Below the pieces are notes generated by a model. The model was given only the letters and a program-made list of their open reading frames with translations. It was not told the origin of the DNA and ran no database searches. The translations under genes were made by a program, and so were the position numbers. Shown in pieces: positions 1 through 64,000 of a stretch of DNA of 64,000 bases (its first letter is position 1; each line of letters begins with the position of its first letter). This DNA comes from an uncultured Chloroflexia bacterium (GTDB taxonomy: Bacteria; Chloroflexota; Limnocylindria; QHBO01): the NCBI GenBank assembly GCA_963773695.1, contig CAVZCE010000015.1, forward strand, positions 46,744 through 110,743, written 5' to 3'.

Positions 1-2
1 GC

Positions 3-2024
3 GAGCTGCGTCGGGAGGCCGGCTGGGAGCCGGTCCGGCTGGCGCTCGGCGACCGCGATGCCGGGGTCCTGCGGGCCGGCGTGCAGCTCCTGGTCCGGCG
101 CCTTCCCGGCATCGGCACCGCCCTCGGATACGCGCCGCGCGGCCCGGTCGGGGATCTCGACGACGACACGACGTGGTTCGAGCTCGTCGCGGCCATGCGC
201 CGGCTCGCGGAACAGGAGCGCGTTGCGACGCTGCGCATCGAGCCCGAGGCGCGCCGCGAGTCACGCGTCGCCGCTCGCCTCACCTCGGACGTGTGGCGAA
301 CCGCGCCATCGGTGCAGCCGGCCGTCACCCGCTGGATCGACCTCACGCGCTCGGAGGAGGAGCTGCGCGACGATCTCCGGCGCAAGCACCGGCAGTACCT
401 CAACAAGGCCGAGCGTGCCGGCTTCACGATCGAGGAGCTCGACGGCGGCGCCGCCCCGGAGCGCGTTGCCGAGGCGCTGGCGGACTTCCACCGCATCCTT
501 TCGGGTACCGGAGATCGGGCCGGGTTCAACACGCGGCCGCTCGACTACTACGCCCGCGTCTGGGCCGCGCTGGCGCCGGCGAACCGCGTGCGGCTCTTCT
601 TCGCCACCCGGGAAGGCGCCCGCGAGGCCACGCTCTTCCACATCGCCTGCGGCGACCAGGTCGCCGAGCTCTACGGGGGATCCAGCGAGCAGGCGTCCCG
701 GGACCGCGCCAACTACCTCGTGAAGTGGGAGTCGATCCTGGCCCTGCGCCGGGAGGGATTCGTGCGCTACGACCTGTGGGGCCAGCCGACCGGCGGGATC
801 GCCCAGTTCAAGGAGGGGTTCGGGGGCGAGCTGGTCCCCCTGGTGGGCGCACGCGACCTGCCGGTCCGGCCCGCCGGCGACGTCGCGGTGCGGGCGGCGC
901 TCTCGGTCCGCGACCGGGTCGTCGCATGGCGTGCCGCCCGGTCGCAGGCCCGCCTGCGACGCACCGCGCTTCCCGAAGGGTTCCGCGCAGTGACCGATGC
1001 CGACGCCGACCGGTGGCAGGCGCTCGTCGAGGAGGTGCCTTCCGGCGATGTGCTGCACGACTGGGCGTGGGCCGCTGTCGCGGCCTTCGACGGGGAGCCG
1101 CAGCGGCGCTTCGTCCTCGAGGAGGAGAAGCGGGTAGTGGCGGTCTGCGCGGCGCAGGTTCGTCGCACGAGCCTGGGTCGCTCGTTCTGGTACGTGCCGC
1201 GCGGCCCGGTCCTCGACTACGCCGATCCGCGTGCCGGCCAGCGGCTCGGGATCGTCCTGGAGGGCCTGCGGCGCGCGGCGGAGCGCGACGGCGCCATCGC
1301 CGTGCGCATCGAGCCGCGCGTGGAGCGCGGCAGCGAGGCGGCCGCGCTCTTCGACGCGGCCGGGCTGCGCCGCAGCTCCGCCACGCTGCAGACGCCCGAC
1401 ACGCGCCTGGTGGAGCTGCTCACCGATGACGATGAGCTCCTCGCCCGCTTCGACAAGGACACCCGCTACGCGATCCGTCGATCCGCCCGGGAGGGCGTCG
1501 AGACGAGCGTGACCGGCGACCCCGACGACGAGACGGCGCTGACGGAGCTCCACGGGATCGTCACCGAGACGCTGGAGCGGGCCTCGTACCGTCTCCCGAG
1601 CCTGGAGCGCTACCGCCTCATCTGGCGCGGCCTGGCCACGCCCGGACGCGCGCGCATCGTCCGGGCTCACCACGAGGGCCGCCTCGAGTCCGCGGCGCTC
1701 ATGGTCGTGGAGGGGGACCGCTCCATCTACCTGTATGCCGGCTCAGTCCGCGAGGAGAAGGGAACGACGAAGCGCTTCGCGTCATACGCCACCCAGTGGC
1801 GGATGATGCGGACCGCCCGCGAGATGGGCGCCAGGGAGCACGACCTGTGGGGCGTGGCGCCGGAGGACGCGGGCCCCGACCATCCGTGGTGGGGCTACAG
1901 CCTCTTCAAGAAGGGATTCGACGGGCGCTTCGTGGCGTGGGCCGGTTCCTGGGACGTGGTCGTGGACCCGGTCTTCTACCGGGCACGCTCGCTCCTCGCC
2001 GTCGTGCGCGGACGTCGCGGCTGA
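3..2024 (+). CDS. FemAB-family peptidoglycan interpeptide-bridge aminoacyltransferase, tandem Fem domains; 5' partial (frame open to window start)
   Basis: Two FemAB-like halves recognisable (…LPGIGTALGYAPRGPV…, …DLWGQPTGGIAQFKEGFGGE… and …HDLWGVAPEDAGPDHPWWGYSLFKKGFDG…); the frame has no stop back to position 3. Confidence 0.55.
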   Translation, partial: ELRREAGWEPVRLALGDRDAGVLRAGVQLLVRRLPGIGTALGYAPRGPVGDLDDDTTWFELVAAMRRLAEQERVATLRIEPEARRESRVAARLTSDVWRTAPSVQPAVTRWIDLTRSEEELRDDLRRKHRQYLNKAERAGFTIEELDGGAAPERVAEALADFHRILSGTGDRAGFNTRPLDYYARVWAALAPANRVRLFFATREGAREATLFHIACGDQVAELYGGSSEQASRDRANYLVKWESILALRREGFVRYDLWGQPTGGIAQFKEGFGGELVPLVGARDLPVRPAGDVAVRAALSVRDRVVAWRAARSQARLRRTALPEGFRAVTDADADRWQALVEEVPSGDVLHDWAWAAVAAFDGEPQRRFVLEEEKRVVAVCAAQVRRTSLGRSFWYVPRGPVLDYADPRAGQRLGIVLEGLRRAAERDGAIAVRIEPRVERGSEAAALFDAAGLRRSSATLQTPDTRLVELLTDDDELLARFDKDTRYAIRRSAREGVETSVTGDPDDETALTELHGIVTETLERASYRLPSLERYRLIWRGLATPGRARIVRAHHEGRLESAALMVVEGDRSIYLYAGSVREEKGTTKRFASYATQWRMMRTAREMGAREHDLWGVAPEDAGPDHPWWGYSLFKKGFDGRFVAWAGSWDVVVDPVFYRARSLLAVVRGRRG

Positions 2025-2074
2025 CGGCCGCAGCCATCAGCCGCGAGCACGCTGCGTGCTACCATCGGCCCCCC

Positions 2075-4288
2075 ATGGACCTCGCACGGCTGCGTGCGGC
2101 GCCCGCGGCCGTGGTTCACCGCCTCGCGCGCACCTCGGAAAGCGAGCCCGGAACGCATTCCCTCGACGACCTCCTCGTGGAGGCGCGTCTGCATCGGCCG
2201 AGCATCAACGTCGGCCTCATCGAGCGCGCCTACGACGTCGCCGCCGCCGCACACGAGGGGCAGCTGAGGGCCTCGGGGGAGCCGTACATCACCCATCCGC
2301 TGGCCGTCGCCCACTACCTGGCGGGCCTCCAGATGGATGCGGAGACGCTGGCGGCGGCGCTCCTGCATGACGTCCCCGAGGACACCGACCTCACCCTGCT
2401 CGACATCGAGAAGCGCTTCGGCCGCGAGGTGACCCGCCTGGTCGACGGGGTAACGAAGCTGTCGCGCTTCGGCTCCGCGCGCTCCGTGGAGGAGCAGCAG
2501 GCGGAGAACATCCGGAAGATGTTCATGGCCATGGCCGAGGACGTCCGGGTCGTGGTCATCAAGCTCACCGACCGGCTGCACAACATGCGCACGCTGCAGT
2601 ACCTCCCCGAGGACAAGCAGCTGCGCATCGCGCGCCAGACCATGGAGATCTACGCCCCGCTGGCCCACCGCCTCGGGATGTGGCAGGTCAAGTGGGAGCT
2701 CGAGGACCTCTCCTTCAAGTACCTGGAGCCGGAGACCTACCGCAAGCTCGCGGATCTGCTGGCCGACCGCCGCAAGGCGCGCGAGTCGTTCATCAACAAG
2801 AGCATCTCCATCCTGCGCAAGGAGCTGGCGAAGGTCGGCATCACCGCGGAGATCTCGGGCCGCCCCAAGCACCTGTACAGCATCTACAAGAAGATGGAGC
2901 GCAAGGGGGCGGAGTTCAGCGAGATCTACGACCTCCACGCCATTCGCCTGCTGGTGAGCGATGTCAAGGACTGCTACGCGGCGCTCGGCGTGGTCCATTC
3001 CATCTGGCGGCCGATTCCCGGGCAGTTCGACGACTACATCGCCATGCCCAAGGCGAACATGTACCAGAGCCTCCACACCGCGGTCATCGGCCCCGACGCG
3101 AAGCCCCTCGAGGTCCAGATCCGGACCCACCACATGCACGACGTGGCGGAGGCGGGCATCGCGGCCCACTGGCGCTACAAGGAGGGGAGCCGCGGCGATC
3201 GCCGCTACGACGAAAAGCTCGCCTGGGTCCGCCAGCTCATGGAGTGGCAGCGCGAGGTGAGCGACGCCACGGAGTTCGTGGAGGGTCTCAAGCTCGACCT
3301 CTTCCAGGACCAGGTCTTCGTCTTCACCCCCAAGGGCGACGTCAAGGACCTGCCGGCGGGCGCCGGGCCCCTTGACTTCGCCTACCGGATCCATACCGAT
3401 GTCGGCCATCGCACGATCGGCGCGAAGGTCAACAACCGGCTCGTGCCGCTCGACTACCACCTGCGCAACGGCGACATCGTCGAGATCATCACCACCAAGG
3501 CGGCGCACGGTCCGTCGCGGGACTGGCTGAACATCGTCCGCACCAACCAGGCGCGCGAAAAGATCCGCCAGTGGTTCAAGCGCCAGCAGCGCGACGAGAA
3601 CATCGTGCAGGGCAAGGACCTGCTGGATCGTGAGCTGCGGCGGCTCGCCCACGAGACCCTGGCCTCGGCGGACGGCGAGAAGCTCGCGGAGATCGCCACC
3701 CAGCTGCACTACCGCGAGCTCGACGACTTCTACGCCGCCATCGGCTACGGCGCCGTCTCACCGGCGAGCGTGGTGAGCAAGCTCGAGGTCCACGACGACG
3801 TGGCGATCGCCCTGCCGGAGGTGGCGCCGCCGGCTGCGCCCTCGACGAGCGGCGTCCGGGTCAAGGGCGTCGGCGACCTCCTGGTGCGCTTCGCGAAGTG
3901 CTGCTCGCCGATCCCCGGCGACCCCATCGCCGGCTACGTGACGCGGGGCAAGGGGGTCACCATCCACCGCGCCACCTGCCCGTCGGTCCTCTCCGAGCGC
4001 GACATCGAGCGACTCATCGACGTCGAGTGGGAGGCCGCCGGCCAGCAGACGTATCCCATCACCGTGCGGATCGAGGCGATCGATCGGCCGGGCCTCCTCA
4101 ACGAGATCACGAACGTCGTCGCCGAGCACAAGGTGAACATCGTGGCCGCCAGCATCGGCGTCCACCCCGACGGGATGGCCACCATCACCGCCACCCTCAA
4201 GGTCACCAGCCTCCAGCAGCTCTCGCGGGTCCTGTCGCGGATCGAGCGCCTGCGTGACGTGACGAGCGTCACGCGCGAGGTCAGCTAA
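2075..4288 (+). CDS. rel: Bifunctional (p)ppGpp synthetase/hydrolase RelA/SpoT
   Basis: HD hydrolase, RelA/SpoT synthetase, TGS and ACT regions are all recognisable in the 738 aa translation; the ATG at 2075 gives a typical N-terminus (MDLARLRAAP…). Confidence 0.9.
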   Translation: MDLARLRAAPAAVVHRLARTSESEPGTHSLDDLLVEARLHRPSINVGLIERAYDVAAAAHEGQLRASGEPYITHPLAVAHYLAGLQMDAETLAAALLHDVPEDTDLTLLDIEKRFGREVTRLVDGVTKLSRFGSARSVEEQQAENIRKMFMAMAEDVRVVVIKLTDRLHNMRTLQYLPEDKQLRIARQTMEIYAPLAHRLGMWQVKWELEDLSFKYLEPETYRKLADLLADRRKARESFINKSISILRKELAKVGITAEISGRPKHLYSIYKKMERKGAEFSEIYDLHAIRLLVSDVKDCYAALGVVHSIWRPIPGQFDDYIAMPKANMYQSLHTAVIGPDAKPLEVQIRTHHMHDVAEAGIAAHWRYKEGSRGDRRYDEKLAWVRQLMEWQREVSDATEFVEGLKLDLFQDQVFVFTPKGDVKDLPAGAGPLDFAYRIHTDVGHRTIGAKVNNRLVPLDYHLRNGDIVEIITTKAAHGPSRDWLNIVRTNQAREKIRQWFKRQQRDENIVQGKDLLDRELRRLAHETLASADGEKLAEIATQLHYRELDDFYAAIGYGAVSPASVVSKLEVHDDVAIALPEVAPPAAPSTSGVRVKGVGDLLVRFAKCCSPIPGDPIAGYVTRGKGVTIHRATCPSVLSERDIERLIDVEWEAAGQQTYPITVRIEAIDRPGLLNEITNVVAEHKVNIVAASIGVHPDGMATITATLKVTSLQQLSRVLSRIERLRDVTSVTREVS

Positions 4289-5034
4289 CCCGCATCGCCC
4301 CGCCCGCGGTCGCCCTGCCCGGGTCCGCGCTTCGCCTCCTCCAGGAACGGACCGATGGCGGCGCCGAAGGCGTCCGGCTCCTCCCACATCGGCATGTGGC
4401 CGGCCCGCGGAACCAGGGCCAGGCGCGCCCCCGGAACGAGCTTCGTCATCTCCTCGCCGACCTCCACGGGCACGATGACGTCCTCCGCGCCCCAGACGAG
4501 CAGGGTCGGCACCCGCAGCGCGGCGAGCTCCCGTCGCAGGTCGCAGGCGACGATCTGCCGCAGCGCGTCGCCGAGGCGCAGCGGACCCATCCGCCACAGG
4601 CCGGCGGCGAGCATGGGGAGGGTCGTGGGATCGGTGCGTCCCGTGGCGCGCATCACCGCGCCAAGGCGACCGATGGCCCCGCCGGGGAGCGGCAGTGCCG
4701 GCGTGTCCACCAGGACCAGGGCCCGTACGAGCTCCGGTCGGGCCGCGGCGAGCATGACCGCCACGATCCCGCCCATGGAGTGGCCGATGATGATGGCCGG
4801 TCCGGTGCCGGCCCGATCGAGGTCTGCGGCCACCGCGGCGCTGACCGCCCGAAGCGGGTAGCGCCAGGCGGAGTCGCTGGCGAAGCGAAGCAGGTCGGGG
4901 GTGAGCGCCACGATCTCCGGGTTCGTCGTCGGCCGGGGTCCCGGCTCCGTCTCCGGCAGCCAGCGGCCCCAGCAGTGCGGCCCGCTCGAGACGCCGTGGA
5001 GGCAGAGCAGCGGGCCGGCCGCGGTGGCGGTCAT
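4285..5034 (-). CDS. Alpha/beta-fold hydrolase
   Basis: GHSMGG nucleophile-elbow motif; HG oxyanion motif near the N-terminus (CLHGVSSGPHCW). Confidence 0.55.
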   Translation of the reverse strand: MTATAAGPLLCLHGVSSGPHCWGRWLPETEPGPRPTTNPEIVALTPDLLRFASDSAWRYPLRAVSAAVAADLDRAGTGPAIIIGHSMGGIVAVMLAAARPELVRALVLVDTPALPLPGGAIGRLGAVMRATGRTDPTTLPMLAAGLWRMGPLRLGDALRQIVACDLRRELAALRVPTLLVWGAEDVIVPVEVGEEMTKLVPGARLALVPRAGHMPMWEEPDAFGAAIGPFLEEAKRGPGQGDRGRGDAG

Positions 5035-5828
5035 GCCGCCACCTCCCCGCGCAGGTCCGCCCAGCGTGCCGTGTCCGCCCATCCGGTGAGGGTACGGCGG
5101 CGCCGGAAGACGTCCTCCGGGCCGTTGAGGATGTCCGTCAGCCAGCGGGCCGCCGCGCGGTCAAGGACCGGCTCGGCCTGCGGGAGCAGGTCGCCGATGC
5201 TGCGCTCGATGGCGCGCTGCAGCGCGCGGAGGGCCTGCCCGGCGCGGAACGGTCCGGGGTGCACGGGCCTGCCGAAGCGGACGGTGATCTCGCGACCCAC
5301 CCACAGCGCGCTGCTGCCGACCACGGCGCAGGGCACGACCGGGACGTCGTGCTCCAGCGCGAACGCCGCCGCTCCCGGGTTCGTGCGCTGCAGGGCCGTC
5401 TCGCGGAAAGCGATCCGGCCTTCCGGGAAGATGCCCACCACGCCGCCGGCGTCGAGCACGCGCGCGACGCAGTCCAGGGCGGTGCGCAGCTGGCCGCCGT
5501 GCCGCCCGAAGGGAATCACGCAGCCGACGAGGCGCACGACGACCCGCGCCAGCATGGTTCGGCAATCCTCGCGGGGACCGAACCAGGTGATGCCGGGGCG
5601 CCCCGGTGCCGCGGCCATGATGAGGAACGGGTCGAACCCGTTGTGGTGGTTGCACGCCAGGACATAGGGTGGTTCGGGCAGCGTATCGAGGCCTTCGACC
5701 CTGACCCGGAAGAGGATGCCGACCAGGCCGCGGTCGAGCGCCCGCAGGAGGCCGTAGCGCGGCGGCCGAGCCGTGCGACCGCTGCGAGTTCCGGTGGTGA
5801 CGGGGAAGCGCAGCGCCTGGACGGTCAT
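5031..5828 (-). CDS. 1-acyl-sn-glycerol-3-phosphate acyltransferase family (PlsC-like)
   Basis: NHHNGFDP (HX4D) and FPEGRIA acyltransferase motifs. Confidence 0.6.
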   Translation of the reverse strand: MTVQALRFPVTTGTRSGRTARPPRYGLLRALDRGLVGILFRVRVEGLDTLPEPPYVLACNHHNGFDPFLIMAAAPGRPGITWFGPREDCRTMLARVVVRLVGCVIPFGRHGGQLRTALDCVARVLDAGGVVGIFPEGRIAFRETALQRTNPGAAAFALEHDVPVVPCAVVGSSALWVGREITVRFGRPVHPGPFRAGQALRALQRAIERSIGDLLPQAEPVLDRAAARWLTDILNGPEDVFRRRRTLTGWADTARWADLRGEVAA

Positions 5829-5989
5829 CTCCCTCTCCCTTGCCCATCTGCCGCGGCCTGCGGCCGCTCACGCACGCAGCATCGGCCCGCCCCCCTGCGG
5901 AACCGATGGGGCGCCACTGCGGCACCACTGCGGCCGGGGCGACCGGACTGCGGAAACGGGCCGAGGGGCCCCGGTACACTTGCGCGGAC

Positions 5990-7255
5990 ATGGCCCCATC
6001 CATCGGCGCGCCACGCGGCACCCGCGACCTCCTCCCGGAGGAGGCGGTGCGCTGGAACGCGGCGGAGCAGGTCGCGCGCGATCTCTCCGGGCGATATGGA
6101 TTCACCCGCATCGACACGCCGCTCTTCGAGCGCGTCGAGCTCTTCGCCCGCGGTCTCGGCGAGTCGTCCGACGCGGTGGAGAAGGAGATGTTCCGCGTCG
6201 CCGGTGCCAAGGGCAGCGTCGAGGAGCGCGCCGAGTGGGCGCTGCGCCCGGAGCCGACCGCGGGGATCGTGCGCGCCTACATCGAGCACGGCATGCAGGT
6301 CCGCCCCGGCCCGCTGCGCCTCTGGATGCTCGGGCCCATGTTCCGGTACGACCGCCCGCAGGCCGGGCGCTACCGGCAGTTCACGCAGTGGGACGTCGAG
6401 GTGATCGGCGACGCCGGACCCATGGTGGACGCCGAGCTCGTCGAGCTCGCCCACGCCTACTACGCCGCGCTTGGCATCCATGATGTCGTGGCCCACGTCA
6501 ACTCGATCGGGGACGCCGCCTGCCGCCCGCGCTTCCGTGAGGCGCTCATCGACTACTTCGGCCGCCATGAGGCGCAGCTGAGCGAGGACTCGCGCCGCCG
6601 CCTGCGCGTGAATCCCCTCCGCGTCCTCGATGACAAGCTGCTGGACCCGCAGATCGCGGCACAGGCGCCGCGCTCGGTCGACCTGCTGTGCGATGCGTGC
6701 CGCGAGCACTTCACCGCCTTCCTCGAGCTCCTCGACGCCCTCGGCCTGCGCCACGTCGTCGACGACCGCCTGGTGCGCGGCCTCGACTACTACACGCGGA
6801 CGACCTTCGAGTTCTTCGTCGCCGGGCGCGAGGGCCAGCAGCAGGCCCTGGGCGGCGGCGGACGCTACGACGGGCTGGTGGAGCACCTTGGTGGAAGGCC
6901 CACGCCGGGCATCGGCTTCGGGATCGGGATCGACCGGGCGGTGATCGCGGCGGAGGAGCAGGGTGCGCCGGCCCCGGACGAGCGAGGGCTGGTCGCGGTG
7001 ATCAGCCCCAACCGGGGCGACCTCGCGACGCGCCTGCAGGTCGCCGGCGTCCTTCGCGGCGCCGGCCTGGCAGTCCGGCCGGACGGCTCGAGCCGGAAGC
7101 TCGGGCGCCAGCTCGAGACGGCGTCGAAGGTCGGCGCCCGCTGGGCGGTGATCGTCCAGGGCTCCGCCCGCGATCCGCTCGTGGTGCGTGACCTCGTGAG
7201 CGGCGAGCAGCGCGAGCTGTCACTCCCGGAGGCTGTCCGCGCCATGGGCGGCTGA
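5990..7255 (+). CDS. hisS: Histidine--tRNA ligase
   Basis: Class II aaRS motifs; N-terminus MAPSIGAPRGTRDLLPEE is typical of HisRS. Confidence 0.9.
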   Translation: MAPSIGAPRGTRDLLPEEAVRWNAAEQVARDLSGRYGFTRIDTPLFERVELFARGLGESSDAVEKEMFRVAGAKGSVEERAEWALRPEPTAGIVRAYIEHGMQVRPGPLRLWMLGPMFRYDRPQAGRYRQFTQWDVEVIGDAGPMVDAELVELAHAYYAALGIHDVVAHVNSIGDAACRPRFREALIDYFGRHEAQLSEDSRRRLRVNPLRVLDDKLLDPQIAAQAPRSVDLLCDACREHFTAFLELLDALGLRHVVDDRLVRGLDYYTRTTFEFFVAGREGQQQALGGGGRYDGLVEHLGGRPTPGIGFGIGIDRAVIAAEEQGAPAPDERGLVAVISPNRGDLATRLQVAGVLRGAGLAVRPDGSSRKLGRQLETASKVGARWAVIVQGSARDPLVVRDLVSGEQRELSLPEAVRAMGG

Positions 7256-7291
7256 CCGCCGCCGCCGGACTTCGGCTACCATCGGCGGACC

Positions 7292-9085
7292 ATGCCCGCC
7301 CGCCAGTCCTTCCGCACGCACACCTGCGGCGAGCTCCGCCCGGAGCACGTCGGTGAGCACGTGACGCTCGCCGGATGGGTGCATCGCCGGCGCGACCACG
7401 GTCACCTGACGTTCTTCGACCTGCGCGACCGCTACGGGATCACGCAGGTCGTGACCAACGCGCAGGACGCGCCGGCGGCCCACGCCGCGGGGGAGGCGGC
7501 CCGCAACGAGTGGGTGATCCAGGTCACCGGGACGGTGCGACATCGGCCGCAGGGCACCACGAACCCCGACCTCGCCACGGGCGAGGTGGAGGTCGCCGTC
7601 TCCGATCTGGCCATCCTCAACCCCTCGAAGGTGCCGCCCTTCTACGTGAACGAGGAGCAGCCCGGGCTCGACGAGTCACTCCGGCTGCAGTATCGCTACG
7701 TGGACCTGCGACGGCCGCCCATGCAGGAGCGGATCATCCTGCGTGCCCGCCTGGCGAGCGCGGTGCGACGGGCGTTCGAGGGCATGGGCTTCGTCGAGAT
7801 CGAGACGCCGAACCTCATCCGCAGCACGCCGGAGGGCGCGCGCGACTTCGTCGTTCCCTCGCGGCTGCAGCCGGGCCAGTTCTACGCTCTGCCGCAGAGT
7901 CCGCAGCAGCTCAAGCAGCTCCTGATGGTCGCCGGCTACGACCGCTACTTCCAGCTGGCCCGCGCGTTCCGCGACGAGGACCTGCGGGGCGACCGCCAGC
8001 CGGAGCACACGCAGATCGACGTGGAGATGAGCTTCGTCCGCGGCGAGGACGTGATGGCCACCATCGAGGAGATGGTGACCACCGTGTCGCGCGAGGTGAT
8101 GCCCGAACGCCCCATCCTCGCCGCCCCCTTCCCGCACCTCACCTACGAGGAGGCGCTGGACCGATACGGTTCGGACAAGCCGGACCTCCGCTTCGGCATG
8201 GAGCTGACGGACCTGACCGATGCCGTCCGCAGCGTGGACTTCCGCGTCTTCGCCGAGCCCATCGCGGCGGGCGGCCGGGTGCGTGGCATCGTGGCTCCCG
8301 GCTGCGCCGGGTACTCGCGCAGGCAGGTCGACGAGCTGACAGATCTCGCGCGACGCCACGGCGCCGGCGGACTCGTGCATCTCGCAGTGGGGGATGACGG
8401 CGGCCTCTCCGGGCCGGCCGCCAGGTTCCTCGACGACGCCCACCAGGCGGCCCTGCGGGAGACGACCGGGGCGGCGCCGGGTGACCTGATCCTCGTCGTG
8501 GCCGATGCCGATCCGCTGCGCTCCGCGGACGTCCTGGGCCGCCTGCGGCTGGAGCTCGGGGACAGGCTCGGGCTCCGCGACGAGAACCTCCTCGCCTACG
8601 TCTGGGTCTACCCCTTCCCGATGTTCACCTGGGACGAGGAGAACCAGCGCTGGGATGCGACCCACAACCCCTTCAGCGCGCCGCTCTGGGAGGAGGAGGC
8701 GCGGATGGAGTCCGATCCCGGCTCGGTCCACGCCCAGCAGTACGACCTTGCCCTCAACGGCTGGGAGCTCGGCGGCGGCAGCGTGCGGATCCACCGTCGC
8801 GACCTGCTGGAGCGGGCCTTTGCGCTCATGGGCCACACCGTGGAAGGGATGCGCGACCAGTTCGGCGCGCTCCTCGACGCGCTCGAGTACGGTGCCCCGC
8901 CGCACGGCGGGATCGCCATCGGCCTGGACCGATGGAGCGCCCTCCTGGCCCGGCAGACGAACATCCGCGAGGTGATGGCCTTCCCGAAGACGCAGTCGGG
9001 GAACGATCTCATGCTGGAGGCGCCGTCCCGGATCAGCCCCGTCCAGCTCGAGGAGCTCCATCTCGAGATCGTTCGCGAGGAGTGA
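7292..9085 (+). CDS. aspS: Aspartate--tRNA ligase
   Basis: 597 aa; OB-fold N-terminal domain; class II motifs (FRDEDLRGDRQPEHTQID…, GGGSVRIHRRDL). Confidence 0.9.
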   Translation: MPARQSFRTHTCGELRPEHVGEHVTLAGWVHRRRDHGHLTFFDLRDRYGITQVVTNAQDAPAAHAAGEAARNEWVIQVTGTVRHRPQGTTNPDLATGEVEVAVSDLAILNPSKVPPFYVNEEQPGLDESLRLQYRYVDLRRPPMQERIILRARLASAVRRAFEGMGFVEIETPNLIRSTPEGARDFVVPSRLQPGQFYALPQSPQQLKQLLMVAGYDRYFQLARAFRDEDLRGDRQPEHTQIDVEMSFVRGEDVMATIEEMVTTVSREVMPERPILAAPFPHLTYEEALDRYGSDKPDLRFGMELTDLTDAVRSVDFRVFAEPIAAGGRVRGIVAPGCAGYSRRQVDELTDLARRHGAGGLVHLAVGDDGGLSGPAARFLDDAHQAALRETTGAAPGDLILVVADADPLRSADVLGRLRLELGDRLGLRDENLLAYVWVYPFPMFTWDEENQRWDATHNPFSAPLWEEEARMESDPGSVHAQQYDLALNGWELGGGSVRIHRRDLLERAFALMGHTVEGMRDQFGALLDALEYGAPPHGGIAIGLDRWSALLARQTNIREVMAFPKTQSGNDLMLEAPSRISPVQLEELHLEIVREE

Positions 9086-9110
9086 GCCGTCCGGCCCGGG
9101 CCGGACGGCC
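9086..9110 (+). terminator. GC-rich hairpin immediately after aspS (10 bp stem CCGTCCGGCC/GGCCGGACGG)
   Basis: Perfect inverted repeat seen directly 3' of the aspS stop codon; no T-tract, as is common in high-GC genomes. Confidence 0.3.
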
Positions 9111-9217
9111 GGCGTCTCGGGCACAAGCGCAGGTGGTCCGGCGTTGCGGTTCTGTGCCATCCTGCATCCGCCACAACCGGCGTGCCGCCGGAGCGGCACG
9201 CTGTGCGGAGGTACGAG

Positions 9218-9967
9218 GTGAAGGTTCGAGACGTCATGACGGCGCCGGTCGTCTCCGTGCGGCCGGAGACGCCGCTCAAGGAGGTCGCCCGCCTCTTCCT
9301 GGATCGGAAGATCAGCGGCGTGCCCGTCACCGACGAGGCCGGCAAGGTGCTGGGCATCGTCAGCGAGGCGGACTTCCTGATCAAGGAGCGCGGGATCCCG
9401 GAACGCCAGGTCGGCGCACGTCGACCGCTCGCCTGGCTCTTCGGTGACGAGCGGAGCACGCGGGAGCAGGCGAAGGTCCATGCGGCGACGGCCGGCGAGG
9501 CGATGACGAAGCCGGTCCTGACCGTGTGCGCCGAGTGCGCGCTTCGCGAGGCGGCCGCCCTCATGGTCGACCACCAGGTGAACCGGCTTCCGGTCGTGGA
9601 CGACGATCGGCTGGTCGGGATCGTGACGCGTGCGGATCTGGTCGGCGCCTTCATCCGTCCCGACGAGGAGCTCGCGACCATCATCTCCGACGAGGTGATC
9701 CGCGATACGATGTGGGTGGATCCTCGACGCGTCAGCGTGGAGGTCTCGGAAGGTGTGGTGCGCCTGAGCGGGGCGGTCGATCGGCGCTCGACGGCGCAGA
9801 TCCTGGCGAAGCTCGTCGCACAGGTCGACGGGGTCGTGAACGTCGAGGCCGCCGATCTCCGCTGGGAGCTCGACGATCGCAACATGGTGCCGGCCACGGA
9901 GCGTGGCGAGCGCGAAACGACCGCGGCCTCGCTGACCCGCCGGGAGCCCCCCCGCACCACCGGCTGA
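9218..9967 (+). CDS. CBS-pair plus BON-domain protein
   Basis: Two CBS motifs (…GVPVTDEAGKVLGIVSEADFL…, …NRLPVVDDDRLVGIVTRADL…) and a C-terminal BON-like segment; GTG start with a GGAGG Shine-Dalgarno upstream. Confidence 0.55.
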   Translation: MKVRDVMTAPVVSVRPETPLKEVARLFLDRKISGVPVTDEAGKVLGIVSEADFLIKERGIPERQVGARRPLAWLFGDERSTREQAKVHAATAGEAMTKPVLTVCAECALREAAALMVDHQVNRLPVVDDDRLVGIVTRADLVGAFIRPDEELATIISDEVIRDTMWVDPRRVSVEVSEGVVRLSGAVDRRSTAQILAKLVAQVDGVVNVEAADLRWELDDRNMVPATERGERETTAASLTRREPPRTTG

Positions 9968-9974
9968 GACGAGC

Positions 9975-10358
9975 TCACCGGGGAGGCAGGTAGCTTCCGT
10001 CCGGGTCGTGTGTCTCCCGCCCGGAGAGCGGCGGGTTGAAGATGCAGACGAGCCGCAGCGTCTCGCGCACGCGGAGGACGTGCCGGTCGTGCTGGTCGAG
10101 CGCGTACACGATCCCCGGACCGATGGCGTGGCGCTCACCGCTCTCCACCGCCTCGATCTCGGCCGCGCCGGCGATGCAGTAGCACGCCTCCAGGTGATGC
10201 CGGTAGCCAAGGTGCAGCTCGGCGCCCGCCTCCACGGTCGTTTCCGAGAGCGAGAACCCCATCCGGTCGTCGCGGAGGAGGAGCCTCCTGCTGCGCCAGC
10301 CCTCCCCGCTGACATCCCGCTCGGTGGCGGCGATCTGCTCCAGGCTGCGAACGATCAC
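9975..10358 (-). CDS. EctC-like cupin (L-ectoine synthase family), orphan
   Basis: 127 aa translation MIVRSLEQ…GEGWRSRRLLL…YRHHLEACYCIAGAAEIE…IVYALDQHDRHVLR…CIFNPPLSGRETHDPDGSY aligns closely to EctC; GTG start with an AAGGAG Shine-Dalgarno. No ectA or ectB nearby. Confidence 0.65.
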   Translation of the reverse strand: MIVRSLEQIAATERDVSGEGWRSRRLLLRDDRMGFSLSETTVEAGAELHLGYRHHLEACYCIAGAAEIEAVESGERHAIGPGIVYALDQHDRHVLRVRETLRLVCIFNPPLSGRETHDPDGSYLPPR

Positions 10359-10409
10359 GGTCTGCTCCTTTCGCTGGTTCCGTCCGACCTCCGCAGTATC
10401 ATCGCGGGG

Positions 10410-11627
10410 ATGGCCATCTATCTCGATCACGCGGCGACGACCCCCGTTCGCCGCGAGGTGATCGAGGCCATGCTCCCGTACCTCGCCGAGCATGCGGGGA
10501 ACCCGTCGAGCATCCACGCGTCCGGCCGGCGGGCCCGGCAGGGCCTCGACGAGGCACGCGAGCGGATCGCCGCCCTCATCGGGGCGCGACCGCGCGAGAT
10601 CGTCTTCACCTCGGGCGGGAGCGAGGCGGACAACCTCGCGATCAAGGGGGCGGCCTGGGCCGCGTCGTCGCGCGGCCGCCACATCGTCACCAGTGCGGTG
10701 GAGCACAAGGCCGTCCTGCAGACCTGCGCGCTCCTCGAGCGGCACGGCTTCGAAACCACGCTCGTGCCGGTGGATGGCGCCGGGATGGTGGATCCGGGGG
10801 CCGTGGAGGCTGCGATCACGGACCGGACGGTGCTCGTGAGCATCATGGCCGCCAACAACGAGGTGGGAACCGTCCAGCCGATTCGCGAGATCGGCAACGT
10901 TTGCCGCTCGCGCCGCGTCCTGTACCACGTGGATGCAGTGCAGGCGGCGCCCTTCATCACGATCGACGTGAACGACTGGCAGGTCGACCTGCTCTCGCTC
11001 TCCGCCCACAAGCTGTACGGCCCCAAGGGAATCGGGGCTCTCTACGTTCGCCACGGAACGGCCCTCGTGCCCCAGGTCCAGGGCGGGTCGCAGGAGCGCC
11101 AGCGGCGCGCCGGAACGGAGAACGTTGCGGCGGCGGTGGGCTTCGCGGAGGCCTTCGCGCTCGTGGCGGGGGAGCCGGAACGGTCCGCGGAGAACGCGCG
11201 GCTCGCCGGCCTGCGCGACGGTCTCATCGCCGGGCTGACCGCGCTCGACGGCGTGCGGCTCACCGGTCACCCGGCCGCGCGCCTGCCGAACAGCGTGAGC
11301 GTCCTGGTCGAGGGAGTGGAGGGCGGCGACCTCGTCGCGGCGCTCGACCTGGAGGGAATCGAAACCTCCACCGGGTCGGCGTGCACGACGGGAAGCGTCG
11401 AGCCGAGCCACGTGCTCCTGGCCATGGGGATCGGGGAGGAGGCGGCCCACGGGTCGCTGCGCCTGACCCTTGGCCGATCGACATCGACCGCCGATGTCGC
11501 CGCGACGGTCTCCGCGGTCGGACGCTGCGTTGCGCGCCTGCGCGCGCGGCCGGGAGAGGACCCGGACGTCTCACCGCATCCGTCCGACGTCCCCGGGTGG
11601 GCCCCGGGGGACCAGCCAACGGGGTAG
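10410..11627 (+). CDS. Cysteine desulfurase (NifS/IscS family, PLP-dependent)
   Basis: MAIYLDHAATTP… N-terminus; SAHKLYGPKGIGALYVR PLP-lysine region. Confidence 0.85.
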   Translation: MAIYLDHAATTPVRREVIEAMLPYLAEHAGNPSSIHASGRRARQGLDEARERIAALIGARPREIVFTSGGSEADNLAIKGAAWAASSRGRHIVTSAVEHKAVLQTCALLERHGFETTLVPVDGAGMVDPGAVEAAITDRTVLVSIMAANNEVGTVQPIREIGNVCRSRRVLYHVDAVQAAPFITIDVNDWQVDLLSLSAHKLYGPKGIGALYVRHGTALVPQVQGGSQERQRRAGTENVAAAVGFAEAFALVAGEPERSAENARLAGLRDGLIAGLTALDGVRLTGHPAARLPNSVSVLVEGVEGGDLVAALDLEGIETSTGSACTTGSVEPSHVLLAMGIGEEAAHGSLRLTLGRSTSTADVAATVSAVGRCVARLRARPGEDPDVSPHPSDVPGWAPGDQPTG

Positions 11628-11639
11628 AGTCAGCCAACC

Positions 11640-13091
11640 GTGCTAGCGCGCATCTGGTCAGGGGTTCGGCGCTCGGCGGCGCTCTCGGCAGCGCTTTCCT
11701 TCGTGTTCCCGGGCCTTGGACAGGGATGGAGCGGCGCGGTCCCCCGTGGCCTCCTCCTCGCCGGACCGGTGGTGATCCTCGTCGCCGGCGCTCTCTGGCT
11801 GCTCCAGCAGGGCACCGTCCGCGTCTTCGGGCTCCTGCTGGACCCGGCCGTGATGGCTGCGCTGCTGGTGCTCGACGCCATCCTCCTGCTGTACCGCCTG
11901 GCGACGATCCTCGACGCCTATCTCGTCAGCCGGCGGCGGTACCCGGTGGTCTCCGCCTCGCGCGCTCGCCGGGTCGTCTCGGTCAGCGTCCTGGTCGCCC
12001 TGCTGCTCGGCACCGTCTCCATGCACGCGGCGGTCGGGGTGCTCGGGTACAAGACGTACGTGGCGGACGCGAAGTTCTTCGATCCGGCGGGTCCCAACGG
12101 CGGGGCGGGCGAGGTGCCGACATCGGAACCGACGCTCGTCCCCGGGGTCAGCGTCACCCCGGGACCGTCGCCCACGCCCGAGGTGACGCCCACGCCGATC
12201 CCGCCCTGGAAGTCCGACGGGCGCCTGAACCTGCTGCTCGTCGGCGGGGACGCCGGGCCGGGTCGCTGGTCGCTGCGGACCGACACCATGATCCTGCTCA
12301 GCGTGGACATCGCGACCGGGCGCGCGGCCCTGTTCGGCATCCCGCGCAACCTGATCAACGTGCCGCTCGGCGCCCAGAGCGCGAAGGCCTTCAGCTGCGG
12401 CTGCTTCCCTGATCTCCTCAACGCGCTGTACGTCTATGCCGGCAAGCACCCGGAGTCCTTCCCCGGGGGAGATGCGCGCGGCTACCTGGCGCTCCAGTCG
12501 GCCGTCGGCGCGCTGACCGGCGCCCAGATGGACGGGATGGTCGTCGTGGACCTCAACGGCTTCGTGCGCCTCGTCAACGCCCTGGGCGGCATCGACATCA
12601 ACGTTCCGTACGCAATCTACGATTCGCGCTATCCCCTCGAGAACGGGCAGGGGGACGTCGCGCTCCACATCAAGGCCGGTCAGCAGCACATGGACGGGCA
12701 CACCGCACTGGCCTACGCGCGTTCGCGCCACCAGGATGACGATTACCACCGCATGCAGCGTCAACAGCTGGTGATCCTCGCCCTGCGGCGTGCCGTCAAG
12801 CCCTGCGCGCTTGTCCCGCGCCTGCCCGAGCTGATCGACATCGCGGGCGACTCCCTGTGGACGAACCTGTCGCCCAGGGACATGCCCGACCTGCTGGCCC
12901 TCGCCCAGCGCGTGGACACCGCCCACATCGGCCGCTTCGCATTCGTGCCGCCGAACGTCCCCGAGTACCTCACGGCCAGGGCCATCGGCACGATCCACGG
13001 TATCGTCGCCAACGCGTTCAACGGCCCGACCACTTCCCCCGGTGCGTCGGCGACGCCGGCGCCGACCCAGCCTCCCGACACGGGCTGCTGA
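11640..13091 (+). CDS. LytR-CpsA-Psr (LCP) family cell-wall glycopolymer transferase, membrane anchored
   Basis: N-terminal transmembrane segments; LCP core (…LLLVGGDAGPGRWSLRTDTMILLSVD…FGIPRNL…) ahead of a Pro/Thr-rich tail. Confidence 0.7.
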   Translation: MLARIWSGVRRSAALSAALSFVFPGLGQGWSGAVPRGLLLAGPVVILVAGALWLLQQGTVRVFGLLLDPAVMAALLVLDAILLLYRLATILDAYLVSRRRYPVVSASRARRVVSVSVLVALLLGTVSMHAAVGVLGYKTYVADAKFFDPAGPNGGAGEVPTSEPTLVPGVSVTPGPSPTPEVTPTPIPPWKSDGRLNLLLVGGDAGPGRWSLRTDTMILLSVDIATGRAALFGIPRNLINVPLGAQSAKAFSCGCFPDLLNALYVYAGKHPESFPGGDARGYLALQSAVGALTGAQMDGMVVVDLNGFVRLVNALGGIDINVPYAIYDSRYPLENGQGDVALHIKAGQQHMDGHTALAYARSRHQDDDYHRMQRQQLVILALRRAVKPCALVPRLPELIDIAGDSLWTNLSPRDMPDLLALAQRVDTAHIGRFAFVPPNVPEYLTARAIGTIHGIVANAFNGPTTSPGASATPAPTQPPDTGC

Positions 13092-13143
13092 TCTGCCGGT
13101 CATCCCGCGCGACCCGGGCCGCTCGCTTATCATCGGGCCTCGT

Positions 13144-14247
13144 ATGAGCCGGATCGTGGCCGCCATGAGCGGCGGAGTGGACTCCAGCGTTGCAGCGGCG
13201 CTCCTGGCGCGCGATGCGGCCGAGCGTGGCCACGAGGTGATCGGCGTCTGGATGCGCACCCACCCCGCCGATGCCGAGGGCTGGGAGGCCCGCCGCTCCT
13301 GCTGCTCCCCCGACGCCGCGGACGACGCGCGTCGCGTGGCGCAGCTGCTGGGGATCCCGTTCTTCATCCTCAACGTGGAGCGCGCCTTCGGCACGCAGGT
13401 GATCGATGCCTTTGCCGACGCGTACCTCGCCGGCACGACCCCCAACCCGTGCCAGGCGTGCAACCAGTACATCAAGTTCGACGAGCTGCTGCGCCGCGGC
13501 CTCGGTGCGTACGGTGCCGCTGCCGTGGCGACGGGCCACTACGCACGCATCGAGCAGCGCGACGGCCGATGGCGGCTGCTCCGCTCCCGCGATGCGGAGA
13601 AGGACCAGACGTACTTCCTGTGGGTCCTGAGCCAGGCACAGCTCGCCGCGAGCCGCTTCCCGCTGGGCGAGATGACCAAGCCGGAGGTGCGCGCCCTCGC
13701 CGCGGAGCTCGAGCTGCCCACCGCGGACAAGCCGGAATCCCAGGAGATCTGCTTCGTCCCGGCCGGCGACTATCGCGCACTGCTGGCGGAGCGGCGCGGC
13801 TATGCCGGAGAACCGGGCCCCATCGTCGACGGCCGCGGGACGGTGGTCGGCACCCACACCGGCTACGCGCACGTCACGGTCGGACAGCGGCATGGGCTGG
13901 GCGTGGCGCTCGGCGAGGCGGTCTACGTCCGCGAGGTGCTTCCCGAGACGAACACCGTCGTGATCGGCCGGCGCGGCGAGATCGCCCGCTCGCGTTTCGA
14001 GGTCGCCGGCCGCCGCTTCACGGCCGGGGAGGCGCCGGCCGAGCGCTTCGCCGCCACGGTGCGGATCCGCCACCGGGCGGCGGACGTGCGGTGCGAGGTG
14101 ACGCTCACCGGAGAAGACGGCTTCCTGGTGGAGACCGCCGAGCCGGTGTGGGCGCCCGCACCGGGCCAGGCCGCCGTCCTGTACCGCGGCGAGGAGTGCA
14201 TCGGCGGGGGGAGGATCGCTCGGCCGGTGGCCGCCGCGGTGGCATGA
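13144..14247 (+). CDS. mnmA: tRNA-specific 2-thiouridylase
   Basis: PP-loop SGGVDSS; catalytic Cys context; C-terminal tRNA-binding domain. Confidence 0.85.
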   Translation: MSRIVAAMSGGVDSSVAAALLARDAAERGHEVIGVWMRTHPADAEGWEARRSCCSPDAADDARRVAQLLGIPFFILNVERAFGTQVIDAFADAYLAGTTPNPCQACNQYIKFDELLRRGLGAYGAAAVATGHYARIEQRDGRWRLLRSRDAEKDQTYFLWVLSQAQLAASRFPLGEMTKPEVRALAAELELPTADKPESQEICFVPAGDYRALLAERRGYAGEPGPIVDGRGTVVGTHTGYAHVTVGQRHGLGVALGEAVYVREVLPETNTVVIGRRGEIARSRFEVAGRRFTAGEAPAERFAATVRIRHRAADVRCEVTLTGEDGFLVETAEPVWAPAPGQAAVLYRGEECIGGGRIARPVAAAVA

Positions 14248-14528
14248 TCTCGTGGCTGATCCTGATCGTGATGACCGCGGGGATCAACCTCTTCGCCTTC
14301 ATCGCGGTCCGCGGCAGATGGGGCCCGCTCGTCCCGCTGCTGGCCGTCGCCGCGCTCATCGGGACCGTCGCCGGCAACGCGGCGGGCGCCGGCGTTGGGC
14401 TCGGACTGCTGCGGATCGGTGACTTCGAGCTGGTGGCCGCGTCGCTCGGCGCGCAGCTGGCGATGGTCGTGACCCTGCTGCTTGCCGCTCTCGCGCCCGC
14501 ATCGGCTCCGCCCACCGACGACCCGTGA
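14244..14528 (+). CDS. Small hypothetical membrane protein (about 94 aa, 3 predicted helices)
   Basis: Its ATG overlaps the mnmA stop codon (ATGA); the translation is uniformly hydrophobic. Confidence 0.35.
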   Translation: MISWLILIVMTAGINLFAFIAVRGRWGPLVPLLAVAALIGTVAGNAAGAGVGLGLLRIGDFELVAASLGAQLAMVVTLLLAALAPASAPPTDDP

Positions 14529-14571
14529 TGCGTAGAATCAGTGCGAACACACGGAGGAGTGGCGCAGTCAG

Positions 14572-14838
14572 ATGAGGGATTCCGGGTTCGGCAGCTTCCT
14601 GGCCGGGCTGCTGATCGGCGGACTGATGGGTGCCGCCGTGGGCATGGTGCTGGCCCCCGAATCGGGGACGCGGCTGCGCGAGCAGGTCGGCGAATTCGTC
14701 GACGGCCGGCGGGTCGCCTTCGACGACGCGATCAACGAGGGCCGGGCGGCGGCCGAGATCGCGCGCGCGGAGATCCTCAGCTCCACCGAGGCCGGCCCGG
14801 AGGCCGGTGGGGGCTCGCCGGAGGCTGCCGCATCCTGA
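14572..14838 (+). CDS. YtxH-like small membrane/stress protein
   Basis: GGAGG Shine-Dalgarno; N-terminal glycine-zipper helix (FLAGLLIGGLMGAAVGMVLAP) followed by a charged coiled segment. Confidence 0.4.
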   Translation: MRDSGFGSFLAGLLIGGLMGAAVGMVLAPESGTRLREQVGEFVDGRRVAFDDAINEGRAAAEIARAEILSSTEAGPEAGGGSPEAAAS

Positions 14839-14935
14839 GCGCCGGCGCCTCGTCCGTTCACGAGCGAAGGGAGCCGGTATGCGCCGGCTCTCACCGTGCC
14901 GGGGGCCGTTGACGAGAAGCAGGACAGATCCATCC

Positions 14936-17587
14936 ATGGAGAACCGATCCGCAGCCGACATCCGCGAGCGGTTCCAGCGCTTCTTCGAGGCGCGGGGCCA
15001 TACCCGCGTACGCCCGGCGCCGCTCCTTGCCCGCGACGACCCGACGCTTCTCTTCGTCAACTCCGGGATGGTCCAGTTCAAGCGCGTGCTCACCGGCGAG
15101 GAGAGGCGCGACTACTCCCGCGCGGTGGACGCGCAGCCGGCGCTGCGGGTGGCCGGGAAGCACAACGACTTCGAGGAGGTCGGGCGGACCCCTCGCCACC
15201 ACACGCTCTTCGAGATGCTCGGCAACTGGAGCTTCGGTGACTACTTCAAGCGCGAGGCGATCGCCTGGGCATGGGAGTTCCTGACCGCCGACCTGGGGAT
15301 CCCCGCGGAGCGCCTGGCGGCCACGACCTACACCGATGACGACGATGCCTACCGCATCTGGACCCAGGAGATCGGCCTCCCGCCGGAGCGGATGGCGCGC
15401 TGGGGCAACATCGCCGTCGGCGACGAGAAGAACTTCTGGCAGATGGGAGAGACCGGGCCCTGCGGTCCGTGCTCGGAGATCCACTACGATCGCGGGGCCG
15501 AGTTCAGCGAAGGCGACTTCTGCGTCCCGGACCACTCCGAGCACTGCCCGCGCTGGCTGGAGGTCTGGAACCTGGTCTTCATGCAGTTCGACCGTGCCGC
15601 GGACGGGACCCTGACCCCGTTGCCGTTCCGCAGCGTGGACACCGGCATGGGCCTCGAACGGATCGCCTCCGTCGTCCAGGGCGTCGACTCGAACTACCGA
15701 ACGGACCTCTTCGAGCCGATCATCCAGCGCGTGGCCGCGTTCATGGGCCACGACCCCGAGACGGTGGAGAGCGAGCGATTCAGCTACCAGGTCGTCGCGG
15801 ACCACTCGCGCGCCATGACGTTCATGATCGCGGAGGGGATCCGGCCTTCGAACGAAGGTGCGGGCTACGTGCTGCGCCGCATCGTGCGGCGGGCCGTGCG
15901 CCACGGACGGCTGATGGGGATCGAGCGTCCGTTCCTGCGTGAGACCTGCGCGGTGGTGATCGACCTGATGGGTGGTGCGTATCCGCTCCTCGCCGAGCGG
16001 CGGGAACGCATCCTGGACGGGGTGGCCGGCGAGGAGGAGAAGTTCGCGCGAACCCTCGCCTCGGGGAGCGAGCGGCTGGCCCAGCTCGTCGAGGGGGCGG
16101 GAAGCGGCGGCGTCATCCCGGGCGCTGAGGCGTTCCGCCTCCACGATACGTTCGGCTTCCCCATCGACCTCACCGTGGAGATGGCCGGCGAGTCGGAGGT
16201 CGGCGTCGACCGCGCCGGGTTCGAGGCCGCCATGGCGGAGCAGCGACGCCGGTCGCGCGCGACCCGCAAGGCGGGCTTCGCCGCGGATCCGTCCCTGGCC
16301 GGCCTCACAAGCGAGTTCGTCGGCTATCCGAACGAGACCGTGGCCGATGGCGCAACCGTCATCGGGACCGCCGGCCAGGACGACGAAGAGGCGCCCGCCC
16401 AGGTGGTCCTGGATCGCACTCCGTTCTATCCCGAGGGCGGCGGCCAGGTTGGTGACCGGGGCACCCTCATCGGCCCGAACGGCCGTTTCGAGGTGGAGGA
16501 CACGCAGCGCGCGGGCGACGCGATCGTCCACGTCGGGCAACTGGAGGGTACCCTGGCCGCCGGCGACGTGGTGCGGGCGGAGGTCGACGTCGAGGCGCGC
16601 TGGGGAGCGGCCCGCAACCACACCGGGACGCACCTGCTCCACCGTGCCCTGCGCGACGTCCTGGGCGAGCAGGCCAAGCAGGCGGGCAGCTGGGTAGGCC
16701 CCGAGGGCATGCGGTTCGACTTCCCCGGGAGCGGCGCGACGCCGCGCGAGGCGCTCCGCGAGGTCGAGCGCCGGGTGAACGCCCAGATCCGGCGCGACGC
16801 GGCGGTCACTCCCGAGTGGATGTCGCTGACGGACGCCCAGGCGCTGGGCGCGGACATGTTCTTCGGCGAGAAGTACGTCCCCGAGTCCGTACGCCTCGTC
16901 CGGGTGGACGGCTACAGCAAGGAGCTGTGCGGCGGGACGCACGTGGCGAGCACCGGGCAGATCGGGGCGTTCCGGATCACCGGCGAGTCGAGCATCGGCG
17001 CCGGGCTGCGCCGCATCGAGGCGGTGACCGGGGCCGGCGCCGACGAGCTCGTCGCCCGACGCCTCGAAGCGCTGCATGAGACGGCGCTCCTGCTCGGGGA
17101 GCAGCCGGAGCAGGTGCCGGCCCGTGTCGCTGCGCTTCTCGACCGGCTGCGCGAGACGGAGAAGGCCGCCAGGGAGGCGGGGTCGTCCACCCGCTCCGAG
17201 CGCATCGAGGCCGGCACGCTGCTCGCCTCGGCACAGGAGGCGGGGGAGACGAAGGTGATGATCCAGCGCTTCGACGGGGCCGATGCCGCCACGCTGCGAG
17301 CCCTCGCGGACGATCTGCGGGGCACGACCGGCCGCTTCGCCCTGGTCGCGGCGGGTGCCGCGAACGGGCAGCCCGCGCTCCTGGTTGCGGCGAGCCGGGA
17401 TCTCGTCGCGGAGGGCTTCGATGCCGTCCCGATCGTGCGCGCCGCGGCGGCCCTCATGGGCGGAGGCGGTGGCGGTCGCCCGGACCTGGCGCAGGCGGGC
17501 GGGCGCGACGCCGCGGCCCTGGACGACGCGCTGCGGGAAGCCGGCAGAGCGGCGCTCGAGGCGCTGGAACGCCTGGAGCAGAGCTGA
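14936..17587 (+). CDS. alaS: Alanine--tRNA ligase
   Basis: 883 aa; HxxxH…CGGTH editing-domain motifs; C-terminal DHHA1 domain. Confidence 0.9.
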   Translation: MENRSAADIRERFQRFFEARGHTRVRPAPLLARDDPTLLFVNSGMVQFKRVLTGEERRDYSRAVDAQPALRVAGKHNDFEEVGRTPRHHTLFEMLGNWSFGDYFKREAIAWAWEFLTADLGIPAERLAATTYTDDDDAYRIWTQEIGLPPERMARWGNIAVGDEKNFWQMGETGPCGPCSEIHYDRGAEFSEGDFCVPDHSEHCPRWLEVWNLVFMQFDRAADGTLTPLPFRSVDTGMGLERIASVVQGVDSNYRTDLFEPIIQRVAAFMGHDPETVESERFSYQVVADHSRAMTFMIAEGIRPSNEGAGYVLRRIVRRAVRHGRLMGIERPFLRETCAVVIDLMGGAYPLLAERRERILDGVAGEEEKFARTLASGSERLAQLVEGAGSGGVIPGAEAFRLHDTFGFPIDLTVEMAGESEVGVDRAGFEAAMAEQRRRSRATRKAGFAADPSLAGLTSEFVGYPNETVADGATVIGTAGQDDEEAPAQVVLDRTPFYPEGGGQVGDRGTLIGPNGRFEVEDTQRAGDAIVHVGQLEGTLAAGDVVRAEVDVEARWGAARNHTGTHLLHRALRDVLGEQAKQAGSWVGPEGMRFDFPGSGATPREALREVERRVNAQIRRDAAVTPEWMSLTDAQALGADMFFGEKYVPESVRLVRVDGYSKELCGGTHVASTGQIGAFRITGESSIGAGLRRIEAVTGAGADELVARRLEALHETALLLGEQPEQVPARVAALLDRLRETEKAAREAGSSTRSERIEAGTLLASAQEAGETKVMIQRFDGADAATLRALADDLRGTTGRFALVAAGAANGQPALLVAASRDLVAEGFDAVPIVRAAAALMGGGGGGRPDLAQAGGRDAAALDDALREAGRAALEALERLEQS

Positions 17588-17607
17588 GCGGGGGCGCGCG
17601 CACGACG

Positions 17608-18912
17608 ATGCAGGGCCTGGTCGGGCGTGTCGTGGGTCGGCTGCAGGGCGGCCGCCGGCCGGACGGTGACGCGGGCGTCATCGCCGCGCTCGACATCGGC
17701 ACCGAGCTCGTGAAGGCGCTGGTCGTCAGCGCCGAGCCCCGACCCGATGGCGGGCTGGACGGAGTCGTGCATGGCGCTGGACGCCGTCGCCAGGGCCTGA
17801 CCCACATGCAGTCGGGCACCGTGAGCGACATCGACGCGGTGGTCGAGAACTGCGCGGCAGCACTCGACGAGGCACGAGCCGTCGCCGGCCTGCGGCCGCG
17901 GAGCGTGGTGATCGGCATCGCCGGCGAGCTGGTGAAGGGCACCACCGCATCGCTCGCCGCGCGCCGCGACGATCCGCGGCGGCCCCTGGACGAGGCCGAG
18001 CTGCAGTTCGTCGTGGAGCGCGTGCAGGACGCCGCGCTGCGGGAGGCGGAACGCCGCATCGGCTGGGAGAGCGGCATCGAGCGCCTCGACGTGCGTCTCG
18101 TGCACGCCGCGATCGTCGAGATGAAGATCGACGGCTACCCGGTCAGCAACCCCATCGGCTTCACGGGCGCCCACATCGAGCTGGCGATCTTCAACGCCTT
18201 CGCGCCCATGGTGCACCTGGGCGCGCTGCAGTCCATCGCCGCCGCGCTGGAGCTCACGCTCCTCGGCGTGATCGCGGAGCCGTACGCGGTGGCGACCTGC
18301 CTTGCCCCGCGGGAGCTCGGCGACAGCGGCGCAGTCTTCATCGACGTCGGCGGCGGAACCACCGATGTCGCCCTCGTCCGCCACGGCGGGATCGCTGGGA
18401 CGAAGATGCTGGCCCTTGGCGGCCGCGCCTTCACGAAGGGCCTCGCGGAGCGGTTCGAGCTGGACTTCGCACGCGCCGAGGCCCTCAAGCTCGCCTCCGC
18501 GGACGAGGACGCGCTCCCCGAGGCCGAGATCCCGGCCGCCGAGGTCGCGGCGGCTCTCGCCGCCGATGCCGGGGTCTGGCTCGAAGGGGTCGAGCTCATG
18601 ATCGGCGATCTTGCGGAGGGCGAGCTCCTCCCGGGCCGGATCTACCTGTGCGGCGGGGGAGCCCGGCTGCCGCAGATCGCAACGTCCCTCGCCGGCGACG
18701 GGTGGTGGCGCCGGCTGCCGTTCGCGCGACGACCGGAGGTGCGTGCCCTGGCGCCGGACGACGTGGCGGGGGTGCGCGACGCCACCGGGCTGCTGGTCAC
18801 CCGGCAGGACGTGACGCCCATGGCGCTGGCGCACCAGGGCCTCATCCTCGACGCGCACTCGAGCGCGGTGGAACGTGCCATGCGCAGCGCGGTGCGCGCC
18901 ATGGAGCTGTAG
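17608..18912 (+). CDS. FtsA/PilM-like actin-family ATPase
   Basis: Phosphate-1 (AALDIGTELVKA), phosphate-2 (VFIDVGGGTTDVAL) and adenosine (IYLCGGGARLPQI) motifs are spaced as in FtsA. Confidence 0.6.
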   Translation: MQGLVGRVVGRLQGGRRPDGDAGVIAALDIGTELVKALVVSAEPRPDGGLDGVVHGAGRRRQGLTHMQSGTVSDIDAVVENCAAALDEARAVAGLRPRSVVIGIAGELVKGTTASLAARRDDPRRPLDEAELQFVVERVQDAALREAERRIGWESGIERLDVRLVHAAIVEMKIDGYPVSNPIGFTGAHIELAIFNAFAPMVHLGALQSIAAALELTLLGVIAEPYAVATCLAPRELGDSGAVFIDVGGGTTDVALVRHGGIAGTKMLALGGRAFTKGLAERFELDFARAEALKLASADEDALPEAEIPAAEVAAALAADAGVWLEGVELMIGDLAEGELLPGRIYLCGGGARLPQIATSLAGDGWWRRLPFARRPEVRALAPDDVAGVRDATGLLVTRQDVTPMALAHQGLILDAHSSAVERAMRSAVRAMEL

Positions 18913-18915
18913 CCG

Positions 18916-20580
18916 ATGCCGGACCAGGCCGCCCCCGAGCAGCCCCGCGTGCTCTACCTGGAGCCCGACGACGAGATCACCTCCGTCGTCCGTCGCCTGG
19001 GTGAGGTGGGCGACGGCGCCGTCATCCTCGTCGCCCCGGGGCGGAGCAAGGCGACCTCGAGCGCGATCGGCCTGCGCCTGATCGCGCGACGGGCCGCGGA
19101 GGCGGGCCTGGGGCTCTCGCTCGTCGCCGATCCCGCCTCGCGGATGCTCGCCGGCGAGGCGGGCATCCCGGCCTTCGCCGCCGTCCCGGAGGCGCTCTCG
19201 GGCCGGCCCCCCGCGGAGCTGGAACCACCGCCGCGCCCGCGGGCGGCCATCCACGTCGTGCGCGGTGAGCGCTCCGCCCCGCTTGCCGCCCTCGCCGCCC
19301 CATCGGCTCCCTCGCAGGCGGCCGCACCGCCCGCCACACCGCGCCCCGCCGTCACCCGTGCGGAGGACACCCAGGCCGTTCCGGTCGTCGCGCCTCCACC
19401 GCGCCCCGGCCGAGCGTGGCACATCCGGGGGCCGCGCGATGCGCGGGGGTGGGCCTGGATGGCGGCCGCGCTCGTGGTGCTGGCCGCGATCGTCGCCGCA
19501 ATCCTGCCCGGGGCCACGATCCGCATCGTTCCGCAGACACGGACCGTGGGTCCCTTCGCCTACACGATCGCGCTCGACTCATCGCTCGACAGCGGTACCG
19601 TGACCTCCACGAAGCAGGCGGACGCCACCGGCACCTACGACGCGTCGACGCCGGCGAAGGGGACGGTCACCTTCGCGAACTACAGCGCCAACAGGGTGAC
19701 GGTGCCAAAGGGAACGTCGGTCTCCGCGGGGAAGCTCGTCTTCACCACGGATGCCGCCGTGGCGGTGCCCGGAGCGCCCGGGCTCGGAAGTGCGTCGACC
19801 GCTCACGTGGCCGTCACCGCCCGGGAGACGGGTCCCGACGGGAACGTCGCCATCGACGCCATCGACACGATCGACGACGCGCAGCTGCGCTCCGATCTGT
19901 GCGCCCAGTTCTTCTTCTGCACGCGGCCCCTCGTCGCGAACCGCCAGCCGCTCTCCGGCGGCGAGAGCAAGACCGGAACGGAGATCAGCCAGGCGGACGT
20001 GGACGGGCTCGTTGCCGCGATCAAGGACGACCTCCAGCGGCAGCTCGCCCAGCGCCTGGCGGGCCACCCCGAGCGCATCTACGCCAGCGCGGCGGGGGAG
20101 GACCCGGCCATCACCGTGCCCCAGGGGCTCGTCGGGACGCGCGACCAGGGAACCTTCGAGCTGACCGGGAGCCTGCGGTACGCGCGGCGCTACGTGGCCC
20201 GCGACGCCCTGTCGGAGGCCGTCACGGCCCGGCTCCAGGCGGACGAACGCGCGCGGCCGGCGGGGACGACGCTCGTCGACGGCAGCATCGGGATGTCGCA
20301 GCCGAAGCTGACGGCGACGGGCAGCCAGCTCAGCGCCGACGTGACCGTCACGGCCAGCGTGGCGCCGGTCCTCGACGAGAGCGAGCTGAAGGCGCGGATC
20401 GCCGGCCGCTCGCGCGACGACGCGATCCGCGCACTCGCCGACATCGGTCCGGCCACGGTGGAGCTGTGGCCCGGCTGGGTGGACGCCGTGCCACGGCTCC
20501 CGTTCCGCATCCAGGTGAACGTCGAGACCCCGTCGCCGCAGCCGTCGGCCTCGCCCGCCAGCGCCGTGTCGCCGTCGTGA
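18916..20580 (+). CDS. Hypothetical bitopic membrane protein (cytoplasmic N-domain, Pro/Ala linker, one transmembrane helix, roughly 340 aa extracytoplasmic domain)
   Basis: Starts 4 nt after the FtsA-like gene; transmembrane helix WAWMAAALVVLAAIVAAIL; no recognisable family. Confidence 0.4.
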   Translation: MPDQAAPEQPRVLYLEPDDEITSVVRRLGEVGDGAVILVAPGRSKATSSAIGLRLIARRAAEAGLGLSLVADPASRMLAGEAGIPAFAAVPEALSGRPPAELEPPPRPRAAIHVVRGERSAPLAALAAPSAPSQAAAPPATPRPAVTRAEDTQAVPVVAPPPRPGRAWHIRGPRDARGWAWMAAALVVLAAIVAAILPGATIRIVPQTRTVGPFAYTIALDSSLDSGTVTSTKQADATGTYDASTPAKGTVTFANYSANRVTVPKGTSVSAGKLVFTTDAAVAVPGAPGLGSASTAHVAVTARETGPDGNVAIDAIDTIDDAQLRSDLCAQFFFCTRPLVANRQPLSGGESKTGTEISQADVDGLVAAIKDDLQRQLAQRLAGHPERIYASAAGEDPAITVPQGLVGTRDQGTFELTGSLRYARRYVARDALSEAVTARLQADERARPAGTTLVDGSIGMSQPKLTATGSQLSADVTVTASVAPVLDESELKARIAGRSRDDAIRALADIGPATVELWPGWVDAVPRLPFRIQVNVETPSPQPSASPASAVSPS

Positions 20581-21047
20581 CCCGCATCCTGGGGATCGAC
20601 CACGGCCGCCGGCGCATCGGGGTCGCCGTCGCCGACGAGGAGACCGCCATGGCCTTCGCCCGGCCGGCGCTGATGGTGGACGGACGCCCGGCCGCGGCCG
20701 TCGCGGCAGTCGCGCGGATTGCGCGCGACGAGGCGGCGGGCCTCATCGTGCTGGGCCTGCCGCGCAACATGGACGGCAGCGAGGGTCCGCAGGCGGCCCG
20801 GGCACGGACCTTCGGCGAACAGCTGGTCGCCGCGGGCCTGCGGGTCGAGTACGTCGACGAGCGGCTCACGAGCTGGGACGCCGGGCAACGCCTGGCGGAT
20901 GCCAACCGGCGTCCGGCGCGGACGAGCGGCGAGCTAGACTCGGCGGCGGCACGGCTGATCCTGCAAGATTACCTGGACGCTCGCACCCCTCCCCGCAGCC
21001 GGCCGGCCGTGGATGCCGGCGACGATGACGACCAGGAGAGCGGATGA
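20577..21047 (+). CDS. ruvX: Putative pre-16S rRNA nuclease / Holliday-junction resolvase-like YqgF
   Basis: ILGIDHGRRRIGVAVAD… RNase H-like N-terminus; GTG start overlaps the upstream stop. Confidence 0.8.
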   Translation: MTRILGIDHGRRRIGVAVADEETAMAFARPALMVDGRPAAAVAAVARIARDEAAGLIVLGLPRNMDGSEGPQAARARTFGEQLVAAGLRVEYVDERLTSWDAGQRLADANRRPARTSGELDSAAARLILQDYLDARTPPRSRPAVDAGDDDDQESG

Positions 21048-22387
21048 ACGAAGATCCTCGCGCGCGCTGGGAGAACGATGACCGCCGCAACGAGCGGATC
21101 CGCGAGCTGCGCGCGCAGCGCGGAACGGGGGAGCACCGCCCCTCGCGACCCTTCCAGCCCCTGATCCTGCTCGCATGGTTCGCCGGGGTCGCCGCGCTCG
21201 CCGCCGTCCTCATCTTCGTCGGCTTCCTGGCGTTCGCGCCGAGGCTGATGGACTGGGTCGAAGCCAACCCGGGAATGGTCAACCAGGGCGTCGTGCTCGA
21301 CTTCGTGAAGTGGTACCAGCCACAGGTGCTCGAGGACACGCCGGTCGGGTCCGATGGCGGCCGCATCACGGTGGAGGTGCCGAACGGCGCCACGGACACG
21401 CAGATCGGTCATCTCCTGTACCAGAAGGGGCTGGTCCGCAGCGAGCTTGCCTTCCAGTACTGGGTGCACCAGGCGGGGCGCCAGGGGACCCTGGCGGCCG
21501 GCACCTACGACCTGTCGCCGTCGCTCACGCCATCGGAGATCGTCGCGGCGCTCCGGCAGGAGGCCGGACCGGAGATCACCATCCGCATCCAGGAGGGCTG
21601 GCGCCTCGAGCAGATCGTGGGCTACCTGGGAACGACGAAGCTGACGATGAACCTCGACGAGTTCGCCCGGCTCGTGAAGCAGCCGCCCGCCGATCTCCTC
21701 AACAAGTACGACTTCTTCAAGGACCTGCCGACCGGGCGGAGCCTGGAGGGCTACCTCTACCCCGATACCTACCGGGTCGACGCCAACTCCACCGCTCGCC
21801 AGCTCGTCGAGAAGCTGCTCAACACCTTCGACGAGCGGCTCACGCCGGAGATCCGTGACGCGATCGCCAAGCAGACCGTCGGCGGCAAGCCGATGACGAT
21901 CGACCAGGCCGTGATCCTGGCCAGCATCGTCGAGCGCGAAGCGGTGCTGGACAAGGAGCGTCCCATCATCGCCGGCGTCTACCTGAACCGGCTGAACACC
22001 AAGGGCCAGACCGCCTACCTGCTCCAGGCGGATCCGACCCTGCAGTACGGCCTGGCCACCGAGAAGCACGCGGACGCGCCCATCAGCCAGTGGCACTCGA
22101 TCACCTGGTGGCCGCCGCTGGAGACCGGTGGTGCCGACGTGAAGCTGCCCAAGGAGCTTGCCGGCTACCAGACCTACACGAACACCGGGCTGCCGCCATC
22201 GCCGATCTCGGCGCCGCGGATCGCTTCTCTCGAGGGCGTGGCGAAGGCCGCCACCAAGGACGGCTACTTCTTCTTCGTGGCCGCCTGTCCGGGTGGCAAT
22301 CGCGACGGCTCCCACTACTTCGCCAAGACGTACGCGCAGCACCAGGCCAACATCGCCAAGGCGAACGCCGAGTGCCCCGCGTCCTGA
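21044..22387 (+). CDS. mltG: Endolytic murein transglycosylase MltG (YceG family)
   Basis: N-terminal transmembrane helix; YceG core (…LEGYLYPDTY…, …QTAYLLQADPTLQYGL…). Confidence 0.8.
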   Translation: MNEDPRARWENDDRRNERIRELRAQRGTGEHRPSRPFQPLILLAWFAGVAALAAVLIFVGFLAFAPRLMDWVEANPGMVNQGVVLDFVKWYQPQVLEDTPVGSDGGRITVEVPNGATDTQIGHLLYQKGLVRSELAFQYWVHQAGRQGTLAAGTYDLSPSLTPSEIVAALRQEAGPEITIRIQEGWRLEQIVGYLGTTKLTMNLDEFARLVKQPPADLLNKYDFFKDLPTGRSLEGYLYPDTYRVDANSTARQLVEKLLNTFDERLTPEIRDAIAKQTVGGKPMTIDQAVILASIVEREAVLDKERPIIAGVYLNRLNTKGQTAYLLQADPTLQYGLATEKHADAPISQWHSITWWPPLETGGADVKLPKELAGYQTYTNTGLPPSPISAPRIASLEGVAKAATKDGYFFFVAACPGGNRDGSHYFAKTYAQHQANIAKANAECPAS

Positions 22388-22418
22388 CGCTCACAGCACG
22401 GAGGTTCACACCGCCCGC

Positions 22419-22976
22419 ATGATCAGCACCGGAGACATCAAGAAGGGCGTCATCATCGAGCTCGACGGCCAGCTCATGAAGGTCCTGGACTGGACGCACA
22501 TCAAGATGGCGCGCGGATCCGCGCAGGTCCGCATGAAGCTGCAGAACGTGCGCAAGGGCGACATCGTGGAGCGCACCTTCCAGGCCGGGACGCGCTGGCC
22601 GCGGGCGCGGGTCGAGCAGCGCAAGGTCCAGTACCTCTACAACGACGCGGGGATCTACTACTTCATGGACAACGAGACGTACGAGCAGATCGCCGTCAGT
22701 GGGGCGATGATCGGCGAGGACCGGCTCTACCTCAAGGAGAACACCGACGTCTTCGTCTCCTCGTACGAGGGCGAGGTGCTGGGCGTCGACCTGCCGGTGA
22801 GCGTCGACCTGCTCGTGGCCCAGACGGATCCGGGCTTCGCCGGCGACACCGCCACGGGCGCCAAGAAGGCGGCGACCATGGAGACCGGCGTCGTCGTCCA
22901 GGTCCCGCTCTTCATCAACGAGGGCGACACCGTCCGCGTCGACACCCGCAACGGCGAGTACGTGACCAGGGTCTGA
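22419..22976 (+). CDS. efp: Elongation factor P
   Basis: 185 aa; MISTGDIKKG…; KPG-loop region; GGAGG Shine-Dalgarno. Confidence 0.9.
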   Translation: MISTGDIKKGVIIELDGQLMKVLDWTHIKMARGSAQVRMKLQNVRKGDIVERTFQAGTRWPRARVEQRKVQYLYNDAGIYYFMDNETYEQIAVSGAMIGEDRLYLKENTDVFVSSYEGEVLGVDLPVSVDLLVAQTDPGFAGDTATGAKKAATMETGVVVQVPLFINEGDTVRVDTRNGEYVTRV

Positions 22977-23022
22977 GCGCGAGGGACCGATGCGGACCGA
23001 GCCGACGACGATGGGCGCCTGA

Positions 23023-24279
23023 GTGAGCCCCGAGCAGCCGAGCCTGTGGGGTGCGTCCACCCTGCCGCCGCGGATCCTGCGCGTGAGCGAGCTGAACCGC
23101 CGCGTGCGCACGCTGCTCGATGCCGATCCGGCCCTCGCCGACGTGTGGGTCGAGGGTGAGATCAGCAGCCCGTCGTTCCCTGCCTCGGGGCACTGCTTCT
23201 TCACCCTGAAGGACGCCGGGTCCCAGCTGCGCTGCGTGCTGTTCCGGGAGGAGCTGGCCCGCGCGCTCGTGCGGCCGCAGCACGGGATGGCGGTCGTCTG
23301 CCACGGCCGCGTGCGCGCCTACGAGACCCAGGGTGTCTACCAGCTGTACGTGGAGTCGCTCACCCCTGCCGGCGCCGGCGACCTGCACGCGCGCTACGAG
23401 CAGCTGCGCGCCCGCCTGGCCGCGGAGGGGCTCTTCGACGAGGCGCGCCGACGCCCGCTGCCCCGCTGGCCGCGCCGCATCGGGGTGGTGACATCGCCGA
23501 TCGGCGCCGTCTGGCAGGACATCCGCAACGTGATCCGGCGCCGGTACCCGCTGGTGGAGCTCGTCCTGTCGCCGACCGGCGTCCAGGGCGAGGCCGCCGC
23601 GCCGGCGATCGTCCGGGCCCTGCAGCGCCTCTACGCGCGGCCGGCGATCGATGTCGTCATCCTCGCTCGCGGTGGCGGCTCGCTCGAGGACCTGTGGGCC
23701 TTCAATGACGAACGCGTGGTGCGGGCCATCGCGGCCGCGCCGGTCCCCCTGGTCGTGGGCGTCGGCCACGAGAGCGACGTGACGCTCGCCGACTTCGCGG
23801 CGGACGTGCGGGCGCCGACGCCCAGCGCCGCGGCCGAGCTCGTGGTGCCCGACGGAACGCAGCTGCCGTCGATCCTCGGCCGTCTGCGCGATCGCGCTTC
23901 CGCGGCCCTCCTCGCGCGTGTCGCGGACCGGCGCCGCGGCCTCGACGCGGAGGGCCGTGCGCTGTCGGCCGCCGCGCCCGATCTCGGCGCCGCCCGCCAG
24001 CGGGCCGGGGAGCTGCTCGACCGCGGACATCGCGCGCTCGAGGGGCGGGTGAGCCGGCAGCGGGCCGTGGTCGATGGGCTGCGCGACGGGCTGCGGGCCC
24101 TTGGCCCCGCGGCGACGCTGGCGCGCGGCTACGCGGTGGCCCGCCTCCCGGACGGGGCGATCGTGCGAGATCCCGGACAGGTGAAGGTGGGGGAGGCGCT
24201 CGAGGTCGTGGTCCTGGCCGGGCGGCTCGTGACGCGCGTCGAATCGAGATCGGACCAGGCCGCAGAGGAGCTGCTCTGA
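23023..24279 (+). CDS. xseA: Exodeoxyribonuclease VII large subunit
   Basis: OB-fold N-terminus, catalytic core and a C-terminal coiled region; adjacent to xseB. Confidence 0.85.
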   Translation: MSPEQPSLWGASTLPPRILRVSELNRRVRTLLDADPALADVWVEGEISSPSFPASGHCFFTLKDAGSQLRCVLFREELARALVRPQHGMAVVCHGRVRAYETQGVYQLYVESLTPAGAGDLHARYEQLRARLAAEGLFDEARRRPLPRWPRRIGVVTSPIGAVWQDIRNVIRRRYPLVELVLSPTGVQGEAAAPAIVRALQRLYARPAIDVVILARGGGSLEDLWAFNDERVVRAIAAAPVPLVVGVGHESDVTLADFAADVRAPTPSAAAELVVPDGTQLPSILGRLRDRASAALLARVADRRRGLDAEGRALSAAAPDLGAARQRAGELLDRGHRALEGRVSRQRAVVDGLRDGLRALGPAATLARGYAVARLPDGAIVRDPGQVKVGEALEVVVLAGRLVTRVESRSDQAAEELL

Positions 24280-24542
24280 TGACAATGCCGGCACCCATGA
24301 GCGACGAGGAGATCGCCGCGCGGCCCTTCGACGAGCTCGTCGCCGAGCTGCAGCGGATCGTCGCGGCCCTGGAGGGAGGCGGCGTGGGGCTGGAGGAGTC
24401 GATCGCGCTCTATCGGGAAGGGCTGCGCCTGCATGCCGCCTGCGAGGATCGCCTGCGCCGTGCGGAGCTGGCCATTGCCGAGCTGGGGCGACGAGCGGGG
24501 GCGGAGGTCGCACCGGGGGGTGGCGACGAGGAGGGGGCGTGA
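24279..24542 (+). CDS. xseB: Exodeoxyribonuclease VII small subunit
   Basis: 87 aa helical protein starting exactly at the xseA stop; FDELVAELQRIVAALEGGGVGLEESIALYREG. Confidence 0.8.
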   Translation: MTMPAPMSDEEIAARPFDELVAELQRIVAALEGGGVGLEESIALYREGLRLHAACEDRLRRAELAIAELGRRAGAEVAPGGGDEEGA

Positions 24543-24783
24543 GCGGCGAGGCCCGGGTGGCACTGGCACGAGGAGTGCACCCCACGCTCGCTGCGTCCCT
24601 GGTGATCCCGAGAACGGGCGCACCGCTGCCAGGCAGCCTCACGGGTACCGGGTGCTGAACACGACGTACAACTACGAGAAGGTGATCGCGGCGCCGGGGT
24701 GACGTCCGGCCGCCCGACCCCGGAGCGGGGGGCCGCGCCGGTTCGTTCTATACTCGGCGGCGACCCTCCAGGACAGGAGCCCA

Positions 24784-26742
24784 GTGACACTCCTCGAATC
24801 CATCCGCGACCCGGCCCAGCTTCGAGGGCTCGACGACGACCAGCTGGCCTCGCTCGCGGCCGAGCTGCGCGAGAAGATGATCAGGACCGTCCACCACACC
24901 GGCGGTCACCTGGCGAGCTCGCTCGGCGCAGTGGAGATCGCCATCGCGCTCCACCGCGTGATGGACTCCCCGCGCGACCGGATCGTGTGGGACACGGGAC
25001 ACCAGGCCTACGCCCACAAGCTCCTCACCGGGCGCGCAGACCGCTTCGCGACCCTGCGCCAGGTCGACGGCATCGGCGGCTTCCCGCGACGCAGCGAATC
25101 AGCGCACGACGTCTTCGACGGCGGGCACGCGGGAACCGGGGTGTCCATCGGCCTCGGCCTCGCGGCCGCCCGCGACCTGCTGCCGCAGGGCGACTCCGGG
25201 CGCAGCCAGCGGATCGCGGTGTGCGTGGGTGACGCGGCCATGCAGAGCGGGCTGACGTTCGAGGCGCTCAACCATCTCGGGCAGACCCGCCATCGGCTCC
25301 TCATCGTCCTCAACGACAACGAGATGAGCATCAGCCGCTCGGTCGGCGGGATCTCGACGCGTCTCAACAAGCTGCGCCTCACGCGGGCCTACCAGGAGAC
25401 GAAGACCGCCACCCAGCGCACGCTGCCGCGCGTCCCGATCATCGGGCGGCCCGCCTTCGAGCTTCTCGACTGGGCCAAGGAGGGGTTCAAGCGGACGTGG
25501 GCCAACGTCGGGTTCTTCGAGGACATGGGGCTCACCTACATCGGGGTCCTCGACGGCCATGACCTGGGCGAGCTGGAGCTCGCCTTCGAGCAGGCGTTCC
25601 ACCTCCGCGGCCCCGTGCTCGTCCACGTGAAGACCGTGAAGGGCAAGGGCTACGCGCCCGCAGAGCAGGAGCCGGTGAGCTTCCACGGCGCCAGCCTTCC
25701 GCCCATCGACCTGTGCCTCATCGACCCCACGGAGGAGCCGCTCCGCGACGGCATCGAGGTTCCACGCCGTCCCAAGAGCTACACCCAGACCTTCGTGGAG
25801 GAGCTCCTGCGACTCGCGGAGTCGGACGAGCGCGTCTGTGCGGTGACGGCCGGGATGCCGACCGGCACCGGTCTCGCACGCTTCGAGGAGCGCTTCCCCC
25901 AGCGGTTCTTCGACGTCGGCATCGCGGAGCAGCACAGCGTGACCCTGGCCGCCGGGCTGGCCCTGGCCGGCATGCGTCCCGTCGTCTCGCTCTACTCCAC
26001 GTTCAGCCAGCGCGCCTACGACCAGCTGGTCCACGACGTCTGCCAGAACGAGCTGCCGGTGCTGCTCGCCATCGATCGAGCCGGCCTGGTCGGCGAGGAC
26101 GGGACGAGCCACCAGGGGATGTTCACCCTCCCCGCCCAGCGCTCGCTGCCGAACCTCGCGATCGGCTCTCCGAAGGATGAGCAGGAGATGCGGGACATGG
26201 TCGTCACCGCGCTCGCGCACGACGGCCCGATCAGCATCCACTTCCCCCGGGACCCGGGCCAGGACCTGCCGGACCGCGAAGGGCAGGCCCTGGAGATCGG
26301 CCGCGGCGAGCTCCTCCGGGAGGGTGACGACCTCCTGCTGATCGGCTTCGGCCCCATCGTCCAGCGCCTCTGCACGGTGGCGGACGCGCTGGCGGAGGAT
26401 GGCCTCTCGGTCGCGATCGTCAACGCGCGCTGGGCCAAGCCGCTCGACGAGCGGCTCATCGGTGAGCAGGCCGCCGGCAAGCGGCTGGTCGTCACCGCGG
26501 AGGAGTCTGCGGCCATGGGCGGGTTCGGGGACGGGGTCCTCGACGCGCTCAACCGCGCCGGCATCCACGTGCCGCTCCTGAAGGTCGCCCTGGCCGAGGG
26601 GTTCGTCCACCACGGCGCGGTCGACGACCTGCGGCGGCAGCAGCGCATCGATGCCCCCGGCATCCTGGAGCAGGTGCGAACGGCTCTCGGCGTCGCGCAC
26701 GCGGCGCGCCCGCGCCGCCGACGCACCACGACCGCGGCCTAG
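24784..26742 (+). CDS. dxs: 1-deoxy-D-xylulose-5-phosphate synthase
   Basis: 652 aa; TPP-binding GDG…N motif (CVGDAAMQSGLTFEALN); transketolase-like domains. Confidence 0.9.
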   Translation: MTLLESIRDPAQLRGLDDDQLASLAAELREKMIRTVHHTGGHLASSLGAVEIAIALHRVMDSPRDRIVWDTGHQAYAHKLLTGRADRFATLRQVDGIGGFPRRSESAHDVFDGGHAGTGVSIGLGLAAARDLLPQGDSGRSQRIAVCVGDAAMQSGLTFEALNHLGQTRHRLLIVLNDNEMSISRSVGGISTRLNKLRLTRAYQETKTATQRTLPRVPIIGRPAFELLDWAKEGFKRTWANVGFFEDMGLTYIGVLDGHDLGELELAFEQAFHLRGPVLVHVKTVKGKGYAPAEQEPVSFHGASLPPIDLCLIDPTEEPLRDGIEVPRRPKSYTQTFVEELLRLAESDERVCAVTAGMPTGTGLARFEERFPQRFFDVGIAEQHSVTLAAGLALAGMRPVVSLYSTFSQRAYDQLVHDVCQNELPVLLAIDRAGLVGEDGTSHQGMFTLPAQRSLPNLAIGSPKDEQEMRDMVVTALAHDGPISIHFPRDPGQDLPDREGQALEIGRGELLREGDDLLLIGFGPIVQRLCTVADALAEDGLSVAIVNARWAKPLDERLIGEQAAGKRLVVTAEESAAMGGFGDGVLDALNRAGIHVPLLKVALAEGFVHHGAVDDLRRQQRIDAPGILEQVRTALGVAHAARPRRRRTTTAA

Positions 26743-26769
26743 GACGCTCGCCGCCCGTATCATCGCCGG

Positions 26770-27573
26770 GTGCCCCGCACCCGGCTCGACCAGCTCCTCG
26801 TGGCGCGCGGCCTGGCACGCTCGCGAGCGGAAGCCCAGGCCCTCGTCCTGGCGGGCGCCGTCCGCCTTGGTGGCGACGAAGGGCGGGTGCTGAAGCCGGG
26901 GCAGCTCGTGGCGCAGGATGCGCCGCTCTCGCTCGCGGAGCGCCCGCGGTGGGCATCGCGCGGCGGGGAGAAGCTGGCCGCGGCCCTGGATGCCTTCGGG
27001 GTCGACCCGGCAGGCCTCGCCTGCCTGGACGCGGGCGCCTCGACCGGCGGATTCACCGACGTCCTGCTGCAGCGCGGCGCCCGCGTGGTGTACGCGGTCG
27101 ACGTGGGGCGCGGACAGCTCGTGGAGCGCCTGCGCCGCGATCTGCGGGTCGTGGTCATGGACCGGACGAACCTGCGCACGCTGGCAAGCCTTCCGGAGCC
27201 GGTGCAGCTGGCCACGCTGGACCTGTCCTTCATCTCCCTGGGCCTCGTCCTGCCGGCGGTCCACAACTTCCTGGCGGACGGCGGCCGGATCGTGGCCCTC
27301 GTCAAGCCCCAGTTCGAGGCCGGCCGCGAGGCCGTCCCGCGTGGTGGGGTGGTGCGGGATCCGAACGTGCACCGCCTCGTCCTGCTCGCGTTTGCGGAGC
27401 AGGCCCGCGCCGCGCGGTGTGCGCCACTGGACCTGATTCGCTCACCGATCGTCGGCGGTGACGGCAACGTGGAGTTCCTGGCGCTCCTGGAGCGGGACGG
27501 CGCGGAGCCGCCCGTCGCATGGAACCGACGGGTCGAGGCGCTCACCGCGGAATCCGGACCGGGCGACGTATGA
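26770..27573 (+). CDS. tlyA: TlyA-family rRNA (cytidine-2'-O)-methyltransferase / hemolysin A
   Basis: N-terminal S4 domain (RLDQLLVARGLARSRAEAQALV) plus an FtsJ-like methyltransferase (LDAGASTGGFTDVLL). Confidence 0.75.
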   Translation: MPRTRLDQLLVARGLARSRAEAQALVLAGAVRLGGDEGRVLKPGQLVAQDAPLSLAERPRWASRGGEKLAAALDAFGVDPAGLACLDAGASTGGFTDVLLQRGARVVYAVDVGRGQLVERLRRDLRVVVMDRTNLRTLASLPEPVQLATLDLSFISLGLVLPAVHNFLADGGRIVALVKPQFEAGREAVPRGGVVRDPNVHRLVLLAFAEQARAARCAPLDLIRSPIVGGDGNVEFLALLERDGAEPPVAWNRRVEALTAESGPGDV

Positions 27574-27631
27574 CAGTCGGCCACCCGGACGCGCCGGATA
27601 ACCCGGTGCGCGTGACACACGACGTACTACG

Positions 27632-28024
27632 ATGCAGCGCGTGAAGAGGAGGGAGCGGCCCCGGGCGGTCGAGCAGCTGAGCGTCTTCGAGGGGCTGGAG
27701 GCGGTGGCGCCCATTGTCCACCACGAGCCGGCGGCCGACACGATGCGCCAGATCGTTTCGCTGCGCATGCCGGACGCTCTCCTCGAACGCGTCGAGGCGG
27801 CGGCCCACTCTCGCGGCGTCTCCCCGTCGAGCCTGATGCGGGCGCTCATCGCCGCGGGCCTCGACCGGTCGTACGCCGCCGTGACGGAGCCGGAGCTGGC
27901 GACCGAGCTCGCCGCGCTGCGACGGCGGGTGGACGAGATCGCCGAGCGGCTGGCCGTGGGCGCCGCGGAGACCGTGGCCGCCACCGTCGCCGCGGCACAA
28001 CCGGCCGGTGATGCGGGGGCCTGA
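27632..28024 (+). CDS. Hypothetical ribbon-helix-helix (CopG-like) DNA-binding protein
   Basis: QIVSLRMPDALLERVEAAAHSRGVSPSSLMRALI resembles an RHH fold; the C-terminal half is Ala-rich. Confidence 0.3.
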   Translation: MQRVKRRERPRAVEQLSVFEGLEAVAPIVHHEPAADTMRQIVSLRMPDALLERVEAAAHSRGVSPSSLMRALIAAGLDRSYAAVTEPELATELAALRRRVDEIAERLAVGAAETVAATVAAAQPAGDAGA

Positions 28025-28869
28025 TGGCCGGCATCGGGCGAATCGGCTTCGTCCTGAACCCCCACAACGACGCCGCGCGGGACGTCCTGCAGCGGGCCCG
28101 GACATGGTGCGAGGCCCGCGGCGTCGCCGCGTGGGATGAACCCTCGGATGCCGCGGAGGCCATCGGCGCGGCCTGCGCCGGGACCGACCTGATCTGCGTG
28201 CTCGGTGGCGACGGGACGTTCCTGCGCACCGCGCACGCCATCGGTGACCGCGGGGTCCCGGCCCTGGGGGTGAACCTGGGCCGCATCGGCTTCCTCGCCA
28301 AGGTCGAGACCGACGACCTGGAGCACGCGCTCGACCAGATCGCGGCCGGGCAGTATGGCGTCGAGGAGCGGTTCCGCATCTCCGCGGCGCTCCAGCGCCG
28401 GGACGGCAGCAGCGAGACGCACGCCTGCCTCAACGAGGTCGTCGTCGCCCGCGGCACCCGGGTCAGGATGATCCAGGTGGCCGTGGACGTCTCGGGCAGC
28501 CACCTGGCCACCTACCTGGCCGATGGCGTCGTCGTGGCCACGCCCACCGGCTCCACCGCCTACTCGTTCAGCGCCGGAGGCTCGATCCTCGATCCGCGCC
28601 TGCGGAACATGATCATCACCCCGGTCGCGTCGTACCTCTCGCCGCTGCACAGCGTCGTCGCCGGCGAGGAGCAGGTCGTGACGCTCACCCTGCAGGGCAC
28701 CCACGACGGCGCCGTCGTGTCGGTCGACGGTCAGGCCGACCTCGCCATGGCGCCGGGAGACCGCGTCGAGGTGCGGGCGCTCCCGCAACCGCTTCGCCTC
28801 ATCGAGCCGGCGGGCAGCACGTCGTTCTACGACCTGCTGCGCACGAAGGCCGCGCTCCTCCTCTCGTAG
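28024..28869 (+). CDS. nadK: NAD kinase
   Basis: GGDGT motif; NE/D short motif; conserved position after tlyA as in mycobacteria. Confidence 0.85.
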   Translation: MAGIGRIGFVLNPHNDAARDVLQRARTWCEARGVAAWDEPSDAAEAIGAACAGTDLICVLGGDGTFLRTAHAIGDRGVPALGVNLGRIGFLAKVETDDLEHALDQIAAGQYGVEERFRISAALQRRDGSSETHACLNEVVVARGTRVRMIQVAVDVSGSHLATYLADGVVVATPTGSTAYSFSAGGSILDPRLRNMIITPVASYLSPLHSVVAGEEQVVTLTLQGTHDGAVVSVDGQADLAMAPGDRVEVRALPQPLRLIEPAGSTSFYDLLRTKAALLLS

Positions 28870-28884
28870 GGCCTGGAGCGGCCG

Positions 28885-30543
28885 ATGGCGCTGATCGAGC
28901 TGGCAGTCACGAACCTCGCGGTGATCGAGGGCGTGCGCCTGACCCTCGGGCGCGGGTTCGTGGTGGTGACCGGCGAGACCGGCGCGGGCAAGTCGCTCGT
29001 GGTGGATGCCCTGGCGCTCGCCCTCGGAGCCCGGGGAACGAGCGACCTGGTCCGGGCCGGCGCGGCCTCCCTGCGGGTGGAGGCCATCTTCGACGAGGTG
29101 CCGCGCGACCCGGACGACCCGCTGGACGAGCTGGTCGACCTCAACGACGGGACGCTCATCGTGAGCCGCGAGGTCACTGCCGACGGCCGCTCGCTCGCCC
29201 GCGTGAACGACCGCACGGTGACCGTGGGCGCGCTCGCCGCGTTCGGCGCCCGGTTGGCAGAGATCCACGGCCAGCACGAGCACCAGCGCCTCTTCGCCGC
29301 GGACCGCCAGCGATCGCTGCTCGACCGGTTCGGCGATCACGGTGCGCTGCTCCTCGAGGTGGCCGAGGCGTGGCGCTCATGGCGGTCGATCACGGCCCGT
29401 GCGGAGGAGCTCGTCACCGACCCGCGCGAGGTGCAGCGCCGGACGGACCTCCTGCGCTACCAGATCGCGGAGATCCGGGCCGCCAAGCTCCAGCCGGACG
29501 AGGACGTGGCCCTGGCCGCCCGGCTCAAGGCGGTCCAGAACCTCGAGACGGTGATCCGCGCCGCCGGGGACGCGGTGCGGATCCTCCAGCGCGATGGCGG
29601 CGCCCTCGATGCCCTGCGCGCGGCGCTCGGCCAGCTGGAGGCGGCGGCCGCCCATGACCAGCGGTTCACGGAGATCGCCAGCCGCGGCCGGTCGGTGGTG
29701 GCGGAGGCGACCGAGCTGGGGCGCGACGTCGTTGCCCTGGGCGAGCAGCTCCAGGTCGACCCCGCCACCCGCACCGCCATGGAGGAGCGGCTGGGGCTCA
29801 TCTACGACCTCAAGCGCAAGTACGGCGAGTCGATCGACGCGGTCCACGCCTTCGGCGAGGCGGCCGCGGAGGAGCTCGAGCGCCTCGAGAACCAGGATGC
29901 GCTGCGCGAGCAGCTGCGCCGCGAGGAGGGAGAGGCGCGATTCGCGCTGGATGCGGCGGCCTCCCGGCTCCACGACGCCCGCCGCCGGGCCGCGGACGCC
30001 CTGGTGACACGGGTGAATGCCGAGCTCCCGCCGCTGGGGCTCCCGGGCGACGCATTCGGCATCGATGTGACACCCACGGAGGTCGGTCCGCATGGCGCGG
30101 ACTACGTCGAGTTCCGCTTCGCGCCGAACCCGGGCGAACCTCCACGGCCCATGGCCCGCATCGCGTCCGGCGGCGAGGCGAGCCGCCTGTCGCTCGCGCT
30201 CAAGGTCGTCCTGGCGACCGCGGACGAGACGCCGGTCCTCATCTTCGACGAGGTCGATGCCGGTGTCGGCGGACGCAACGCCGGCTCCCTGGGCGAGCGG
30301 CTGCGGGCGCTGGCCGCCTACCACCAGGTGATCTGCGTCACGCACCTTCCCCAGGTGGCCGCGCATGCCAGCCTCCATCTCCACGTCGGGAAGCGGGTGG
30401 AGGACGGCCGCACGTTCACCGAGGCCCGGGTGCTGACCGGCGAGGCCCGCGCGGACGAGCTGGCGGCAATGCTCGCAGGCGAAGGCGCCGGCGGCGAGGC
30501 GCGCGCGACGGCGGAGGCGCTCCTGCGGGCCGCCGGCGGCTGA
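28885..30543 (+). CDS. recN: DNA repair protein RecN
   Basis: Walker A GETGAGKS, long coiled-coil, C-terminal signature/Walker B (LIFDEVDAGVGG). Confidence 0.9.
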   Translation: MALIELAVTNLAVIEGVRLTLGRGFVVVTGETGAGKSLVVDALALALGARGTSDLVRAGAASLRVEAIFDEVPRDPDDPLDELVDLNDGTLIVSREVTADGRSLARVNDRTVTVGALAAFGARLAEIHGQHEHQRLFAADRQRSLLDRFGDHGALLLEVAEAWRSWRSITARAEELVTDPREVQRRTDLLRYQIAEIRAAKLQPDEDVALAARLKAVQNLETVIRAAGDAVRILQRDGGALDALRAALGQLEAAAAHDQRFTEIASRGRSVVAEATELGRDVVALGEQLQVDPATRTAMEERLGLIYDLKRKYGESIDAVHAFGEAAAEELERLENQDALREQLRREEGEARFALDAAASRLHDARRRAADALVTRVNAELPPLGLPGDAFGIDVTPTEVGPHGADYVEFRFAPNPGEPPRPMARIASGGEASRLSLALKVVLATADETPVLIFDEVDAGVGGRNAGSLGERLRALAAYHQVICVTHLPQVAAHASLHLHVGKRVEDGRTFTEARVLTGEARADELAAMLAGEGAGGEARATAEALLRAAGG

Positions 30544-30553
30544 GGGGCATGCC

Positions 30554-31498
30554 GTGACACTCGAGGCCACGTCCACGTCCACGTCCACGTCCCCGCGAAC
30601 CGCCGATGCCGGCGATCCCGGCCTGGCGGCCGCGCTCGAGGCCTTCCTCCTCGAGCTGCGGGTGGAACGCGGGCTCTCGCCGCTCACCCTGGCGGCTTAC
30701 CGTCGCGATCTCGACCAGTTCGCCGCGTCGCTCGACGGCGGAGACTGGCGCGCGGACCCGGAGATGGCCAGGCGCTTCCTCGCCGGCGTCCGGGCCGCGG
30801 GCCGGCGCGGCGCGACCCTGGCCCGCAAGGCGGCGGCGATCCGCGCCTTCTACGGATTCGCCCTGCGGGAGGGGATCGCGCGCCGCGACATCGCCACACT
30901 CCTCGAGGTGCCTCGGCCGGGTCACTACCTGCCCGACGTCCTCACCGCGCGCCAGGTCGCCGCGATCCTCGAGGCGCCCGGCGACACGGAGCCGGCGGGC
31001 ATCCGCGACGCGGCGATCCTGGAGCTCCTCTACGCCTGCGGGCTGCGCGTGAGCGAGCTGACCGGCCTGGATCTCGAGCGGCTCGACCTGCCGGCGCTGC
31101 AGGTGCGGGTCATCGGCAAGGGGAACCGCGAGCGCCGCGTCCCCATGGGGGAGCCCGCGCGCGATCGGCTCCATCGGTACCTTGCCGGCCCGCGGGAGAC
31201 CTGGACGACGGGAAAGCCCACCCCGGCGGTCTTCGTCAGCCAGCGCGGGCATCGGCTCGGCCGAGAGGCGGTGTGGCGCATCGTGCAGCGCTGGAGCGCG
31301 GTCGCGGGAGTGGCCGAGCGGGTCACGCCGCACACGTTCCGGCACAGCTTCGCGACCCATCTGCTGGAGGGCGGGGCCGACCTCCGCGTGGTCCAGGCCC
31401 TGCTCGGCCATGCTAGCATCACCACCACCCAGCTCTACACCCACCTGACCGGCGAACGGGTGCGCGAGGTCTACGCGCGGTCGCACCCGCGCGCCTGA
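30554..31498 (+). CDS. xerD: Chromosome-dimer-resolution tyrosine recombinase XerD (or XerC)
   Basis: R…HxxR…Y catalytic set (ARHSFATHLLEGGADLRVVQALLGHASITTTQLYTH); synteny with scpAB as in actinobacteria. Confidence 0.8.
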   Translation: MTLEATSTSTSTSPRTADAGDPGLAAALEAFLLELRVERGLSPLTLAAYRRDLDQFAASLDGGDWRADPEMARRFLAGVRAAGRRGATLARKAAAIRAFYGFALREGIARRDIATLLEVPRPGHYLPDVLTARQVAAILEAPGDTEPAGIRDAAILELLYACGLRVSELTGLDLERLDLPALQVRVIGKGNRERRVPMGEPARDRLHRYLAGPRETWTTGKPTPAVFVSQRGHRLGREAVWRIVQRWSAVAGVAERVTPHTFRHSFATHLLEGGADLRVVQALLGHASITTTQLYTHLTGERVREVYARSHPRA

Positions 31499-31531
31499 CG
31501 GAACGGTCCCGACGCGAGCGGAGCGCCCCCC

Positions 31532-32341
31532 ATGAGTTACGCAAGAAACCTGCTGAGCCGAGGCGAGGAGATCGTCTTCGAGACCCGGCAGCACTGGTTC
31601 GCGGTCCTCGCCCAGGTCTGGCTGTTCGCGCTGCTCGCGGTCCTGTCGCTGGCGGTCGTGATCTGGCAGACCTCCGTGGCGGACTGGGAGATGCGCGGGC
31701 TGCTGCAGGTCATCGGCCTGGTGGTCCTCCTGGGATCGCTGGTGCGCATCGGCCTCGTCCTGTGGGCGTGGCAGAACCAGGAGTACCTGGTCACGACGCG
31801 CCGGGTGATCAAGGCGGAGGGCATCTTCAACAAGACGATGGGCGACTCGAGCCTCGAGAAGATCAACGACGCGCACCTGAGCCAGAGCTGGATCGGCCGC
31901 ATCTTCGGCTACGGGCACCTCGACATCATGACCGCCTCCGACGAGCCGGGTGCCGTGGACGACTTCCCCATGATGGCCGATGCCGTCGAGTTCAAGATCG
32001 CGATGCTCAACCAGAAGGAGCTCCTCGACCGGCCCGATCTCGCACCCCCGGCTGCCCAGCGCCGTTCCGCACCGCCCGCGATGCAGCGCGCCGAGCCGAT
32101 GCCGCCGCGGGCGGGCTCGGACCGGGTGCAGACCGTCCAGGCGCACTTCGAAGCCGCCCCGGCGGCCCCTGCGGCGGTTCGTGTGCCCGACGCCGCTGCT
32201 CAGGCTCCCGCCCCGCGGTCGGCCGGTGCCGGCGAGGAGCTCGCCTCCACGCTGGAGCGGCTCGCCGGCCTGCGGGATCGTGGCCTCATCACCGATGCCG
32301 AGTACGAGGCGAAGAAGCGCGACATCCTGGAGCGGATGTAG
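31532..32341 (+). CDS. Membrane protein with bacterial PH (YdbS/bPH_2) domain and C-terminal SHOCT motif
   Basis: Two transmembrane helices, then YLVTTRRVIKAEGIFNKT… bPH fold; the C-terminus DRGLITDAEYEAKKRDILERM is a SHOCT motif. Confidence 0.5.
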   Translation: MSYARNLLSRGEEIVFETRQHWFAVLAQVWLFALLAVLSLAVVIWQTSVADWEMRGLLQVIGLVVLLGSLVRIGLVLWAWQNQEYLVTTRRVIKAEGIFNKTMGDSSLEKINDAHLSQSWIGRIFGYGHLDIMTASDEPGAVDDFPMMADAVEFKIAMLNQKELLDRPDLAPPAAQRRSAPPAMQRAEPMPPRAGSDRVQTVQAHFEAAPAAPAAVRVPDAAAQAPAPRSAGAGEELASTLERLAGLRDRGLITDAEYEAKKRDILERM

Positions 32342-33232
32342 ATGGCCGAGCCTCGCCTCGGCGCCCTGCCGGACGGGATCTACGGCCGAGAGCTCGAGCG
32401 CCGCATCCGCGAGGCGGCGGACGAGGTGCGCAGCCGGCTGGCCCCGGTCCCGCAGCTTGGGAACCCACGGCTCGTCTTCGTGCTGGGCAGCGGCCTCGGC
32501 GGGGTCGCGGACCTGCTCGATCCCGCACCCCGGGTGACGATCCCGTACGGCGAGATCCCCCACGTCCCGGTGGGCAGCGTCGAGGGCCACGCGGGCGAGC
32601 TCGTCGCCGGCCTCGCGGCCGGAACCCCTGCCCTGGTCCTTTCCGGCCGGGCGCACCCGTACGAGGGCTTCAGCCACCGCGAGGTGACGATCCTGCTCCG
32701 CGCCTGCCTCACGCTTGGGGCGCGGACCGTGGTCGTCACGAACGCCTCGGGCGGTCTCAACCCCGCGTACGACCCGGGTGACGTGATGCTCATCGCCGAC
32801 ACGATCAACCTCTCCGGCGACAACCCGCTCCTCGGTCCCAACCTGGTCGAGCTGGGTCCTCGCTTCGTGCCCATGGCGGACGCCTTCGACGCTGAGCTGC
32901 GCGCTGCCGCCCGGGCCGCGGCGGAGCGGGCGGGCGTGGAGCTGCGCGAGGGCGTCTACATCATGCTTTCCGGCCCGAACTACGAGACGCGCGCCGAGAT
33001 GCGGATGCTGCGGACGCTGGGAGGGGATGCGGTCGGGATGAGCACCGTGCCCGAGGTGCTGGTGGCACGCCACGCGGGGGCGCGGGTGATCGGCTTCAGC
33101 CTGGTGACGAACAAGGCGACCGACGACGTGGACCACCCGGTGACCCACGAGGAGGTGCTCCAGATGGGGCCTGTTGGCGCGCGCAGGCTCCTCGGCGTCC
33201 TCCGCGAGCTGCTGGCGGAGCTGGCGCGGTGA
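32342..33232 (+). CDS. Purine nucleoside phosphorylase (PNP/MTAP family)
   Basis: Phosphate-binding GSGLG; …MSTVPEV…; family-I PNP layout. Confidence 0.8.
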   Translation: MAEPRLGALPDGIYGRELERRIREAADEVRSRLAPVPQLGNPRLVFVLGSGLGGVADLLDPAPRVTIPYGEIPHVPVGSVEGHAGELVAGLAAGTPALVLSGRAHPYEGFSHREVTILLRACLTLGARTVVVTNASGGLNPAYDPGDVMLIADTINLSGDNPLLGPNLVELGPRFVPMADAFDAELRAAARAAAERAGVELREGVYIMLSGPNYETRAEMRMLRTLGGDAVGMSTVPEVLVARHAGARVIGFSLVTNKATDDVDHPVTHEEVLQMGPVGARRLLGVLRELLAELAR

Positions 33233-33858
33233 TCTTCCTGAATGCCTCCCCGATCGAGCTGACAGGCATCCTCCTGGCGCTCGTCATCGCGATCACCTGC
33301 CACGAGTTCAGCCACGCCTTCGTGGCCGACACCTTCGGTGACCACCAGCCGCGGGCGATGGGCCGCGTCTCGCTGAACCCGGTCCGTCACATCGACCCGC
33401 TCGGCGCGGTCGTTTTCCTCATCGCCGGGTTCGGCTGGGGCCGTCCCGTCGGGGTCAACGTGTATGGGCTGCGCGGCGGCCGCCGGTCGATGGCCTGGGT
33501 CTCCGCCGCCGGTCCCTTCACGAACCTGGTGGTGGCGCTCGCCTTCGGCGTCGTCTACCGCGCGCTGATCCTGGCCGGCGACCCGGTGGTCTGGCTGACC
33601 GACATCCTGTGGGTCATCGTCCTGCTCAACGTCGTCCTGGCGTTCTTCAACTTCCTGCCCATCCCGCCGCTCGACGGATACAACTTCGTCCTCGCCTTCC
33701 TTCCGGTCCAGCAGGTCTTCGCGGTCCAGCGCTACGCCCAGTACGGGATGCTGCTCCTTCTCCTGCTGGTCGTCTTCTCGTACGGGCCCGGCGGCGGGCC
33801 GCTCGGGCTTCTCTTCAGCGCGGCGACGACGGTCGCCAGGCTCATCGTCGGTGCATAG
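33229..33858 (+). CDS. Site-2 protease family (peptidase M50) small membrane metalloprotease
   Basis: HEFSH zinc motif in a transmembrane helix; downstream LDG motif (LPIPPLDGYNF). Confidence 0.55.
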   Translation: MIFLNASPIELTGILLALVIAITCHEFSHAFVADTFGDHQPRAMGRVSLNPVRHIDPLGAVVFLIAGFGWGRPVGVNVYGLRGGRRSMAWVSAAGPFTNLVVALAFGVVYRALILAGDPVVWLTDILWVIVLLNVVLAFFNFLPIPPLDGYNFVLAFLPVQQVFAVQRYAQYGMLLLLLLVVFSYGPGGGPLGLLFSAATTVARLIVGA

Positions 33859-34336
33859 GGTCCGCCAGTTCGTCGGCCACCTCTCCGCCCGCGTCACCCC
33901 CGACGAGGAGGCCCGGGCCCACCGGATGCTCCCCGCCGCCGCCTGGTCGCTGTTCGACGCCATGCCCGTCGCGGATCGACGCCACGGGCTCGACGTCGCC
34001 GGGCGTCTGCTCGACGCCGGTCTGGACGATCCGGACCTGCTCGCCGCTGCCCTCGTCCACGATGGCGCGAAGGGCCATCGGCTCAGCCTCTGGCACCGCG
34101 TGGGCGGCGTGCTCCTGGAGGCCGTCGCGCCGCGCGCGCTCCTGCGCATGGCGAACGCGGACCCCGCGGCGCCCGGGTATCCGTGGTACCTGTACCTCCA
34201 CCACGATGAGCTCTCCGCGCAGCTCGCACGCCGGGCGGGGCTCTCGCAGCGGGCGGCGGACTTCATCGCCGGAAGGGCTGGCGCCCCCGACGCGCAGCTG
34301 GCGGCCGCACTGCGGCGGGCAGACGATGCAAGCTGA
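33851..34336 (+). CDS. Hypothetical HD-domain-like phosphohydrolase
   Basis: Weak HD-like pattern (…RRHGLDVA…LVHDGAKG…). Confidence 0.3.
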   Translation: MHRVRQFVGHLSARVTPDEEARAHRMLPAAAWSLFDAMPVADRRHGLDVAGRLLDAGLDDPDLLAAALVHDGAKGHRLSLWHRVGGVLLEAVAPRALLRMANADPAAPGYPWYLYLHHDELSAQLARRAGLSQRAADFIAGRAGAPDAQLAAALRRADDAS

Positions 34337-35162
34337 GCCGATGCAGAGCGCGGCGATCCCGGTCGGACCCGGCCAGCCGGCGGTGGCGGTGCCCATCCAG
34401 CCGGAGACCGATGCCGACGCCTTCTCGGTCCGGCTCGAGGTGTTCGAAGGCCCGCTCCAGCTCCTGCTCCACCTCATCGAGTCGCGCCAGCTCGACGTGC
34501 TGTCCGTGCCGCTGGCCGAGCTGGCCGACGCCTACGTGGCGCACCTGGCCACGAACCCGGTCGATGCGGCCAACCTGTCCGAGTTCGTCGCCATTGCCGC
34601 GCAGCTCATCCTGCTCAAGTCCCGCCGCCTGCTCCCCGGTGATTCCGGACCCGCCGAGGCGGCGGAGGGCGACGAGCCGAACGAGGAGGAGCTGCGCCGG
34701 CGCCTCATCGAGTACCGCGCCCTGAGAGACGCGGCCCGCGCGCTGGGGGAGCTCGACCTCGCTCGGCCGGCGCTGCGGCGGGAGCCGAGGGAGGCTGACC
34801 TCCCCGAGGCACCGATGCCGCCGCTGCCCGTGACGCTCCTCGTGGAGGCGCTGCAGCGGCTGGCGGCCGTGGCGGAGCCGGTGCCCGAGCCGCCGGAGAT
34901 CGTGGCCCGGGAGATCACCATCGGCATGCAGATCACGGCCCTGCGCGAGGCCCTGGCCGCGACCGGCCATGTCATCCTGCAGGCGGTGCTGGCGACCTGC
35001 CGCTCGCGCACCGAAGCTGCGGTGACCGTGCTTGCCGCGCTCGAGCTCGTTCGCCGTCGCCAGGTGCAGGTTTCCCAGGATCGGATCTTCGGCCCGATCC
35101 TCATCGAGCCGATGCCGGCCGCTGCAGGCGAGCCGTCCATGGTCCTGGAGGGAGGGGAATGA
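34326..35162 (+). CDS. scpA: Segregation and condensation protein A
   Basis: FEGPLQLLLHLIESRQLDVLSVPLAELADAY kleisin N-terminus. Confidence 0.8.
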   Translation: MQAEPMQSAAIPVGPGQPAVAVPIQPETDADAFSVRLEVFEGPLQLLLHLIESRQLDVLSVPLAELADAYVAHLATNPVDAANLSEFVAIAAQLILLKSRRLLPGDSGPAEAAEGDEPNEEELRRRLIEYRALRDAARALGELDLARPALRREPREADLPEAPMPPLPVTLLVEALQRLAAVAEPVPEPPEIVAREITIGMQITALREALAATGHVILQAVLATCRSRTEAAVTVLAALELVRRRQVQVSQDRIFGPILIEPMPAAAGEPSMVLEGGE

Positions 35163-35740
35163 CGATCGAGGACCCGGCCGAGCTGGGCGCTTTCCTGGAG
35201 GCTCTGCTCTTCATCGCCGAGCGACCCCTGACGACTGCCGAGATCGCCGAGCTCGCGGGTGTCCCGCGCCTGCACGCGGAAGCCGGGCTCTCGGCCCTGG
35301 CCGAGGACCTGGAGGCGGGGGAGCGCGGCCTGCGCCTGCAGCGACTCGACGACGCGTGGCAGCTTGTGACGGCGCCCGCGGTCGGCGCCCGCCTCGCGGC
35401 CTACGCCTCGCGGGAGGAGGCCCGCCTCAGCCCTCCGGCGCTCGAGGCGCTGGCCATCGTCGCCTACCGGCAGCCGGTCACGCGAGGGGAGGTGGAGCGG
35501 GTGCGCGGGGTCGACTCGGACTACGTGCTGCGCACGCTCCTGCACCGCCGACTGATCACCGAAGTCGGACGCCGCGACACGCCGGGACGACCGATCCTGT
35601 ACGGGACGACGTTCACCTTCATGGAGCGCTTCGGGCTCACCTCGCTCGACGACCTGCCGCCCCTGCCGACGGCGGTCGCGGTGGCGACCGCCGCGAGCTC
35701 GGTGGAGGACGAGGCGCCGTCGCTGACCGATGCCGGCTGA
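35159..35740 (+). CDS. scpB: Segregation and condensation protein B
   Basis: Tandem winged-helix ScpB (LEALLFIAERPLT…EALAIVAYRQPVTRGEVERVRGV). Confidence 0.8.
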   Translation: MTIEDPAELGAFLEALLFIAERPLTTAEIAELAGVPRLHAEAGLSALAEDLEAGERGLRLQRLDDAWQLVTAPAVGARLAAYASREEARLSPPALEALAIVAYRQPVTRGEVERVRGVDSDYVLRTLLHRRLITEVGRRDTPGRPILYGTTFTFMERFGLTSLDDLPPLPTAVAVATAASSVEDEAPSLTDAG

Positions 35741-37193
35741 ACGCCTGCAGAAGGTTCTCGCGCGCGCCGGCGTCGCCTCGCGGCGCGCGGCGGAGTCGCT
35801 GATCGCCGAGGGCCGCGTCACGGTGAACGAGATCCCGGCCACGGTCGGCGCCAGCGCCGACCCGGAGCGCGACCGGATCGCGGTGGACGGGAAGGCGGTC
35901 GGCGCGGCGCCGGCGGCCGTCCACCTCGCCGTCCACAAGCCGCGCGGCATCCTCTCGTCCGCCAGGGACGAGCGTGGGCGCCGCTCGATCATCTCGCTCG
36001 TCGGCGACGAGGTCCCCGGTCGGCTCTGGCCGGCCGGCCGCCTCGACGCGGATTCGGAGGGGCTGATGCTCCTGACGAACGACGGCGGGTGGGCGAACCA
36101 TGTCCTGCATCCTCGCTACGGCCTGGAGCGCGAGTACGCGGTGCTCGTCGACCCGTCGCCCGAGCCGGAGACCCTGGCCCGGCTTCGGGCCGGCATCGAG
36201 CTGGACGATGGCGTCGCGCGCCTGCTCACCGCGCACCGCGGGGCGCCGCCGCCCGAGATCGTGCGCGAGGGTGGTGAGCGCGGCGCCTGGCTGCGGGTGC
36301 GGGTCGGCGAGGGCCGCAAGCGCGAGGTGCGCCGCCTCTTCGCGGCCGAGGGCTACCGGGTGCGGCGGCTGGCCCGCGTGGCGCTGGGGCCGCTCACCGT
36401 CGGCGGTCTGCGGGAGGGGGCCTGGCGTCGCCTGAAGCCCGGCGAGGTGGCGGCGCTCGCGGGTGCCGCCGCGACGCGCCCGGCTCCGGCGGGACCCATC
36501 AGCGTGGCGATCGACGGCCCGTCCGGGTCCGGAAAGAGCACGGTGGGGCACGCGGTGGCGATCGCCATCGGTGCCACCTTCGTCGACACCGGCCTCATGT
36601 ATCGGGCCCTGACCCTGGCTGCCATCGAGCAGCACGTCGACCCCGACGACGGCGAGGCCCTGGGCCGCCTTGCCCGCCGCGCCCGCATCCACGTGCGCAA
36701 GCCACGCCCGGGCGAGACGGACCGCCTGGAGACGGTCCTCCTCGGTCGGCGCGACGTCACCGGCGAGGTGCGCACGCCGCGCATCGACCGGCTGGTCTCC
36801 CGGGTGAGCCGGCACGCCCGCGTCCGTGACGCGATGGTCGTCGCACAGCGCACCACCGCGCGGGCGGGAGACGCGGTGATGGTGGGGCGCGACATCGGTA
36901 CCGTCGTGCTCCCGGATGCGACGCTGAAGGTGTACCTCACCGCCTCGACGATCGTCCGCGCCGCTCGCCGCGCGGCCGAGATGGGGCGTCCGGACCGCGC
37001 CTCGGAATATCTGTCGGAGATCGAGCAGCGCGATGCGGCGGACTCGAGCCGCGCCGTCGCCCCCCTGCGCAAGGCGGCCGGCGCCCTGGTGCTCGATACC
37101 GGCGAGCTGTCCGTCGACGAGTGCGTGGCCGCCATCGTCGCCCGGCTGCCCGCGCGGGTCCGCTCCGGCCGCCGGGAGGCGGCGCGCGCATGA
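35730..37193 (+). CDS. In-frame fusion: pseudouridine synthase RluB-like (S4 plus RsuA) and cytidylate kinase
   Basis: The N-terminal half is an S4/RluB module (LQKVLARAGVASRR…, LDADSEGLMLLTNDG catalytic Asp). From about aa 255 a P-loop cytidylate kinase follows (ISVAIDGPSGSGKSTVGHAVA…). No stop codon separates them. Confidence 0.65.
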   Translation: MPAERLQKVLARAGVASRRAAESLIAEGRVTVNEIPATVGASADPERDRIAVDGKAVGAAPAAVHLAVHKPRGILSSARDERGRRSIISLVGDEVPGRLWPAGRLDADSEGLMLLTNDGGWANHVLHPRYGLEREYAVLVDPSPEPETLARLRAGIELDDGVARLLTAHRGAPPPEIVREGGERGAWLRVRVGEGRKREVRRLFAAEGYRVRRLARVALGPLTVGGLREGAWRRLKPGEVAALAGAAATRPAPAGPISVAIDGPSGSGKSTVGHAVAIAIGATFVDTGLMYRALTLAAIEQHVDPDDGEALGRLARRARIHVRKPRPGETDRLETVLLGRRDVTGEVRTPRIDRLVSRVSRHARVRDAMVVAQRTTARAGDAVMVGRDIGTVVLPDATLKVYLTASTIVRAARRAAEMGRPDRASEYLSEIEQRDAADSSRAVAPLRKAAGALVLDTGELSVDECVAAIVARLPARVRSGRREAARA

Positions 37194-37894
37194 CGGCGAG
37201 CGGCCGCCGGGACGCCACCTGGTTCTACCGCCCCGGCTCGATCATGACCCGGCTCGGGATGCGGATCCTGGGCCCCCTGAGCATCGAAGGGCTGGACCGG
37301 GTGCCGCGCGAGGGGGCCTTCATCCTGGTCTCGAACCACCTGTCGAATCTCGACCCGCTCATCGTGGGCGCGACCTGCGGGGACCTCAACGATCGGATCA
37401 TCTACTTCATGGCGAAGGTGGAGATGCTGCGCTGGCCGGTGATCGGCTGGCTCGCCTCCCAGGCGGGCGTCTTCTTCGTGCGGCGCGGGGGGGGCGACCG
37501 CGGGGCCCAGCGCACGGCGCTGGAGCACCTGGCCGCCGGGAGTCCGGTCGGCGTCTTCCCGGAGGGTCACCGATCGCGCATGGCCCGCATGCAGGAAGGC
37601 CAGGCGGGGGCGGCTCTGCTCGCGCTGCGCTCCGGCGCGCCGCTCATCCCGGTCGCCGTCACCGGCACGGAGCACATCTTTCCCGGGCATTCGCGGATCC
37701 CGCACCGCTCCCCGGTCCACGTGCGCGTCGGAGAGCCGTTCAGGCTGTCCCACCGGCCCGACGGTCGGCTCGACCGCGCCGAGCTGGCGGAGGGCACGGA
37801 GCAGATCATGCGCACGATCGCCGGCCTCCTGCCCGAGGCGTACCGCGGCCGATACGGCACGGACCCTGCAGCCCCTGGCCCCACGACTGACTGA
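37190..37894 (+). CDS. plsC: 1-acyl-sn-glycerol-3-phosphate acyltransferase
   Basis: NHLSNLDP HX4D motif; FPEGHRS; ATG overlaps the cmk stop. Confidence 0.7.
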   Translation: MTASGRRDATWFYRPGSIMTRLGMRILGPLSIEGLDRVPREGAFILVSNHLSNLDPLIVGATCGDLNDRIIYFMAKVEMLRWPVIGWLASQAGVFFVRRGGGDRGAQRTALEHLAAGSPVGVFPEGHRSRMARMQEGQAGAALLALRSGAPLIPVAVTGTEHIFPGHSRIPHRSPVHVRVGEPFRLSHRPDGRLDRAELAEGTEQIMRTIAGLLPEAYRGRYGTDPAAPGPTTD

Positions 37895-37924
37895 ACGCGC
37901 CGCGACCCCTAGAATGGAGGGGCA

Positions 37925-38803
37925 ATGACCACCGCGACCCCTATCCGTCCCGAGGTCCGCATCGCCGAGCGCGCCGGTTTCTGCTACGGCGTCCGCCTGG
38001 CGATCGACAAGGCCAAGCATGCCCGCCAGGAGGGCAAGGAGGTCACCACCCTCGGGCAGCTCGTCCATAACCCCGGCATCAAGGCCGATCTCTCCGATCG
38101 GGGGATCCGCACCGCGGACCTCGCCGACCAGGTCGAGGGCGGCACGCTCGTCATCCGCGCGCACGGGGTGCCGGCGAGCGAGATGAGCGCGTTGAAGACG
38201 AAGGGCGAGCTCGAGGTGATCGACGCCACCTGCACCTGGGTGATCCAGAGCCAGAAGGCCGCCGCGGAGCTCGCGGAGCAGGGGTACACCGTCTGCATCA
38301 TCGGTCACGAGGACCATCCGGAGATCAAGGGCGTGCGCAGCTACGCCGGCGAGCACCATGTCGTCGTGGACGACATGGACCATTCAACGTGGGAGCGCGT
38401 CCCGCACACGAAGAAGATCGGGGTCCTGTCGCAGTCGACGATCCTGCCCTCCAAGCTCGAGGAGTTCGCCGCCTTCTGCCTGCGCCGCTGCCACGACCTG
38501 CGGGTGGTGAACACGGTATGCCCGGTGACCCTCACCCGCCAGGCGGATTCGGTCGTCCTCGCCGGCGAGGTGGACGGCATGGTCGTGGTTGGAGGCAAGA
38601 ACAGCTCGAACACCCGTGAGCTCGCGGTGAAGTGCCGCGAGGTCTGCGACCAGGTGATCCACATCGAGGACGCGGACGAGCTCGAGCGCGAGCACCGCGA
38701 CTGGCTCGCCGGCAAGGGGAGCGTCGGGATCACCGGTGGCACCTCCACCCCCGAGATCGACCTGGAGGCGGTCCGCGACCGCGTCTACGCCCTCAGCGCC
38801 TGA
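37925..38803 (+). CDS. ispH: 4-hydroxy-3-methylbut-2-enyl diphosphate reductase
   Basis: Three conserved Cys (FCYGV…, CTWV…, NTVCPVT…); 292 aa. Confidence 0.9.
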   Translation: MTTATPIRPEVRIAERAGFCYGVRLAIDKAKHARQEGKEVTTLGQLVHNPGIKADLSDRGIRTADLADQVEGGTLVIRAHGVPASEMSALKTKGELEVIDATCTWVIQSQKAAAELAEQGYTVCIIGHEDHPEIKGVRSYAGEHHVVVDDMDHSTWERVPHTKKIGVLSQSTILPSKLEEFAAFCLRRCHDLRVVNTVCPVTLTRQADSVVLAGEVDGMVVVGGKNSSNTRELAVKCREVCDQVIHIEDADELEREHRDWLAGKGSVGITGGTSTPEIDLEAVRDRVYALSA

Positions 38804-38806
38804 TCC

Positions 38807-38850
38807 GCCGGCTGACCACGCCGGCTGACGCCGCCGGCTGACTACGCCGA
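38807..38850. repeat. Three tandem copies of GCCGGCTGAC(N3-4) directly after the ispH stop
   Basis: Read directly: ccgccggctgaccacgccggctgacgccgccggctgactacgcc. Confidence 0.5.
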
Positions 38851-39058
38851 GGACTCACACAGCGCGGATCTGCCCATCGGCGCCCCACCTGAACCACCGA
38901 TGTGCTGGAGCAGCGCGCGCGAAGCAACCGCCGCGCCGGTGTACTCGCCCACCGAGTCATCGAGGGCGCAGGGCAGGAGCAGCGCCCGGCAGCGGTCGCA
39001 GGCCGGAGGCGGCCCATCATGGCCCCGCCGGACGTGATTCCCCGTACACTCTGTGCGC

Positions 39059-40540
39059 ATGTCCCTCCCCGTGGTCGCCATCGTCGGCCGTCCCAACGTC
39101 GGCAAGTCGACCCTCTTCAACCGCCTCGCCGGCGAGCGGATCGCCATCGTGGAGGACCTGCCCGGCACCACCCGTGACCGCGTCTATGCCACCGGCGACT
39201 GGAACGGGCGCGACTTCACCGTGGTCGACACCGGCGGCCTGGAGCTCGAGCCGGGAACCGTGATCGAGGCGCGGGTGCAGGACCAGGCGCGGGTGGCCAT
39301 CGAAGAGGCCGATGTCATCCTGTTCGTCGTCGACGCGCACGCAGGTCTGGCCCCCCTCGACCACGAGGTCGCCGACCGCCTGCGACGCGCCGCCAAGCCG
39401 GTGATCCTGGTCATCAACAAGGCCGACAACCCGCGCCGCGAGATGGAGGGTGCCGAGTTCCACGCGCTCGGCTTCGACGTGACGATCACCATCAGCGCGC
39501 AGCACGGCCGGAACACGGGCGATCTCGCCGACCTGGTGGTCGAGGCCCTCCCGCCGGAGGAGCCCGCGGCGGGGGAGAGGTCACCATCGGTCTGGGGCGA
39601 GGAGCCCGCCGAGGAGGAGCTGAGCGAGGAGGATCTCGCGGAGCTCGCCGAGGTCGACCTTGGTCCACCCAAGGTTGCGATCGTGGGCCGTCCCAACACC
39701 GGCAAGTCCACCTTCGTGAACCGTGTGTTCGGCGAGGAGCGGATGATCGTCTCCGAGGTCCCCGGGACGACCCGCGACCCGATCGACACGCTCGTCACCC
39801 CCGACGGCGAACCCATGATCCTCATCGACACCGCGGGGATCCGGCGCCGTGGCTCGGTGGAACGGGGGATCGAGCACTACTCGGTCCTGCGCAGCCTGAA
39901 GGCCATCGACCGCGCGGACGTCGCGGTGGTGATGACCGATGCCGTGGAGGGCTACACCGCCCAGGACGCGCACGTCGTCGGGCATGTCCTGGAGGCGGGG
40001 AAGGGCCTGGTCCTTGTGCTCAACAAGTGGGACGCGGTGGCAAAGGACGAGAAGACCGCCGACGAGCGCCTCCGCGCCCTGCGCCGTGACGCCCCGTACC
40101 TGGCCTGGGCGGACATCGTCTTCGCCTCGGCAAAGACCGGCGCCCGGATCGACCGGGTCCTGGGCGAGGCGCGGCGGGTCGCCGAGGAACGCTACCGGCG
40201 CGTTCCCACCGGCGAGCTGAACCGGATCGTGGGCGACGCGGTGCGCGCGCATCCGCCCAGCCACGTCCGCAACCGCCTGCCGAAGATCCTGTACGCCACG
40301 CAGGTGGCGGTGGCGCCCCCGACCTTCGTGATCTTCGTCAACGACCCGGAGATCGTGCACTTCAGCTACAAGCGCTACCTGGAGAACCGGATCCGCGCCG
40401 CGTACGGATTCCTGGGGACCCCCATCCGGCTCGTGTTCCGCCAGCGGGCCAGCGAGGAAGCCGCGCGGCGCTCTGCGAAGCCGCGCACGAGTCGAGCCCG
40501 CCGCTCGGGCCGCGCGACGAAGACCGCACGACGGCGGTGA
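39059..40540 (+). CDS. der: Ribosome-biogenesis GTPase Der (EngA), double GTPase plus KH domain
   Basis: Two G-domains (GRPNVGKST…, GRPNTGKSTF…) and a C-terminal KH-like domain. Confidence 0.9.
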   Translation: MSLPVVAIVGRPNVGKSTLFNRLAGERIAIVEDLPGTTRDRVYATGDWNGRDFTVVDTGGLELEPGTVIEARVQDQARVAIEEADVILFVVDAHAGLAPLDHEVADRLRRAAKPVILVINKADNPRREMEGAEFHALGFDVTITISAQHGRNTGDLADLVVEALPPEEPAAGERSPSVWGEEPAEEELSEEDLAELAEVDLGPPKVAIVGRPNTGKSTFVNRVFGEERMIVSEVPGTTRDPIDTLVTPDGEPMILIDTAGIRRRGSVERGIEHYSVLRSLKAIDRADVAVVMTDAVEGYTAQDAHVVGHVLEAGKGLVLVLNKWDAVAKDEKTADERLRALRRDAPYLAWADIVFASAKTGARIDRVLGEARRVAEERYRRVPTGELNRIVGDAVRAHPPSHVRNRLPKILYATQVAVAPPTFVIFVNDPEIVHFSYKRYLENRIRAAYGFLGTPIRLVFRQRASEEAARRSAKPRTSRARRSGRATKTARRR

Positions 40541-41547
40541 GCGACCAGATCGGCGTGATCGGCGCCGGAGCGTGGGGCACGACCCTCGCCGTGCGCTCCG
40601 CCGAGGGGCAGCGTCCCGTCACGCTGTGGGCCCACAGCTCGGAGGCGCGTTCCCGCCTGGCATCTGCCCGCGAGAATCGCCGGTACCTGCCGGGAATCGG
40701 CTTCCCGCCGAACGTCCGCGTCGCCGTCGACGACGCGGAGCTGTCGGAGCCGTACCGGCTCTTCATCCTGGCCGTGCCATCGGCCAACCTGAGGCCCACC
40801 CTGCAGCGCCTCGCGGACCGGCTTCATCCCGACGTGGCGGTGCTCTCGGCGGTGAAGGGCATCGAGGCGACGACGCACCTGCGCATGAGCGAGGTGATCG
40901 CGGCGGAGCTGCCCGGACGGCCCATCGCGGTCCTCTCCGGTCCCAACCTGGCCCGCGAGATCGCCGCCGGGAAGCCCGCGGGCAGCGTGGTGGCCTCCGC
41001 GAACGGCCGGGTCGCCATGGAGATCGCCGAGCTGCTGGGATCGGACCGCTTCCGGCTCTACACGAACACCGACGTCGTCGGGGTGGAGCTGGGCGGTGCG
41101 CTGAAGAACATCGTGGCGCTCGCCGCCGGGATGGTCGACGGCCTGCAGCTCGGGGACAGCGCCAAGGCGGGCATCATCACGCGCGGTCTCGCCGAGATCA
41201 CGCGTCTCGGCGTGGCCGCCGGTGCCCACCCGCTGACGTTTGCCGGCCTCGCCGGGGTTGGCGACCTCATCGGGACGTGCATGAGCCCGCTATCGCGCAA
41301 CCGGCAGGCGGGCGAGCTGTTCGCCGCCGGGCTCTCCTGGGCGGAGGTGGCGCCGCGGCTGCCCGGCGTGGCGGAAGGAGTCTTCACCGTCCGCGGGGCG
41401 CTCGAGCTTGCCGACAGGCTGGGCGTCGAGATGCCCATCGCGGAGCAGGTCGATGCCGTCATCCATGGCGTTCGCACGCCGCTCGACGCGGTCGCCGAGC
41501 TGATGGGTCGCGAGCTCAAGGACGAGCTGGCGGGGCTGCGGCCCTAG
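40537..41547 (+). CDS. gpsA: NAD(P)H-dependent glycerol-3-phosphate dehydrogenase
   Basis: GAGAWGT Rossmann motif; …GDLIGTC…; start overlaps the der stop. Confidence 0.85.
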   Translation: MSDQIGVIGAGAWGTTLAVRSAEGQRPVTLWAHSSEARSRLASARENRRYLPGIGFPPNVRVAVDDAELSEPYRLFILAVPSANLRPTLQRLADRLHPDVAVLSAVKGIEATTHLRMSEVIAAELPGRPIAVLSGPNLAREIAAGKPAGSVVASANGRVAMEIAELLGSDRFRLYTNTDVVGVELGGALKNIVALAAGMVDGLQLGDSAKAGIITRGLAEITRLGVAAGAHPLTFAGLAGVGDLIGTCMSPLSRNRQAGELFAAGLSWAEVAPRLPGVAEGVFTVRGALELADRLGVEMPIAEQVDAVIHGVRTPLDAVAELMGRELKDELAGLRP

Positions 41548-41627
41548 CTCTCGAGGTCGACGTCTGCGGCCGGCGCGGCCGCCCTTGTCTTCGGCGGCAT
41601 GCGCCCGCTCAGCCTGGCAGCACCCGC

Positions 41628-41801
41628 CTAGGGCTCGTGCTCGTCGTAGTGATCGCCGTGCTTCGCATGCCAGTGGCCGTCGTGCTCGAAGTCCTCGTGG
41701 TCGCCATGACGACGCGACTCGTGGCCGCAGGCCGACGTGTGAACGTGCGGGTGATCCGCGTGGACGGCGTGGTCGCTTCCTGGTCCGCCGGCTGACTCCT
41801 G
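41628..41801 (-). CDS. Small His-rich (metal-binding?) peptide, about 57 aa
   Basis: MQESAGGPGSDHAVHADHPHVHTSACGHESRRHGDHEDFEHDGHWHAKHGDHYDEHEP; strong GGAGGCAGCAG Shine-Dalgarno before the ATG; contains 14 His. Confidence 0.4.
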   Translation of the reverse strand, partial: QESAGGPGSDHAVHADHPHVHTSACGHESRRHGDHEDFEHDGHWHAKHGDHYDEHEP

Positions 41802-41906
41802 CATCTGCTGCCTCCCAGCTGCCCGGATGGGAACCCCTGGGAGGAGCAGGAGGTGTGCCAGCCGCCGATGCCATGCCCGCCGGTGGGGATGGCCCAGAAT
41901 GGGCGC

Positions 41907-43028
41907 ATGCTCCGGGACCGCCTTTCCGACCTTGCCGCACGCCATGGCCTGGAGCTCGTGGGGGTCGCGCCCGCCGAGCCGATGCCGGAGGTTCGCGAGC
42001 GCATGGCGGAGAGCGTGGATGCCGGCAGGATGGGGACCATGGGCTGGATGGGCGGGGAACGACCCCGCCTCGCCAGCGATCCGCGCGCCCACGACCCGGC
42101 CGCGCGTTCGGTGATCGTGGTCGCTGCGCCCTACACGTCGCGCGAGCGCAGCGCCTGGGATCCGGATCCGGAAGCCCTCTCCCGCGCGCTCGCGCCGGTC
42201 CTCGAGCGCGCCGACGGCGGGCCGCAGGGACGGATTGCCCGGTACGCGCTGGGCACGGACTACCACCGCGCGCTGCGGGCGCGCCTCGAGGGCCTCGCGG
42301 ACGACCTGCGTGCCGCCGGAATCCAGGGCGGTGAGGTCGCCTACGTGGACGACCGACCGCTCGCGGAGCGAGCCCTCGCCGAGCGTGCCGGGCTGGGCTG
42401 GATCGGCAAGAACACCAACCTCCTGACGCACCGGGCGGCCGGATCCTGGGTCTTCCTGGGGGCACTCCTGACCTCCGCCGAGCTCGCGCCCCATGAGCCG
42501 GTCCGCACGAACTGCGGTTCGTGCACCCGATGCCTCTCCGGCTGCCCGACCGGTGCCCTGGTCGCCCCGGGAACCATCGACGCGCGACGCTGCATCAGCT
42601 ACCTGACGATCGAGCATCCGGGGCGCCTCACCGCGTGGGAGGCGGCTGCCATCGGCGGCTGGATCTTCGGCTGCGACGTCTGCCAGGAGGTCTGTCCGGT
42701 GAACGCGGAGGCGGACGACCCCGGACCCCTGCGCGTCCCCCTCCTGCCGCTCATCGACTGGCTGCTGCCCATGGGGAGCCGCGAGTTCGGGCGCGTCCTG
42801 GGGATGACGGCGCTGTCGCGGGCGGGTCGCCATCGGCTCCTGCGCAACGCCGTCGCCGCGCTGGCCAACCTGGGGCTCGACGGCCCTTCGCGGGATGCCG
42901 GGACGGCGCTCCTCGAGCGTGCCGCGCGCGACCGACGGGCGGAGGTTCGCTCCCAGGCCCACGACGCACGAGCTCGGCTCGGGTCATCCGGGCCGCCGGC
43001 TGCACGGCGCGGCCGCCCGCTGGCGTAG
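41907..43028 (+). CDS. queG: Epoxyqueuosine reductase QueG with C-terminal HEAT-like extension
   Basis: Two 4Fe-4S ferredoxin motifs (CTRCLSGCPTGAL, CDVCQEVCP) and a cobalamin-binding region. Confidence 0.75.
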   Translation: MLRDRLSDLAARHGLELVGVAPAEPMPEVRERMAESVDAGRMGTMGWMGGERPRLASDPRAHDPAARSVIVVAAPYTSRERSAWDPDPEALSRALAPVLERADGGPQGRIARYALGTDYHRALRARLEGLADDLRAAGIQGGEVAYVDDRPLAERALAERAGLGWIGKNTNLLTHRAAGSWVFLGALLTSAELAPHEPVRTNCGSCTRCLSGCPTGALVAPGTIDARRCISYLTIEHPGRLTAWEAAAIGGWIFGCDVCQEVCPVNAEADDPGPLRVPLLPLIDWLLPMGSREFGRVLGMTALSRAGRHRLLRNAVAALANLGLDGPSRDAGTALLERAARDRRAEVRSQAHDARARLGSSGPPAARRGRPLA

Positions 43029-43224
43029 CGCCGCCCCCGATTATGGTGCCCGCGGGCACCGGTGGACTCCACGATGCCCCGACGCGGGTTGACCGGTCAG
43101 GGTGCGGGCGGGAGACTGCCATCGCGCGGGAGGCGTCGACACGCGGCCCCATCCCATGGTCGTCCAGGCCGCGTCGAGCCCATGGCGATCACCCCGCGCG
43201 TCGCTCGGAGGCGTGGAGAGACAG

Positions 43225-44061
43225 ATGCGCAGCAGACTGCTGGCCATCCCACTCGGATTCCTGGTCGCGTTGGCCCTCATCGCTCCGGTGGGTGCGGTCA
43301 CGAACGGGACTCCCGACGGAAATGATCACCCATACATCGGGCTGCTCGTCTTCGACGACGCGGCCGGCCCCGCGTGGCGCTGCAGCGGAGCGCTGATCGC
43401 GCCAAACCTCGTCCTCACGGCCGCCCACTGCACCGACGGAGCCGTGGCCGCGAGGGTCTGGTTCCAGGAGGACGTGACGTACGACGCGGTCCCGTTCCCG
43501 CTGTATCCGTATGGCGGGGCGGGGAGCGGTGCCGTTGAAGGTACCCCGTACACCTATCCGGATTACCAGAGCCCGTACGGCAATGGGCTCGTCGGCTTCT
43601 CCTACGGAGACGTGGGCGTGGTCGTGCTGGACGAGTCCCTGGCCGGGCCGTTTGCACAGCTCCCGGCAGCGGGCATCGCGGACACGCTGCGGAACAAGGC
43701 GCCGCTCGACTACGTTGGATTCGGCGTGGAGTATCAGGCGCAGATCCCCGGCAGCGACCTTCCGCAGCCGCCTCCGTACTACCGGTGGACGGGCCCGCGG
43801 GTTCGCAACTACGCGCCGGGCGCCTTCGTTTCGGGCAGCTTCCGGGGCAGTGACAACCTCGTCAAGGTCACCCTCAATCCCGGCGGGGGCACGGGCGGAA
43901 CCTGCTTCGGCGACTCGGGCGGTCCAGTCCTGCTTGGCGGCACGAACACGATCCTGGCCGTCAACTCCTTCGTCACGAACGTGAACTGCAGCGGAGTCGG
44001 GTACGACACCCGCGTCGACGTGCAGGATCGCCTCGACTGGGTCGAGTCATTCCTGGACTAG
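43225..44061 (+). CDS. Secreted trypsin-like (S1 family) serine protease
   Basis: Signal peptide; catalytic His (LTAAHC) and Ser (GDSGGP) motifs. Confidence 0.7.
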   Translation: MRSRLLAIPLGFLVALALIAPVGAVTNGTPDGNDHPYIGLLVFDDAAGPAWRCSGALIAPNLVLTAAHCTDGAVAARVWFQEDVTYDAVPFPLYPYGGAGSGAVEGTPYTYPDYQSPYGNGLVGFSYGDVGVVVLDESLAGPFAQLPAAGIADTLRNKAPLDYVGFGVEYQAQIPGSDLPQPPPYYRWTGPRVRNYAPGAFVSGSFRGSDNLVKVTLNPGGGTGGTCFGDSGGPVLLGGTNTILAVNSFVTNVNCSGVGYDTRVDVQDRLDWVESFLD

Positions 44062-44081
44062 CAGCCGATCGAGATGGCGTG

Positions 44082-44112
44082 GTGAGCCCCGGCCGGAGCG
44101 GCCGGGGCTCAC
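44082..44112 (+). terminator. Perfect 13 bp stem hairpin (GTGAGCCCCGGCC-GGAGC-GGCCGGGGCTCAC) downstream of the protease gene
   Basis: Seen directly in sequence; no U-tract. Confidence 0.35.
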
Positions 44113-44205
44113 CGTTGCACCGGGCCTGCATCGCCCCCGGCGGGCTCCTGAAGCTTTCCCCGGTGCGGCGTGGGCTGCGCGGCTGTCGTACACTGCCCGG
44201 GCAAT

Positions 44206-44249
44206 CGGTCGGGGCGTAGCGCAGTCTGGTAGCGCACCTGAATGGGGTT
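44206..44249 (+). repeat. Displaced 5' half of tRNA-Pro (attL-like); 44 bp identical to 59037-59080
   Basis: The stretch cggtcGGGGCGTAGCGCAGTCTGGTAGCGCACCTGAATGGGGTT is identical at both sites; identity ends in the anticodon loop (t at 44250 versus c at 59081). Confidence 0.8.
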
Positions 44250-44618
44250 TCCGTGGGACCTTTGCGCTGTTGCCAAGACCAATCGGGGCACGGCTTGGGC
44301 ACGCGCGATTCATCGATTCAGGATGTGCAACCGAGCTTGCGGAGCCCGCCCACAGTGTGGCCAATCTGCCCGACCGCAGCTCCGTGCCGCGTAGCCCGCG
44401 ACCAAAGTACGCCCGCCGGGGGATGTTCTCGGGCGAGCCGCTTTCCTAGGATCGTGCCTGTCGCTCATTTATTTGAGCGCAGTTGGCCGGGTGGTGCGAG
44501 ATGCCTGGTTTGGGGCCAGGCGGCGGCATATCATGCAGAGGGCACACACCTGGCGCGCGATCGACCATCGACCGATGAGCGCACGGACTCGGCCAGTCGG
44601 GCACGCCATGGCACCGCG

Positions 44619-47600
44619 TTGCTGGTGGCCAGCATCGTCGTCTTCAACGCCGTCCTGTTGTCGGCCACGGTTGGGGCGCCACGCGCCGCGGCCATCACCG
44701 ATGGCTTCTACGCGGCATCCGACGACGGCCCCTTGATGAACGTGCCGCTCTTCGACTCGCTGAGGAGCACCCTGTGGCCCTGCCAATCGGACATGGCCCG
44801 CCGCAACCTGAGCGAGGTCGACACCTCCACCCGCAACCTCGATGAGGACGCGGGTATCTCCATCGCCGCCGGCAGCCGCGGCTGCCAGCTGATCAACAAC
44901 TCGGTGCAGGGCACCAGCTGGTACGGCTGGATGTATCCCGACACCACCTACGGCGTGGCCGACTTCAACGGCAGCGGCTCGGGAACCGGCGATCCGCGTC
45001 ACGCGGACCTCTGCCATACGCCGAGCCCGACCTCGATGGGCGCCGGCAAGGTCCGGCTGCTGGGTGAGCTGGAGAAGCCGACCACCGGGCTGGCCTTCAA
45101 CGCCAGCATCACCCTCAGCGCCAAGGTGGGCCAATGCGTATCGGAGTCGACCCTGGCCTCGTACAGCATTGCCTCCATCTCGGCCCAGACCAGCGCCGCG
45201 ACGCAGGCCTTCGACGTCACCGTCGCCATCCCCGACGGGACCCGCGACCTGGCGCTCACCATCCGGGGCGGGGACCCGCGCGACACCGGCGCCGGCAACG
45301 GCGTCTACGTCCACTACCTGCGCATGTACGCCTCCCTGGGCGCCGACGCCCCGGACCCCTCCCTACCCATGCTCCCCGCACAGCTGCGCGGCACGGGATC
45401 AGGCACCTATGGCAACGACCCCTCGCGCCGCGAGGCGGAGCCGGTCAACACTGCGACCGGCAACTACGTCCACCAAGACACCGACCTCGCCCTGCCCGGC
45501 CTCGGCCTGCCCGTGGCCGTCACCCGCACCTACAACTCCCTCGACACCGACACTGGTCCCCTGGGGGTGGGCTGGAGCTTCGGGTACGCCATGCACCTCG
45601 ATGCGGGCAGCGACGGCTCGCTGACCTTCAGCGCCGAGGACGGGGCCCAGTACGTCTTTGCCCCCGACGGCTCGGGCGGCTTCCTGCGCCCGGCAGGGAC
45701 GTACACCGACCTGGTGCAGCTTGAGGACGGCAGCTACCAGCTCACCCGGCGTGACGGGGTGATCGACGCCTTCGACAGCGCCGGGCTACTCGCCAGCCAG
45801 ACCGACCGCAATGGCAACCAGCTGACCTTCGACTACACCAGCGGCCGGCTGACGACCATTACCGACACCGTGGGCCGCACCGTCAGCCTGGGCTACGACG
45901 GCTCGGGGCGGCTCAGCGAGCTCGACGCACCCTTGAGCCGCAGTGTGACCTACACCTACGACGGCTCTGGCCGCCTGGAGACGGTCACCGACCTGGCGGG
46001 TGAGACGACCACCTACGCCTACGACACCTCCAGCCGTCTGACCACCATCACCGACGCCAACGGCCACGTGGTGGTCACCAACGAGTACGGCACCGACGGC
46101 CGGGTCAGCGCCCAGACCGACGCCAACGACAACACCTCGACCTTCAGCTGGGACCCCGACACCGGCACCGCGGCCTACACCGACGCCGCGGGGCATGCGT
46201 GGGCCGACGTCTACCTCGGCAACGTGCTGCTCAGCCACAGCGACCCGCTGGGCAACACCACCACCTACACCTACGACGCCAACTTCAACCGAGCCAGCGT
46301 CACCGACCCCACCGGCCACACCACGACCTACACCTATGACGCCAACTCGAACCTGCTAAGCCGCACCGCGCCAGCCCCGCTCTCGTATGAAGAGTCGTGG
46401 ACCTACACCGCCCTCAACGACGTGGCCAGCTACACCGACGGGCGTGACCACACCACCACCTACACCTACGACACCGCCGGCAATCTGACCGTGGTCACCC
46501 AGCCCGGCGACATCGAGGCCGACTACGGGCGCGACCCTAACGGCACCGGGCTGCTGGTGAGCACCACCGATCCGCGCGGCAAGACCACCGCCTACACCTA
46601 CGACGCCGACGCCAACCTGGCCAGTGTCACCAGCCCCACCGGCGACGAGACGACCTATGCCTACGACGCTGCCGGACGGCGGATCAGCATGGTCGATCCG
46701 CGCGGCAACGCCAGTGGCGCCGATCCCGGCGACTACACCACCGCCTACACCTACGACGACGCCGACCGCCTGACCAGCGTCAGCGATCCCCTCGACCACA
46801 CCACGGGCTACGAGTACGACCCGGTCGGCAACCGCACCAGCGTCACCGACCCCAACGACCACACCACGGCCTACGCCTACGACCCCGCCAACCACCTGGC
46901 CGGCGTCACCGATGCCGCTGACGAGACCACCTGCTACGAGTACGACGAGGTCGGCAACCTCGTCTCACGCACCGACGCCAACGACCACACCACCACCTAC
47001 GCCTACGACCACGCCAACCGCCTGACGGGCGTCACCGATCCGCTCGACCGTTCCACCGCGATCACCTACGACGGTGCCGGCAACCCGGAGACCCGCACCG
47101 ACGCCACCGGGCAGACCACGACCTACACCTACGACGCCCTCAACCGGGTGACGGCCATCGACTATGAGGACACCGCCACCCCCGACGTGGCCTTCGCCTA
47201 CGACGCCAACGGCAACCAGACCGCGATGACCGACGGCGGCGGCACCCAGACGGCAACCTTCGATGACCTCGACCGACTGACCGGGGTGACTCGCGGCTCC
47301 GATGCGTTCGCCTACGGCTACGACGACGCGGGCAACCTCACTAGCCGCACCTACCCCGACGCCACCGAGGTCGCCTATACCTACGACGATTCGGGCCTGA
47401 TGAGTTCGGTGACCACCGACAGCGCCACGACCACCTACGCCTACGATGAGGCCGGCAACCTGACTTCCATCGGCCTGCCCAATGGGGTCGACGAGTCGCG
47501 CACCTACGACCCCGTCGGGAGGCTGTCCACCATTCACGCCGCGGGCAGCGCGGGGACCCTCACCGATCTGGCCTACACCTACGACCCGAGCGGCAACATC

Positions 47601-48890
47601 AGCGCCGTCGCCACCGCGGCCGCGAACCTGAGTGAGCGGGCCAGCCTGGCCAGCGACGGCAGCCAGGCGACGGGCGCCGGCAGTTCCGGTGCCAGCGACG
47701 CCTTCAGCCGCACCACCAGCAACGGCTGGGGCACCGCCCCGGTGGGCGGCGACTGGTCCATCGACTACGGCTCGAGCTCGGACTTCGCCACCGACGGCTC
47801 AGCGGCGACCATGACCCTGCCGGCCAGCACCACCGACGAGATGGTCCTCAGCGACGTGTCGGCCGCCGACACGGTCACCAGTGTTCAGCTGGCGACCGAC
47901 AAGCTGGCTGCCGGTGACTCCCAGGTCTTCTTCCTCTACGCCCGGCGCACCGATGACAACAACTGGTACCGGCTGGGCGTCGCCTTCCACACCGACCAGA
48001 CCGTCTCGATGGCCATCGCCCGCAAGGTGGCCGGCACCCAGACCACCCTGGTCAGCCAGGCGATCACCAGGGAGACGCACGCCGCCGGGCGGGTCTTCAA
48101 CATCGTCTTCTCGGTGGTCGGCTCCACCCTCTCCGCCAAGATCTGGCAGGACGGCACCAGCGAGCCGTCGAGCTGGGACGAGTCCGAGACGGACACCGCC
48201 ATCACCGCCGCGGGGGCCAATCCCCTGCGCGGCTATGTCGGCTCGGCCAGCAACGCCCCGGTGACCGCGGCTTGGGACAACCTGGTGATCAGCCTGCGCG
48301 GATCGGGCAGTTCCGGTGCCAGCGACGCCTTCAGCCGCACCACCAGCAACGGCTGGGGCACCGCCCCGGTGGGCGGCGACTGGTCCATCGACTACGGCTC
48401 GAGCTCGGACTTCGCCACCGACGGCTCAGCGGCGACCATGACCCTGCCGGCCAGCGCCACCGACGAGATGGTCCTCAGCGACGTGTCGGCCGCCGACACG
48501 GTCACCAGCGTTCAGCTGGCGACGACAAGCTGGCTGCCGGTGACTCCCAGGTCTTCTTCCTCTACGCCCGGCGCACCGATGACAACAACTGGTACCGGCT
48601 GGGCGTCGCCTTCCACACCGACCAGACCGTCTCGATGGCCATCGCCCGCAAGGTGGCCGGCACCCAGACCACCCTGGTCAGCCAGGCGATCACCAGGGAG
48701 ACGCACGCCGCCGGGCGGGTCTTCAACATCGTCTTCTCGGTGGTCGGCTCCACCCTCTCCGCCAAGATCTGGCAGGACGGCACCAGCGAGCCGTCGAGCT
48801 GGGACGAGTCCGAGACGGACACCGCCATCACCGCCGCGGGGGCCAATCCCCTGCGCGGCGATGTCGGCTCGGCCAGCAACGCCCCGGTGA
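44619..48890 (+). CDS. Rhs/YD-repeat family secreted protein, N-terminal roughly 1420 aa (frame broken downstream)
   Basis: Hydrophobic signal-like N-terminus (start codon uncertain; TTG at 44619 or GTG at 44625). A roughly 270 aa N-domain is followed by the RHS-repeat entry motif EPVNTATGNYVHQDTDLALPGLGLPVAVTRTYNS and about 40 YD repeats across roughly 45400-47600. Two copies of a 209 aa module follow. The frame ends in copy 2 through a 1 nt deletion near 48524. Confidence 0.7.
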   Translation: MLVASIVVFNAVLLSATVGAPRAAAITDGFYAASDDGPLMNVPLFDSLRSTLWPCQSDMARRNLSEVDTSTRNLDEDAGISIAAGSRGCQLINNSVQGTSWYGWMYPDTTYGVADFNGSGSGTGDPRHADLCHTPSPTSMGAGKVRLLGELEKPTTGLAFNASITLSAKVGQCVSESTLASYSIASISAQTSAATQAFDVTVAIPDGTRDLALTIRGGDPRDTGAGNGVYVHYLRMYASLGADAPDPSLPMLPAQLRGTGSGTYGNDPSRREAEPVNTATGNYVHQDTDLALPGLGLPVAVTRTYNSLDTDTGPLGVGWSFGYAMHLDAGSDGSLTFSAEDGAQYVFAPDGSGGFLRPAGTYTDLVQLEDGSYQLTRRDGVIDAFDSAGLLASQTDRNGNQLTFDYTSGRLTTITDTVGRTVSLGYDGSGRLSELDAPLSRSVTYTYDGSGRLETVTDLAGETTTYAYDTSSRLTTITDANGHVVVTNEYGTDGRVSAQTDANDNTSTFSWDPDTGTAAYTDAAGHAWADVYLGNVLLSHSDPLGNTTTYTYDANFNRASVTDPTGHTTTYTYDANSNLLSRTAPAPLSYEESWTYTALNDVASYTDGRDHTTTYTYDTAGNLTVVTQPGDIEADYGRDPNGTGLLVSTTDPRGKTTAYTYDADANLASVTSPTGDETTYAYDAAGRRISMVDPRGNASGADPGDYTTAYTYDDADRLTSVSDPLDHTTGYEYDPVGNRTSVTDPNDHTTAYAYDPANHLAGVTDAADETTCYEYDEVGNLVSRTDANDHTTTYAYDHANRLTGVTDPLDRSTAITYDGAGNPETRTDATGQTTTYTYDALNRVTAIDYEDTATPDVAFAYDANGNQTAMTDGGGTQTATFDDLDRLTGVTRGSDAFAYGYDDAGNLTSRTYPDATEVAYTYDDSGLMSSVTTDSATTTYAYDEAGNLTSIGLPNGVDESRTYDPVGRLSTIHAAGSAGTLTDLAYTYDPSGNISAVATAAANLSERASLASDGSQATGAGSSGASDAFSRTTSNGWGTAPVGGDWSIDYGSSSDFATDGSAATMTLPASTTDEMVLSDVSAADTVTSVQLATDKLAAGDSQVFFLYARRTDDNNWYRLGVAFHTDQTVSMAIARKVAGTQTTLVSQAITRETHAAGRVFNIVFSVVGSTLSAKIWQDGTSEPSSWDESETDTAITAAGANPLRGYVGSASNAPVTAAWDNLVISLRGSGSSGASDAFSRTTSNGWGTAPVGGDWSIDYGSSSDFATDGSAATMTLPASATDEMVLSDVSAADTVTSVQLATTSWLPVTPRSSSSTPGAPMTTTGTGWASPSTPTRPSRWPSPARWPAPRPPWSARRSPGRRTPPGGSSTSSSRWSAPPSPPRSGRTAPASRRAGTSPRRTPPSPPRGPIPCAAMSARPATPR

Positions 48891-48933
48891 CCGCGGCTTG
48901 GGACAACCTGGTGATCAGCCTGCCCGGATCGGG
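47681..48933 (+). repeat. Near-identical tandem duplication of a 627 bp (209 aa) module inside the rhs gene (copy 1 47681-48307, copy 2 48308-48933; a partial third start at 48934)
   Basis: The protein segments SGSSGASDAFSRTTSNGWGTAPVGGDWSIDYGSS…WDNLVISL repeat with only a few substitutions. Copy 2 lacks one C (gcgaccgacaagctgg versus gcgacgacaagctgg). Confidence 0.85.

Positions 48934-64000: not shown

Follow-up and report, generated by a model that had tools for sequence, protein, structure and literature searches.

Tandem duplication of a concanavalin-A-like module, a lineage-specific insertion, in an Rhs toxin gene that is probably a multiply broken pseudogene

Results

A duplicated module in a broken rhs gene

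We analysed a 64,000-nucleotide stretch of DNA (hereafter the window) carrying an rhs gene in which a 209-residue module occurs twice in direct succession. Our reading, to which we give a probability of about two in three, is that a lineage-specific concanavalin-A-like (ConA-like) insert in an Rhs toxin gene has undergone a genuine tandem duplication, and that the gene in the window is dead by an old decayed or mosaic tract. The features and lesions of the locus are collected in Table 1.

The repeat finder reported near-exact pairs at 47679-47896 and 48306-48523 with a spacing of 627 nucleotides, and at 47897-48196 and 48523-48822 with a spacing of 626, as expected for a tandem repeat with a one-base indel. 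Copy 1 is in frame with the long open reading frame (ORF) over its entire 209 codons. A global alignment of the two copies gave 622 identical columns out of 627 (99.2%, where an earlier note on this DNA had put the identity above 98%), the five differences being four substitutions and one missing C. The unit of 627 nucleotides is thus repeated head-to-tail, nearly identically and in frame, with a GSSGASD linker at all three module boundaries, and the tandem duplication proposed in the earlier note is real. The third copy that had been placed directly after copy 2 turned out to be only about 24 nucleotides of linker.

As had been claimed, the one-nucleotide deletion in copy 2 ends the long ORF. 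ORF 44253-48890 runs in frame 2, and past 48523 the module sequence goes on in frame 1, inside ORF 48272-49213; the GC signal at third codon positions also changes frame at the deletion site. The latter ORF continues the same protein after the deletion, as was suggested, but it departs from the coding frame at about 49082.

Table 1. Features of the rhs locus and lesions of the window allele, in window coordinates. L006 is the intact allele described in the text.
Feature	Position	Strand	Remarks
Indels relative to L006	44546-44567		2; upstream of the GTG start at 44625
Indels relative to L006	44568-48522		0
Truncated Rhs ORF P0094	44625..48890	+	1421 aa, GTG start at 44625
DUF6531 (PF20148)	45438..45659	+	E=3.7e-22, residues 296-369 of the translation from 44553
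N-terminal YD/RHS repeat block	45761..47612	+	17 Pfam repeat matches; 63-nt periodicity
Module copy 1	47679..48305	+	627 nt, 209 aa, predicted ConA-like β-sandwich; 1 substitution relative to the L006 unit
Copy difference	47829 A>G		Thr>Ala
Copy difference	47882 T>C		Synonymous
Copy difference	47896-47897 (CC in copy 1)		One C absent beside 48523
Copy difference	48234 T>G		Tyr>Asp
Copy difference	48298 G>C		Arg>Pro
Module copy 2	48306..48931	+	626 nt; 3 substitutions and one missing C relative to the L006 unit
1-nt deletion, CC>C	48522..48523	+	Frame 2 to frame 1; most 5' lesion
Indels relative to L006	48523-50137		18
Linker motif GSGRSGASDA	48932..48955	+	24 nt; precedes copies 1 and 2 too
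Seven PD40-type β-propeller blades	48932..50131	+	174-nt period; degraded in the window
In-frame TGA	49302..49304	+	Two substitutions: L006 CACCAAC, window CATGAAC
C-terminal YD repeats, Rhs-associated core (TIGR03696) and glycine-rich tip (presumed toxin)	50132..51368	+	
73-aa ORF with two hydrophobic segments, directly 3' of the toxin tip	51378..51599	+	Candidate immunity gene
Orphan rhs C-terminal fragment	51661..52908	+	5' part 90% identical to 50245-50544
Mutator/IS256-family transposase	53684-57146	-	C-terminal half 53687-54515, N-terminal half 56553-57134
Indels relative to L006	54190-54999		4; mobile elements
Indels relative to L006	about 57175		1
F420H2-dependent quinone reductase	59145-59796	-	Two frames, split near 59320

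Architecture of the host gene

The modules reside within an rhs gene, in agreement with the earlier note: DUF6531, YD repeats and an Rhs-associated core flank them. The YD/RHS repeats matched PF05593 in 17 stretches (E=1.3e-101) and TIGR01643 (E=1.5e-83). The blades downstream of the modules are of the PD40 type, with a PF07676 match at E=5.8e-06 in the window and at E=9e-18 in the intact allele. The core (TIGR03696, E=4e-20 within 50142-51365) ends in the DPxG motif that precedes the variable tip of Rhs proteins (...NPVRYTDPSGRF, then the glycine-rich tip). The truncated ORF P0094, recorded from a single contig of 254,647 bp, opens with a hydrophobic N-terminal signal or anchor and an N-terminal domain, continues through DUF6531 and YD repeats into module copy 1, and includes a third of copy 2 before 122 out-of-frame codons close it.

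The toxin tip after the Rhs core is rich in glycine, with runs such as GGGGSVGASVSAGVSG. The tip and the 73-residue ORF behind it (window 50900-51599) resemble a membrane-acting toxin with a membrane immunity protein. The order of the domains, the small ORF and the orphan C-terminal fragment further downstream together indicate an rhs locus of the polymorphic-toxin type. The orphan fragment itself seems to shift frame near 52295, just ahead of DPxGL, and ...NPLRFTDPSGL is encoded in another frame. This stretch is identical in the variant L001 and aligns without gaps in L006 (both described below), and a frame break common to three contigs is unlikely to be an assembly error.

An intact allele and a third variant of the locus

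Look-ups of the exact products from starts at 44253, 44454 (as V or M) and 48272, and of P0094, gave no match. By way of a cluster mate of the orphan rhs ORF we arrived at ena:ERZ25039483:contig_8721 (L006, 12,675 bp), which is 98.2% identical to window 44513-57183 over its whole length. It contains one uninterrupted ORF of 2285 codons, cut only by the start of the contig, so that the continuous frame from the N-terminal region to the tip, missing in the window, is present there. The encoded protein begins with the signal or anchor and the N-terminal domain, followed by DUF6531, YD repeats and two modules; after these come seven PD40 blades of 58 residues, further YD repeats, the Rhs core and the glycine-rich tip. 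The two module copies of L006 are identical over 627 of 627 nucleotides, an identity that could partly come from polishing. Because L006 also carries two copies, the duplication is not private to the window assembly and predates the split of the two strains.

The third variant, ena:ERZ25039483:contig_63325 (L001), derives from the same metagenome assembly as L006 (ERZ25039483) and was compared with window 44513-53626. Its first 21 nucleotides correspond to window 44513-44533, and the next 435 match neither the window nor L006; they apparently comprise the end of another glycine-rich tip and most of a 160-residue membrane ORF. L001 then joins the window at 49406-49570, skips 49571-50131 and bears an IS3-family insertion at window 51023-51035. 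Both L001 and L006 start at window 44513, which suggests the boundary of a strain-variable segment. Scans with the module across one genome per species and the JGI metagenomes returned distant loci only (28-63% over parts).

State of the window allele

Comparison with L006 shows 205 substitutions and 25 indels in the window. The indels are distributed as given in Table 1, with 17 of them in the propeller, and the reading frame shifts repeatedly over 48523-50150. Between 48937 and 49405 there are 25 substitutions, spread as 8, 8 and 9 over the three codon positions and composed of 11 transitions and 14 transversions, compared with two substitutions in the 3856 nucleotides upstream. The blade at 49406-49570 has diverged from L006 by about 30%, yet it is orthologous: over positions 49380-49600, identity is 80% with the matching L006 blade and 64% with the other blades. 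The same blade is 90% identical to L001, from which it differs by 15 gap columns and two mismatches, and 49571-49988 is identical to L006.

Two other explanations of this region were considered and rejected. The match of 49406-49570 to the 3' end of an ORF in L001 had raised the possibility of a foreign-gene remnant, against which stands the 80% identity to the orthologous L006 blade. Programmed frameshifting or phase variation at 48523 would have to operate without a repeat tract, and many further breaks of the frame lie downstream.

Measured against the intact allele, the window gene thus carries 18 frame-breaking indels and one TGA within 48523-50137, and the missing C opens a long series of lesions and is not a lone fresh hit. 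The statement that the missing C is the sole disruptive difference is correct between the two copies but not for the gene, in which at least 17 further indels and the in-frame TGA follow. By this comparison, the rhs gene of the window is a multiply broken pseudogene or else a badly polished region. Since the divergence is confined to 48456-50150, which uniform neutral decay does not explain, we assume a recombination step; we infer either recombination with an intact-type allele or the import of a dead segment. In four indel clusters (44546-44567, 48522-49570, 49996-50137 and 54540-54999) the net change is 0 or -3 and the original frame is restored. Such clusters are not predicted by simple decay and may be recombination patches or consensus artefacts.

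The gene could be intact in the organism if the missing C and the other indels were long-read consensus errors in strain-variable repeats, an explanation we regard as a real, though less likely, alternative. In its favour are the intact allele in the near-identical contig L006 and the net multiples of three in the indel clusters; against it, the TGA arose from two substitutions with no indel involved. The lesions fall exactly within the 627- and 174-nucleotide tandem repeats, and the differences between L001 and the window at 49406-49570 are nearly all indels, as is typical of long-read noise; most indels, however, lie outside homopolymers and the tract has 5% substitutions as well. We also counted in favour of consensus errors the contig_N names, which we take to be those of a long-read assembler, and against them the length of the window's own contig (254,647 bp) and the roughly 43 kb of housekeeping genes free of frameshifts. 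These genes look whole: AlaS has 883 residues, as in its homologues, and MnmA, RuvX, ScpA and ScpB show complete domain matches.

The F420H2-dependent quinone reductase is the sole ordinary non-mobile gene that we saw frameshifted in the window, with positions 8-83 of the Pfam profile matched in one frame and 86-130 in the other.

Fresh pseudogenisation by the single deletion in copy 2, one of the explanations offered in the earlier note, is very improbable. The deletion is indeed the first lesion to break the frame, and over the 3.9 kb before it the window is almost identical to the intact allele, but seventeen more indels and a stop codon follow in the next 1.6 kb, where the substitutions show a neutral pattern at about 100 times the upstream density; the comparison with L006 contradicts this explanation. 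Finally, assemblers can miscount near-exact tandem repeats, but spurious expansion of a single module is hardly credible when two separate contigs each hold exactly two copies, the copies in the window differ at five positions including an indel, and multi-copy arrays are the norm in the module family.

Fold and family of the module

The structure of the module was predicted with a pLDDT of 96.6 as a concanavalin-A-like β-sandwich, a two-sheet jelly roll of about 200 residues. The earlier guess at a lectin or jelly-roll-like module is thereby upheld at the level of the fold. The nearest structures are lectins, carbohydrate-binding modules and receptor-binding domains of actinophages, with sequence identities of 5-13% to the top structures and up to about 15% lower in the lists; within a library of viral structures, the best matches are minor tail and tail-fibre proteins of actinophages.

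The module of the window and 31 diverse family members gave no match to Pfam or NCBIfam, Laminin_G_3 included, and a search of the family profile against PDB sequences returned none either. Membership in a curated family such as Laminin_G_3, Lectin_leg-like, GH16 or DUF1080 was not found. The module does match positions ~829-1014 of phrog_24476, a phage 'phosphodiesterase' family, at E=4.9e-18, as do 28 of the 31 family members; the match covers only the C-terminal accessory part and not the enzyme part. Family members share the signature DxFxR-x4-GWGTA-x2-G-x2-W near the start and W-x2-G-x2-EP-x2-W near the end. A catalytic GH16-like module is unlikely, as the ExDxxE motif is not found among the conserved positions.

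Our first family profile (A1) carried a PKD tail, as seen from its PDB matches to collagenase PKD domains at positions 241-294, and the 13,955 proteins collected in an exhaustive search with A1 are an inflated count owing to this tail. With the trimmed model, the module was present in 150 of the best 152 of these proteins. Among the 150, two copies occur in 98 and three in 34, with up to six in a few, often head to tail. In other proteins, the median identity between adjacent copies is 51%, and a dozen pairs exceed 96%. In P0117, P0091, P0127, P0129 and others, which are unrelated members of the family, neighbouring copies about 90-110 residues apart are 96-100% identical; many of these second copies stop where the protein stops, perhaps in part because contigs broke within repeats. 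The module cassette has thus been recently duplicated or homogenised time and again, in many organisms. The multi-copy relatives and the near-identical pairs make duplication in place a habit of the module family.

PKD domains often accompany the module in its relatives, and enzyme domains, such as a glycosyl-hydrolase core or a phosphoesterase, occur in a few of them. By analogy with the nearest folds, and given this co-occurrence with PKD and glycoside-hydrolase domains, the module may bind carbohydrates. A broader and rather doubtful proposal is that the GWGTA modules constitute a large uncurated ConA-like receptor-binding family that moves between phage tails and bacterial surface or toxin proteins and duplicates in place, in which case the insertion into Rhs would amount to the retargeting of a contact-dependent toxin by a phage-type receptor-binding domain.

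Insertion site of the module

The closest Rhs relatives, P0155-P0158 (1529-1974 residues, 55-72% identical over the aligned N-terminal block), contain DUF6531, YD repeats, PD40 repeats and again YD repeats without the module, and the module was found in none of the 119 best Rhs relatives. This absence points to a lineage-specific insertion at the junction between the YD repeats and the propeller. Residues 287-1066 and 1472-2144 of the L006 protein align to adjoining, slightly overlapping stretches of P0155-P0157, and the two modules, 418 residues in all, account exactly for the extra material. In the module-free relatives, the counterpart of the flanking GSSGASD linker is the "GASD" loop of propeller blade 1, from which it follows that the module entered the blade 1 loop and is bracketed by a short direct repeat.

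Genomic setting

Among matches with a taxon name, AlaS is closest to metagenome-assembled genomes of Candidatus Limnocylindria (Chloroflexota), at about 74-77% identity. On its downstream side the rhs locus is followed by a Mutator-family transposase gene that a group II intron splits, by a phage-type integrase and by a tRNA-Pro; this setting fits a strain-variable island.

The reverse transcriptase (54997-55686) and the maturase (54585-55001) of the intron are in different frames in the window, and L006 has one intact reverse transcriptase-maturase ORF of 483 residues. The transposase has a frameshift in both the window and L006, a different one in each. The integrase (58032-58883, minus strand) adjoins the tRNA-Pro (59041-59117) within window 57978-59117, a position that suggests an integrated island comprising the mobile elements and the rhs locus.

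Discussion

The events at this locus may be arranged as follows. A ConA-like domain would have been inserted at the boundary between the N-terminal YD block and the first blade of the seven-bladed PD40 propeller. One copy likely became two by unequal crossing-over or replication slippage between the short direct repeats, and this duplication would precede the split from the 98%-identical strain, in which the frame of the gene stays open. By analogy with known decorated shells, the two modules would most likely stand out from the toxin shell and attach to a glycan on the surface of the target cell, and having two of them may raise avidity. The window gene was then probably lost through the 1.6-kb tract 48523-50137, which appears to be old and decayed or a recombined mosaic, with flanks far closer to the intact allele and near-identical to it upstream.

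Both decorated YD shells and decaying rhs loci are well known. The locus described here adds another example of the former in a bacterial toxin, one that involves a domain family still lacking curation and a module duplicated exactly, and the current understanding stands. It would be a case of an Rhs toxin gaining a surface-binding domain, in which a lectin-like cassette entered a propeller loop and was then doubled. It also draws attention to a large β-sandwich family that occurs in phage tail proteins too and still has no Pfam or NCBIfam model. For annotation, the broken state of the rhs gene should not be taken for the outcome of one recent frameshift.

The closest known systems are the WapA-like, Sec-dependent Rhs toxins of Gram-positive and monoderm bacteria, with which the locus shares DUF6531, many YD repeats, a core ending in DPxG, a C-terminal tip that varies and, beyond it, both a small candidate immunity ORF and an orphan C-terminal fragment. 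Unlike in those toxins, a seven-bladed PD40 propeller interrupts the YD shell, a trait common to the relatives P0155-P0158, and two lectin-like modules are present that occur in 0 of the 119 closest relatives; the copy in the window is, moreover, a probable pseudogene.

Insertions into YD repeats also build propeller 2, a carbohydrate-binding module and a lectin domain in mosquito SGS1 (PDB 8FJP), and cooperation between two neighbouring sugar-binding domains has been proposed for that protein (PMC9935623). The propeller of TcB serves the binding of TcA, and the shell of teneurins bears receptor domains (PMC9935623). Our Rhs protein resembles SGS1, TcB-TcC and teneurins in having a YD shell decorated by inserted, in its case putative, receptor domains, but there is no detectable sequence relationship to them, and its exact duplicates, which presumably lie on the shell, sit in the loop of the first propeller blade and not between YD repeats. 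Compared with members of the ConA-like superfamily such as CBM66, legume-type lectins and ERGIC-53, the module shares only 5-13% identity and has its own signature. The phage receptor-binding domains TM4 gp23, Douge gp23 and J-1 Dit CBM2 are structural neighbours of the module at low sequence identity.
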